Positions 1-64,000 of a stretch of DNA of 64,000 nt are shown one piece after another; position 1 is the first letter of the stretch; each line of letters begins with the position of its first letter. The DNA comes from Mustelus asterias. Lineage: Eukaryota. Where the stretch lies: NCBI RefSeq assembly GCF_964213995.1, contig NC_135813.1, positions 94,612,001-94,676,000 on the forward strand, given 5' to 3'. The notes beneath the pieces were generated by a model, which ran no database searches, was not told where the DNA came from, and worked only from the letters and a program-made list of their open reading frames with translations. A program made the translations under genes and the position numbers.

Positions 1-1414
1 CTAAGGGCTACACCACGCCTTTGCTACCGACTTCCTTACACTCCTGCCCCCTCCAATTCCCATCCTGTGAACCACCCCCTTACCATACTTGCCTATGGCT
101 TGGGTCGCTTCACAATTCTGGACTGTTTTTCCTGCAGCAGCCAACACCTGGCCTGTGGCACTGCTGAGCACAAGAGGTGCGAGCCTCTGATTGATGAGTC
201 TTACAGGTTCCAGGGGGAGGCTTGTCGCTAGCCTCATCGCTACCCGACTGTCTTGTGGTTCAGCAGCCATCCCGAAAAGAGGCAACTTTTGCAGCTCTCC
301 AGGTCAAGGCCATTTCAACAATGTTTCAACAAGATTCCACCCTCCGCCTGCACTCTCGGACATGAAAGATCTCAGGGCACTTTTACAAAGAAGGGCAAGC
401 TCTCTCCGGTGTCCTGGCCAATTCAAATCCCTCAACCAGCTACAATAAAAAAGGTTACCTGGCCATTACCACACTACTATTTCTGGGACATTGTGTTGTA
501 CAAATTGGCACTGTGTTTTCTGTATTACAACAGTTACTAAACTTAAAAAAAAGATGTGCTTCATTGCTGTAAAGGGCTTTTGGATCTCCTGAGGTTGTAA
601 TAGGTGCTAAAAAATGCACAACTTTCTATCTATCCTAATTTTTTCAGATTTAGTGCTGAATTGCACTATTAGTCTTGGAGTTTTATCCAGGATTTTCCAA
701 TTAAACAGGTAACGGACAATAAGTCAACTTGAATTGATTTGTGAGGGACACATGATTCTTTCAGAAAATATATATGATGCTCAGAGAGAGTATACGGCAT
801 TGCCATGTCAAATATACAGCATAATGCTAGATAAAACAAAGTACAGCATGGTATGGGAATAATTCAAACAGCAAACTGTTGAATAAAGTATAAGAAGCGG
901 CTTAAAAAAAGGTTCAAAATGTCTCATCTGATTTTGTGATAACTATGAAAATGAAATAGGTTAAACTCTAAACAAATAATAGATAAAATAGATAATTGAA
1001 GGTGATCACAAAACAAATCTCACTGATACACGTGTTTCAACAGTCTTAAATTGAATAAATTACACCTTCTAAAACTCTTGCTTGTTCTTTTGACAGCACA
1101 CATTTCACAACTTTTGGGGCATTCTATTCACTTATTTTGTTGTGATGGTTATTACAGAATGGTCAGCCAATACACAGACTGTCATTTGCAATGACCCACA
1201 ATAGATGAAAGATGAATAATCCAAAAAAAAAAGCTCTGCTAATTTTTCTAACTGTTAAGCAACTGATCTTTAGAAAATGGTATTGCTGGTACAGATTCAT
1301 AATACATGCATAATGAATGGAAATAGTTGATTACAATTTTGCATTTTAATGCAGACTCCAGTGCAATGCTTTTTAAAAAGTGGATATATCTTAAATTAGT
1401 GAAAGCACACATAC

Positions 1415-1526
1415 CTTTGGGGCTAGTGATTGGATTCCCTAGTTGTCTCCGTTTGGCATCACTTAAAATATCAATGACTAGAGTGGCAAACTCATGAGCG
1501 TTAAACCGCGCCAGCTTCTGTCTTCC
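1415..1526 (-). CDS. GIT2: GIT2 exon 12 (GRQKLARFNAHEFATLVIDILSDAKRRQLGNPITSPK); gene continues beyond window start
   Basis: AG/GT boundaries, 112 nt; NAHEFATLVIDILSDAKRRQ matches GIT2 better than GIT1 as recalled. Confidence 0.95.
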
Positions 1527-2074
1527 CTGCAATTTAAAAGTACAGGCATGAGTCTGAATGTGTACATCATCTTAGCAGCAATGTTGTAAATGGAGACAGT
1601 AATTCTCTGACAATCAAATCTCCAGAAGCGGATTTCCTGAATTTACATCATGAAAAAGTAAATGCTAGCTTCCTCTCGGCAACAAATTAAAAAGCTAGGG
1701 CTGAATTTTACCTCCGTAAAACAGGTGAGCTGCTCCCCTGCATAAACAAAACACAGACCATAATGACTCATGTCAGCAATACCACTTCGTCACTGAAAAT
1801 TTTGAATGGAAAATGTTGGCAATGTACCACAGATCTAGTAATAAATATCTGGAAGTTTATAGTGTGTAGAAATTTGGTAGAACTGACAGAGTTGCTAAAT
1901 GCTAATCTGTTCCTTCTCTTCCACAAGCTGATTTACTTGCACAGCATTAACACACTTGTAATACTAGTAAGCATACAGATATCAACTGGATTACATGACA
2001 ATTCATTCGACTAGCTCCTCAATTTTATCAAGTTGACAGTGCTTGCAGCAACAAAGCATTTACTGAAAACTTGC

Positions 2075-2172
2075 CTGATTCCTAGTTGATGAATACTCTG
2101 GGTTCACAGGAAGAAAGGGAATGACTGTTGCCTCAGTTACCAGGGTGCTGTGGTTCTGAGTTGTCAGCCAAA
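2075..2172 (-). CDS. GIT2: GIT2 exon 11 (VWLTTQNHSTLVTEATVIPFLPVNPEYSSTRNQ), GC donor
   Basis: 98 nt; AG acceptor; donor reads CAG|GCAAGT. Confidence 0.93.
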
Positions 2173-2774
2173 CTGTGCATAGAAAAATATATTAACTCAA
2201 ACATTTTTAATCCAGTACTCTACACAAGCCAAACAGAAACTCAAGGCAACCATTCAAGTCATGATTTGTCATTGTGTCTTGGTGTTTCGAAACCAAATTC
2301 AGAAGCTGATCCAAATAGATTCTGTAATTGTAAAGAAGCTGATCTATAAACCCAGGTTTTCCTTTCTCACGCTCCATCACCAATGTAAAAAGACACAAAC
2401 TGTGTTGGAAATTATTAATTTTCAATCCATCTCTTGTAAGATTTAATATGATCAAGCTCTGATCATGTTACAGAAATTAAAATGACTAATAAAACAGCTT
2501 ACTTGTGACTTTACATGCTAATGTTGTGTCCATTATACCCAAATGAAGCAGCATGATGGTAATCTAGAACCTTACTTAAATAATATAAATAAAACACAAA
2601 TTCCCAAATTTGCTTGTAACATCCAAGTCCTGTTGTCACAACTAGTAATGTTTTTGTAAGATTCATAAATAACTGTAACAAGATAAGTATTTAATCCTTT
2701 TTCCATCTAACCATCTGTGCCATCTGTCCTTTTTCCATCTAACCATCTGTGCTTAGATGGTTAGATGGAAAAAA

Positions 2775-3060
2775 ACCAGAGGGCGTGGGTTAAGGGTGAA
2801 AGGAGAAAAGTATAAAGGGAATATTAGGGGGGGGCTTCTTCACGCAGAGAGTGGTGGGAGTGTGGAATGAGCTGCCGGATAAAGTGGTAAATGCGGGGTC
2901 ACTTTTAACATTTAAGAAAAACTTGGACGGGTTCATGGATGAGAGGGGTGTGGAGGGATATGGTCCAAGTGCAGGTCAGTGGGACTAGGCATAAAATGGT
3001 TCGGCACAGACAAGAAGGGCCAAAAGGCCTGTTTCTGAGCTGTAATTTTCTATGGTTCTT
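2775..3060 (+). mobile_element. CR1/HER1 3' end with a complex 5' junction
   Basis: ttcttcacgcagagagtggtg..gtggaatgagctgcc; ttctatggttct tail. Confidence 0.8.
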
Positions 3061-3264
3061 TCAAAATGTTCTATCTATATCTCTTTCCCCCACACTCTCC
3101 CAGTCCCCCCAGCTTATGTTGAAAGTGACATTTTCAAGTATATGCAGTGACATTGGCCTGAAGCAGCCTGCAAATTTCAACGTTGCTTTGCTGTTGACCC
3201 CCAGCCCTTATCAAGCACCAAGCATCCCATTTTACTGTTTCTAGCTTCTTGCTGGAGAAAAATA

Positions 3265-3600
3265 TGGTGGCACAGCGGTTAGCACTGCAATCTCACAGCT
3301 CCAGAGACCCAGGTTCAATTCCGGCCTTGGGTTACCGTGTAGAGTTTGCACATTCTCCGCATGTCTGCGTGGGTTTCCTCCAGGTGCCCCCACAGTCCAA
3401 AGATGTGCAGATTTGGTGGACTGGCTATGATAAATTGCTCCCTGGAGTCCCAAGATGTGTAGGTTAGATGGATTAGCCATGGTAAATGTGTGGGGTTACA
3501 GGGATAGGACAGGGGGCTTGAGTAAGATACTTTGTCAGAGAGTTGGTGCAAACTTGATGGGCCTAATGGCCTCTTCTGCAATGCTGGGATTTTATCATTC
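3265..3600 (+). mobile_element. HE1-type tRNA-derived SINE
   Basis: A/B boxes, V-SINE core (gtttgcacattctcc..gtctgcgtgggtttcctcc), HER1-like tail. Confidence 0.85.
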
Positions 3601-5128
3601 TTTGTAACTACTGTTGCTGACACCAACCTCCAATGATTCTACTACCTTCTTTCTTCATGACCTTACTTCTGGTTCACCATCTCACCTCCTTACTAAATTT
3701 GAAACAATGATTTGCTTTTGGCATTATAAACACTTTAAAAATAAATCACTGGTTACCAGCTTAAGTGAACGAGCATGCATACTTTCTATACTACAGTAAA
3801 GAATGTGGTAAGGGTGTGGGGGAAAACACAAAATCTTGGCAATAGTTAGAAGGTTGGGGTAAGATGATTAAGCACAAATGGGCAACAGAGCACAAGGATT
3901 ATGCACAGTATGAATAGACTCCGGATCAGTGCACCTCAGAGCCTCGATCATCTTATAAATTTTAATTTCCCTACTTCAAAATGTAGGGATGAGTGGGATA
4001 GGGAGCTGGCCACTGGCGAAACAGGAAGGCCAGAAAGAGAGAAGTGAGTCTGTTTACACTAATTTGTGAGTAATCGAAGCAAAGATATTGGCTGGGATTC
4101 TCCCAAAACAAAACGAAGTGTCCAATGGGCAAGAAAATGGGAGAATCTCCTGCCCATTCTTTGGGCGTACTTACCAGCACAAATCTCCAATTCTGTGCAA
4201 TGCAGAGTGCCTTAGAGTGATTCATGCTGGAAAGTGGGGGGCTCGGCCTCATCCAGCCCAAGAGGCTGGCAGCATAGTGCTAAGCGGGCCATTGCGCATG
4301 TGCTGATCTGTCAGTAGGGAGCCCCCCCACTCCTTCTCCCCCTTACCAGCCTCCCGATCGCAGACCTCTTGTTTATTCCTGAACCCCCACCCTGATTGCT
4401 GGCCTACCGGCATCTCCCAAATTGTCGGTCTTCTCGACCTCCCAGCCCTGATCTACCCCCTCAGTGGCCAGCCCCTCCCCCCCCGCCCCCCCTCCGTTCT
4501 TGCTAGCAGCAGCAGCAGGGCATGAAAGACCAGAGAATTATCTGCAAAATAGCTTAAATCATTCACCTTATTGTGGCTTATTACATAAATTGGTTGTTGC
4601 ATTTGCTTAGATGGCCAAAAACGCCTCATCTCAAACTAATTCATATCATACAAAGTACTTCAGAAATTTCAAAGAGAAGTGATGTATACCATAAATAAGG
4701 CAAATAAAAATGATATTTTAGTTATTCTGAGTTTGAAATCATTAGTTAATAAATGATTAATTTAAAGGGACAAGATCGATCAGTACCCCTTAATCAAACC
4801 TAACTTCCTAACCCATCAAGCTCATTTAAAACTGGCAAACCCACCTGCTAGGAACAAAATCTCTGTTTGGAGTAAAGATTAATTAAACACTGAAGGCTCT
4901 AATTTGAGAGGCCTATGTTCTAGTACAATTGCTACTGGGCTATTTTCTTCACAACATTGATGTGCTATGAGAAAACAAGCAGGCCTTGTGAGGAAAACCT
5001 GCAAATGTTAAAAATGAATGAAGGGCAATTCCAAATAATTATTTTAAGCAGAATTCTCTTTTTGGAACAGGAAGCAAGATTGTTAGAATATCGCGATATT
5101 GACTTCCGCTTCACAGCTGAATCCTCAC

Positions 5129-5201
5129 CTGCATCAGTCTCCCTTCGATCTACTTCATCATATACATCCATAGCTAGCTCCTCAAATAAGTGATTACTTA
5201 G
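5129..5201 (-). CDS. GIT2: GIT2 exon 10, Spa2-homology domain (LSNHLFEELAMDVYDEVDRRETDA)
   Basis: AG/GT boundaries, 73 nt. Confidence 0.96.
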
Positions 5202-5542
5202 CTAGAAATAGAAGCAGAAAGAGAATTTTAACCTACTTCAGGACTGAGGTGCAACTACTTAAACCATTCACTGTGCTTTGAGAATGCTTACAATGCTATT
5301 TACATGCATTCAACATTAAACTAGAGAGGCTATTTGAAAAAACATGTAAAAGAATTATGAACCAAATGAAATTTAACGCATGTCTTGCACTAAAAGGTCA
5401 CTCGGGCTTTAACTCCCAAGTCCATTTTTCTCCTTAAGAAATAACAAAAAAGAAATCTATAAGATTAAGATCCTCCTGTTAGGTTCCCAAAAATATCTCC
5501 ACATCTTTCTCTCCCTTTTGCTTGTTTCTTGAGTACAAAGTA

Positions 5543-5908
5543 AATGAAGCAAGGTGTGTTTGGGGGCGGCACGGTAGCACAGTGGTTAGCACTGCTGCTT
5601 CACAGCTCCAGGGACCTGGGTTCGATTCCCGGCTTGGGTCGCTGTCTGTGTGGAGTTTGCACATTCTCCTAGTGTCTGCGTGGGTTTTCTCCGGGTGCTC
5701 CGGTTTCCTCCCACAGTCCAAAGATGTGCGGGTCAGGTTGATTGGCCATGCTAAAATTGCCCTTAGTGTCCTGAGATGTGTAGGTTAGAGGGATTAGTGG
5801 GTAAATATGTAGGGATAGGGGGGTGGGGCTTGGGTGGGATTGTGGTCGGTGCAGACTCGATGGGCCGAAGGGCCTCTTTCTGTACTGTAGGGTTTCTATG
5901 ATTTCTAT
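5543..5908 (+). mobile_element. HE1-type SINE, full length
   Basis: ggcggcacggtagcacagtggttagcactgctgc..ggttcgattccc; tail gggccgaagggcct..ctgtactgtagg..ttctatg. Confidence 0.9.
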
Positions 5909-7457
5909 AACTTCTAGCCTGAAGAGCAATACCAATGGTAGCCTTGCTGCCCTTGTTGCCAGATGTACTAGATGGTCAAATAGCAAAAATGGTTAAGGGC
6001 GACTGTGCTTAGATGGTTATGAATTGGATCATCCTTGATCAGGGCTCAAATTTAGTGCTGTGGAGATAGAGAGTCCTCAGACTCCAGCCACAACAGTGTA
6101 TATTGCTACATCACAAGGTGAAGAAGGCTCAAGGATTTTGTTTTAAATCACAAACCTTGCATTTTAAGTTAGTTAACCTCTTTGTCTTGGCCATGCATAT
6201 TGAGGGATGATGTGTAATAATGGCTAATTAATAGAAAATTAATTTCACTTATACCGTTTTTTTTGGAAGAGGAGGCAGAGCCCCTCCCAACTGTTGAAAT
6301 GGTAAACTAACAGATGTGATAATCGTGAAACTATCCCTGCAGTCTTGAATACAATTGGCTGGTTGCCTGGGGAACATTCCAAATTACTCTTTGAGATTGC
6401 ACTCATCACCCTACATTGGGAAGGTGCTAAAAGGCGAATTGAACAATTCCTACCTACAGTAAAGCCAAACACTTGAACCATAAATATAAGCCAGTTTTTA
6501 CACTTTAGCAAGAGCTAGATAGTTTTGCGAAAAAACGAGGGAGAGTTGAATGGTGAAGTTATTCTTAAATACACTATTATACATTCCTAACTTGTTTGAA
6601 ATTGGTCTGGAAGTTGAAATCCCTGCTTTTCATGTATTCACGTTATAGACAAGGTGAAAGAACAATTATACAATGTTCTAATTATAATAATAATTATATT
6701 AGGATAATAATAATTATGATCATTGTGGCATCAGCAGCAGGCAAACTAATCAGGCTGGATGGGAAATTAAGCAATAAAATTGCATGTATTACTAAGTTTG
6801 CAGTTAGAAGATATTTATATAATTCTTACTGTGCAATGTGTAAAGTGTCACAGACTTCGACTCTGGACTCACATGAAACAATAATTCTTTATTTTGTGGT
6901 CTTTGCCCTGTTAAATTTTCCTTTCTCTATCTCCCCCCATACTTTATTATATGAGTTGCTTCCCTCCTCCCATGCTTGAGTAGGTGCAAATAAACTAGCC
7001 CTCTGAGTTTACCTCATCTCGAGTTGCTGTCGGGTCATTAATAGAAATTAGATCACACCCAAACTGAGGCGTTGAGAAATACATCACTGTTTATAAAGGG
7101 GGAAATCAAAATTTCTTTCATTTTATGGACAGGTAGTGAGAGGAGAAATCAGGGCTGGTTAAATTAAACCCCATCCTGTTTGTACCAAAAGTAATGAAAC
7201 AGTATACAAAGCTTCTCTAGGATCTATTTGTGCTTTCTGGGAACTTGATCTGCAGAATATTGAGTGCAATATGAGCGGGGATGCCTAATTCTGGATGAAT
7301 AATGAGCAGAGGAAACCAGGATAATCAAAGCATGCATGTAATAGACATTTTACTATAACCTTTTTAAGTTTAGAATTCAAATTTAGGATCTTTGAATGAC
7401 AGAATTATATTCTGTCACAGGACAATTAGGCTGCAAGCATCCAAGAAGAAAACTTAC

Positions 7458-7509
7458 CGACTGCAATTTTTTCTTTGCTGCTTTTGCTAGTTCTGACAAA
7501 TCTAAACTG
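7458..7509 (-). CDS. GIT2: GIT2 exon 9 (SLDLSELAKAAKKKLQS)
   Basis: 52 nt; NAGNAG acceptor (TAGCAG); GTAAG donor. Confidence 0.95.
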
Positions 7510-8206
7510 CTAAAGAGAGAAGAGCACAATAATTAATGAAGTAACACAAACACTAAGAATATTTTATTTTCAACAGCTTTCTGTGATATTGATTTCAAAA
7601 CTAGTATAGCCAGCAAGTTTCGGCAAATTTTTGGCTAAGTCAGGAAGCCATTTAAATGAACTGGGTATTGCACAAGACAAATCAGGTAGTACCAGATGTT
7701 TCTGTATACAAGTTCACAACATGGTCTTGTACTGAGTCACAAAGGCTTGAAACATCCCAGGTTAGATTAATCCTCTAATTAGCTCAATTCAGCTGGAGCA
7801 GCTGTTCAGTGCTTCCATTCTTTGAATTATACCCCTGTATGTTTCTGGTATATTTTTGAAAGGTTAGAAAGGTAGTCCTGTGGCATAGGTCCAATCAAAT
7901 TCAACAATATCACAAAGATGCAATGTGTTCCTTTATTGCTCAGTTAGGGAACCCAACATTGACACAATAATTAATGGTTTTCAATGCTGAGATTCGCTGC
8001 CTTGATGGATATGAAGACCCACGATCCCATGAAGTCACACAAGGCAACGTCAGACAGGATTATACATGACACAGGCTGCTGGAAGGAGTACTTGTAACTT
8101 TACAACATTCCAATTTAAAGGAAAAAGGAACAAGCATCCAAACATGCATGACAGTAATTTTCAACTATCAGACCTAAAAGTAGCTATTTTGTTATGCATT
8201 ACTTAC

Positions 8207-8212
8207 AGGTGC
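8207..8212 (-). CDS. GIT2: Putative 6-nt alternative microexon of GIT2 (GCACCT; changes S to RHL)
   Basis: Minus strand reads AG|GCACCT|GTAAGT; frame-preserving; upstream CTAAT branch point, AG-free zone and UGC; downstream TGCATG. Confidence 0.7.
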
Positions 8213-8673
8213 CTTTTATCCCAAGAGATGCATTCAAGAAAGAAGTGTATAGATATTTATTGATTAGGCTGAGATTACAAACACTTAAGATGGCTGAAGC
8301 ATCAACAGCGCGAAATCAAATTTACACATTGATCATCAATTAATTCTGAATAACTCCTCCAGATTTTATACATCCTTTTCAACAAACAAAATGTAATTTG
8401 GGCTCACTCAGCTGGTAATTACAACATGTAGCAGGAATTGAGTAATAGCAACTAAGGAATAATGATGAATAATGACTAATCTTTGATCATAATCTTGTGT
8501 AAAAACACTGGATCTCAACGAGGGTTGTATGTTGCAATTAGCATCAAAGCCTGATAAGCAAGAGTAGGCCAAAAACAGCGAGGACCCCACTCTCAGCTGT
8601 TATCAAAGATAGCTACTGGACAGTGAGCGAAGACAAGCTCAGGATTGTCTGTGGTGCTTTCAGCAGCCAAATT

Positions 8674-8798
8674 TGTAGAGATGCCGGCATTGGACTGGGG
8701 TGGGTACAGTAATAAGTATCACAACACCAGGTTAAAGTCCAACAGGTTTATTTGGAATAACGAGCTTCCGGAACGCTGCTCCTTCATCAGGTGACTCA
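8674..8798 (-). mobile_element. Penelope-like terminal fragment with a mutated hammerhead motif
   Basis: Homologous to 16825-16960; minus strand CTGATGA-A-GGAGC agc GTTCC-GGAA-GCTC (GAAA box changed to GGAA). Confidence 0.75.
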
Positions 8799-9871
8799 CT
8801 TCCTGTCAGCTTGTGGTGGGATGATTTCACAAATTGTCACAAGTGGTGCCATTTAAATGGGAGAGTTTATCCTCCCAAAACAGGAACATGACTGTTTCAT
8901 CCAGAGGGTGAACAGTACAGCACAGGAAACAGGCCCTTCGGCCCTCCGGTGGTGGGAATCTGGAACTCTGCTGAAAAGGTGATGGAGGCAGGAACCCTCG
9001 CAATATTCAAGAAACATTTAGATGAGCACTTGAAACGCCATAGCATACAAGGCTACGGACCAGTGTCGGAAAATGAGATTAGAATAGATAGGTGTTTGAT
9101 GTCCAAAACAAACACGACAGGCTGAAGAGCCTCTTTCTGGCTGTAAAACTAACTCTAAAACTTCAGAATGTGTCCAAAAAAAAAGGGATAGGTGTCCACA
9201 ATTATAGATACTTCGTTGAGCCAACTTCTTTTGGTGTCTTTTCTGTAAAATTTCAATGTACATAAACCCCAAAACTCATACAACAGGCACCCTGGAGTAT
9301 CTCAGCTGGCCTTTACTCAATATAGTATGGATTTTCCTTTTAATTAACCCAAAATAAATCTTTTAGCAAAGGCTCTGAAAATGGAAGTATAGTATTAACC
9401 CAGACAATCCAGGATGTCTCAATTTGCATACCTGGGCTGGGCTCGAGTTAGCTAATCTCAGTGAGGACAGCAATTAGCCGTAGCATCTCAAAGCTGAGGA
9501 GCAATGGAGCAATCCATAGGTTTATTATTTCTTGATTACTATCTTGTAATTTCTCCATTGGAAAATGCATCTGCATAGGTGTTGGGAGAGAGGTTTTGCT
9601 CTGGCATACCCGAAATCAAAGCTCACATATAAAGAATAACTACATTGAGTAGGTGGTGGACAGCTGCCGATGAACATTAATAATTTGAGGATTAAGTAGC
9701 AAAATATAGGCAAATGTCATGCTTCATATAGTCAGTTAGTGAAGGAAGAAACTAAGGCCAGCCTTTAGTAGGGATTTTTTATAGAGTGAAACATTACAGA
9801 TATATAGCTCCAACTCCACTCAGCTATTGTGTCACTAAGTGTCCCTTTACGATTTCTTTTAACAAAAACTT

Positions 9872-9945
9872 TGGCCACTACAGAGATTGAACCTGTGACC
9901 TTGGCGTCATTAGCACCACATGCTACCTATCGGAGGTAACCAGCT
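9872..9945 (-). pseudogene. Degenerate tRNA-Ile(AAT)-like sequence (pseudogene or SINE head)
   Basis: Minus strand AGCTGGTTACCTCCGATAGGTAGCATGTGGTGCTAATGACGCCAAGGTCACAGGTTCAATCTCTGTAGTGGCCA resembles tRNA-Ile; D arm damaged; T5 run follows. Confidence 0.65.
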
Positions 9946-11609
9946 GCGATAAGTATCTCTTAATGCCTTCTGCCCGTAAATACTTAACTTCAATTACTAC
10001 AATTAATTGTAAAGACCTATTGAGAAATATTGTTAGCACAAGGCCGCCTGAGATTTTTGTTCAGGTCGTGATCCTCATACATGCTCAGCTGAGGTCAGCA
10101 AAGATGCAGTCAGTCCACTGATCCCAAAGTGCAAATCACTAACAAGCATAATATCAAGTAATACTAGCATCTGGGCTTTAAGATATAGCTACTGTAGTAA
10201 CAGTGAGTGATTTATTTTATGCTTAAAAGATTATTTTTAACAGCTAATATGTGGTGGGGAAGTATTTCATCATAAATACTACATTCCTCTTTCCAGAAGC
10301 TGTGTCAAAAGCACACAAAATATAAAAGATCACTCATGATCACTATCCAACTACACGGACAGGAAGTGAACATTTGTGGATATAAAGTGGGGACAAAACT
10401 CCTGAACAAGTTCCTACCAATGTTTATATTTGTGCCCGACAAGTGGCAATTTATTCAGATACCAAGATGTGACTGACTTTCAGCATGGAATCATTGCTCT
10501 TGGGAGAGGAAGAAAGAAAATTGGAAGTAAAGAAAATAATGAAACATCTACAACTATTGTATTTGGCTGTTCCTTCCTCAGCTTTGCACTTGAGATGTAT
10601 GAACTCAATAATCCAACAGGTGGCAGCCAGTGGTGAATAATTTAATTCAGAGAGAGAACAGAACTAACACCGCTTACAGGGGCGAGCACATCAAAATAAA
10701 AGCAATACTGTATGTTGGGAAACACCCTGAAGCAAAACTATATTGCATACTTTATGACAATGAAACAAAACCACAAATATTTAAACTCCCACAATATATA
10801 GTGCAAGTGTACTACAACCAGTTTTTAAAAATACAAGCATGTATCCCTTCAAAGCATGATCTTTGTGCAAAATCCAAAGTTTTATGCATATCGAAAATAC
10901 CTTTGCCAGGTATTTACCCAGCAGTAAATTTACACATACTACTTTGTTCTTTTGAAGCATTGAATTCGAGTTCACAGTCCATGAGAGCAATCTTCATTTG
11001 GTTAGATTTACCATGCTTCCCCCTCACCTGCAATTTGTCTGTGGCCATTTAGATCTTCCATGGATCGATTTTAGTTTATATTCTTGGCTCATTATCGCCC
11101 ATTCATTTTTGCCTTGTGTTATTCCCTTGTTGTCATTTAATCATTCCTACCCTCGATCTTATCATAGACCTTTCCTTCTTCACCTGCCTGCACCCCATTC
11201 ATATCTCCCATATCACTGGCTCTGTATTTGCTTAAAAACAGTTAATCTCCAACATGCTCCAGTTTTGATGAAGGATTATCAAAATGAAAGGTGTGTTTCT
11301 CTATCCACAGATGTTATCTGGTCTGCTGCACTTTTTATTTCAAATTTTGAGCATCTGCGGTATTTTGATTCTGAATCAAATCCAAGGATAGTGTTTCAAC
11401 AAGCAATGTGGATGCAAGAGGCCAGGGAATATTTGGATCGTTGTGCACACAATTCAGTCTCCATCTTGAAGGACGGCATTTAGTCTTTAACTTTATATTG
11501 CCATTATAAACTCCAATCACCACATTTATGATGGAAACTGAATTAATTTGTCAAAGAATGCCTTTTGCCAAGAAGTGGTGCTGTGGCACCTCTATTGGGA
11601 AAGGTGGAA

Positions 11610-11800
11610 AAACAAAACCAAAATACTACAGGCACTGGAAATCTCAAACAAAAACAAAGTGTAAAACACTCAGGCCAGGTAGCATCAGCGGAGAGAAAGA
11701 AGAGTCAATGTTTCAGGGTGATAACCTTTCATCAGAAGTTAGGAGAGTAGGAAAATAATTTACAAGTACAAGATAGGAGAAAAGTGGGGAGAGATGAGCA
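11610..11800 (-). mobile_element. Older copy of the second Penelope-like family with a hammerhead motif
   Basis: Minus 11740-11702 reads CTGATGA-AAGGT tatc ACCCT-GAAA-CATTGAC; related copies at ~11200-11370(+) and ~24575-24670. Confidence 0.6.
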
Positions 11801-11844
11801 ATAGCGAAGGGTTATGATTGGGCAAAACTCATTAACAGAAGAGC

Positions 11845-12155
11845 TGCAGCTCCAGGGACCTGGGTTCGATTCCTGGCTTGGGTCATTGTCTGTGTGGAGT
11901 TTGCACATTCTGCTCGTGTCTGCGTGGGTTTCCTCCGGGTGCTCCGGTTTCCTCCCACAGTCCAAAGATGTGCGGGTTAGGTTGATTGGCCATGCTAAAA
12001 TTGCTCCTTAGAGTCCTGAGATGTGTAGGTTAGAGGGGTTAGTGGGTAAAATATGTAGGGATATGGGGATAGGGCCTGGGTGGGATTGTGGTTGGTGCAG
12101 ACTCGATGGGCCGAAGGGCCTCTTTCTGCACTGTAGGGTATCTATCTATCTATCT
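11845..12155 (+). mobile_element. HE1-type SINE, 5' truncated
   Basis: Near-identical to 5543-5908. Confidence 0.88.
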
Positions 12156-13353
12156 AATACTGCAAGACAGAAGGGTGGGGGGGAGGGGACTAGTAAATAA
12201 GGGCTGGTAAATAATCAAAAGGTGGGCCGGAAGAGATGCAAATGGCAATATTAGCGTGTAATTATAGCCTGACAAGGTTAAATACGGATGTAGAAATTTA
12301 TTATTGGAAAACTTATACGTGGCAGAGATGCCAGATATATAAAATTATATATTCTGATCTTATAACTTTACTACTTGTTACAAGGCTTTATCCTATGCAC
12401 AACCAGCTGCAACCCTCACACTAATGGTTCCCAATCTTTTCAGTAACATGGCATACTTCAATGAGACAAATAATTCCATGGCACACCCTCTTAGAGGCTA
12501 ATGAAATCGTGAAATGTTTTTTTCCCCCCCACACAAAGGGGGGGGGGGGGGTGGTAATCTGGAAATCACTTCTCTCAAAAGGCTGGGTGGGGGGGGCGCG
12601 GTTTCAAAACTGCGAATAATACATTTTAGTTAGATAAGAGTATCAAGATCAACTGGAGGTCTTGTGATGCAGTGTTAGTGTCCCTACCTCTGGTCCAGAA
12701 TCTCTGGGTTTAAGTCTCCACTCAGGTGTCTGGAACCTTGTCAAAAGTTAAGCTTTTCCAAGACACCTGATGGTGGAAAGAGCAAGAGTGTTGTCCTGGT
12801 CAGCCGTACTGCAGAAGGTTGGGAACCATTGTACATTAGGAAATAAGTTTCAACTTAACCAAATGAAGCACTTTAATGCATATATCTGAATTTTTCAGCA
12901 TTTCTGCAGCCTCTGTACTGTTTGACGCGAGGTTATTTTGCTTCTCACTTTTCATTTAATATGAAGCCCAGACTGAAGCAGGTATCAAACAGTCATATTT
13001 ATCTTCAGAGGGTTCAATTTCAGACAACCTAGCATTCCCACAGTAGCCGACGTCACATTTGCACGGTTCCCATAGCACACCGGTTGAAAACCACTGCCTT
13101 AAGCTACAGTCACCATCAATTCTGGCGAGCTCACAAGTATTAAAGGTGCATTATGTTTTAGAGGCACCTAAACTATCCTTGCTAACTGAGAACCATCAGC
13201 AGTGAATCTAGTTCACGCGCACACACTTAAAATATTTATTCATGGGATGTGCGCAAAAACTCACAAGGCCAACCCATCTGCGATTGCCCTGGAGAAAACA
13301 GCCAAGTATCAATTTTTACTGTGCCATAATAAACTAAAATCTTTCTGCCTCAC

Positions 13354-13399
13354 CTATCTGCCATCTGTGGAATTATGAAGTGCTGACCATTCTTGTGAT
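13354..13399 (-). CDS. GIT2: GIT2 exon 8 (DHKNGQHFIIPQMAD)
   Basis: AG/GT boundaries, 46 nt. Confidence 0.95.
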
Positions 13400-14369
13400 C
13401 TGGAATGGAACAAGATAATTGAGCTGTGGTATAGTTTAAACAAAAGCACAAGCAGGCACAATAAATTCAAGCATAAATACAGAATCATGAAAAGCAATAA
13501 ACAAATAACCCATTCAGTTGCTGTCAATCCCACCACAGGTTTTACACCTAGTCTGGGTTGGGGGACATGTGCGTTGGGTTTGAAACACATGGGCATCATG
13601 AACTGGAATTTCAAATGAGGAAGGCAAGTTATCCCATACAGCAAAATATAAGCACTTCAAAAGGAACTTAAAATTGAACCTTGAGAAGTACATTATTGGA
13701 CAGTGACTAGTTTTAAGAGAAGGCATGCAATCAGTGTTGCACATTACACTATTTCAAGGATCACATGCTTTGAAGATGAATGTCAACTAATCAAGAGCAA
13801 CAGGCAAGAGTACTGCATGTAATAAATTCTGGCTCTAATTTTGTGGCAGTATAAAAATACAAAATCTATTGGACGTCCTACCAATCTTGCATTGGTTTTT
13901 TACAATTAGGTGCATGTTCATTAAGGTCAGAACCAGAATCTGTAAAAACAAAGTAATGGGCACCTCTAGCTAGCAGACATCATTGAACATCGCATACAAT
14001 GAGCACACAAAGAGGAACTTTAAAGTTACTACACTTGTAAGCACAAGTCAAGCCACTCTCGAAACCACAACTGGAATGGAAATTCCAATCCATTATGCAT
14101 TTTTGTGCCAAGTTGGTTTAATAACAGTTACACACAACTTGCAGAGGACCCCTTAAGTTGTATATTTATTTAGCTTTATCTATGAAAGAGAGGGGCTGTA
14201 TTGCACATATCGAACCAGCAAGGACTTCATATTCATATTTATTCCCTCACGTGTCTTTCACCAGAACAATTAAAACAAAAAAAAAACCATCCTTGATATA
14301 GGAATGAAGATAACTCATTTTGAACCTCAAAGTTGAGGTTCTCCCGCATGCTTCTAGATCAGCGGTAGT

Positions 14370-14762
14370 TGCAAGAAAGGAGGAAGAGAAAACAGGGAAC
14401 TGCAGGTCAGTTAGCCTGACATGAGTCATCAGGAAAGTGTTGGAACTTATTAAGGAAGTCTAATGCACTTAGAAAAAGAATAGTATGATTTGAACAAATC
14501 AATATGACTTTGCAAAAGGGATATCCTGTTTGACAAATTTGTTAGAATATTTTGAGGAAGTAACTGGTAGGCTGGATAAAAGAGAACCTGTGCAGGTGTT
14601 ATATTTGGATTTCCAAAAGAGATTTGATATGGTGCCACAATAAAAGGTTAATACACAAAATAAAGGTGCATGGCATTTGGGATGTTATCTTAGAATGGAC
14701 AGAGGATTGGTTAACAGACAGGAAACTGAAAGTAGGGATAAATGGGGCATTTTAAAGTTGGC
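14370..14762 (+). mobile_element. Old CR1 RT fragment
   Basis: Degenerate NYRPVSL, LDFQKAFD and WIEDWL-like segments. Confidence 0.65.
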
Positions 14763-15359
14763 AGATCTACAGGCACTTCTGTGTCTACATCTATTTTGTG
14801 CTCAACTGAGGATGTTGACCAAGCAGGAATTAAGTACTGTTCCCCATTTCCTCTAGTCAAAGCCGACAAAGGAATGGTATTACAAAGCAGGTCGATCATA
14901 GCTTCAGTATACTAAAGTACAAGACCTGCAACTGCAGTATCCTTTCTCTTCCTGTCTTGAAACATACTATTCTTCAGCTCTTTCTCTTACCCGCCCAACC
15001 TCAGTCTTCCTCCTGCACGGTATTGATTCACTGCCACTGCCCTGCAAAGATCTTTCTATACTGGAGTAATACAATAGAAATGAGACATTGTTTAATATAA
15101 TTGATCCTTTACTGCACTTCTTTCTTCCTTTGGAGAAAATACTTGGCCTCCATTTGGCAGCTGTCCACAGTATGTGATTGAAACAGGAGTTCAGCAAGTG
15201 GAATCAAGGTGGAGACTTGCACCTTACATTCCCTGTGCATCAAGCTACATTCCTGAGGGAAGCCTTAAGCAAAATATTGGTCAGAAACACACATCCCAAT
15301 AAAACATTAGCAAGTAATATTGCCACCTAGATTCTCCAGCGTCCTTATTTCACACCCAC

Positions 15360-15454
15360 CTGGTTTCCTTCCACAGAGAAAGAAGGCTAGTCTATCAGTG
15401 AGTTCATATTGGATCTCTACTAAACGGTCTGCAAGCTCATGATGCCCTGCTTGC
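15360..15454 (-). CDS. GIT2: GIT2 exon 7 (QAGHHELADRLVEIQYELTDRLAFFLCGRKP)
   Basis: AG/GT boundaries, 95 nt. Confidence 0.96.
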
Positions 15455-16821
15455 CTACAAAACAAAGAGAACATTTTTATGTTAAGATGACTAATTCTCC
15501 TTTTCATAGCAGTTTGGAGTTTTTGGATCTCCACACATTACAAGACATGGAATGAAATAAAGTAAAAAGTGGTAGGTGTATTATGCATATTTAGCAACCA
15601 ACTAGTCGGATTATAACAACAAAAAAGTGGCATTTATACACCCTGTTTATAGCTCCCATGCTTGTATATCATGCATTGTGAACAGAACCCACATTATTCA
15701 ATGATTTAATAGAGGTGTCCAAAAGGGAGGGGTCTTTAGAGTAAATAGGGAGAATCTGTTTCCACTACGAGAAAGATCAGTAACCAGAGGATATTGGCTT
15801 AAATTAATTGATAAAATTAACAAAGGGGAAGATGAGACATTTTAAAGCAGCGAGTTATGATCTGGAAAGCACTTGTATATATTTGAAAGGGAAGAAACAG
15901 TATTCCCTTTTGCCAGAGGATCAGTCTCCCCTTTATTTAATGTGGTCAAAGAAACCCTCCCTTGAAATAGTCACAAAATACCAAAGCACTTTACAAATTC
16001 ACCAGACTGGAGAACTTTACTACATTAAGGTTGAAAAACTGGAAAGAATACAACATAATGTAGCATATTTCGATTGCTTTGGTAGATTACTAAAGAACAG
16101 CTGATAGTCTTACAACACTTTAAACTTCTGATGACATGAACCATTTGCTTGTCATGGTATACAGTGAAAAAGAAAACTCATGGTAACAACATCCAGATAC
16201 CCTGAAAGCTCTCTATCTTGCCACCTCTCATCTAAAAACACCTCAAAACCTACTCTTTGATCACCTTACCTGAAGCTTCTACCGCTGCTCAGTGTGTAGT
16301 GTCCATTTAGGCATAACACTTCAGGAAGGATGTGAAGGCATTAGAGATTATGCATAATTTCCACGAAAGATGAAGGGCTTCAGTTACAGAATCACAATTG
16401 TTACAGCGCAGAGAACCACCATTTAGTCCATTGTGTCTCCACTGACTCTCGGAACAAACTTAATGCCTTTTTTGTGGTCACGGTCAAGACGTGAAGGAAA
16501 ATATGCATAAAGTTTTTTTTGTGCTTTTCAAAATGGACAATTGCTGAGTTGACAAGATAGAAGCCAGCATGTGACCAGCTGGAGCTAGCAGTTTCAAAGT
16601 TAACAAAGGTCAACATCTCAAATGCCTGGAATCTAACACTCCTTGCATTGCATAAACATTCCAGCCACGTCAAGACAATGGCCAAGCAGACGGTTGGTCT
16701 GCTCCAGCAACTTTGAACAAAGACAGCCCTTTGCATATCCTAATCTCCAACAATGGTGCTAATGATCTAAGCAGTAAATGCTCTAACACAATGGTTTCTA
16801 CAAGGGGGCTTCATTTAGTCA

Positions 16822-17572
16822 TGATGTGGAGATGCCGGCGTTGGACTGGGGTAAACACAGTAAGAAGTTTAACAACACCAGATTAAAGTCCAACAGGTTT
16901 ATTTGGTAGCAAAAGCCACACAAGCTTTCGGAGCTCTAAGCCCCTTCTTCAGGTGAGTGGGAATTCTGTTCACAAACAGAGCTTATAAAGACACAGACTC
17001 AATTTACATGAATAATGGTTGGAATGCGAATACTTACAACTAATCAAGTCTTTAAGAAACAAAACAATGTGAATGGAGAGAGCACCAAGACAGGCTAAAA
17101 AGATGTGTATTGTCTCCAGACAAGACAGCCAGTGAAACTCTGCAGGTCCACGCAACTGTGGGAGTTACAAATAGTGTGACATGAACCCAATATGATGTAG
17201 CATATTTGTACATAATATTTATGAACGGCCTCAACCGGGATATTGGGTTCATGTCACACTATTTGTAACTCCCACAGTTGCGTGGACCTGCAGCGTTTCA
17301 CTGGCTGTCTTGTCTGGAGACAATACACATCTTTTTAGCCTGTCTTGGTGCTCTCTCCATTCACATTGTTTTGTTTCTTAAAGACTTGATTAGTTGCAAG
17401 TATGCGCATTCCAACCATTATTCATGTAAATTGAGTCTGTGTCTTTATAAACTCTGTTTGTGAACAGAATTCCCACTCACCTGAAGAAGGGGCTTAGAGC
17501 TCCGAAAGCTTGTGTGGCTTTTGCTACCAAATAAACCTGTTGGACTTTAACCTGGTGTTGTTAAACTTCTTA
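16822..17572. mobile_element. Penelope-like element inserted as a 335-bp inverted repeat, with a hammerhead motif in each arm
   Basis: Arms 16859-17193 and 17240-17574; TSD CTTCATTTAGTCA 16809-16821 and 17573-17585; ORF tail GLNRDIGFMSHYL* 17227-17268. Confidence 0.88.
17472..17517 (+). ncRNA. Minimal type I hammerhead ribozyme motif (mirror copy on the minus strand at ~16916-16961)
   Basis: CAC-CTGAAGA-A-GGGGC ttaga GCTCC-GAAA-GCTT-GTG: core boxes, helix II, palindromic helix III (AAGCTT), short helix I. Confidence 0.75.
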
Positions 17573-17696
17573 CTTCATTTAGTCAACCAGAGAGCCGAGA
17601 GCCACAACACACCACAGGTAGAATGGCTTTCTTCTGTGCTATAACAATTGTGCAAATCTATATTTTTCATTTCTATGACCTGCCTGGTGAATTTAC

Positions 17697-17792
17697 GATG
17701 TGGAGATGCCGGCGTTGGACTGGGGTAAGCACAGTAAGAAGTTTCACAACACCAGGTTAAAGTCCATTAACCTGGTGTTGTGAGACTTCTTA
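17697..17792. mobile_element. Miniature fold-back copy of the same Penelope-like family
   Basis: Same terminal sequence (gatgtggagatgccggcgttggactgggg...); ~28-bp inverted arms; TSD CTGGTGMATTTAC 17684-17696 and 17793-17805. Confidence 0.8.
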
Positions 17793-17824
17793 CTGGTGCA
17801 TTTACTACATTATAAATGCATGCC

Positions 17825-19490
17825 ATTGATTACTTTGTCTTCACAGGTTCTTCTTCAGCTCATCAGTGAGTATGATTGTCCACCTAAGAAACTCTGTGTT
17901 ACTGGTCATGGGTTCTGTGGGTCCTTGCCAGATTGATGAGCCCGGTCCTAGAGCCGTATCTTCAACCACACACTTGGTAGTTATTTCTGGGAGGTGGGTT
18001 CAGTCCTTGGACTCCAGATTGCTGGTAATCCTTTCTCAGGCTCTTTTTCCAGGCCTCCTCCTGTTGTTGGGTGTCCGAAGAATTGTGTCCCCTCAATCAG
18101 GAGGTTTCTCCAATAGGTCTCTTAGGTGTCCCAGGCGTTGGCGTCTTTATTGCATTTCTGGAGGTAAGACTTGAGGGTGTCTTTGAAGTGCTTTTTTTGG
18201 CTTCCTCTTGGTAGTGGCACCTTCCTTGAGCTGGGCAAATAAGATTTGCTTTGGCAGCCAGGACTCTGACATCTTAATGAGAACTGCCTTCACTTTGTTT
18301 TGGCCAACCCAGTGGAGCTGGTTTCGGATGATCATGGCCTTGATGCTGGTGCTCTTGGCTCCTTCAAGGACACCGATGTGAGTAAGCCTGTCCTCTCAGC
18401 TAATAGAGAATCTGTCTCAGATAGTGTTGATGGTACCTGTCCAGGGCATTGAGTTGCCATCTGTAAGTAATCCAAGTTTTTGAGCCATATAAAAGAGTTG
18501 GGAGGACGACTGCCTTGTACATGAGGATCTTGGTGTCAGCATGAATGTCGCTGTCAAAGATTCTCATCCTTGGGGCTCACAGATTGGATACAATGTTGGA
18601 TCTCCGTATCGATAACAGGCTTAGATGAGAAGTGGCTCCCCAAGCAGGGGAAATGTTCCACGTTTAGGAGGGCTTTTCCGTTGATCTTAACAAGGGAGAG
18701 CCTGGATCTTGTGCTAAAGGTTGTTAAAGGACTTGAGTCTTCAAGGTTGATGCAGAGACCGATTTGTTGGTATGCTTCGTGAAGGTGTCAAGCATTGCTT
18801 GGAGGCTTTCTTCTGAGAGAGCGGAGATGGCGATGTCATCCGCATACTGAAGCTCCACGAGCGATGTCAGTTTTGTTCTTGGATTTCAACCGGCTGAGGT
18901 TCAAACGTTTTCTGTCCATCCTGTAGACTACGTCCACTCCATTGGGAAGCTTGTTTTTGACAAGAAGAATAGTGGTGATGAAGATGGAGAAACAGGGTGG
19001 TGGTGATGACACATCCTTGCTTAACCTTAAAGGTGGTCTTATCTCCATTGGTGAGACCTGTCGCCAATTTCCTGTTGTGGAGGAGTCAGAGGATGTTGAA
19101 GAATTTCTCTGACCAGCCGGCCTTTGACAGGATTCTCCATTGCACTTCCCGACCAACTGAGTAAAAAGCCTTAGTCAGATTGATGAAGGCCATGTTGGGT
19201 GGTTGATGTTGCTCCTGGCATTTCTCTTGAAGTTGTCCAGCAGTGAAAATCATGTTTGCTGTTCCATGGTTTGGTCGGAAGCCACAATGGCTTTCCAGAA
19301 AGATTACCTCAGAGTGGGAGCAGGCAGCTCGCAAGGAGTTGGGCAATAATCTTCCCGGTGATGGAGAGTAGGGAGATTCCTCTGTAGTTCCCACAATCCT
19401 CCGTCTCCTTTCTGGAAGGTGGTGGTGATGACAGCATCCTTAAGATCAGCACAAATGTCTTCTCTGTCCCAGATTTTTCAGGGGTCAGCA
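17825..19490 (-). mobile_element. Decayed RTE-clade LINE reverse transcriptase fragment
   Basis: Fragmented ORFs NYRGISLLSITGKIIA, CGFRPNHGTANMIF..LQEKCQEQHQP, VKQGCV; many frameshifts. Confidence 0.8.
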
Positions 19491-20998
19491 ACTATACTAA
19501 CATACCTTAGTTACACTTCAATTAAAATGTTACGTTGCTCCTAAAAATTGGACCACAGTTAAAGTTTGGCTATGCAGTAGAACCTTTCTTAATGACTGCT
19601 ACAATGTTCATTCTGGTGTAAACCTGTTCCCCGTTCCATGATAGTGTAGACTCATACGCTGGAATTGCAAAATGAAAATTGAAGCAAACATGGAAAGAAA
19701 AAATATTTTTCAGTGCTTAAAGATGTCACTTCTGCAGATCATGGACAATCTACATTTCACAAATAGTGTCCTAATCCTTGGATGCAAACTTCTGTTTACA
19801 TATTCTCTGGTTTTCAGCTGTTTCAATAATATGTGGAAAAGATCACCACATTTTTCAGTTTTATTTTACACTGGATTTTGTTTTCAGTTTTGTGTCAAGA
19901 AGCACTCCCATGGGTGAGCTTTGCTCGCTACGCACCAGAGGGTAGTTTTGCCTAACTTGACATTTTGAAAAAATGACTAACAGGCCTAGTGATCCAACAG
20001 AGAACTCTCTTCACTTCGTTTTGGTTTACTGGTTTTAATCAAATCCCCTAATAGGATTTCCCTTGGAAGATGGTAGAGTAACATGCTGAAGAACATAAAC
20101 AGAAGTAGGCTATATCTGCTCAAGTCTGCTCTGCCATTCAGTAAGATCACTGCTGAACTTCTACGTCAATTACATTTTCCCAACTTGGATCCATTACACT
20201 TAGCCCCCTCATCTAAGTCATTGATATTGACTGTAAATAAGCACCAATTCAAAGTTACACCCTGATTATCCTGAAAAAGACCCATTTATTTCCACACTGT
20301 TTTGCGTCTGTTAACCAATTCTCAATCCAGGTTAATATATCACCTGTCTCATTAGTTCTAACCTTGTGCGAAATCACATGCAGCACCTTATCTAATGCCT
20401 TCCAAAAATCCAAAGATACTACGTCTACTGATTCCCCTTTAGCTATCCTGCTACTTACTGGCCTCTTGATCTCAGTTTTCTCTTTCCCTCCTTAGCTGAA
20501 CTGTGAGGCTACATTTTCTAATCTTTCATTCTAAGGGAGACTGTAACTTAGACCACTGTCATTCTGCAGAATGGCAGTGATAACATAGCTTTGGTACTTA
20601 TTAAGCTTAAGTATCTTAAGTAGAAAGCAATGATCATGCCTATTTTACTAATCTAGAATTTATTCTTTCATGGGTTTATTAAACTCATTCGAAATATTTG
20701 TATTTGAACTGAATGGATTGGCCCCTCTTTTAGACGTTTGGTTTAGAAACATCTAAAATCTGTGACTTTTGTATTAAAATAATACACTGAATGCTGTTTT
20801 TTAACCTGTTTAATTTCTTAAAGTTCAAGAAGCCAAGACTGTATTACATCAGTGACAAAATGCTTCATTTACGTGCAATCATGTATTGTAAAGTGTGTTG
20901 TTTTGACATTGCAGTAAATAAGCCATTGTTGCATAACATTTATATTTTTCTCAGCAGCAAAAGCATCGTCACTTCTATGGCCTTTTCAGTTATCTAAC

Positions 20999-21129
20999 CT
21001 TGCATTGTCACTTGGAGTCTTGCCATTAGCATCAGGGGCACCGGGATCAGCACCATATACTGCCAACAGCTCAGCCTGTAGAATTTGTCCTCCTTTGCTT
21101 GCTACATGAAGAGGAGTGTTCCCTTTTTC
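20999..21129 (-). CDS. GIT2: GIT2 exon 6, ankyrin repeat (EKGNTPLHVASKGGQILQAELLAVYGADPGAPDANGKTPSDNAR)
   Basis: AG/GT boundaries, 131 nt. Confidence 0.96.
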
Positions 21130-22007
21130 CTACAATATAAAATAAATTAAAATCATGCATTGAAGCTGCTTCAGTTTTACACTTAAGGATCCAGTTATTT
21201 GAAATAAAATATACATCCTCATCGGAAAGGCAAACTTTTACAATACATTTTTATTTTCCTTCGACTATAGGTGACACTAGAAAAGGTACATTTGTGGCAC
21301 ACTCATTATTGATACCAAGAGACATAGGCTTTCTTCTAGTGATTGGCTTTACAATTGGGTGGGTCGTTAGAATATGAAGATGCAACTACACAATGTGGTA
21401 CTTGAATTACATAGTTCAAAGCAGAGGGAGTAGGAAGCTATTTCCCTTCAGACGTAGCGAAGCAGTTAGGTTTTAAATGGCAATCTGGCAATTTGCAGCC
21501 GTTTTCCTGCAAGTTCACAAATCATAATTATTGAATTTCATAATTTTAATAGTAGAATTTAAATTCAGAAACTCTGGGTTATCAGGCCCTCAAAATACAT
21601 GACAGCTGACAAGAACACAATGGGTTATCTTTTTAAAAGAAAAATATTCTCTGCCATTTCACTTCCCAAGCCAACAGGGAGACCAATGGCCTATTCCAAG
21701 GCTTCTAATAAATCTAGCTGCGGAGTGCATGGGAAAGGTCATCGACATTCATTACATCATGACCATTAAAAGCCAAGCACTGGAGAGAAAACACAGTAAT
21801 TTGTGAAAATTTACATTGAAAAAATAGCTTGAGCTTGTAGAAAAAGTATGAATAAAAAGGATTACTTTAAAACACATTGCAGAGTCATTTGCTTAGATTA
21901 CATTTCTCAGCAATTTGTTCACTGTGTGATGCACAATCAATATACAGAGAAGTAGAGGCAAAATAAAGACTGCAGTGGTAACTTTGTACTAAAAACAAAA
22001 GACTTAC

Positions 22008-22094
22008 AGGGTGGAAGAAATTAGCTTGGGCCCCTAATGATAGCAATCGCAAGCAGGTCTCCAAGTTCCCGGTCCGCACACTTGAGTGCAATTG
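22008..22094 (-). CDS. GIT2: GIT2 exon 5, ankyrin repeat (QLHSSVRTGNLETCLRLLSLGAQANFFHP)
   Basis: AG/GT boundaries, 87 nt. Confidence 0.96.
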
Positions 22095-22592
22095 CTGAAA
22101 TAACAAAAGATACCTGAACACAAGGCAACATATCTGCGAGCACATGAACCACTTAATCTATAAAAGAGTCATACGTGAAAAGGAAACTTGAAAAGGAAAA
22201 TGCATGATTTAGCCAACTATTTTTTGGTTACTTCAGTAATTCAATCCTTGGGAGCTAAATGACCAAACCAGTCTGCTTTATAATGAGCTGCCTAGTCAAT
22301 GCAATTAAAAGATACTTTATACTGAATGACCATTTTGCACCAGACCATCTCAAATTCTCAACTGCACACTTTATTCTAGATTTTTTTAAGCCACTCCAGC
22401 TGGCTGCCAAAGTTATGGAACCTCCGCTTTACATGGGAACTTGCCAAGAGATGTGAGCATTTTTTCTGATTCTTTAATACAATCATTCACACAAGTTTGG
22501 ACATATTGACAGCAATGCTGACAAACAGTTGACAGTTTTCAGGAACGCCCCATGAAACTGCTAATACCTTTTTTAAAAAAATCCTTTTGTAC

Positions 22593-23811
22593 TGTAAGAG
22601 AATTGTCAAGAAGCAGAGATCGTTTTGAGCAATCCATTACAAATAACGTTTAGATTTGAGTTTAATTTAGTGTTTGTGTAAGAAAGGTTTAAAACTTGTT
22701 AGATTCATGTTAAATAAAGGTGTTTACATATATGGGCATTTTGGTTCAATTTCAAACTGTTTGAGAAAATTTTTGACATGAAAAGCAAACAGCTTAGAGA
22801 AGGATAGAGCTGTTGCTTAGCAACCAGGGAGCAGCTTGTAGTTAGGAAGATCTTTTGAGTCCAGTTTTAACCGGATCCAAGGCATTAAGAGCTTAGCAGC
22901 AAAACAAGAAACAGCTCTCAGCTCTGCCACAAGCAGAAGCAATACAATGGAGAAATGTGGAGAAAGCAAGTCGCAGAAACTAAAGAACAGATAGTTCTAG
23001 AAACCAGGGAATGAAAACAGAGGTCCCAGGAATGTTGAAATCAGAGGGACAAAAGGAATTGGAATTTGAACAAGGTGTTGTTTATTGGAATTCAAGTAAA
23101 AGGCCGGAAAATGCTAAGTTAAATAGGACCAGATTTAAAGCGGGGAAAGAGACATCAGAGGTAAATCAAAAGTTTGGTGACATCTTACTACAGCCTGTGA
23201 AGCAGTAGTGTTCTGTCAGCATGGCTGAGTACCTGAGAGATTGTGTGGTTGCTTGAATGCATGTCGCAATTGAAGGCAGAAGAACACTGAGAGTTGCTAA
23301 TCCTGGAAGTGGATCTGCGCTGTAAACAGCTGAGGGAAAGCATTGTCGGGAATAAGATTTTAAGGCATGTCTTTTTAAGAGTGGAATTTGGGAACACTTA
23401 CATGGAAGCCAAAGTCCAGCGAGGCCAGTTGACTCTCAGTGTACTATTCATCTAGGGGGGATTTGAAGAGAAGTCCACAGAAGTTCGACTGGGTGGCATC
23501 TGCCACTTGATTTCAGGGTGGGGCGTGTCTGATCACAGTTGGCCTATTGGTTTACAAGGGCTGTATTTACTGAGAACGTTATAGCATAAGATATATTTTG
23601 TAACCTGTGTTGTCATTAAGTGCATACATTTGTGAAGATAAGTGGGAGTGAAGGAGTATTGCATTATAGTTAAATTTTTCATTTTTAATAAACTTTTTTT
23701 CTGTCCCGTGGCTCTGCTCATCCTAAAAAAAAGTATAAGTTATGATCTTTTGAGTGGGGTTCCATTCTGGGACATTGCTGTCTAGTAGGAACATCGACTG
23801 GGATTGTAACA
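22593..23811 (+). mobile_element. Probable solo LTR
   Basis: TGTAA...TAACA termini; AATAAA near 23686; TSD not convincing. Confidence 0.45.
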
Positions 23812-26339
23812 GAATTAATCTCCAGATCAATTGAGATACAATACTGGTGCACATTTCCTTTCATGACAACAGTTACCCTACTTCAACAGAAATTTGTGTG
23901 AAGCACAGAGACATTTTGGTACAAATTAAGCGGCTATTATTATTTATTGTACTGCATTTCATTTTTGAGAATTTGAGCAGTACACAAGGAGCCTCGATAC
24001 ACTCAACAATTTATTGCACAAAATTAAAGCTCAAATATTTACTTTTTCACCCCTTCAAGTCATTAATTAGCTATTGCAACAAAATAAAAATGTTAAAACA
24101 TACATCCAGCTCTTCCACTGGCTCAGATGGTGAGCCAAACAGAACAAATGGCATAGCTTCAATTCCTTGTCTTTACTGAGTTGGCTCATTTCAACCAAGG
24201 CCACAATTAAGAAGGTTTCAAATATCCCCAGTCTGACAAGAAAATGTTTTTAAAAAATAAGTTAAAAAATTAACCAGTGCTTCTATTTGACAACTATCTT
24301 GTTAGAAAGTATACGTGTGCACACAGATATAAAGTTAAGACAGGGAGATACTCTGGTGCAATTTCCTTAGCAATTAAAAATCCTGGTGGCATTCAGTATT
24401 TAAGTTAATTCATGAAAGTGAATACTTGGTTGAGGTAGCAAGAGTGTGTGGCACTGGTGGAACGGTATCGTCACATGAAATGGTATGCTGAAGAGAAAAG
24501 TGGAGCAAATTAGAGGAGCTTTTAAAAAAATCTGTTTGTGGTGAGATGGTGACCTACAGTACTAAAATTACAATAAGCAAAATACTGCAGATGCTGCAAC
24601 CTGAAATAAAGAATAGCGGATGCTGGAAAAACTCAGCAGGGCTGCCAGCATCTACCAGGAGAAGAGTCAACAGGCTCAAAAGCAAGTTTCCAGGATTGTC
24701 ACAACTGAACAAAGTGTGTGTCACATGGAGGCAAAATTATTTTATTCTCTCTGACTCACACAGCCCCAACAGAGTTTAAATATGCTCAAACCTGGGGAGC
24801 AAGCAATCCAATCTCAAATCTTATCCAATGGAACTGGTAATGGTGATTATATTAGATTTTCCTCTTGTTCTGCTGAGAAGTATCAGTTTGGAGCACTGGC
24901 TATTGTTCAAGGAATATGTAGCTGCGAATAGAGTCCTCAGCATATTTACTTTTCCCAATCCCAGTTTGGAGCGGCAGCTGGGGGTGGGGGCGGGTTTATT
25001 GTACCATTTTGGCACAAATTTGCCCTTGCAATAAGCAAGTTAACTCCAAAACCATGCTATTCACAAATGAGAAAACATTTCCCATAAGACAGACAGACAA
25101 ACAAAAACAGGATCTCCAAAAAGATAAAGATGATCTTTTTCTAATGCAGTCTTAGCGGGTGGTGTTGCTTTAGATTACAAAATAATTCACATCTCAATAG
25201 GAATTCTAATCTCACGTAACATCTGCCTACTTGCTTGTCAGGGCAGGTACGTGTGTAGGCACATTTGCTGATTTAATATATTCCCAACAGCATCAGATGG
25301 TTAAACTTCAAAGCAACACAACCAGCACATTTAAAATTGGTGCATAGAAGCACAACAAATAAAATCCAATTTCCCACTCAGTCTTTGTGTAGCAGCTCCT
25401 TCATCTCATCTTATAAAATGCTATCAATCCCAGTTATTCATAATGGAGAAAATCTCAAGGTCAAAACTTTTGTTCAAATTCTCATTAATCTTAGACTTAA
25501 AATAATTCCATATGAAATATCAAATTTACTGTCTCACCGCGACCCACATCATTGGGTTGTGGGTTGTTCATATCTTAAATCAATTCCATTGAATGGAACA
25601 AGGGTTGGCTCTTTGGATAAGTCTAGGAGCTGAACCACAACTAACTAGCTCCAGTACAAAAAAATACAATCAAGCAATACTGCTGCAAACCCATAAGTAA
25701 AAGGGTTCTCTGGGATGTACCGAAGTGCTAGTTCTTCATTAGCACTTCAGGAGATTTTCTGATTATAACAACATTGAACATTTCAATTTTAAACAATCTC
25801 TACAAAGCAATTTTAGACTCAGCCAAGGGGGGATTTTGTGCTCCCATTTTTATGAATTGTGACAGGTCCCCCATGACCTGCTCCTGGTGAGCAGAACCTG
25901 CTGGAGGTGCACAGCTGAGTGTGGCCCCTGGGGGAGAGGGTTATGTCCAGGCAGTACCCTGGCACTGTTGGAAGAGGGGCTGTTGCTTGGATGGATGTTC
26001 CATGTGTGTGCGGGGGTGATGGGTGGTTCTATTTTTATTTGTTTAAAATTGGACCACTCCAATCTTTTAACAACCTAAGTTGCTGGTGGAGCAGGCTTAA
26101 CCACAGCCTGCCCTGCCAGCGTGATGCTGACTTTTCTTTTGACTCAGAACCTAAAATGAACACACCCTTGGGCAGGCAACTTCCATTCTATTTTTCACTC
26201 CCGGTGTGCCTCTCTGCAAAATATAATCAGAAAATTCCACCTATAGATTCTGGAGGAGCTTAAGATTCCTTGGAAGAAAGGTGGAAAAGGTGTGTTCTAA
26301 TGTTTTCATTGAACCAATGCTTTCTGTTAAGATGCTTAC

Positions 26340-26445
26340 TTTGCTCAGGTCTTTGGCTGCAACACTGTCATCTTCCCGACACGGCAAGCGATGGACGAAT
26401 GCCAACATCGAATATTTGGCTCTGATAAATTCGGCTTTATTAGGG
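26340..26445 (-). CDS. GIT2: GIT2 exon 4 (PNKAEFIRAKYSMLAFVHRLPCREDDSVAAKDLSK)
   Basis: AG/GT boundaries, 106 nt, inside ORF 26241..26519. Confidence 0.96.
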
Positions 26446-27354
26446 CTGAATGGTGAAAGAGATAACCAAGTTGTTTGACAAAACAAGCAGGTTTCAAAAA
26501 CTCTACAGTGCATATACATTCAGAACAAACAAAATAACTTGTAGGGAGGGGAGAGAGTCTTATGAGAAATTGTGCTCATTACAATGAGGGATATCAGCAT
26601 TGGGAAATGAAATACAGACAATTCAAGTCATAAATACTAGATGTTAAAGTTAGATGTTAAAATAATGCTATTGCTACCATGCCTTAATTGTCATGACTCC
26701 GTCCCCATAATATGCCTCAGGTAGAACTTTTGAACAGAACATATGACTGTATCAATGTGATGTTTACCAATTATCCCATACCAGCCATTATCTGGCAATA
26801 GAGTCAATATAACATTCATAAGTGTTTTGTTTTTTAAAAAATTCCTTTCTCAGAATTACTGAGTCAATGTACAGAGTGGACAGAGCCCTTAATCCATCTC
26901 CCTGCTTGCTCCAAAAACCAATTCAAATTGAATCCAATTCATGGTCCCCACAGAAGAGACATACTAGATCCAAGCGGACAAAAACAGGCATTACACCTGA
27001 TCTCATGCTTGATCTTAGCCAAAATGCCGAGTGTGCTGAACTGGCGATAGCTTTGTCCTCTGACTACTGCCTTCCTGAAACAGGAGTGAGACAGTACAAA
27101 CACTCTTGCTGATGAATAGCATAATGGGTGCAGGCAACTTTCTAATACCTCACTCAAATTATCACATTTTGCATGTGTATCTGGTCAATAAATGTGGCCA
27201 ATCATGATGGGCAACATAAGTGATCCCAACCTCCCCATCTATTTTCGGCTCAATGTAAACATAAGCTTGCTGTGCGAGATACCAAAAGATGAATGGGACC
27301 CAAAGTACCACACCTGTAAGAACAAAACTTTCACATTTAAACAAATGGTTTGAC

Positions 27355-27880
27355 TTCAGGTGGAGTGTTGTGTCCAGTACTGGGCATCACATTTTGTGAG
27401 GAACATGAAAGCTTTGGGGACAGGTCAGAGGAAATTTATTGGAATGTTTACAGGTATGAGGGATTGCAATACATGGTGAGAATGGAGGAGCAGGGGCTGT
27501 TTAATTGGAGCAGGGAGGACAGAGAGGAGAGTTGATGGGGCAGTTTAAAATCATGAAGGGTTTAGGGAGAGTAAGAGAAGAGAAACTGTTTCCCGTGGCT
27601 AATTGGATGCTAACCAGAAGGCAAAGATTTAACATGTTAGCAAAAGAACCAGAGTTAACAGGAGGAAAACGTTTTTATGTAATGAATGTTTAATATCTGG
27701 AAAGCTTTGCTTGATTGAGGGTCAGAGATAGATTCAATAGTAGCTTTTGAAGTGAAATTGGATAAATACTTAGAGACAAAATTGCATGGACATGGGGAAA
27801 GAGGCGAGACACAAATTGGATTACTCTCTGAAATAGTCAAATGGCCTCCTACTATGTGGTATTATTTTATGATTCTATGG
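27355..27880 (+). mobile_element. Old CR1 3' fragment
   Basis: Degenerate homology to the younger CR1 copies in the window. Confidence 0.7.
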
Positions 27881-28866
27881 AACACATTTTACTGTCTTCA
27901 CGCAAGGGACATTTAACAATATGTCAACTTACTTTATAAATGTAAGTATTTATTTTATTCATATGAGACTTTTATAGCTAGCAGGCAGAGGAGGCTGGCA
28001 AACCACCAAACTGGGCTAGAATTGATGCTAGATCCCACAGCCAAAAGGCTTGCGTCTAACCTGTATTATCAATAAAGGGAAAAATCTGAGAAAATTCAAG
28101 TGGAGAAACTAATCAAGAGCTATTAATATGCTGATCCTGGGACCTAGCATACAGGGTTGCTCACTGTAAAATTGTTGCAGGACTAGAGTTCTGCAACCAG
28201 AGATTTGGAAATGTAAGTTTTCAGCTATTAACAGCTCTTTCCACTAAATGACTAATGCATCGCTACAGATTTCTTGCAAGTTTAGTTTTTGCAAGCCTGT
28301 ATTTGGCTCCAGAATCATCCTCCTAATTCACAGGAAAGGCTGGCAATGAGGAAAACATAGACCCAACATATGTATATTTAAGGCAATGAACTGTTTAATC
28401 CCTGAAAAATGTTCCTATTCGGACAACAAATAGTTAACTTATTCATTTTATGGCTCAATTTAATTTCCCTGATGTAATGGAAATCATGTTGGTGATGGAG
28501 GCAGAACCAGTCTCGACCTTAAGTGATTCTATACCTCAGAAAATAAACAGTTGTAGCTCAGTTTCAATCAGGAGGTATTCTCTGGCAGAGACCGTAAGAA
28601 TAATGATGGGGCATTGAAATGTTAGACCAGTATCAACGGGAAATAAGACGGATAATTTGGGGTGGTCTAAGTCAAGCTATTATCAGGCATGTGCAAATTG
28701 ATAAATAGGCGGGAGGCGTCTTTCAATCAGGTTACAGGGCTCGAAGTTAAGACTGCAGAACCACAAGCCAATAAGAGTCCTGACAAAAAAAGTTGTACCT
28801 TGTGCCTTATACATGCAAAAATGTGTTGGAAAAGACTTTTAAAATTACCCGCTTCAATGTACTTAC

Positions 28867-28976
28867 TGTACTTTGTCTTGAGGGCTGGCCTTGCGCTTTC
28901 CACTCATTGCAGTAGGATCCAGCAACGAATGTTCCCAGATTGAATTGGCACCATTGCTAACAAGAGTTTGCACCAT
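28867..28976 (-). CDS. GIT2: GIT2 exon 3 (MVQTLVSNGANSIWEHSLLDPTAMSGKRKASPQDKVH)
   Basis: AG/GT boundaries, 110 nt, GANSIWEHSLLDP motif. Confidence 0.95.
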
Positions 28977-30439
28977 CTGAAATTAAAAACATTTTTAAAA
29001 AGGCTGAAATGGAATACATTATTCACATTGTGTTATTAGCATTTTGACAAATGATGCAGCTTCTGCAAGGGTATTTTTTTCTCTTCTGGAGACTCAAAGC
29101 TTTACTCAGATTGAAGAAAATAGTGGTAAGTAGGGCCTAAAATATCTCAAGCTGGATTGATGTGTTGGAATATTGACTATCCACAATTATATTTATAGAA
29201 TAGATTAACCCTTGCAATACACAATCAGGGTACAATAGTACAATGTAGATTACAAGTAATAACCTTAATCAAGAACCACAACAATTGTGTGGAAATAATG
29301 TGTCAGATTAAGGTTTCTTAGATTTTTACCAGCCTTGATTGAAATGACACCTGGGGCAAAAATGTTACTACTGGTCATCGTCAGAGTATGAAATGAAATA
29401 AAATGGCATCAGTAAGGAATGTTGATTTTTAGCATCCTGTGAAATGTCAAATGATTGGAACACACCAAAGGTTAGGAAAGCAGCATTAAAACATAAGAGA
29501 TACTGCCACTCTCGAATTAGGATCTATTTATTTTCCATGAAGGTTCTTTCTTTTAAAATCTTCTCTTACTCACTTTCCTGCCTTACTTTTCACTTTGGAC
29601 TATAAAGATACACACTGTGATTACTCAGAAGCCACATATAAAGTTCACATCATGTTCCCATTAATTTTCATTCCTCTCAAGTTACTGGCTAAGAATTGTC
29701 CACCAATGAGGCAACAACATTAAAAAAAAACTGGCTTTTGTACAAAATTCAACAGCTCATAAATGGAAATATAAACACAAATAGAACAGAGTAGTTTGGG
29801 CTTGCCAGTCCTTTGAAGCCAGTAGTCCGACCCGACCACTGCATATACCATTTTACTCCTCCTCCGTTCTGGGTGAACAATCTTTTCCCCGATTCCTGCT
29901 AGCAGTACTGCTATCAGCCACCAGGAATACACGAGGGATATCCCAAGTAACTCACCTTCCAATTTTCCCATTTTTGTTGGGACATAGCTGTCCCTTCCAC
30001 AAAAATTATGAGATCAAATATTGAGCAAAACATAATTATGGCCAGCGAGACACACCTTATTATTCAAGTGGTTAGGCTCCTACGTACAGGGAGGCATTTC
30101 CCAGAACTAGCTTAGAGACTCTCCCCACGCCCCCCGCAACTGCGGCACTCAAGGTTACAGAGTTGCTAATGGGTGGAGAGCTTCGAGGGTCATGATGCTT
30201 AGATGTAACATGAATATATGGGTCAGGCTTCTTTGAGTAACCAGTCTTTTTCAGCGCATCCATTTTATATATTTGCACAGCTTGAAAATGCATATTTCTC
30301 AATCTCCAATCTTTCAAGATTTAATTTGCTGCTTCCTTCATGCATCTGGTTCTTTTGAAGCCAATTCGATCTTTTAGCTATCCAACTCCTGAGACACAAA
30401 AATTTTTTTTTAAATCCCCTAAGCCAATTTGTGGAATTA

Positions 30440-30762
30440 GGGCAGCACGGTCGCACAGTGGTTAACACTGCTGCCTCACAGCGCCAGGGAGCCGGGTTCA
30501 TTCTGGCCTCGGGTGACTGTGTGGAGTTTGCATGTTCTCCCCGTGTCTGCGTGGGTTTCCTCCAGGTGCTCCAGTTTCCTCTCATACTCCAAAGATGTGC
30601 TGGTTACGTTGATTGACCGTGCTCAGTTTCCCCATAGCGTCAGGGAGATTTTCAGGGTAAACGTGTGGGGCTATGGGGATAGGGCTTGGGTGGGATTGTT
30701 GTCGGTGCAGACTCGATGGGCTGAATGGCCTCTTTCTGCACTGTAGGGATTCTATTCTATGA
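30440..30762 (+). mobile_element. HE1-type SINE
   Basis: Same head, core and tail. Confidence 0.87.
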
Positions 30763-30926
30763 ATTGGTAATTCTGTTCGAGGAGACCTCATCAACTACCA
30801 GTCCAATTTGATTTTGTATACAATGATATCAGACATAGTCAGGGACTCATCGAGCTCCCAACTGAACTTTTGCAGCAAACCTGTACTCTTTAAGAGAATG
30901 TGATTACACAACAAAATGTTCCTTAC

Positions 30927-31060
30927 CTGTAGCAGGGTGGGAGGCCATGGTGTGTGTGTCAGGTGTCGTACCTGAGATATATGCCGGCCCAGACTGCGGT
31001 GTACACTGCAGCAGTCATCACAAATCAGAACACCCCTGTTTATTGATGCCCAGCGAGGAT
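30927..31060 (-). CDS. GIT2: GIT2 exon 2 (DPRWASINRGVLICDDCCSVHRSLGRHISQVRHLTHTPWPPTLLQ)
   Basis: AG/GT boundaries, 134 nt, in frame; second CxxC pair and catalytic Arg of the ARF-GAP domain. Confidence 0.96.
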
Positions 31061-33504
31061 CTGGGATAGAAACAATGTATATATATTATTTAATTGCTAC
31101 ATCAATTTCCAGACACCTTGACAAGCTTCAAAACAGTAAAAAAAAGTCAACCTAAAAATAAGCAATATTTCCATGTAAAACAAAGAAAAACGAACTTGCA
31201 GATTTAAAGTCCTGATTCTGATAGAAACCAACAAAAAAAACTAACTGCAACTTTTATCAGAGATTTATTATTACTCATATCAGGAATATCTTGATATTGA
31301 GGAAAACATTAAATATTTTGTAAAAATCCAACACTTGGTTATCTTTTTCAGACAGGAAGGTGGTCATATAATTGCTCACATATCTCAATCCCAAAATAGC
31401 AGATCATCAAGTTTACTGTTCAATCAGCATATTCTTTCAAGGGATTTCACTACATTGTAAAAGGTGGTTTAAATGGCATCTAGTTTGTATTATACAGATA
31501 AGTATCACTGGCAATATGTCTTAATCCAGTCACGACAGGAAACAGTTCCACAGCACAAATGGATCTAGAATTTAGCACTCTTGATTCAGTTAGTACACAG
31601 AAAGTAGTATAAGCAACCATCGAAAAATGAATTAAAACAAGCTCTGCTTTTTGGATTTAGCTGATAAAAATATATTTTCTTACAGAATTGATTAAACTTA
31701 TTAGTGGTGTACTAGGCAAAGGGCTTAAAATGTCCATTTGAGAGTCATAAACTTGCTTTGTTATATACAAGATAAAAATAGTTTGGCAACATTACTTCCC
31801 CATCCCAGGCAAAATTTTAATTTGATCCACAGAATCCATGCCAATATTGTGTAATAAGAATTGAGGGGGCAGAGAAATTTACCTAAATGTTTTCCACATT
31901 GCATTGATTTTCCTGTTATCTATGACACTTCTGATGTCAATACTATCCCCACAACATGTCATTACAAGAATATTTACAGTATAGCACAAACATTCAATCC
32001 CTCCGCCACCAACAAACATGGGCAGCTGTGTGTACCATCTACAAGATGCACTGCAGGAACTCACCAAGGTTCCTGAGGCAGCACTTTCCAAACACATCAT
32101 CACTACCATCTAGAAGGACAAGGGCAGCAGCTACCTGGGAACACCACTACCTGGACGTTCCCCTCCAAGTCATTCACTATTTTCACTTGAAAATATCACC
32201 GTTCCTTCACTGTCACTGGGTCAAAATCCTGGCATTCCCTCCCTAACATCATTGTGAGTGTACTTACACCTCAAGCCTGAAATATGCCAAAAGCAGTATA
32301 TGTTCAGCAATGTCTTAAAAGTTGGACATAAAATTATTTTTTTACTTTGCAAGCTTACCATTTCCACCCTACCAGGTAAGTCTCGATTTCCTTCTATGTT
32401 TATAGACAAACTTGTATTAGGACGAATGGATGGTTGGAGAGCAGGTAATTAAATAACTTGAAGCCCAACCTGTAAAAATCCTCAAATCTATGTTGCTCAA
32501 GGGATCAATTGACAAGTTAGCCAGGTACCTACATGAATGCATTTCTGCCAGGAATCCTGGCTGCGAGAGAACTCTACTTAAGCAACAAGAGCCTTGAAGA
32601 CAATAAGTCATTATGATCATGAAGAAATATCTTAGTCACCTTCTTAAACTTTTCTCGGTAGAACATAGTGATTGATCAGACATGTTGCAAAGGATTACAT
32701 CATCCTCTAACTTCTGTCAATGACTTCACTGTCTGACAGAAGTCAACAGGAGTTTTTTTGCTATACTTTTGGCACTGCACGAGTTCTGCAGAAACGAAAT
32801 TCTAATAAAAAATGTCATCTAAAATCTCACCAAAAGCTGCAAGCTAATACATGCCACAAGTCTATAATCTTTTTGAAGTGAATGTGCTGATGTGAACTGT
32901 TTGTTTTTATTTCAGTTCAAAGTAGTGCAAGAACACCAGATGATATGTTTCGTGCACATCACAATGCTCAAAAACATTTGTATATATGAGGCCATGCACC
33001 AGAGAGTCTATTGTACCAATCAGAAAAACAATAGCGTTTTGCCATTACCTCGCAGGACATGGGAACAGCAACACCTGCAAGATTCCCTCCGATTCACTCA
33101 TTATCCTGACTTGGAACTATATTACCATTTCTTGTCAGTGATGCACATATCTCATGAAGAAATTAAAAAAGTGCTTTGAAACAGTGGTATAGATACAGCA
33201 TTAGGATTATTTAGTGTAGTGGTATATGGGTAGGCTGAGGAAATTGCATTTAAACCAATGCCTGCCAAAGTAGCACAGTGCCACTTTTTGTGGGATACTT
33301 GTACTGCATGACCTCAAATTACTCTCACCAGTGGCAGACCTGTTACCAACACCCTACTGTTGTGTAGGTCAGAATGCTTTTTCCATACCTAACCAACGTT
33401 TTAAACGACACGGTTAGTAATTATTGTTTAGGTTTTTCCACAATTCAGGAGGAAATGGTACAAAATGTTTACATGGCCATAACTATTTGTTGAAATCCAA
33501 CTGA

Positions 33505-33895
33505 AACCAGGTTCAAGTCCCACTCCAGAGTCTGAGCACAAAAATTAAGGCAGATACTCCAGTGCAGTACTAAGGGCATGCTGCACTGTCAGAGGTATAC
33601 TCTTTCGGTTGAGACATTAAACTAAGGCTCTATCTGCCTGCTTAATTGGATGTCAAAGATCCCATGGCACTATTTCAAAGAAGGGCAGGGGAGCTATCCC
33701 CAGTGTCTTGGCCACTCATAATCCCCTAATCTAAATCACAAACCGACAGTTATCATAATAAATTTCCACAAACAATAATGAGGGCAAAACGGGTACCACA
33801 TATCCCATATTACATCAGTGACTACACTGTTCAATTTATGTAAAGCACTTTGAAACAGTTGGTGGTTGTGAAAATCACTATACAAATACAATTCT
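33505..33895 (+). mobile_element. Deu-domain SINE (SacSINE1/AmnSINE1-like), ancient
   Basis: cagtgcagtact.aggg..tgctgcactgtcagagg..gatgtcaaagatcccatggcactatttcaaagaag..caggggag; partial relative at ~350-620. Confidence 0.65.
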
Positions 33896-34054
33896 TTCAA
33901 GACTTTCTTCAATGCAAAACTTGGCAACTTGAGGACATCTAGGTTTCCTATACTGTAAAGGCAAATAAAAATATTGACATATCCAGTTTGCCATCTCAAC
34001 TTGTATAACATTTGCTGGTAGCTAACTCCTAAGACAGCAGATACATTCAACCTT

Positions 34055-34848
34055 TAGATTGCAGACTTGGGAACAGAAATGGCAGATGGAGTGCAATCTA
34101 GACAAATGCAAGGTGATGCATTTTGGAAGATCAAATTCAGGTGCGGATGATATAGTAAATGTCAGAACCCTTAGGAGCATTGACATTGATGGATCTGGGT
34201 GTACAGGTTGACAGATCCCTAAAAGTGACAACAGTGGTGGTTAAGGTGGTCAAGGTGGCATTTGGCAACACTTGCCTTCATCGGCCGGGGCATCAAGTAT
34301 AAAGGTTGGCAAGTTATGTTACAGCTGTATAAAATTTTAGTTCGGCCGCATTTCGAAAATTGCGTGCAGTTCTGGTCACCACACCATCAGAAGGATGTGG
34401 ATGCTTTGGAGAGGGTGCAAAGAAGGTTTACCAAGATGTTGCCTGGTCTGGAGGGTTTTAGCTATGAGGAGAGGTGGGATAAACTCGGATTGTTTTCACT
34501 GGAAAGTCAGAGGTTGAGGGGCGACCTGATAGAGGTCTACAAAATGAGAGTCATGAATAGAATGGATAGTCAGAGGCTTTTTCCCAGGGTGAAAGGGTTG
34601 ACTACAAGAGGGCACAGGTTCAAGGTGAGAGGTGGTAGGTTTAAGGGGGACGTGCGAGGATAGTTGTTCCACACAGAGGGTGGTGGGCACCTGAATGCAC
34701 TGCCAGTGGAGGTGATGGAAGCAGGCACGCTAGCAACATTCTTGATAGGCGCATGAACAAGGGATGAACTGAGGGATAGAAACCACATATTGGCACAGGC
34801 TTGGTGGACTGAAGGGCCTGTTCCTGTGCTGTACTGTTCTATGTTCTC
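34055..34848 (+). mobile_element. CR1/HER1 LINE 3' fragment
   Basis: ORF 34262..34663 LVRPHFENCVQFWSPH; HER1-type tail. Confidence 0.88.
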
Positions 34849-35473
34849 TCTTTAGCTGAGAAGTAGGCTGAACTCTAGTTCTTGTCCTTTCCTGACAGCA
34901 ATACTGCAAACCTTTTAGGCTGTCCAAGAGCTGTTTTTTCTCCCAATCATATGACAGCTTACCCACATTCACCACTACCGAAAGCCTTAAAAATAATTTA
35001 TTTTCAGATCAAAGGCTTCATCACTGAAGACAACCACATTCAAATATTAAACTACTTAAAATACACAGCGACCGGCCATGATGCATTAGAAAAATAGATT
35101 ACAAGTTCAGAAATGTAAAATTGGTGTAGCCACATGAACAGTTTCTAATTAAACAAAAGTACCTAATTTAAAATACAGCAGTGATGAAGGATTTAAATCA
35201 ATAACCATCCATTTTTCTCCTTTAGCTTTTTTAAGTTTTATATTTCCAGAATTTATAGAGTCTCTTTTAATCTTGAAATTTGAAATGATTATTATAGAAC
35301 AACAACTAGTACTTACACAATACTTTTAACATAATGAAATGCCCCAAGGTACTACACAGGAGTATTATAAATATAAAATTTGACATCAAACCTCACAAGT
35401 AGATACTAGTTTGGTCAAAGAGGTAGGTTTTAAGGAGTGTCTTAAAGCAGGAAGGAGAGGTTTAGGGAAGGAA

Positions 35474-36325
35474 TGGCCGCATTTGGAGTATTGCGTGCAG
35501 TTCTGGTCGCCACATTACCAGAAGGAGGTGGAAGCTTTGGAGAGATGCAAAGGAGGTTCACCAGGATGTTGCCCAGTCTCGAGGGTGTTGACTATGAGAA
35601 GAGGTTGAATAAAGTAGGATTGTTTTCACTACAAACATGGAGGCTGAGGAGAGACCTGATAGAGGTCTAATAAAGTACGAGAGGCATTGACAGGGTGGAT
35701 AGTCAGAGGCTTATCCCAGTTGAAGTTTATTTATTAGTGTCACAAGTAGGTTTACATTAACAATGCAATGAAGTTACTGTGAAATCCCCTAGTCGCTACA
35801 CTCCGGCACCTGTTCGGGTACACTGAGGGAGAGTTAGCATGCCTAATGCACCTAACCAGCACGTCGTTTAGACTGTGGGAGGAAACCGGAGCACCCGGAA
35901 GAAACACACGCAGACACGGAGGAGAACGTGCAGACTCCGCACAGGCAGTGACCCAAGCCGGGAATCGAACCCGGGTCCCTGGCGCTGAGAGGCAGCAGTG
36001 CTAACAACTGTGCCACCGTGTCGCCAGGGTGGAAGTGTCAATTACAAGGGGGCACAGTTCAAGGTGAGAGTTTAAGGTAGATGTGTTGAGGGACTTCACG
36101 CAGTGTGATGGGTGCCAGGAACGCACTGCCAGAGGGGGCGGTGGAAGCAGGCACGTTGGCAACATTTAAGAGGCATCTGGATGGGTACATGAAAAGGGAG
36201 GGATTAGAGAGTTATGGTCTGAGGAAGGGCAGAAGGTTTTTATAGTTTAATTAGGGCATCATGATCGGTACAGGCTAGGAGAGCCGAGGGGGCCTGTTCC
36301 TATGCTGTACTTTTCTTTGTTCTTT
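35474..36325 (+). mobile_element. CR1/HER1 3' fragment interrupted by a minus-strand SINE (~35722-36024)
   Basis: PHLEYCVQFWSPHYQK; sequence resumes at ccagggtggaagtg after the SINE. Confidence 0.85.
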
Positions 36326-37170
36326 TAGTTCCAAAGCTTAGGTGCTGAGGCAGCTAGAGGCACAGGCATCAATGATGCAGCAATTCAAATTGGATTTTCT
36401 TAAGAGGCTAAAATTTAATGGATGCAAATACTCAAGAAGGTAGTGGGGCTGGGGGAGGTTACAGGGATACAGTAGGGCAAAGCTAAGAGAGAGCCTGAAA
36501 ACAAGGATGAAAATTTTAAAATTGAATGTTGCTCGACTGGGAACCAGTGAAGGTCAGCAAGCACAGAAATGATGGATGAATATTAATATGATTGAAAACA
36601 TACAAACAGCAGAGTTTTAGATTAACTCAAGTTTAGGAAGGATAGAATATAGGAGGCTGGCTGGCTGGGAGTTCACTGGGATAGCCAAGTCTTGAGGTAA
36701 CAAAGGCACACACCAAGGTTTTCAGCAGCAGATGAGCAAAGGCGGGGCAGAATTGTGAGATGGTACGTAGGTGGAAATAGGCAGTCGCAGTGATGGTGCA
36801 TCATGTGGTCAAAAGCTTAACTTGGGGTCAAATGTGACATTGAGATTATCAGGAAAAGGTGTAATTGGTAGCGAGAGAATGGAGTTTGTAACAGAGGCTG
36901 AAGACAATGCCTTCAATCTTTTCTATATTGGAGAAAATTTCATCACTGGATGTCACTCAAGCAGTCTGATAATTTAGCAACAGCAGAAGAGTGGGAATGG
37001 AGGAGGAGACACAAAATATAAAAAATTCCTTTAATGTAACTTCATAAATTGATATAACTGCCTCATTACTCAATACTAGAGGGGAATACTATCTGTTACT
37101 GTAGCTATAGGCTACTGGCTGACCAGTTATTGAAAAATGCACTCTGCAATTTACAATGTGCAATTTTAAA

Positions 37171-37370
37171 TAAAAGCAAAAATACTGCAGATGCCAGAAA
37201 TCTGAATTATAAACAGAAAATGTTGGAAAAACTCAGCAGGTTTGACAGCATGTGTTGGGAGAGCAGAGTTAATGTTTTGAGTCTGTACAGGCTCGCAACA
37301 TTCGTTCTGTTTCTCTCAACACAGATGCTGCCAGACCTGAGTTTTCCCAGTAGTTTTCTGTTTTTATATC
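37171..37370. mobile_element. Fold-back element of a second Penelope-like family
   Basis: Terminus aaaagcaaaaatactgcagatg..; imperfect inverted arms; TSD TGCAATTTTAAA 37159-37170 and 37371-37382. Confidence 0.7.
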
Positions 37371-37511
37371 TGCAATTTTAAAGACCTGACGAAGATATTA
37401 ATTAGTAATGAACATTGTCATTGCTTTGGAGGGAAAACACAAGTACATTTTCATCATAATTAAGTTCACAAGTGATTTAACCTACATTAGATTATATTTG
37501 TAATTGATATA

Positions 37512-37782
37512 AGTTTATTTATTCATCACAAGTAGGTTTACATTAACACTGCCATTAAGTTACTGTGAAAATCCCCTAGTTGCCACACTCCGGCACCTGT
37601 TTGGGTACATTGAGGGAGAATTTAGCATGACCAATGCACCTAACCAACACTTCTTTTGCACTGTGTGAGGAAACCCTTGCAGACATGGGGAGAACATGCA
37701 AACTCCACACAGACAGTGACCCAAACCGGGAATTGAACCCAGGTCCCTGGTGCTGTGAGGTGGCAGTGCTACTGTGCCACCC
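37512..37782 (-). mobile_element. SINE with HE1 head and alternative tail
   Basis: Tail ..ggggattttcacagtaactt..gtaaacctacttgtga..aataataaac. Confidence 0.75.
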
Positions 37783-37870
37783 ACTAACTTATTTGTATAA
37801 TGCACAAAGGCAGTATACATATAAGCAGTTATTTTACATGGGATTCCTGTAAATCAGTAAATCACAATCA

Positions 37871-39913
<2,043 letters not shown>

Positions 39914-40164
39914 TACATGTGACAATAATACACTTGTAGGAATTGCTCAACTTCTCCAAAATCATCTGATACATAAAGGAAAGTGTGCTAGTCTTACACA
40001 GTATACATTGTATTAATGTACAAAGAGCGACGCAATACTGAATCAATACTACGGGGGGACGACAGAATTCACAAGTGGCTGTTCAGAGCGAACAGGATAC
40101 ACTTCTACAAGCAAACAGAAATATGGTGTCCCGGACATTCGATAACGTACAGAACCCAATCTGG

Positions 40165-40622
40165 CAAGTACTGCTGTCTCAACACCAGGGACCCTGTTCA
40201 ATTCCTGGTTGGGAAAACTCAGGTCTGTGGGAGGAAATCAGGGCACCCAGAGGAAACCCACACAGTCAAGGGGAGAACGTGCAGACTCTCATAGAGAGTC
40301 ACTCAAACCAGGAATCGAACCCAGGTCCCTGGTGCTGTGAGGCAGCAGAGCTAACCACTGTGCCACTGTCCCACCCACAGGCTTGGGTCACTGCATGTGT
40401 GGAGTCTGCACATTCTCCCCGTGTCTGCATGGGTTTCCTCCGGGTGCTCCAGCTTCCTCCCAGTCCGAAAGACGTGCTGGTTAGGGTGCATTGGCCATGC
40501 TAAATTCTCCCTCAGTGTACCCGAACAGGCGCCGGAGTGTGTGGCGACTAGGGGATTTTTCACAGCAACTTCATTGCAGTGTTAATGTAAGCCTACTTAT
40601 GACACTAATAAATAAACTTTAA
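40165..40622. mobile_element. Composite alternative-tail SINE with an internal inversion
   Basis: Plus head ~40165-40215, minus segment ~40222-40370, plus body ~40381-40622. Confidence 0.72.
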
Positions 40623-41039
40623 ACTAGACAACCCACACCTTTGATATGAACAAAAAGCAAATAGTTAACAGCTGAAGCCTGAGTTGGATGGAGGCCACAA
40701 GTTTGAGGAAGTGGGTGCTACGAATGGTTGGTTCTTTGTAGTAAAAAATCATGCGTTTTTGTAACACGGTTCCAAAGAGAGAGAGAGAGGAAGAGTGGGA
40801 CGAGAGGAAATGAAAGAACACAAACCGGTGCTGGATATTTCCTGACTGTATCCTGGACGGGTTGTAGTTTTTATGCATCTTTAGGTTCTCTCACTTCCTC
40901 TGTGTGTGTGTATTCGAGGACCGGGGTTTGTCTGCATTTCCTCCCTCACTCTCAGCACACTAAACCTCCGTTGTGTTTTTAAACTTTATTTTAAACAAGG
41001 GCCCATTCTCTGTTCCCCCCTCGCCCCCCCCCCCCCCAG

Positions 41040-41990
41040 TGGCTGGACTTACCGAGGACGCTGCAGTCGGCGCAGATGTCGTTACTCCTCAACCTTTTCG
41101 ACATGGACAGAGACAGTTGGTCAACTCTACCTTCCAATCTGGATTTTTAATACGCCCCTGAAGTAAAAAAAAAATTTTTTTTTTAAAAAAGGCTGAACTT
41201 TAATCGGACTTCAGTTCTGACGGGCCGGCTGCCATCGGCACCAAGTTAGCGCTCGGCGGCAGTTCCTGTCAGACTCGCCTCTGGCTCGAGCGGCTGGCAA
41301 ACGCCGAATGGCACCCTGGGATCTCGGAGGACCGCCCGGCGCCGCCCCCGCTGCCGCGCATGCGCCGGTGGACGAATCCAACACAGGAGTTGTAAGGAGG
41401 GGGGGCACTGAAATATTTAAATACAGTTTCAGGAGGAAAAGCCTTTTCTGTGGCATTTCTGCCCCCCAGAAAGTAATGCAAATTAGTTAAATTTGCAACG
41501 GGGTTGAATAAGGTCAGTCAAGACCTCATTTTGTCGGTTGTGGAGAGGGTCGTTATCAGCAGTGTTTACCCACTGGCAGCACATGCGACTTGAGTTTGGA
41601 CCGAACCACAGTGGCAGCGGGGTGGAGGGGGTGATGCTGGTGGCCAAATGGTTAATGGCTACAGAAAATGAAACAAAGTTTCAGGATCGCTCAGGGAGCA
41701 TTAATTGTAACTTCTCCGTCTGTAAGAGCGCAGCAGGGCGAAGTGACACTCAGATATTTAAAGAACTGGCAGTGTGTCTCCATCGCCCGCTCCTCTAGGT
41801 TGGGCGGGTTGCATTTCCTTTCTGTCTATCTCTTCCTGTGAAGTTTTTTTTTGGGGGAAGTTTTTAAGTTTTGTTTTGGTTTCTCTCCCCTCCCGCCGTC
41901 GCTGTTTCACTTCGGAGGGAGGGAGGGGGATTTGGGGGGGGAAACAGGTCGGGGGGTCCAGGGCAGGGTGAAGCTGAAAGGACTTTAGGA
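41040..41990. promoter_or_regulatory. CpG-rich bidirectional promoter and 5' UTR region between GIT2 and ANKRD13A
   Basis: Divergent ATGs at 41104(-) and 41990(+); high CpG density; NRF1-type palindrome GCGCATGCGC 41356-41365; GC box 41342-41347; octamer ATGCAAAT 41476-41483. Confidence 0.8.
41053..41104 (-). CDS. GIT2: GIT2 coding exon 1 (MSKRLRSNDICADCSVL/D), start of ARF-GAP zinc finger
   Basis: ATG at 41104; translation matches the GIT2 N-terminus MSKRLRS..CADC; 52 nt; GTAAG donor. Confidence 0.95.
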
Positions 41991-42082
41991 TGTCTTCATT
42001 GGAAGACATCAGGAGCAAATACAAACTTCACCTGCTGGTCTGGCACAATCAGTGCAGAGAAGCTGAGAAAGAGCTCAAACAG
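41990..42082 (+). CDS. ANKRD13A: ANKRD13A coding exon 1 (MSSLEDIRSKYKLHLLVWHNQCREAEKELKQ)
   Basis: ATG, LHLLVW motif of the ANKRD13 family, GTAGGT donor; head-to-head with GIT2 as in mammals. Confidence 0.9.
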
Positions 42083-42924
42083 GTAGGTCACTGATACTAA
42101 TGGGTAAGGACTTCCTTCATCCAGTGTAGGATCACAATCGGAAAGGATTTCAACTTCGCAGCAACTGTTGGAAACCACCCCCCCAACAGCTTCCTGTGAG
42201 TGTGTTTCCAGATGAAATTATTCTTTGGAGGCTATAACTGTCTTGAAGATCGAATTTTCTGAGCTGAAAATATCCAAGGCTTCACCATCTCGTAAACAAA
42301 CGGGTCCCCTCTCCGTTCAGTTATGTTACTGCAGTAGGGCGTGTTTAATATGCTCAGAGGGAGACGAGTAGTTAATTTAGAAAGCTGTTGGGCTGGAAGT
42401 TTTAGGGCCAACTTTTAAACACACCTTGAGGCAAGATTAGAGGAATTGCTCTTTCCTCAAGTTGAATAGTTGCATGGAAGATTGGGGATTGAATCGTAGA
42501 AATATGAGACCAACACGCATTCTCATCTTGATTTAAAATAAAAAATTCCCTATCATAAAATTTCCCTTATAAAAAAACAAGCAAAATACATTGCCTGAGA
42601 GAGGAATCTTGTCCCAAAGTTAAATCTTTATCTACTAGCTATTTACATTCCAAAGATGGGTGTGTTAGGTTGATTGACTATGCTAAGTTGATCCATAGTG
42701 TCAGGAGGACTAACGGTAAATAGGTGGGGCTACGAGGATAGGGGATGGGTGGGATTGTGGTCGGTGCAGACTCGGTGGGCTGAATGGCCTCCTTCGGCAC
42801 TCTAGGGTTTCTATGTATTCTTGTCATGTTTATGCAGAATGAGGTGGGAAGACAGGACAGTTCCAAAAACCATAAATTCCCCTCCGCTATTTATTAGGTT
42901 TTATTTTGTTTATTATGTTCAAAA

Positions 42925-43260
42925 TCATGATGGGTCTGGACAGATAGGGAGAAACTGTTCCCACTCGTAATAGGATCGAGGATGAGAGGGCACAGATTTA
43001 AAGTGATTTGTAAAGTAGCAGATGTGATGTGAGAAAAAACTTTTGCACACAAGGAGTTGTTTGGGTCTAGCATGCACTGCCTGGAAGTGGGGTGGAGTCA
43101 GGTTCAATCAAGGCACCAGGAGGGTATTGGATGTTTATGTGAATAGAAACGATGTGCAGGGGTACAGGGAAAAGGCACTAAGCCATAACGCTCACTTGGA
43201 GAGCCAGCGCAGACATGATGGGCCAAAGTCCTCGTTCTGTGTCGTAATAATTCTGTGATA
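42925..43260 (+). mobile_element. CR1 3' fragment
   Basis: ggagaaactgttcccactc..agagggcacagatttaaag; homology to other copies. Confidence 0.7.
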
Positions 43261-44027
43261 CTAAGAGGAATGGTACAAAATTATAATTAGTTCTACAATT
43301 ATATAATGGGAAATCTGTTTATTATTGAAACAGAAGGCAGATTCTGCCAATGTCGTTCATGATTTTAATTAATTATGTGTGTAACTGGTACTTCCATGTA
43401 TTTCCCTATTTCCCCACCATCAGAAGTTATTTTATTGTGATAAGGTCTGAATCATAACAACACATAAGTTAGCTTTTTCTCTGCCTAAATCAAGAAAAAG
43501 ATGTAAGTGATATATTGTTCCTTTTAAAAAAAAAAGCCAACACTTGAGGGTAAAATATAAATCCATAGTTCTATCTGCATTTGCATGATTATTTTGTTTC
43601 CCATCCAATTTTCTCCATTCGTGCTAATATTTTCTTTTTTGTCCCTTTCGATAATTGGAGGAATGGGAAATCGATCCAAATTTGTGTTAATGAATATTCA
43701 CAAAACACTGAATTAGAATACATATAGACACTGAGCTGTAGAGAGAGAGAGAGAAGTGGGACAAGTATTGTACCAGGGTCTTTAGGAAAGGTTTGAAAGT
43801 AGGAAGGAGGTAGCAAGATCGAGATACTGATTTGGGGAGCTGCAGAGTAGAAGAAGTCTATTTGGTGCTTCAAGAAGCAGTTGTCAAAGTTTCTAAAATA
43901 TTAGAAGGGCAGAGGGTAAGCACAGAGGTATAAACCTGAAAGGATCATGGAGATTGGAAGAAGCAAGGATGTGGAGAATTTGGATTTTACCCAGGTGTTA
44001 GACAAGGAGATGACTGGAGACATATCC

Positions 44028-44320
44028 ATGTGGCACAGTGGTTAGCACTGCTGCCTCACGGGGACCTAGATTTGATTCCCAGCTTGGGTCACTATGCGGA
44101 ATCTGCACATTCTCCCCGTGTCTACATGGGTTTCCTCCAGGTGCTTTGGTTTCCTCCCACAGTCTGAAAGATTTGCTGGTTAGATGCATGGCCATGCTAA
44201 ATTCTCCCTCAGTGTATCCAAACAGGCGCTGGAGTGTGGTGACTAGGGTTTTTTTTCACAGTAACTTCATTGCAGTGTTAATGTAAGCCTACTTGTGACA
44301 CTAATAAGTAAACTTAAACT
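44028..44320 (+). mobile_element. SINE with HE1 head and alternative tail
   Basis: Same tail as 40500-40622. Confidence 0.8.
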
Positions 44321-45093
44321 TTTTTTGATCTCACCCTGCTCACAATCTTTACCAGAAGGTGTTGACTACTTAGCCCCTTGGCATAACTGAAGAATCAAAC
44401 AGCACAAGGAGAGGCCATTATGTGCTGCATGCTGGTGCTAGTTCCATGAAAGAGCCATCGATGTTCCACCACACTGCTCATTCCCTATATCCCTGTATCT
44501 TTTCCTTCAACTTTATATCCAATTCCCTTTTGAAAGCTACCATTAAATCTGCTTCCACATCCTTTCAAGAAATGCACCCTAGATCATAACTTGCTATTTT
44601 TAAAAACAAAATCTTCTCATCTCCCCTCTGGTTCATATTAAATAGTTATATTAAATGTGTGCCCTCTGGTTCCTAACCATCCTGGTGGTGGAAACAGTTT
44701 CTCTCTATTTGCTCATCAAAACTCCATATCATTTGGGCCATCTCCCTGTAGCACCCCTGCTCTAAGGAGAATAATCAGAACTTTTCCAGTCTCTCCACGT
44801 AACTGAAGTCCATCATCCCTGATACTATTCTAAGAACTTTCCTCTGAAATCCTTCCTGAAGTAGAGAGCCCAGAATTACACAGGAAAATCCCTTGCTTTT
44901 GTACCCTATGGCTCTCTTCATAAAGCTTTGGGTCTGATGTGCTTTATTTAACAGCCTGATCAACTAATCTTGCTACCCTCAAAGGGTTTCTTTAATGAAA
45001 CTTTCAAGTCTGTCTGTTCCTGCACCCCATTTAAAATGATACAATTTAATTTATATTGCCTTCATTTTCCCTTCCAAAATATCTAATTTCATA

Positions 45094-45282
45094 AAAGCAA
45101 ATTACTGCAGATGCTGGAATCTGAAACCAAAAGAGAAAATGCTGGAAAATCTCAGTAGGTCTGGCAGCATCAAAAGGAGAGAAAAGAGCTGATGTTTCGA
45201 GTACAGATGACCGTTTGTCAAAGTTGACAAAGCTTTGACAGATACTGCCAGACCTGCTGAGATTTTCCAGCATTTTGACATA
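45094..45282. mobile_element. Fold-back element of the second Penelope-like family
   Basis: Inverted arms (aaaatgctggaaaatctcag..gtctggcag / ctgccagacc..ctgagattttccagcatttt); TSD TAATTTCATA 45084-45093 and 45283-45292; degenerate hammerhead TTGACAAA..CTCGAAACATC on minus. Confidence 0.7.
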
Positions 45283-45638
45283 TAATTTCATATTTTGCTG
45301 CAGTAAATTTCTTCTGCATATGTCTGCCATTTCTCCATTCCTAATATGTCCTTGTGAAAACTGCTACTATCCTTCCTGAGTTTTTTTTGTTATCTGCACT
45401 TTTTGAAATTATGTAAGCCCTTCATATCCAAATTCAGGTTGTTAATATATATCTTTAAAAAACGGAGTGGTCTTCAATAATGATCCCTGGGGACACAACT
45501 TCAAACTTCCCTCCAGCCTCCTTCCTGTCTCTTGGCCAAAGTTGTATCCACACTGTCACTGCTCCCTTTGATCCATGGAATTCAATTTTGGTGACAAGTG
45601 TATTATGTGGTGCTCAAACCCCAATTAAAAGTCAATAT

Positions 45639-47825
45639 TGTGACGTTACTGTGCCTTTAAGAAAAGTATTTTAATCATGTGTCTCTAGCAGTTCTTTTAA
45701 GAGGGCCTGGCCTTTTGTGATTGTTGCCATACTGTCTGTGCGGTTATATTTTATGGTTGCTGTAGCAGGATAATTGCAACAATGTTTATTTATAATCTGG
45801 GCCTAATGCAATGTCTTGGTCAGGTGGTTCCTTCCCAGAGAAATCTCAGCGTTACTTTCTGTTTGGAGCTGTTAGGACTCCAGACGGCAAGCAGTGTGTT
45901 TCTGCCTCTCTCCCTGTTATTGGAAATTTGGCTCTTGTTGCTGACTAGCTAATAGCTAGAGGCAAGGAATGCCTTTGCCTCTCAAAGTGTGAGAGGCAAG
46001 TCCCAGGGCCGGAAGGCCTCAGTGTTTTCAACTCAACATACAAAGGAGTAATCCACAGCAGGGTTTGGAAAGCTGCAAAGTCTAACATCACATGAGCATA
46101 CTTACTTTCTGTGCTAAACCTAAGTATATTTGTATGTGGTCCCGTTGTTTAAGAAGGGTAGCAGGGATAACCCAGGAAATTATAGGCCGGTGAGCTTGAT
46201 GTCCGTGGTAGGGAAGTTGTTGGAGAGGATTCTTAGAGACAGGATGTATGTGCATTTAGAACGGAACAATCTCATTAGTGACAGACAGCATGGTTTTGTA
46301 AGAGGGAGGTCGTGCCTTACAAATTTGGTGGAGTTTTTTGAGGAAGTGACAAAAACGGTTGATGAAGGAAGGGCCGTGGATGTCGTCTATATGGATTTCA
46401 GTAAGGCATTTGACAAAGTCCCACATGGCAGGTTGGTTAAGAAGGTTAAGGCTCATGGGATACAAGGAGAAGTGGCTAGATGGGTGGAGAACTGGCTTGG
46501 CCATAGGAGACAGAGGGTAGTGGTCGAAGGGTCTTTTTCCGGCTGGAGGTCTGTGACCAGTGGTGTTCCGCAGGGCTCTGTACTGGGACCTCTGCTATTT
46601 GTGATATATATAAATGATTTGGAAGAAGGTGTAACTGGTGTAATCAGCAAGTTTGCGGATGACACGAAGATGGCTGGACTTGCGGATAGCGAAGAGCATT
46701 GTCGGGCAATACAGCAGGATTGCTGGAAAATTGGGCGGAGAGGTGGCAGATGGAGTTTAATCCGGATAAATGCGAAGTGATGCATTTTGGAAGAAATAAT
46801 GTAGGGAGGAGTTATACAATAAATGGCAGAGTCATCAGGAGTATAGAAACACAGAGGGACCTAGGTGTGCAAGTCCACAAATCCTTGAAGGTGGCAACAC
46901 AGGTGGAGAAGGTGGTGAAGAAGGCATATGGTATGCTTGCCTTTATAGGACGGGGTATAGAGTATAAAAGCTGGAGTCTGATGATGCAGCTGTATAGAAT
47001 GCTGGTTAGGCCACATTTGGAGTACTGCGTCCAGTTCTGGTCGCCGCACTACCAGAAGGATGTGGAGGCATTAGAGAGAGTGCAGAGAAGGTTTACCAGG
47101 ATGTTGCCTGGTATGGAGGGTCTTAGCTATGAGGAGAGATTGGGTAGACTGGGGTTGTTCTCCTTGGAAAGACGGAGAATGAGGGGAGATCTAATAGAGG
47201 TGTACAAGGTATGAAGGGTATAGATAGGGTGAACAGTGGGAAGCTTTTTCCCAGGTCGGAGGTGACGATCACGAGGGGTCACGGGCTCAAGGTGAGAGGG
47301 GCGAAGTATAACTCAGATATCAGAGGGACGTTTTTTACACAGAGGGTGGTGGGGGCCTGGAATGCGCTGCCAAGTAGGGTGGTGGAGGCAGGCACGCTGA
47401 CATCGTTTAAGACTTACCTGGATAGTCACATGAGCAGCCTGGGAATGGAGGGATACAAACGATTGGTCTAGTTGGACCAAGGAGCGGCACAGGCTTGGAG
47501 GGCCGAAGGGCCTGTTTCCTGTGCTGTACTGTTCTTTGTAGGGGTTTGTTTGATTGGAACAGTACATTTAGCTGTTAAGTATATACAATATCATTGTTGT
47601 TTCTTTTCTTGTTTGTAATTGGTAAAAGTTATTGCTAATTGTCTTATTATATGTTAACTTTATTCTTCAATAGACTTTGTTTGATAGAAGCTCTCTTGTG
47701 GGTCATTTGAATCATGCCCAGAGTGAAACATCTTGTGCTTGTCCATGCCAAAGTTCAAAGTACAAAATTTACGATCGAGGCTGACTTCATAAAATACTTG
47801 GGAGTTTCTGACCTGGATTATAACA
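45639..47825 (+). mobile_element. Solo LTR (Gypsy-like, TG...CA) interrupted by the young CR1
   Basis: Starts TGTGACG, ends TATAACA; 4-bp TSD ATAT 45635-45638 and 47826-47829; flanks rejoin as an older minus-strand CR1. Confidence 0.7.
46135..47534 (+). mobile_element. Young 5'-truncated CR1/HER1 LINE (RT domain plus 3' UTR)
   Basis: NYRPVSL, QHGF, DFSKAFDKVPH, GVPQGSVLGPLLF, FADD; frameshifts near 46720 and 47210; TSD TTTGTA 46129-46134 and 47535-47540. Confidence 0.93.
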
Positions 47826-48574
47826 ATATACACATCAATCACACTAGCCTTATCTACCTTCTCTATTACATAATATAACTCAATGACATTTGACAGGGAC
47901 AATTGCCTTTAATAAATCTGTGCTAGCTTTTATTTATTAACCAGTGTTTCTCCATGTGGCAATTGAGTGTGTCTCAGATTATTGTCCTTAAAAGTTTCCC
48001 CACCATTATACTTATTGGGTTCATCCCTTCCCCTTTTCAGCAGTGGTGTAATATTTGAAGCCATCCAGCCTTTAGGCACCATTCCCATATCCAAGGAGGA
48101 TTTTAGCAATATGGCTATTTCCACCCTCAAAAACTTGCGATGTCTCCCATCTGGTAACATTTCTTCTTTGAACAACCTCTTATAAAGTTCTTGTTCCTTT
48201 GTCTCTTTATCCTTCAAGTGTCTTTGCCAAAGGGCTCTAAGTTAGACGTGAGCGTAAACTGTGAGTGTGAACACATTATGAGAGAGTGAAGGAACTTGCA
48301 ACTGATCTTGAGCAAATCCTTAGCGAACCTCAGCACATGCACATATATTTTGAACAGGAGTCACTGAAAAGTGCTCTGAATATGACTTTTTAAATTCACC
48401 CAGCTTGAGACCAATAATTTCTTTTGATGCCTCCCATAGGTCAGGTTTCACTGCCTTATCTGATATCTGCTAACTCAAAACAGACCAGGGACTAAACCTG
48501 AACCTTTCCTAGTTCGTGGATCCGTGCCACATTTGTACACTGAGCCATTTTCAAAATCTTCATCATATCATGGG

Positions 48575-48860
48575 ACGGCACGGTGGCACAGTGCACTGCT
48601 ATCTCTCAGCACCAGGGACCTGGGTTTGATTCCCGGCTTGGGTCAGTGTCTGTGTGGAGTCTGCACATTCTCCCCGTGTCTGCGTGGGTTTCCTCTGGGT
48701 GCTCCAGTTTCCTCCCACAGTCCAAAAGACATGCAGGTTAGGTGCATTGACCCGAACAGGCACTGGAGTGTGGCAACTAGGGGATTTTCAGAGTAACTTC
48801 ATTGCGGTGTTAATATAAGCCTGACTTGTGACAATAAATAAATAAACTTAAACTTTAAAC
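48575..48860 (+). mobile_element. SINE with HE1 head and alternative tail
   Basis: Same tail; ends just upstream of ANKRD13A exon 2. Confidence 0.8.
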
Positions 48861-48888
48861 ATACCTAACTATCATTTTGTCCACACAG

Positions 48889-49024
48889 CATGATATTGAA
48901 GCAGTTGATCCACGGGGCCGGACTCCGTTGCATCTCGCTGTCTCACTGGGACACTTGGAATGTGTCAACATGCTGCTTCGGAACAATGCCTCTGTCGACA
49001 AGGAGAATGCCAAGGGATGGACAG
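48889..49024 (+). CDS. ANKRD13A: ANKRD13A exon 2 ([45 protein letters not shown])
   Basis: AG/GT boundaries, 136 nt, ankyrin repeat. Confidence 0.94.
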
Positions 49025-49642
49025 GTCAGGAACGCTTAGTAGCAAAGCCAACATAAGGCACAGAACCAAATACAATGTCGGATATGTGGGGACTGGGGAG
49101 AGCCTCCTGAGGAGGAAATGGAGGAGGGAAGCACCATTTTCACAAGAAAGAAAAAGAGGCAAGACTGGCAAAGGCTGAGAAAGAGTCAAGGAAATTTTTT
49201 AAAAATTCAACTCATTGCTGCCATATGGTGCCCTGCTTTTCCCTCCCTTTTGTATATTTTTTTGCCTCGCAACCTGTGAGAAAGTGCTTAGCATCTGACA
49301 TAACAGGAAAGGCTGAAACTTGTCATGTGAGGAACTGAGCATTTTACGCCACATCCTAACAGTCTGTGGTTGAGTAGTAGTACTGCAATAAAGCAAACGC
49401 CCCGAGAAGTGGAAGGTTTTCTTCTGTCCTTAGCAGGACGTACATTAATTCTAGCACAAGCGCAAAATACCACTGGAAAAGCAAAACAAAACTAACTCTG
49501 GCAGCCTAACTAAGCAGACCTGAATTTAGATGTTTCTGAAGACAATTGACTTGCTTCTTTGGGTTCATCAGCAGACCTATTGTTTTTGAATTGATGTCTT
49601 TTCGCCCTTCTTTAAGGCAGGAGACGAACTGTTTAGCTCAAC

Positions 49643-49950
49643 ATAAAATCCTTACAGTGCCGAGGGAGGCCATTCGGCCCATCTGGTCTGCACTGACCCT
49701 CTGACAGATATTTGACCCTGCACCCCCCCATCTCCCAAATCTGCCTAATCTACACATCTTTGGACACTAAGGGGCGATTTAGCATGGCCAATCCACCCAA
49801 TCTGCGCATTTTGGACTGCGGGAGGAAACCGGAGAAAACCCACGCGGACACGGAGAATGTGCAAAGTCCACACAGACAATCACCCGAGGCTCAAATCGAA
49901 CCTGGGTCCCTGCCGCTGTGAGGCAGCAGTGCTTGACACTGTGCCGCCCT
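49643..49950 (-). mobile_element. HE1-type SINE
   Basis: Reverse complement of the HE1 consensus seen elsewhere in the window. Confidence 0.83.
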
Positions 49951-51772
49951 CTCTCCAGGAGTGCCGATCACAACAGAACAATAGATTTTTTCACTTTATT
50001 ACCTTTTTACAGAGAAGCTGTAACAAGCTATTTACTAAGAGTTGCATGAGCAGCAGTGCATTGTAAAATATCACTATGACAACTTACTTTTGGGTGGTAT
50101 CTTCAATGAAAAAAAAATTATTTGGCAGCGAGGGCGAAAATAATTTAGATGAAAGGGTCATCAAATGGATACAGAACCATAGTGGAAGAGTTAGCAGAGG
50201 GGGTATGGTGGAAAAGCTGAGTTTTTAAGAGTTGCAAGAGTTCAGGGAGAGATTCGAGGAAGGGCTAAGATGGCACAAGGTTCTCCCAGCAGTAGGGGAA
50301 CCAAAGGGAGGAGGATTCTCAAAAACTTGACATTGGAAGACCCCAGGGAGTAATTGAGCTGGAGACAGCTGCAGAGTTTGGTAGGCCAAGGACCTGGAGG
50401 GATTTGAACATGAGCATTTTAAATTGGTTGCTTTGGGAGACAGGGAGCCAGGGGATATCAGCAAGGATGGGTGAGGGGCATGTGGTTTGACACAGGATAT
50501 GGTTAGGTGAGTTTAGGATAATTTGGAATTTGGGTGGCGGATGGGAGGCCAGCAAGGTGTACATTGGAGAAATCTAATCTAAAAGTGTCTTGCGGACTGA
50601 GGTAGAGATGGAGTGGGATGATATTGTGGAATTAAAATTAACCAATCTTCATGATGGAGAGATGTGGGGTTTGAACTTGGATAGAAGTTGGATAGCAGGT
50701 CGGGTGTTCAACTCAAGTGAGTTGTTAGGAGTTGGGTAGCAAGGAAGTGGTATTTAAGGCAGTGGCTGAAAAGTCAGGAAATTACCTAGAATCCATATTG
50801 ATTGGATTAATTTCCAGTTTTCTTCCCCTTACATTTGTTTCCCTCTTCTGAAGATGCTGGGGTAGATTATTGACTTGACATCCAGACATAAAACTGGCAT
50901 TGTGGATCAGCCACTCGACTTCTCATTTTGATTCAAAGTGGATGAACCCAGTCCTGTCCAGCAGCAATGAGTGGGGATTGCCCAAGGGGTAGTCCATTTA
51001 AGACAGAGATGAGAAGGACTTTTCTCAGAGGGTAGTGAATCTGTGGAATTCTTTACCATCGAGGCTGAGTCATTAAGTATGTTCAAGGCTAAGATAGACA
51101 GATTTTTAATCAGTAAGGGAATCATGGGTTATGAGGACAAGGTAGGAAAGTGTTGAGGATTATAATATCAGATCAGTCATGATATCATTGAATGGCGGAG
51201 AGACTCAATGGGCCAAATGGCCTACTTCTGCTCCTCTGTCTTATGGTCTTATTAGGGAATCCTAGTTGACTCTATTCCCTGACTCATGCGCCAGGGCCCG
51301 ATTGTAATGTGCCAACTGCTGCCTCAGCAGCAATAAATATCTTGGTGCCGAGAAGATATGAGGACCAATTGTAAAGGATGCCACATTGGCATAAAACTCT
51401 TGAGCTCTCCTCTCGTTGCTTCAGGAAATTCCACCAGCCCTCAAATCCCGCAGATTTCTGTGCTTCTCTACTTGTGAAACCTTGCACATTTTTAATTGCT
51501 CCACCAGCCACGTCTATTTTTTCAGCTTTGACAAAGCTTTTAGTCATCTGTCCTAATGCTTCTTTGTGGTTCAGTGTCAAAGTTTGTTTGCCAGTGCTCC
51601 TGTGAAGCATCTTGGGATGCTTTACTGCATTAAAGATGTTATTTAAATCCAAATTTTTTTGACACCATGGACGGTAGAAGGTACAAATCTTGTCTCTCCT
51701 TTCTTGTGTTAGAGGATCTTGTAAGTACATTCTCAATCACTAATAATTGGTTTAACATTTCATTTTCTTCAG

Positions 51773-51897
51773 TTCTACAAGAGGCAGTCAGCACCGGAGA
51801 TCCTGAGCTGTTGGAGAAAGTTCTTCAGTATCGAGATTACAATCGAATAAATTCACAGCTGAATGGAGTTCCAGAACTCCTCAGCAAGATACAAAAG
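51773..51897 (+). CDS. ANKRD13A: ANKRD13A exon 3 ([42 protein letters not shown])
   Basis: AG/GT boundaries, 125 nt. Confidence 0.94.
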
Positions 51898-53473
51898 GTA
51901 AAGACAGATCTTATTTATGATACTAAAGCTTGAATGAATAAAAGTTTTTAGACATGATAAAGGCCAGCCATTCAACTGAGATTTATCATTTAAATAGTGA
52001 TTCTGTATTCTGAATTAAATTCGGAATACAAATCGGTTCAAAATTTAACCTCTTGTAGCACCCAACTGCTGAGAAAAATAGCCCTGCACATCCTGGGGAC
52101 TTTCCTGATCTGTCTGGCTCAACTCCAGTTTATATCACGAGGGATTGCAGAATAAAATAATTGTAACTCTGTATTTAGCAACGGCATTGCTTAGCTTCCA
52201 TCCATCTTTGTAATATTAAATGTCTGTATTTTGTTTCTTCATTGATCATTCCCAGTTTGGATAAATCGAGTCCCCTGAATTTGGCACAGTAACTCAAAGC
52301 ACTGAGTACTGGGATTGCCCATATTACCTTTCTATACTCCGCTCAGAGAATGATCTGTCTGTTTAAGAGATATTGCTTTTGAAAGATGGATATCACTCGT
52401 CAAGACTTCTTCGACACTATCTCCCAAACTTCCAACCCCAATTGCCTAGAAGGGCAAAGAGAATCAGGTGCACAGCAACACCTCCACCTACAAGCCACAC
52501 ACCATCCTGATTTGGAAATGTATCACTATTCTTTCATCGTCGCTGGAACAGAATCCTGGAACTTTCTACCTAACAGTACTATGGATGTACCTACGCCACA
52601 TGGACTGCAGTGGTCCATTTGATGGCTCACCACCACCTGCTAAAATGTAACCAGGGATGGGCAATAAATGCTGGCCTTGCGCTCAATGCCTGCGTCCCAT
52701 GATTGAGTAAATAAGGTTTAAAAAGAGCAGTCATCTTTTTTAGTCAAGTTATTGCCAATCGCATTGTGGAGGGAACTAGGCTAAAATTCAGCCCAGGTTT
52801 TTAATGATGAATAAATGCCTTTGCACACAGTTGGCTAAATTTGGCAAATTGACCATGGGTGGATGTGTATAAAAAATGCATTGCTGAGATAACTAAGGTA
52901 AAATTATATTATGAAGGTGACTGGTATGGGAAAATGGTAATATTGCACAATATTGTGAAGTGCTTTTTATGAAATCATGCATTGTTGGGTTTGTATGGTG
53001 GAAGCTTGACTTATAACCTGCGCTCCCCTCTAACCGAGGAACATTTGATGCCACAATAGATGAATTTAGTCAATTTCCCGGCAGTAATATCCCTCACTTC
53101 CTGATTTATTATTTTGTCCCCTTACTAAAAAAATTCTTAATCTACAATGCTTAAAAATAATTAAGAATAGGAAAAAGGGACTGCACTGCTAAATTTACTT
53201 TGGCACTCTATTGGTTCAGCCATACGTCTTAGTTGGTTCCTTTAATGATCTCTCAGCAGTTACTACTTAAATAAAAAGATTGTCTTTTAATCTGCTGAAT
53301 ATTATAGTAAATTGTAATTATATTAACTTGTTTGGGTCTCTTAGATGTTGAATTTACCACATGAGGACTCAACCTTTTTTAAATTTTAATACTTTTAAAA
53401 ATTTTAATACATTCTGTAATCCTTCATACTTGATGTGCCTAACCCCCATCCATTTAAAATATTTTCTTAACAG

Positions 53474-53519
53474 ACTTCTGATTTTTACGTGGAGATGAAA
53501 TGGGAGTTTACCAGTTGGA
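53474..53519 (+). CDS. ANKRD13A: ANKRD13A exon 4 (TSDFYVEMKWEFTSW)
   Basis: AG/GT boundaries, 46 nt. Confidence 0.94.
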
Positions 53520-54667
53520 GTAAGTGATCTTCGTTTTTAAATGAATTAATTATCTGTCAAAATTGACAGTGAATATATTGCAGAAGGCATTAAATTCTTG
53601 CTTTAAGCTTTCAGCTAATGCTTCCCTAATAGCGAGCTACTAAGATGATGAACTACTTGAAGTGACTATCATCCATATGGCCTTTTTTGTATGTGATGAT
53701 ACCTGGACTCGTGCCATGACAGTGACATCGCTCAGATTATGAGGTTAATGTGAACATTGGGAGCATGGGCCCGTCTCCTACCATCAAGTACAAAACATTG
53801 TGCGTTTCTAGAAATGATCTGATCTTTTCCTCTCCTGCCACCATGTGCATTTCTTTCAGCCAAGAAAGTGGAGAGACAACCTACTCCTACGCTTCTACCT
53901 GTGCCGGGTGCAAGAGGGTGCAATGGAATGAATGTTCGCTTCTGCTTAGGCCTTGTCTCTGATAGGCAATTGATTTATTAAAAAATCATCATGGCAGCAT
54001 GTGCTAGGTTGTGATGATGATGCAAGAAAGCATAATATCTATAACTATGTTATTAAACCATTCAAATAAAAAGATTGCACAAATATGAACATTCCAGCAA
54101 TGTTGGACAGATAATGACAACATGTTGCAAAATGCAGGTCCTCTTAATTTACAGAATAAAAATGAAGGTCTATGGCACTCTGCACTTTATCTATATATTA
54201 TATGTTGTCAGGTTGAATTAAGTGTTCTATCATTTACATACTATTTATGAGTGGTAGGCCTAATTCAGATTGGGTGCTATGATATTTGGAAACCTCCCAA
54301 TGCTGTGATGCATTGGAACGACAGCCTGCACGTACACAGGACCTTTAATAGTAAAACATCTCACGATGCTGAACATAAGTCAACAATGAAGCCAAAAAAG
54401 GGAGAACAGCATCATTGGAAAAGGGAAACCTGAGGAAGGATTGACACTGAGATCATTTGATTGGATGCAGTAAGAATCTATTATTTGTCTGATGAAGCTT
54501 GGTTCAGCTGGTATCGCTCCCTCTACTGATCCTACATTAACTCAATGCACCGAGAACTAGGATCGCCCTTATTGCCTTTGGTTTTAGTTTCAATTTCACT
54601 TCTCGACTCCCAAGAACATCTGAATTCTTTCTGATTTGAAAGAATCAATGCAAGTACTCCTAAAACA

Positions 54668-55465
54668 ATGGAGAAGTGTGAGGTAATTCACTTTGGTAGG
54701 AATAACAGTTGTGTTGAGTATAGGGCTAACGGGAGGACTTTGAATAGTGTGGAGGAGCAGAGGGATCTAGGTGTATGTGTGCATAGATCCCTGAAAGTTG
54801 GGAATCAAGTAGATAAGGTTGTTAAGAAGGCATATGGTGTCTTGGCGTTTATTGGTAGGGGGATTGAATTTAGGAGTCGTAGCGTTATGTTGCAACTGTA
54901 CACAACTCTGGTGCGGCCGCACTTGGAGTACTGTGTGCAGTTCTGGTCCCCACATTACAGGAAGGATGTGGAGGCTTTGGAGAGGGTACAGAGGAGGTTT
55001 ACCAGGATGTTGCCTGGTATGGAGGGGAGATCCTATGAGGAGAGGCTGAGGGATTTGGGATTGTTTTCGCTGGAAAGGCGGCGGCTAAGAGGGGATCTTA
55101 TTGAAACATATAAGATGATTAGAGGTTTAGATAGGGTGGATAGTGATAGCCTTTTTCCTCTGATGGAGAAATCCAGCACGAGGGGGCATGGCTTTAAATT
55201 GAGGGGGGGTAGTTATAGAACCGATGTCAGGGGTAGGTTCTTTACCCAGAGGATGGTGAGGGATTGGAATGCCCTGCCAGCATCAGTAGTAAATGCGCCT
55301 AGTTTGGGGGCGTTTAAGAGATCCGTAGATAGGTTCATGGACGAAAAGAAATTGGTTTAGGTTGGAGGGTCACAGTTTTTTTTTTTTTAACTGGTCGGTG
55401 CAACATCGTGGGCCGAAGGGCCTGTTCTGCGCTGTAATGTTCTATGTTCTATGTTCTATGTTCTA
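54668..55465 (+). mobile_element. CR1/HER1 LINE 3' fragment with an uninterrupted 230-aa ORF2 tail
   Basis: KCEVIHFG..LVRPHLEYCVQFWSPHYRKD..; (ttctatg)n tail. Confidence 0.92.
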
Positions 55466-55817
55466 ATTGTCAGGAGCAAATGGATTTAAATAACAGATAA
55501 CTCTATTGACTGTCATTGTCAATCGTGCGTATAACAAAAGCAATCATACAACATTGAATTATGGAGATTGCTTGCACTTTCAAGCTTCTAACCTCGAAGA
55601 TGACTGACCAAGCTTTTCTTACCTTTTAAAGTTCTTGTGTATTGCGACTGTATGTAAAGAGACATTCCCCCCAAAATCAGAAATAATATCTTCACCACAA
55701 GCACACACTTCATGGTAGCTAAGATTTCTAAAAGTGCAAGAATAAAAATATTATTTTTTCTTTTTCTCTTTCTTCCTTTTGCCTCTACACATTTCTTCTT
55801 TTTCTCAAATTTCCTAG

Positions 55818-55961
55818 TTCCCCTGGTGTCAAAGATGTGCCCGAGTGATGTGCACCGTGTGTGGAAGAGTGGTGCCAACCTGCGAGTGGATACAACCTTA
55901 CTGAACTTTGAGAATATGAAGTGGGAAAGGGGCCATCGCAGCTACATTTTTACTGGCAAGG
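55818..55961 (+). CDS. ANKRD13A: ANKRD13A exon 5 ([48 protein letters not shown])
   Basis: AG/GT boundaries, 144 nt. Confidence 0.94.
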
Positions 55962-56593
55962 GTGAATATCATAGCTTTGAGGTTAAGTAGCTAACTTTTG
56001 TTAGTTTTAAAAACATTACTTTCCCCCTCCATTTGTATTAATCCTGAGACATTGTAAACCAAGAAATTCATTACTCAGAATCCATATCACTGCATAGTGA
56101 GCAGGAAAGGCAATTATTCCTATTAAGACCATAGCACCATCACTTTTGATTAACCGTTCACCTCTGAGTCGTACAGGGCAAATGGGTCTCAGGTTCCATC
56201 CTTTGTCAGCGCTGATTATAGAATCCTACAGCGCAGAAGGAGGCCATTCGGCCTATCGAGTCTGCACCGAACACAATCCTACTCAGGCCCTATCCCCATA
56301 ACTCCATGCATTTACCCCACTAATCTCCCTGACACTCCCTGATCTTGGCCAGGGTGGCATTAGTGTGTCATAGTTGGTTTCTATCCTCTGTGTACACAGG
56401 CTAGGAATTGGGGAAGGGGGAGAAATCAGGCAGAGCTTCCCCTCTGATTGCTTTACCGTAAACGCCTCCTGGAAAATGTGCACAGATGCACTTTGGACAA
56501 GGATGGTATCAAGTTAACCGGTGATGATTCTCATTGCGAAATAATCCACATGTACAAATTGCCTGGATTCACACATGAAGAATGATCATTTTT

Positions 56594-56898
56594 CATAGAA
56601 TAGAATCCCTACAGTGCAGAAAGAAGCAATTTGGCTCATTGAGCCCGCACCAACAACAATCTAGGCCAGGCCCTATTCCTGCAACCCCAAGTATTTACTC
56701 CGATAATGTCCCTGACAGTAAAGGGGCAATCAACCTAGGCCGCACATCTTTGGACTGTGGAAGGAAACCGGAGCACCCGGAGGAAACCCACGCAGACATG
56801 GGGAGAATGTGCAACTCCACAGCTACCCGAGGCCGGAATTGAACCCAGGTCCCTGTTGCTGTGAGACAGCAGTGCTAACCACTGCCACCGTGCCACCC
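56594..56898 (-). mobile_element. HE1-type SINE
   Basis: Reverse complement HE1; partial copy also at ~56218-56340. Confidence 0.83.
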
Positions 56899-57123
56899 AT
56901 GCAGACATGGGTGTACTCCCAGTGTGAACTAGCGACGTTAGGTGATGAGGGGAGAGAATCAACATAAGGAAAGTTTTTAAAGTCCAAATAAAATCAGAAT
57001 GGAACCCAGGAGACTTTGCTAACTTAATGTTTTCCATCTAGTTATATAAATGTTTTTTAAAAATACAATGGTGTTAAGTTTCTCGTTACCATTAAATTTG
57101 GGTGATTTTCTTTCTTATGACAG

Positions 57124-57313
57124 CTGACTCAGCAGAGTTTATAGAGATAGACCATGATAACCAGGTCGTGGACAGAGAACACTTTACACTCTCGCAGGAA
57201 CAACAAAGCCTCACACTATCCTCCATAAAACCAACAAAGGATCAGATCGCAAATCGTCTTACATCGCCAATTGTTTCGACAGTCCTTGACACAAAGAACA
57301 TCTCCTTTGAGAG
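57124..57313 (+). CDS. ANKRD13A: ANKRD13A exon 6 (ADSAEFIEIDHDNQVV...RLTSPIVSTVLDTKNISFER)
   Basis: AG/GT boundaries, 190 nt. Confidence 0.94.
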
Positions 57314-58614
57314 GTAATGTTAACCTTGTTAACCTGTGATGCTAGTCATCACTGAGGTTCGATGTACCGTGTGATGAGAGAATATTAAGTTAAAGTCATT
57401 AAGGGCCTGGTTTGGTGAATTGTTTTATTCCAAGACCCATGTCAATTACCAAGGATCGTGTAGTACAGGTGACTTGCCATTGGTGGGCAGCCTTTTCATT
57501 CCCATTGAGACTCCATGCAAAATGATGTGAATTGAGCTGAGATCAAGGATTTCAGTCTTATGTGGAATCATCCTGCGGGTCATGTCCTCGCTTGAACAAA
57601 TATGGGAAAGGGTGAGATAAGTTGAAATGTTAATAGTGGGCCGTAATCTTGGATTTTGGATTTGAGGGGAAAGGAAAAGCTGAGTAAAGCAAGGAGTGGC
57701 CATAATTCTAAGTGTTTGGTCTTTATTGAGTGAGAATATGTCAGGAGTAACCAACCATTTGTGTTTGCTGAAATGTGTCATGCTTTATGCCCTTGCTCCT
57801 AAAACTCTGTTCTGATGGGAGAAGTACTGGATAATACCAAGGATGATTGGCTGTGACAAAATGAGCCTTCCTTACACTTTGAAATGTCTAACCAATTTAA
57901 TTTGTGTCTGCTGTAATACTCCTGAGAGTTCAGCCTTTTTGTTTTGCACTAGAAAATTGAATCATCCAGCAATCTGTATCAAGCAGTGTAAATAACAGCA
58001 ATAATTCTATTTTTTAAGCATATAGTTTGAATTGAGCAATTTCAAAATTAAATTAGAATGAACATTAGGTACCAGTGAATCTTCTCGTGATAAGTTTTGT
58101 GATGCACTTTTTCATGACAGGAGAGCAAGATCAACTTTTTGCTTCCCCTCCTCCAGAGTTATAAAACATTCCACCGCCCTATCCCCTGAAACACATCTGA
58201 TTGTTTTTAAGAGAGGCTTCTTCTGTTGTGTGGTTAAAAACCTGCTGCAGGTTTGTGCTCAGCAAGTGCCCACAATTGAAAATAAGGTGGATCACCACGT
58301 ATGGTGTACATCTAGGCTCCAGGCTTACTTCGCAGTCCAAAGATGTGAATTGACCACGCTAAATTGCCCCTTAGTGTCCTAAGATGTGAGGGTTAGGGGG
58401 AATTAGCGGGGTAAATACTTCACAATGCAAATAAGGTCAATATTCATGGCTGTTCACACTAGGAGTGTGTCATGCCCCAGAATTCGGGCCTGGAACTACA
58501 AACTGCTGTTGGGACAGCAGCAGTGGGAAGTTGGATCAGCAACCTGTATGTTGCTTGGCTGTAAACAAATGCAACAGACATGCAGTGGATTTAAAGATAT
58601 CGGCTATATTTATC

Positions 58615-59428
58615 ATATAATCATATACTCCCCACAGTGCAGAAGGAGGCCATTCGGCCCATCAAGTCTGCACTGACAACAATCCCACCCAGGCCCTATC
58701 CTTGTAACCCCACATAATCCCCCCTGACACTAAGGAGCAATCCCACCCAGACCTGTTCCCCATAACCCCAAGTATTTACCCCGCTAATTCCCCCTAACCT
58801 ATACATCTTGGAACACTAAGGGGCAATTTAGCATGGTCAATCCACCTAACCTGCACATCTTTGGACTGTGGGAGGAAACCGGAGCACTCGGAGGAAACCC
58901 ACACAGACACGGGGAGAATGTGCAAACTCCGCACAGTCACCCGAGGTCGGAATTGAACCCGGGTCCCTGGCATTGTGAGGCAGCAGTGCTAACCACTGTA
59001 TCACCGGGCCACCCGGTTATATATGGTAATAAATAGAGCATCACTGACATCAGTGATGGTCAGTCTTGGCATCACTGCTTACAGGATGAGCTTTTCATAG
59101 AATCCCTACCGTGCAGAAAAAGGCCATTCAACCCATCGATTCTTCAATGACTCACTGACAGAGTATCTTACTCAGTCCCTCTCCACCGCCCTATCCCCAT
59201 AACCCCACATATTTCCCATGGCTAATCCATCTAACCTAAGGGGCAATTCACCAATGGCCAATCCACTTAACTTGCACATCTTTGGAATGTGGGAGGAAAC
59301 TGGAGCACCCGGAGGAAACCCATGCAGACACGGGGAGAATGTGCAAACTCCACACAGACAGTCACCTAAGGTCGGAATTGAACCTGGCGCTGTGAGGCAG
59401 TGGTGCTAACCACTGTGCCACCATGCCA
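58615..59428 (-). mobile_element. Two tandem HE1-type SINEs (~58615-59010 and ~59095-59428)
   Basis: Reverse complement HE1; the first has an internal duplication. Confidence 0.83.
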
Positions 59429-60880
59429 GCCTGAGAGTCAACCACATTGCTGTGGCTCTCAAGTCACATGTAGGCCAGACCAGGTAAGGATGGCAGATTT
59501 CCTTCCCTAAAGGACATTAGTGAACCAGATGGGTTTTTCCAATAATCGACAATGGTTTCATAGTCATCAGTAGATTCTTAATTCCAGATTTTTCTAAAAA
59601 TTTAAATTCCACCAGCTGCTGTGGCGGGATTCGAATCTGGGATCCCAGAACATTAGCTGAGCAGGATTAATAGTCCAACAGTAATACCACGACTGTATTG
59701 TCCCCCAAAAGACTTTCTAATTTGAATGATGTTGATTCAGTGAACTACTTGGAAACCTGTTGCATCTGAGAACTCAAGATATAATGGACAATCCATTTAT
59801 TCTGCTATTAGGAATATGACCAATGGTTAAGGTAGCTTTTTACCTCCTGGATCAGAAAGCCTTAATTGCCCAGAGGGATAAATGCAGCATTCTGAGTGTC
59901 ACCTAAATCCTGGCAGAGGGAATTCAGAGATTGGTCAAGAATTTTTTTTTTGGCTTGCAAACATGCAAACTTTTAGTTCTGCTTCAAATGAAAGCAGCAT
60001 GAAAAGACTGCTCTTTGTTTGAAATGTTTTTGACACTTTTGAGGTGTGATGAACACACAGACTAAGTTGTCACATGTTTGATTAGTGTGTAATAATAAGT
60101 AGTGCCACCTTCTCCGATTTCACAGTATAGTTATGAAGACAGTTACTTAACACATGTTTCATTCCCCCCTCTGGCTTTTTATATATCTTTTTTTAAATAA
60201 ATCTCCTTGAATGTCAATATTGGACTAAAAAGATTTACAAAACATTGAATGCATTCAAGAGCTGGCTGGATATAGCACTTGGAGCGGACGGGATCAAATG
60301 TTATGGGGAGAAAGCAGGATTAGGCTATTGAGTTGGATGATCAGCCATGATCGTAATGAATGGCAGAGCAGGCTCGAGGGGCCAAATGGCCTCCTCTTGC
60401 TCCTATCTTCTATGTTTCTACAACTAAAATTTCTCTTGTTGCTATCTTCCATGTTTCGATAAGATTGCATGAACTGTTTGTAGGAAGATAATCTTTTTGC
60501 TAAATAGTTCTTTTAAGTGGATACTTTATGGAGGAAGGATTAAAAAGGTCTCTTTAAATGATGTATCAAATCACAATTTTTGAACTTTTTTGTGTTCATT
60601 CACGAGGTTTGAATTGTATCTGCTTCTTGATCTTCTTGTGATCAAGAACAGCAAAGGTTCTACAGGCTGTGTCCATAGAGACCAACAGCTGTGTTTATTT
60701 AATGCTCTATCCGTCTGTATCTCCCTCGAGTCCTTGCCCTCGTGCTTGCCCTCCCACTCGCTTCTTCCTCTCTTTCTCTCTTCCTCTCTTTCTTCATTTT
60801 CTCATTCCCCTTAACACACATGCTTTCTCTCTCAAAGACCACGAGAGTTACAAATCTGTATGATGTTAAACAGGCATCTA

Positions 60881-61166
60881 ATCATAGAATCCCTACAGTG
60901 CAGAAGGAGGCCATTCGGCCCATCGAGCCTGCGTTTACAACAATCCCACCCAGGCCCTATCCCCGTAACCCCATGTATTTACCCTGCTAATCCCCCTGAC
61001 ACCGAGGGGCAACTTAGCATGGCCAATCCACCTAGCTTGCACATCATTGGAATGTGGGAGGAAAACCACACAGACCTGGGGAGAACGTGCAAACTCCACA
61101 CACAGGCTGGAACTGAACCCGGGTCTCTGGTGCTGTGAGGCAGCAGTGCTAACCATTGTGCCACCC
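60881..61166 (-). mobile_element. HE1-type SINE
   Basis: Reverse complement HE1. Confidence 0.83.
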
Positions 61167-61654
61167 TGATTTGTGTCAGACTGAAATGATAAATCTATTA
61201 AGAATGACTGTAGAAAATGGAGTACACAGAAGATTATAGTTTTAGAAATCATGTGCAGTCTTCATGTTGAGCAGCTTAACGATTTTTTAGTTGTTGAAAT
61301 AATATCCTTATTCGAGAAATTGTGGGTATGATTTTCTGGCCCCTTTCAGCAGAGATGCAAATCCCATTATAGTCGGACACTCTTGCAAAAGGGCCATAAC
61401 AGGATTTGAGCCAAGGACATCTCAGAATGAGATTCCCCCCACCACGTGATGTCATCATTTACATTTATTTACATATATTTAAATATTCAAAACTGGCTTA
61501 ACACCATTTCTTCCAGGAACATCATATGTTGCCACCAGTAGGAATCACCATTGCTCTTGAAAAATGGAGATAACCACACTGGGGGCTTGAAGGCCAGTGA
61601 AGCCCCTGGGTGGTCAGAGGCAGGGCAGGGTGGTGCCCTAACACTGCCCCCTTT

Positions 61655-61745
61655 TTTGATTTGATTTATTATTGTCACATGTATTAGCATACAGTGAAAA
61701 GTATTGTTTCTTGTGCGCTATGCAGACAAAGCATACCGTTCAAAG
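61655..61745 (-). mobile_element. Short 3' end of the Rex/Babar-like LINE
   Basis: Reverse complement matches 39250-39314 joined to 39920-39930, giving the uninterrupted tail. Confidence 0.75.
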
Positions 61746-61777
61746 AAAAACAAAGCATACCCTGGCACCCTTGACAC

Positions 61778-61997
61778 AATAAGAGTTTTAACAACACCAG
61801 GTTAAAGTCCAACAGGTTTATTTCGTAGCAAATACCAACCCTGTGTTCATTCTCGTGACCAACAAAATCAGAATGAGATGGTGGTTTGATAAGTGGAATG
61901 GTATTTGCTACCAAATAAACCTGTTGGACTTTAACCTGGTGTTGTTAAAACTCTTACTGTGTTCACCCCAGTCCAATGCCGGCATCTCCACATCATG
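61778..61997. mobile_element. Fold-back Penelope-like element with a host-derived spacer
   Basis: Arms 61780-61837 and 61899-61956; TSD ACCCTTGRCAC 61767-61777 and 61998-62008. Confidence 0.85.
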
Positions 61998-63196
61998 ACC
62001 CTTGGCACTGACAGGATGGCACTGCCGGGGAGGAGGAGTTTAGCGGGGCCGGGGCTTGGAGGCAACCCCATAGCGGGGGTTTGGTTTGTTAATAGTGATG
62101 GTACTTTTTAAAAGTGTGAATCTATTTTTAAGTTAATAACTTCTATATTCCACTTTGTAATACTATGGTTTACCATTATGATGGGGAGGCTGAGTGTTCG
62201 ATTTTGTTACCTTTGGACCAACAAGTGGTTTAAAAGGCTATTGAAGCATGTCTTTGAAATACTTCAAAACCAAAAGGGGGGGGGGGAGGCGGGAGAGAAG
62301 CGCTGATGCCTCGATTGTGGCATAGGGAGGGTGGGGAGGCAACGATGCCCTGAAGACCAGATGCCGGTGATTAGATGGGGTGGGAGAGGGTCTTCAATGT
62401 TGGTTTGAAAGAGGCCTGGCTTGCCGCCATCTTTAGGTTCCATCCCTCACAATAGCAGCACAAAACATGCCCCCCCCCTATAAAATGGCGAAGTGTGGGA
62501 TGATCTGGGTGGAAAAGCTGCCTGTCTCTCTGGGGAGGAACAAGCTGGTTTTCAGACAGAACCTGGCACACTGCCATTTTTTGGGAAAATTCTGTCCAGT
62601 GTTTTTGTTTGGGTCAGGAAGAGAATTTGAATAGGGTTGGACAACATCAAGCTTAGGTAAAACATGTACCCGGTTTCTTTTTGAGAAATTGTTGTTGCTT
62701 TAAAACAAAGTGGGAGTTTCCAACCCTGTGTTCATTCTCGTGACCAACAAAACCAGAATGAGATGGTGGTTTGCTAAGTGGAATGGTCACATCAGTACAT
62801 TTCACTTCCTTTGAAATTGAAAATTGTGGAATGTTCCATGCATAGTTTCAATAATACCTTATTTGAAAAGGGTGACACCTTTTACCTTGGAGAATATTTA
62901 ATTCTTCACCTCTGATTCACACTCAACAATTGAAATGTTGCTTACCATAAACAACACTTATATATTTTACATAGGAATGAGTCCCAGATAGACTAATCTA
63001 GCCATGGTTATGTGTAGTTACTAATATCAGCAAGTCCACTTTAAAGTTTGTAGCATTTGATATTTGTGTTATTTATTTTTCCAGCTTTTGAGTTTTGTGA
63101 GGTTGGCTTAACTGAATTAGAATATTGGATGAAACTTATTTCCAGTACAATAAGGGTTCAAGGAGGAGGAAGAGTTGGTGGAGTTGTATCTCCACC

Positions 63197-63496
63197 AGCA
63201 CGGTGGCACAGTGGTTAGTACCGCTGCCTCACTGCGCCAGGGATCCGGGTTCGATTCCCGGCTTGGGTCACTGTCTGTGCGGAGTCTGCATGTTCTCCCC
63301 ATGTCTGCGTGGTTTTCCTCCGGGTGCTCCGGTTTTCTTCCACAGTCCGAAAGACGTGCTGGTTAGGGTTCATTGGCTGTGCTATATTCTTCCTCAGTGT
63401 ACCCGAACAGGCACCGGAGTGTGGCAACTAGGGGATTTTCTCTAACTTCATTGCAGTGTTAATATAAGCCTACTTGTGACATTAATAAATAAACTT
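63197..63496 (+). mobile_element. SINE with HE1 head and alternative tail
   Basis: Same tail. Confidence 0.8.
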
Positions 63497-63870
63497 CTAT
63501 TACCTTTGGAGCTTCGGATCAATGTGAGTGCTGTTTTGGGGTCAGGATTTATAATGCTGCCCTTTCAGCTTTCTGGAATAGGAAGAACCTGGGTAGATGG
63601 AACAAAGTCTCATGGAGTTTTAAAAGCAATTAAGAATTTTAAGCCAGATCCTAGTGATTTTTTTTGGATAATAATGGTGACATTCATGCTTTTAAGGATC
63701 TCGCAAATACCTTTTTTTAAAGAAGATGACTGGTGATCAAATTGCTCCAATAAGTTAAAGTCAGCTTTGTTTTCCTGATAGCTGTGCTTCTCAAAGATGA
63801 ATGGAAGGCAGAGTCTTCCTATTATGAAGGTGAGAAGTATAAAGTACTTAACTCTCTACTTGTCCTACAG

Positions 63871-63937
63871 GAGTAAGTCTGGATTCTGGGGCTGGCGGAC
63901 AGACAAGACTGATGTTATTCAAGCACATGAGGCCAAG
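63871..63937 (+). CDS. ANKRD13A: ANKRD13A exon 7 ([22 protein letters not shown]); gene continues beyond window end
   Basis: AG/GT boundaries, 67 nt, [11 protein letters not shown] motif. Confidence 0.93.
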
Positions 63938-64000
63938 GTACAGTAAAACAACATTTTGCCAATATTTATTTCACTGTTTTCTTTATTTTCTGTTTTCCTG

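Follow-up and report, generated by a model that had tools for sequence, protein, structure and literature searches.

The stretch of DNA analysed here, which we call the window, comprises 64,000 nucleotides of the 3.68-Gb genome of the shark Mustelus asterias (C13:94612001-94676000), and one of its introns holds a long inverted repeat with a hammerhead ribozyme motif in each arm. The locus raises the questions of what this element is, how its head-to-head arrangement arose and whether it has any role in the gene around it. Our best overall explanation, which we hold with a probability of roughly 0.7, is that of a 5'-truncated head-to-head copy of a Neptune-type Penelope-like element (PLE), likely a passenger in the intron and likely produced by priming on two strands by a dimeric reverse transcriptase-endonuclease at one staggered cut.

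The insertion and its family

Exons of a GIT-family gene lie on the minus strand near positions 41074, 31001, 28952, 26396, 22094, 21117 and 15411. The best PDB match of exon 2 was GIT2 (6jmt, E 5e-25), with GIT1 chains absent among the matches, and we take the gene to be GIT2 rather than GIT1 also from the N-termini of the two proteins. The location in GIT2 intron 6 given by the original prediction is correct for the sixth coding intron on the minus strand; the number counts coding exons only and may be shifted by an upstream non-coding exon, an acceptor-like site being present upstream of the GIT2 ATG. An ankyrin-repeat exon at about 48880-49020 (plus strand) belongs to a gene arranged head-to-head with GIT2, presumably ANKRD13-like. 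The features of the locus, including the target-site duplication (TSD) and the pseudo-LTR (pLTR), are as follows.

15455-20998, minus: GIT2 intron separating coding exons 6 and 7, its limits determined manually from the exon contexts
16809-16821: left TSD copy, of which the last 6 nt match the continuation of the element over the start codon
16822-17193, minus: long tail-bearing arm with the last ORF codons, pLTR and tail, sense in the GIT2 pre-mRNA
about 16822-16860, minus: PLE tail of ~38 nt, in the left arm only, ending where the ORF of the parent unit has its start codon
16898-16903, minus: AATAAA in GIT2 sense, within the predicted duplex
16919-16955, minus: left-arm minimal type I hammerhead, the copy in the GIT2 pre-mRNA, predicted cut 16922/16921
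17194-17224: AT-rich 31-nt filler at the arm junction
17225-17572, plus: short tailless arm, starting 15 nt deeper in the ORF than the long arm and stopping ~38 nt short of the start codon
17227-17268, plus: final 13 codons of the RT/GIY-YIG ORF with its stop (GLNRDIGFMSHYL*)
17478-17514, plus: right-arm minimal type I hammerhead, antisense to GIT2, predicted cut 17511/17512
17573-17585: right TSD copy
17588-17590, plus: CAG half-site of the family target motif (with GG in place of TG in the left half-site, 16806-16807)
17697-17795: another fold-back of this family, independent and 99 bp long, located 111 bp to the right and made up of a 70-nt tail arm and a 29-nt tailless arm

Inside a perfect 13-bp TSD (CTTCATTTAGTCA), found at 16809-16821 and 17573-17585 as predicted, the insertion measures 751 bp (16822-17572). 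The inverted repeat runs over 16852-17193 and 17240-17581, and its part inside the TSD pairs over 333 bp (16861-17193 with 17240-17572; 335 bp in the original prediction) with exactly five differences, where about five had been counted by eye. Three of these are private to this copy and two are rare, and the same minor alleles occur in both arms. The 46-nt spacer kept its length on re-examination, and its composition could be refined to a 31-nt filler (17194-17224) followed by 15 nt of ORF present in the right arm alone. The extra terminus noted on the left side only is the PLE tail, and the peptide GLNRDIGFMSHYL* encoded at 17227-17268 (+) is indeed the C-terminus of intact parent ORFs. Thirteen nucleotides of the filler (17195-17207) also occur at 16058-16070, ~750 bp left of the insertion, a match which may be templated or due to chance.

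That the structure is an artefact of assembly can practically be dismissed: misassembly of long inverted repeats is generally known to occur, but the five arm differences, the TSD, the filler and the unequal ends are at odds with it, as is the like anatomy of 118 loci, and a read-derived contig covers 16527-16841, even if its element side is just 20 nt long, too short to count as bridging, and it perhaps stems from the assembly's own sample. Read depth over the arms is ~1e5 times that of the flank, a value that is not a copy number. The left flank (16587-16821) is an old repeat with 75-84% identity among the 40 matches listed elsewhere; when an empty site was sought through paralogues of this repeat, none of 11 continued into the right flank, and among contigs from other samples and from a relative none spanned the insertion site. 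One contig of a relative (depth 5.8) has 30 extra bases with a 15-bp duplication at 16757-16771, ~50 bp left of the insertion; these bases are similar to two short segments from the 5' end of the PLE ORF and could possibly be a micro-insertion by the same machinery.

That the insertion represents a head-to-head, 5'-truncated copy from a young and very abundant PLE family of Neptune type is hardly in doubt. The element matches many genomic loci at 98-99% identity, and the Penelope-like identity and the autonomous parent for which a search had been proposed were both confirmed in the same genome: 20 stretches taken at ORF 5' matches yielded six intact 892-aa ORFs starting with MTT and a seventh starting with MNT, which combine a reverse transcriptase (RT) with a C-terminal GIY-YIG endonuclease (EN). 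The six are 98.7-99.5% identical and have RYIDD and VVY...YIGET motifs; five of them carry the linker CHSNLCKTC (CX4CxxC) between RT and EN. Pfam RVT_1 was found in all three parents searched (E<=1.2e-9) and GIY-YIG at 24.5 bits against a cut-off of 22.6. The closest named proteins, with 84-94% identity, are from sharks (Heptranchias perlo, Scyliorhinus torazame and Mustelus asterias), and no solved structure resembled the 892-aa ORF by sequence. In natural tandems the ORF begins directly after the tail, and partial tandems form pLTRs at L024, L041/L042 and L056. A CX2-5CxxC linker defines membership of the Neptune clade according to the accessible text of PMC8557442; the linker is common to Neptune and Nematis, and the vertebrate host favours Neptune (10.64898/2026.07.22.740005, from the part available). 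We rejected a fold-back DNA transposon or MITE on the basis of the asymmetric ends, the arm lengths of 29 to 5865 nt across family fold-backs and the RT encoded by the parent. A shark epsin-2 gene model (P0059) includes RT sequence 87% identical to the family, possibly through mis-annotation or exonisation.

In 80 unselected 10-kb stretches from contigs C1-C12 we counted 58 pLTR ends and 16 fold-backs with TSD, about one per 50 kb, from which ~70,000 long family hairpins are estimated genome-wide, an extrapolation from large contigs only; at such a number the family would supply intronic dsRNA on a large scale in this shark. The copy in the GIT2 intron is ordinary within its family. The fold-back at 17697-17795 has a 13-bp TSD with one mismatch and a complete target site (see below), and older family copies lie in the window at 61774-61995 (a fold-back) and 8674-8794. 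The youth ascribed to the element is supported in a relative sense, by comparison with other repeats.

Target site, fixed ends and the origin of two arms

In all 118 TSD-bearing fold-backs, one end falls at the start codon and the other lies ~37 nt upstream of it. This asymmetry was seen in the discovery set (50/50, one end near the ATG at -4 to +8, the other at -42 to -32), at 18/18 further loci (from 51 stretches, 33 of them without a TSD pair), in unselected DNA (16/16) and in short fold-backs (34/34; of 40 in all, six lacked a TSD, one of these being tailless at both ends). Pairing in the discovery loci (L001-L090) gave 51 rows, of which L057 9245-9642, with two tailless ends, was dropped as it reused an already paired left end. 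Exceptions without TSD are L057 (tail/tail) and L228 (tailless/tailless). In the unselected set 26/58 arms were unpaired, some being cut by stretch ends; single-armed insertions are thus numerous, and two-sided priming is therefore not obligatory. For the Poseidon element of the anole, RT was mapped in vitro to two start sites, one on each side of the tail, with both strands being extended, and the accessible text draws no link from these start sites to the inverted arrangement (PMC11167929).

Most TSDs of the family measure 12-14 bp, and most are flanked by a TG-N16-CA motif with two-fold symmetry, which often reads CTG...CAG. Counting outward from the TSD edges, C occupies position +2 in 68/100 half-sites and A position +3 in 71/100, while CA at +2 is found in 65/100 against a control mean of 7.9. 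The complete motif brackets the TSD in 37 of the 50 discovery sites (among which three pairs share a target within a repeat and are not independent), against 3.2% at random positions, and it was correctly predicted at 16/18 and 24/34 held-out new sites. It is weaker among older unselected copies (9/16 at spacing 16 in a looser test, 4 at spacing 13), and the GIT2-intron copy has the right half-site only. Apparent hotspots, that is identical or near-identical targets in other repeats, link L037/L078, L002/L023, L028/L043, L028/L133 and L060/L115/L126/L241, with the tail arm on opposite sides in one case. A target consensus for PLEs is absent from the accessible portions of PMC9977147, PMC12910113 and the text supplements of PMC11167929.

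The ends of the element overlap the TSD more than expected: by 1.58 and 1.81 nt on average, against 0.74 and 0.85 under a permutation null (P 0.0004 and 0.0002; n=26 per end, loci not selected by their ends). The GIT2-intron copy has overlaps of 6 and 2 nt, and the 6-nt match of the left TSD end to the element's continuation is possibly a trace of primer-template pairing. Arm reach was compared in the 68 fold-backs of the discovery set and the 18 further loci; L021 and L030 were excluded for nested sequence, and 64 of the other 66 could be resolved. Among these, 31 have the longer reach on the tailless side and 21 on the tail side, while both arms extend equally far in 12. Junctions of these 64 consist of overlaps (31), blunt joints (6), fillers of up to 60 nt (25) and longer fillers (2). 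Some fillers are made of short tail or ORF-start pieces (L179:6224, L179:6405 and the L058 junction), which suggests, from their sequence, that the RT may re-prime at its start sites.

Together these features probably reflect two-sided target-primed reverse transcription by a dimer. The TSDs of 12-14 bp within a symmetric TG-N16-CA would correspond to its first step, the binding of a dimer to a spaced palindrome. Two GIY-YIG domains would then nick 2 nt inside each half-site and leave 3' overhangs of 12-13 nt, and each 3'-OH would prime a cDNA at one of two RT start sites, aided by 1-4 nt of pairing. From the end positions observed, one cDNA would be primed at the ATG site and the other ~37 nt upstream. 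Truncation points differ between the arms, which join through short overlaps or fillers, as would result if two antisense cDNAs were end-joined. A predicted homodimer of residues 1-330 with an interface at residues 42-80 scored 0.46, against 0.02 for the best of three controls; its runs share at least 36% of contacts with pLDDT of at least 62. The mark used for this score was reached by 21/30 microbial pairs and 0/23 single chains, and for eukaryotes by 17/29 pairs (7/16 in animals), 1/7 pairs without an older solved relative and 0/30 single chains. The model, a prediction and no demonstration of binding, supports a homodimer formed through residues 42-80, the nuclease domain not being involved. 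Against the two-sided mechanism, the accessible text of PMC11167929 reports homology-free priming, a preference for ATT and no RNA ends at the hammerhead site.

The second arm might instead arise by self-priming or by a template switch onto antisense RNA or the first cDNA, with resolution by the endonuclease setting the tailless end. A scheme of this kind has been proposed for rotifer Penelopes from palindromes at inverted junctions (PMC3846280), the tail has been ascribed to EN-mediated resolution (PMC8557442; both as far as their accessible text goes), and in our data palindromic AAGCTT joints are common, 12/64 pairs reach equally far, and the arms share a source haplotype in 37/54 pairs, against 8.5 by random pairing, and rare variants in 11/54. 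The shared haplotype fits use in cis of the RNA of one locus and also arm-to-arm copying. In 31/64 pairs, including the GIT2-intron copy, neither arm was copied from the other because the tailless arm reaches further, and copying of the first cDNA is excluded there since part of the tailless arm is absent from the tail arm; a switch onto antisense RNA stays compatible with the arm data. The symmetry of the target motif, the enrichment of overlaps at both ends and the resemblance in kind of both ends to the in-vitro RT start sites (PMC11167929, accessible text) also argue against such a second-arm origin, which we regard as unlikely, and we retain two-sided priming by a dimer.

The hammerhead and the GIT2 transcript

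A minimal-hammerhead descriptor matched exactly twice in the window, with cores at +17481 and -16952, and not at all in each of 200 shuffles, in line with the predicted motif in each arm. An Rfam search of the sequence returned no hammerhead model at E<=1, only miRNA-like hairpin matches. The conserved core, the extra base at 9/10.1, helix II and the palindromic 15.2-16.2 are all present; helix I has 3 contiguous bp versus the 4-5 bp of the minimal type I hammerhead, and the MFE fold places the predicted cut, positioned from standard hammerhead numbering, in the loop of another hairpin. Position 17 is U in the youngest subfamily and A or C in sister subfamilies, U at this position giving a poor cleavage triplet. 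Helix I and II sequences differ as well among subfamilies, with changes that are paired as judged by eye (CAC/GTG and CAT/ATG; G.U and A-U).

Genome-wide exact-pattern counts gave 1668 arms starting at the predicted cut versus 217 at -3 and 406 at -6, the latter control containing many palindromic joints, so that 5' ends at the cut are 4-8 times commoner than at the two upstream controls. Both arms start at the cut in 175 fold-backs versus 32 at +4 downstream. Among 40 short fold-backs the profile shows a modest peak, with 12/74 arms starting at the cut, 7 at +1, 8 at +2, 3, 3 and 1 at upstream positions and 14 at a palindromic joint, six intact sister-subfamily arms being left aside from this profile. 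Visual inspection of the 58 unselected arms showed no clear accumulation at the cut; the excess emerges from the genome-wide pattern counts only. As read from these end positions, the excess suggests run-off from cleaved RNA, and some template RNAs would then have cleaved themselves in vivo. Stalling of the RT, or a nuclease cut, at a GAAAGCU/GGCUUUU hairpin would be a less probable source of these ends, although one that deserves weight: this hairpin is part of the MFE fold and has the cut site in its loop, +1 and +2 are frequent too, and the downstream single-arm positions of the genome-wide counts are confounded by sister subfamilies. It accounts less well for the sharp upstream drop (1668 vs 217), for blunt joints in which both arms start exactly at the cut (14 among the first 50 on the list, counted by eye), and for joint letters which hint at a sister subfamily ending at the cut predicted for it. 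Self-cleavage of some templates is the reading we prefer.

For the GIT2 transcript itself, the minus-strand fold is one long duplex (-650.9 kcal/mol, z -81), so the proposed capacity of the pre-mRNA to form dsRNA is upheld. The hammerhead in this pre-mRNA is the left-arm copy (about 16955-16919), because GIT2 lies on the minus strand; the original prediction had named 17472-17517, which is in the wrong arm. Its description of "paired hammerheads" is likewise misleading, as there is one per strand and no transcript with two sense copies. The dimer that such ribozymes need is therefore impossible in cis, and a cis-dimeric ribozyme pair was rejected for the same opposite orientation; minimal PLE hammerheads require a partner or a protein (PMC4209133 and PMC11167929, accessible parts). 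The antisense arm is transcribed first in the GIT2 pre-mRNA, and the sense ribozyme is therefore likely masked on emergence and likely silent within the duplex. Editing of the duplex by ADAR is plausible by analogy with Penelope in a lizard, described as massively hyper-edited in the text available of PMC5625713, and would be nothing special here, because 16 such TSD fold-backs occur per 800 kb of unselected DNA.

A host function of the fold-back, as a regulated dsRNA or ribozyme switch acting through ADAR, Dicer, a masked poly(A) signal or a masked splice donor, could be argued from the great stability of the duplex, from an AATAAA in GIT2 sense (16903-16898) and a donor-like AG/GTGAGT (17482-17475, minus) that both fall within it, and from the hyper-edited lizard repeats (PMC5625713, same text). 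We consider it very improbable given the 16 comparable fold-backs in 800 kb, the few private or rare changes by which alone this copy departs from its family, the single sense ribozyme per transcript, and the Rfam matches, which are to miRNA precursors alone and far under gathering score; a miRNA precursor was itself rejected (best score 48 bits against a gathering threshold of 90). No support was found for a function in GIT2 or a regulatory role, both being unlikely. The insertion is likely a passenger, whose 333-bp duplex would hide the single sense ribozyme and perhaps be edited with no role for the host. As a single insertion it is of little importance, and the interest lies in the rules of the family.

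Comparison with known systems

These rules address two questions on which the literature covered is undecided, namely the inverted pLTRs with one-sided tail of PLEs and the cleavage of hammerheads in cells. In the strongest form, which we advance tentatively and at somewhat less than even odds, the shark Neptune family would be a sequence-specific dimeric retrotransposon that reads CTG-N16-CAG, makes a staggered cut of 12-13 nt and runs two RTs head-on from fixed RNA starts, with more than 1,600 copies recording hammerhead cleavage in vivo; if true, PLEs would have inverted pLTRs and a one-sided tail because two RTs run head-on from two fixed starts. The genome offers intact ORFs, a defined target, predicted nicks, RT starts and a cleavage site, and each step could be tested by the in-vitro assay published for the anole. 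In the openly accessible papers covered, beyond which a prior description is possible, we found no spaced palindromic PLE target, no origin of inverted pLTRs by two-sided priming and no truncation at a hammerhead cut. The insertion rules thus appear to be new to the literature.

In L1 twin priming both target strands prime cDNA, which yields an inversion flanked by a TSD, and in this the shark insertions are alike. However, the two L1 cDNAs cover separate parts of the RNA and the second start is variable, whereas both shark arms cover the pLTR and begin at two fixed starts.

The form of the insertion is that of other EN+ PLEs of Neptune/Nematis type, with a single ORF of RT and C-terminal GIY-YIG, a CX2-5CxxC linker and pLTRs from partial tandems; PLE insertions that are inverted and 5'-truncated, with a TSD, a hammerhead in the pLTR and a tail of 30-40 bp on one side, have indeed been described (PMC8557442; PMC3846280). 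According to the accessible text of the same two papers their targets are AT-rich or microsatellite, while the shark family uses mainly TG-N16-CA with 12-14-bp TSDs and has its tail/tailless asymmetry in 118/118 TSD fold-backs. With the minimal type I hammerheads of metazoan PLEs it shares the CUGANGA/GAAA core, the extra base at 9/10.1, G10.1-C11.1 and the palindromic 15.2-16.2, and pairs of such hammerheads on opposite strands 100-700 bp apart are already known (PMC4209133, accessible text); the 3 contiguous bp of helix I and U17 set the young shark subfamily apart. Non-LTR retrozymes are also short, non-autonomous hammerhead sequences akin to PLE pLTRs, chondrichthyan ones included, but they are tandem direct repeats, while the shark insertion is head-to-head and includes the ORF end (10.64898/2026.07.22.740005, part available); with one hammerhead per strand and head-to-head arms, a retrozyme was rejected for this locus.

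A close parallel is Poseidon PAc of Anolis, which has two RT starts flanking the tail, cutting and extension of both strands, a predicted dimer through an N-terminal helix and a pLTR hammerhead (PMC11167929). Its ORF starts inside the hammerhead, whereas the shark ATG lies ~100 nt downstream of the cut. For PAc the accessible text of that paper gives an ATT preference, priming free of homology and no RNA ends at the ribozyme site; in the shark family, in contrast, there is overlap between the ends and the TSD, and the predicted cut shows a surplus of 5' truncations.

Follow-up and report, generated by a model that had tools for sequence, protein, structure and literature searches.

A copy of flanking intron DNA between the arms of a Penelope-like fold-back element in ANKRD13A of Mustelus asterias

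Background

EN+ Penelope-like elements (PLEs), as described in PMC8557442, PMC3846280 and PMC11167929, are 5'-truncated and adjoined by an inverted copy; their terminal repeat contains a minimal hammerhead, a tail of 30-40 nt is present at a single end, and the target-site duplication (TSD) measures about 8-12 bp. The layout of inverted copy, one-sided tail and TSD is set out in the first two of these papers. The steps that form the inverted structures have been called undefined or not yet validated (PMC8557442, in its accessible part; PMC11167929), and the published inverted junctions, as far as the accessible text of these reports goes, are direct or palindromic. The anole PLE (Poseidon PAc) cleaves and extends both strands, with two RNA start sites that bracket the tail; cleavage by its ribozyme is dispensable in vitro, and no RNA-seq reads start at the cut site (PMC11167929). 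Host DNA captured by the rotifer element Pen1 forms a 0.9-1.5-kb spacer before the 3' repeat, which the accessible part of PMC3846280 does not map to the flank of the same insertion. The minimal hammerhead is recognised by CUGAnGA, an extra base before G10.1, a long helix II, GAAA, a palindromic 15.2-16.2 and a short helix I (PMC4209133, accessible part).

In L1 twin priming, both target ends are primed, the TSD is kept, microhomology is found at the inner joint, and the inverted part derives from a different RNA segment (PMC2912911, accessible part). Genomic templates have been reported for 22 L1 insertions, typically shorter than 250 bp and no farther than 15 bp from the site (10.1101/2024.08.27.596794, in the portion available), and for 3 cases in the available portion of PMC11702581. 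In R2/PRINT, before the 5' joint is made, the 3' end of the cDNA finds its template in the cDNA itself or in nearby target DNA; R2 is site-specific for rDNA, has no second fixed RNA start, and joins its antisense part to target DNA rather than to a second cDNA (PMC11371274, accessible part). Polymerase-theta inserts are direct copies of the flank with microhomology at entry and exit, sometimes in reiterated patches; in C. elegans most are shorter than 25 bp, and in about 85% of cases priming takes place no more than 10 bp from the break, copying in trans off the opposite break end giving direct inserts and snap-back in cis giving reverse-complement inserts (PMC5068794, accessible part).

A fold-back element in an ANKRD13A intron

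The sequence analysed here is a 64-kb stretch of Mustelus asterias DNA, called the window; all positions refer to it. The features of the fold-back, element A, are as follows.

57315..63870, plus strand: ANKRD13A intron containing element A and the donor, placed by Pfam, tblastn and protein alignment
61767..61777, plus strand: left TSD copy of A, ACCCTTGACAC, 11 bp with one mismatch
61778-61997: element A, a 5'-truncated Penelope-like end
61774..61837, minus strand: inverted arm of A, the reverse complement of the terminal repeat without the tail, its outer end coinciding with the second start that is fixed across the family
61835..61902, plus strand: filler of A, 68 bp, a direct copy of 62720-62787 (66/68)
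61899..61958, plus strand: direct arm of A, the 5'-truncated element end, beginning about 3 nt 3' of the point where copy B is predicted to be cut by its hammerhead
61959..61997, plus strand: one-sided tail of A, 39 nt, the stretch separating two putative reverse-transcription starts (compare PMC11167929)
61998..62008, plus strand: right TSD copy of A, ACCCTTGGCAC, 10/11 relative to the left copy
62720..62787, plus strand: donor, intron DNA 712 bp beyond the right TSD, not unusually structured

The earlier note had reported inverted arms of 58 bp enclosing a copy of nearby DNA. The arms are present, but the figure of 58 bp omits the junction overlaps; with these included, 61774-61837 and 61899-61962 are complementary at 62 of 64 positions, and the full stem is 64 nt. 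The copy was confirmed by alignment and by BLAST: filler and donor agree at 66 of 68 positions in direct orientation, 885 bp apart from start to start (E = 7e-28, query against the 64-kb window). Outside element A, the donor is the sole match to the filler at E<=1 in the window, and the donor region (62600-62900) has no further match there better than E = 0.65; self-comparison of the window revealed no other repeats across 62000-63195, and no duplication was seen around 62720-62787. Within these 64 kb there is thus no third copy, in agreement with a single-copy donor. The filler is genuinely a well-preserved templated copy inside a PLE-like fold-back.

The strong hairpin into which element A folds (z -14.6) is to be expected of any inverted repeat and is not evidence for a small-RNA role. 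Selection of the donor for its foldability was considered and rejected: with DNA parameters its z is +1.0 on the top strand and -0.2 on the bottom strand, and 735 (top) and 302 (bottom) of 1110 neighbouring 68-mers fold equally well or better.

The host gene is ANKRD13A: one exon peptide is 100% identical to the Mustelus asterias protein (the best of 9 matches, from 22 candidates, all of them from cartilaginous fishes), and the plus strand carries ankyrin and ANKRD13_C pieces according to Pfam, which was applied to 170 of the 320 listed frames, namely those of the plus strand from 29.5 kb onwards. The short exon at 63871 has no Pfam match within that set and was located by tblastn. In the M. 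asterias protein, the exon that ends at 57314 and the one at about 63871 meet at residue 187 with no exon between them; element A and its donor therefore lie within one intron, and the description of the donor as intronic is correct. Element A is a scar, with no function or effect on ANKRD13A in evidence.

Another repeat adjoins the left TSD of A, as a truncated fragment (61654-61761, with a relative at 39245-39314) in which 61726-61737 is repeated at 61750-61761, a 12-nt local duplication at the fragment end that looks like a templated scar. Elsewhere in ANKRD13A introns, 46124-46777 is an RVT_1 fragment (E 3e-31) of a multi-copy LINE-like repeat that does not belong to the family of A.

Related copies and Penelope-like identity

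The window holds four copies of the family, A and the three listed here.

16811..17584, minus strand: copy B, arms 329/334 identical, minimal hammerhead core, putative last ORF codons, TSD 10-12 bp, 31-nt filler at 17194-17224
17697..17795, minus strand: copy C, a short fold-back with no foreign filler, outer start as in A, TSD 11-13 bp
8674..8794, minus strand: copy D, without inversion, degenerate minimal hammerhead core

The adjacent inverted 5'-truncated copy is present in A, B and C and absent in D, for which no TSD was identified. The tail is confined to one end and lacks poly(A), its 39 nt in A falling within the 30-40 nt of PLEs; the TSDs, of 11 (or 7) bp in A, 10-12 bp in B and 11-13 bp in C, may be set beside the 8-12 bp of PLEs. 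A, B and C therefore have in common the inverted 5' copy, the tail on one side and TSDs of 10-13 bp, and the Penelope-like architecture proposed earlier holds. None of the four copies, all too truncated, retains a reverse transcriptase or endonuclease domain, so that membership of the PLEs rests on structure and the enzyme is presumed; these structural features support the assignment of the family as Penelope-like. The last codons of B, about 14 in number, presumably resemble the end of a PLE ORF; a protein search with them (14 informative residues) returned no candidate.

The features of the minimal hammerhead, read by eye against the accessible text of PMC4209133, are found in B and are degenerate in D, whereas A is truncated 3' of the core. 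Helix II folds in B (z of the whole fragment -0.4), and Rfam gave no match in the window at gathering score and did not report the hammerhead. Sub-threshold Rfam matches of B to microRNAs were rejected, as they reflect merely a long perfect hairpin. The arms of copy B, each about 350 bp, pair almost perfectly into a hairpin with two hammerhead cores in opposite orientation, a possible source of dsRNA if transcribed. Exact-pattern scans of a prokaryotic genome collection for copies of the A family, made as a contamination check, gave 0 matches; blastn of B against plasmids gave no match, and the 2 supplementary files of PMC4209133 that were at hand contain no shark sequences.

Repeats within the window cover about 17% of its length. 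A high-copy SINE-like family of about 300 bp occupies about 16 sites (e.g., 3252-3613, 59095-59431, 60875-61177 and 63196-63500), and the SINE-like pair 5603-5899 and 11847-12145 is 94% identical. An intronless frame at 39309-39791 matches both domains of ribosomal protein S5 (uS5) and is probably a processed pseudogene; beside it, a frame with an ALKBH8_N match (38382-39179) is probably a LINE remnant. A short sequence (2698-2784) that borders an apparent LINE fragment is present in tandem and then inverted, resembling reiterated snap-back synthesis.

Joints, target site and age of the filler

The target site of A is itself a degenerate GGCAC repeat, and its TSD can be read in two ways: as 11 bp with one mismatch (10/11 matched), the reading given in the earlier note, or as a perfect 7 bp, the last 4 bases then being common with the arm, which would start 4 nt earlier. 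The 11-bp reading is favoured because the sister copies have TSDs of matching length, 10-12 bp in B and 11-13 bp (one mismatch) in C.

At the inner joints, the last 3 bases of the inverted arm (CCA) overlap the start of the filler, and TGG(T) overlaps its end; these are identical element bases read in opposite arms. TGG is in register with copy B, which indicates that it belongs to the element and is a true microhomology, and the fourth base is different in B. Microhomology is secure at 3 nt per joint, a feature shared with polymerase-theta inserts. The CCA and TGGT microhomologies of the first reading thus survive as at least 3 nt at both joints, but they are not independent and the fourth base is unsupported by B. 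There are 27 CCA, 53 TGG and 16 TGGT in 1861 downstream bases; by simple arithmetic, at least 3 nt would occur at a random junction with a chance of about 5%, and at both joints with a chance of about 0.3%.

Donor and copy (66/68), arms (62/64) and TSD (10/11) have diverged to a comparable extent. Such similarity implies that the filler dates to about the time of insertion, either during integration, as originally proposed, or soon after; the mechanisms considered below are not separable in this way. That the filler was templated locally, at or just after integration, is very probable.

Fillers in other fold-backs

The filler of copy B has one candidate donor.

16051..16072, minus strand: candidate donor of the B filler, direct, 13 nt exact, 24/31 filler bases covered, about 740 bp beyond the tail-side TSD

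The match at 16051-16070 is 18/20 counting the junction, on the same side and in the same orientation as in A, and the donor distances beyond the tail-side TSD are 712 bp for A and about 740 bp for this candidate. At all four settings, the 20-bp window 16053-16072 ranked top on both strands of the 64 kb. By a coverage statistic designed post hoc, after the match was known, 4 of 600 composition-matched 31-mers reach 24 covered bases within 1 kb; an exact match of at least 13 nt is found for 43 of 2000 such 31-mers, and the alignment score of B is reached by 4 of 3000 shuffles within 1 kb and by 19 of 300 anywhere in the window. The B filler is AT-rich, and a rival match at 31.1 kb scores 29 against 30. 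Local templating of the B filler (null about 1-2%) is suggestive only; the filler may be patchy, of the reiterated-priming type.

A second, older family in the window likewise combines a fold-back with a one-sided tail (37158-37382 and 45085-45294), and is represented also by fragments at 24566-24662, 11294-11373 and 11610-11745; in the one at 11.7 kb, the minus strand contains a hammerhead-like core. No filler interrupts the palindromic centre of the fold-back at 37158-37382, which has a TSD of 12-13 bp; the centre of the one at 45085-45294 consists of short self-derived repeats, for which no convincing flank match was found in the window. Host-derived filler was found in neither of these fold-backs nor in C, so that among the five fold-backs examined in the window one case is clear (A), one is suggestive (B) and three are negative. 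The claim that this locus records how Penelope inversions form was therefore an overreach.

Arm ends and comparison with known systems

With copy B as the ruler, the outer ends of the inverted arms lie at +4 in A, 0 in B and +1 in C, within 4 nt of each other in 3 of 3 fold-backs of the family (for B the value 0 was read off the alignment, a scripted local alignment having continued to +7). The direct copies end at +41 (A), about +40 (B), +36 (C) and +34 (D), and the tail is thus on one end only. The fixed outer end points most readily to a second round of priming, for which the single-cDNA path first suggested makes no provision. Snap-back alone would leave the outer end unfixed, and the idea that the inverted arm is the first cDNA folded back on itself is therefore unsupported in its simple form, the arms of A, B and C all starting within 4 nt of one element base.

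The inner ends of the two arms differ by 0 nt in A, 16 nt in B and 6 nt in C, while truncation lengths vary about tenfold; such near-symmetry across differing truncations calls for a shared RNA end or a fold-back step. Both inner ends of A are at -60, and the ribozyme cut is predicted in B at -63, a proximity that hints weakly that the inner ends of A may reflect a ribozyme-cut RNA end. This link is just a lead, since it concerns 1 of 4 copies, the sequence of B is slightly different there, and cleavage is dispensable in the anole PLE. The sequence is compatible with a jump by either cDNA, and with a last jump in cis as well as in trans.

Set against the systems outlined above, each with the limits of the cited portions, the A family resembles EN+ PLEs in its 5' truncation, adjacent inverted copy, tail, TSD and hammerhead, and A differs from their published inverted junctions in having a short filler from its own flank at the inversion point. 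It resembles L1 twin priming in its TSD, in the microhomology at its inner joint and in the apparent priming of both target ends; in A, however, the arms repeat one 60-nt segment from the fixed second start and are not adjacent, non-overlapping RNA segments, so that twin priming describes the working of A and not an L1 structure. The priming of cDNA 3' ends on nearby target DNA is common to R2 and the events proposed for A, but the rDNA specificity of R2, its lack of a second fixed start and its antisense joint to target DNA set it apart. Polymerase-theta inserts share with A the direct copying of the flank and the microhomology at entry and exit, and with B, perhaps, the reiterated patches. 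A filler of 68 bp from about 0.7 kb fits neither the theta norm (usually <25 bp, primed about 10 bp from the break) nor that of L1, whose templates typically lie within 15 bp of the site. Locally templated fillers are thus a kind already known from L1 and R2, whereas their occurrence at a PLE inversion point and a reach of 0.7 kb appear undescribed: none at PLE inversion points was found in the titles and abstract openings searched, a range that does not establish absence from print.

A possible path of integration and its rivals

The reading preferred here, with a probability of roughly 45%, is a twin-primed PLE insertion in which microhomology-mediated end joining sealed the inner joint and left a locally templated filler there. 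The endonuclease would cut the two strands about 11 bp apart, as the TSD suggests, and both 3' ends would be extended on element RNA, the downstream one from the tail start and the upstream one from a second start about 39 nt inside; the geometry of these starts is observed, and the priming is proposed by analogy with the anole PLE. About 60 nt beyond the second start both cDNAs would halt; the RNA may have had a common 5' end there, close to the ribozyme cut. Being of like polarity, their ends would be unable to pair; the downstream end would be resected, exposing the bottom strand, on which the upstream cDNA end (...CCA) could anneal at 62720, be extended by 68 nt away from the break and dissociate. 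TGG(T) would then re-prime on element cDNA, either that of the partner or its own as a hairpin, and fill-in and ligation would yield the order arm, filler, arm, tail.

The direct orientation of the A filler supports copying in trans, of which it is the expected product according to the accessible part of PMC5068794, and the path would require a resected strand only, without strand invasion. The B filler, with its same side, same orientation and similar distance, is counted in favour of the path; the near-symmetry of the inner ends counts against it, as independent cDNAs would not give such symmetry and a fold-back would. The inserts in the accessible part of PMC5068794 are shorter and nearer than the A filler. 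A bolder version, in which shark PLE integration proceeds through a programmed two-ended intermediate, with fixed-site priming, cDNAs that stop together (sometimes at a ribozyme-cut end) and, regularly, a tail-side host bridge about 0.7 kb off, is rather unlikely to be correct.

The near-symmetric inner ends are accounted for by an amended form of the path first suggested, in which the tail-primed cDNA jumps to the top strand at 62787, copies 68 nt towards the break and snaps back to make the arm, which anneals to a short product of the second start. R2 cDNA ends in human cells prime on the cDNA itself and, less often, on nearby rDNA (PMC11371274, accessible part), and self-priming has been proposed for rotifer PLEs (PMC3846280, accessible part). 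However, resection would remove the tail-side top strand, so that strand invasion or a sister chromatid would be required, and unless the second priming is added, the fixed outer end is unexplained; the amended path is a minority possibility.

It is improbable that the filler was acquired after integration, through breakage in the middle of a near-perfect head-to-head palindrome and a repair that introduced a local, stabilising insert. Perfect palindromes do break and rearrange centrally, and spacers of 35-52 bp stabilise them, but 93% of 118 centre rearrangements are deletions and inclusion of a spacer is uncommon (PMC8701086, a review, accessible part). The equal divergence of arms and filler suits an event at insertion and one shortly afterwards alike, whereas fold-backs without spacer survive in the window (C; 37158-37382) and the tail-side position of the donor is not predicted by such repair.

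The donor lies in the same intron as the element and on the transcribed strand, and a tail-primed cDNA that jumped would yield a direct copy, so the reverse transcriptase might have switched to nascent ANKRD13A pre-mRNA, copied 68 nt and gone back to element cDNA, much as the R2 reverse transcriptase jumps among RNAs and captures U6 (PMC11371274, accessible part). This switch is quite improbable: the cDNA would have to jump into the interior of a long RNA with 3 nt of homology, and the candidate donor of B lies upstream, about 25 kb away from the first coding exon found for ANKRD13A. That there was no capture at all, the 68-mer being a dispersed repeat or a subfamily part, the loop having been copied to 62720, or the assembly being wrong, is highly improbable even with a search base of 64 kb, as the window has no third copy and no duplication around 62720-62787, B spans the filler position and has the hammerhead there instead, and the two mismatches argue against read-level duplication.

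Implications for Penelope-like elements

A filler taken from an element's own flank shows on which side and strand the last joining step took place and how far it reached. Given four copies of the family in 64 kb, the genome should suffice for purely computational tests of the models. If the pattern fails genome-wide, element A is a neat, ordinary repair scar; if the tail-side 0.7-kb pattern or truncation at the ribozyme site is found genome-wide, PLE integration in vivo would be constrained. A shared stop at the ribozyme cut, if true, would be in-vivo evidence for cleaved RNA as the template, and if the two-ended model is true, shark fold-backs would allow resection or looping during integration to be measured and would supply hairpins whose loops differ from locus to locus.
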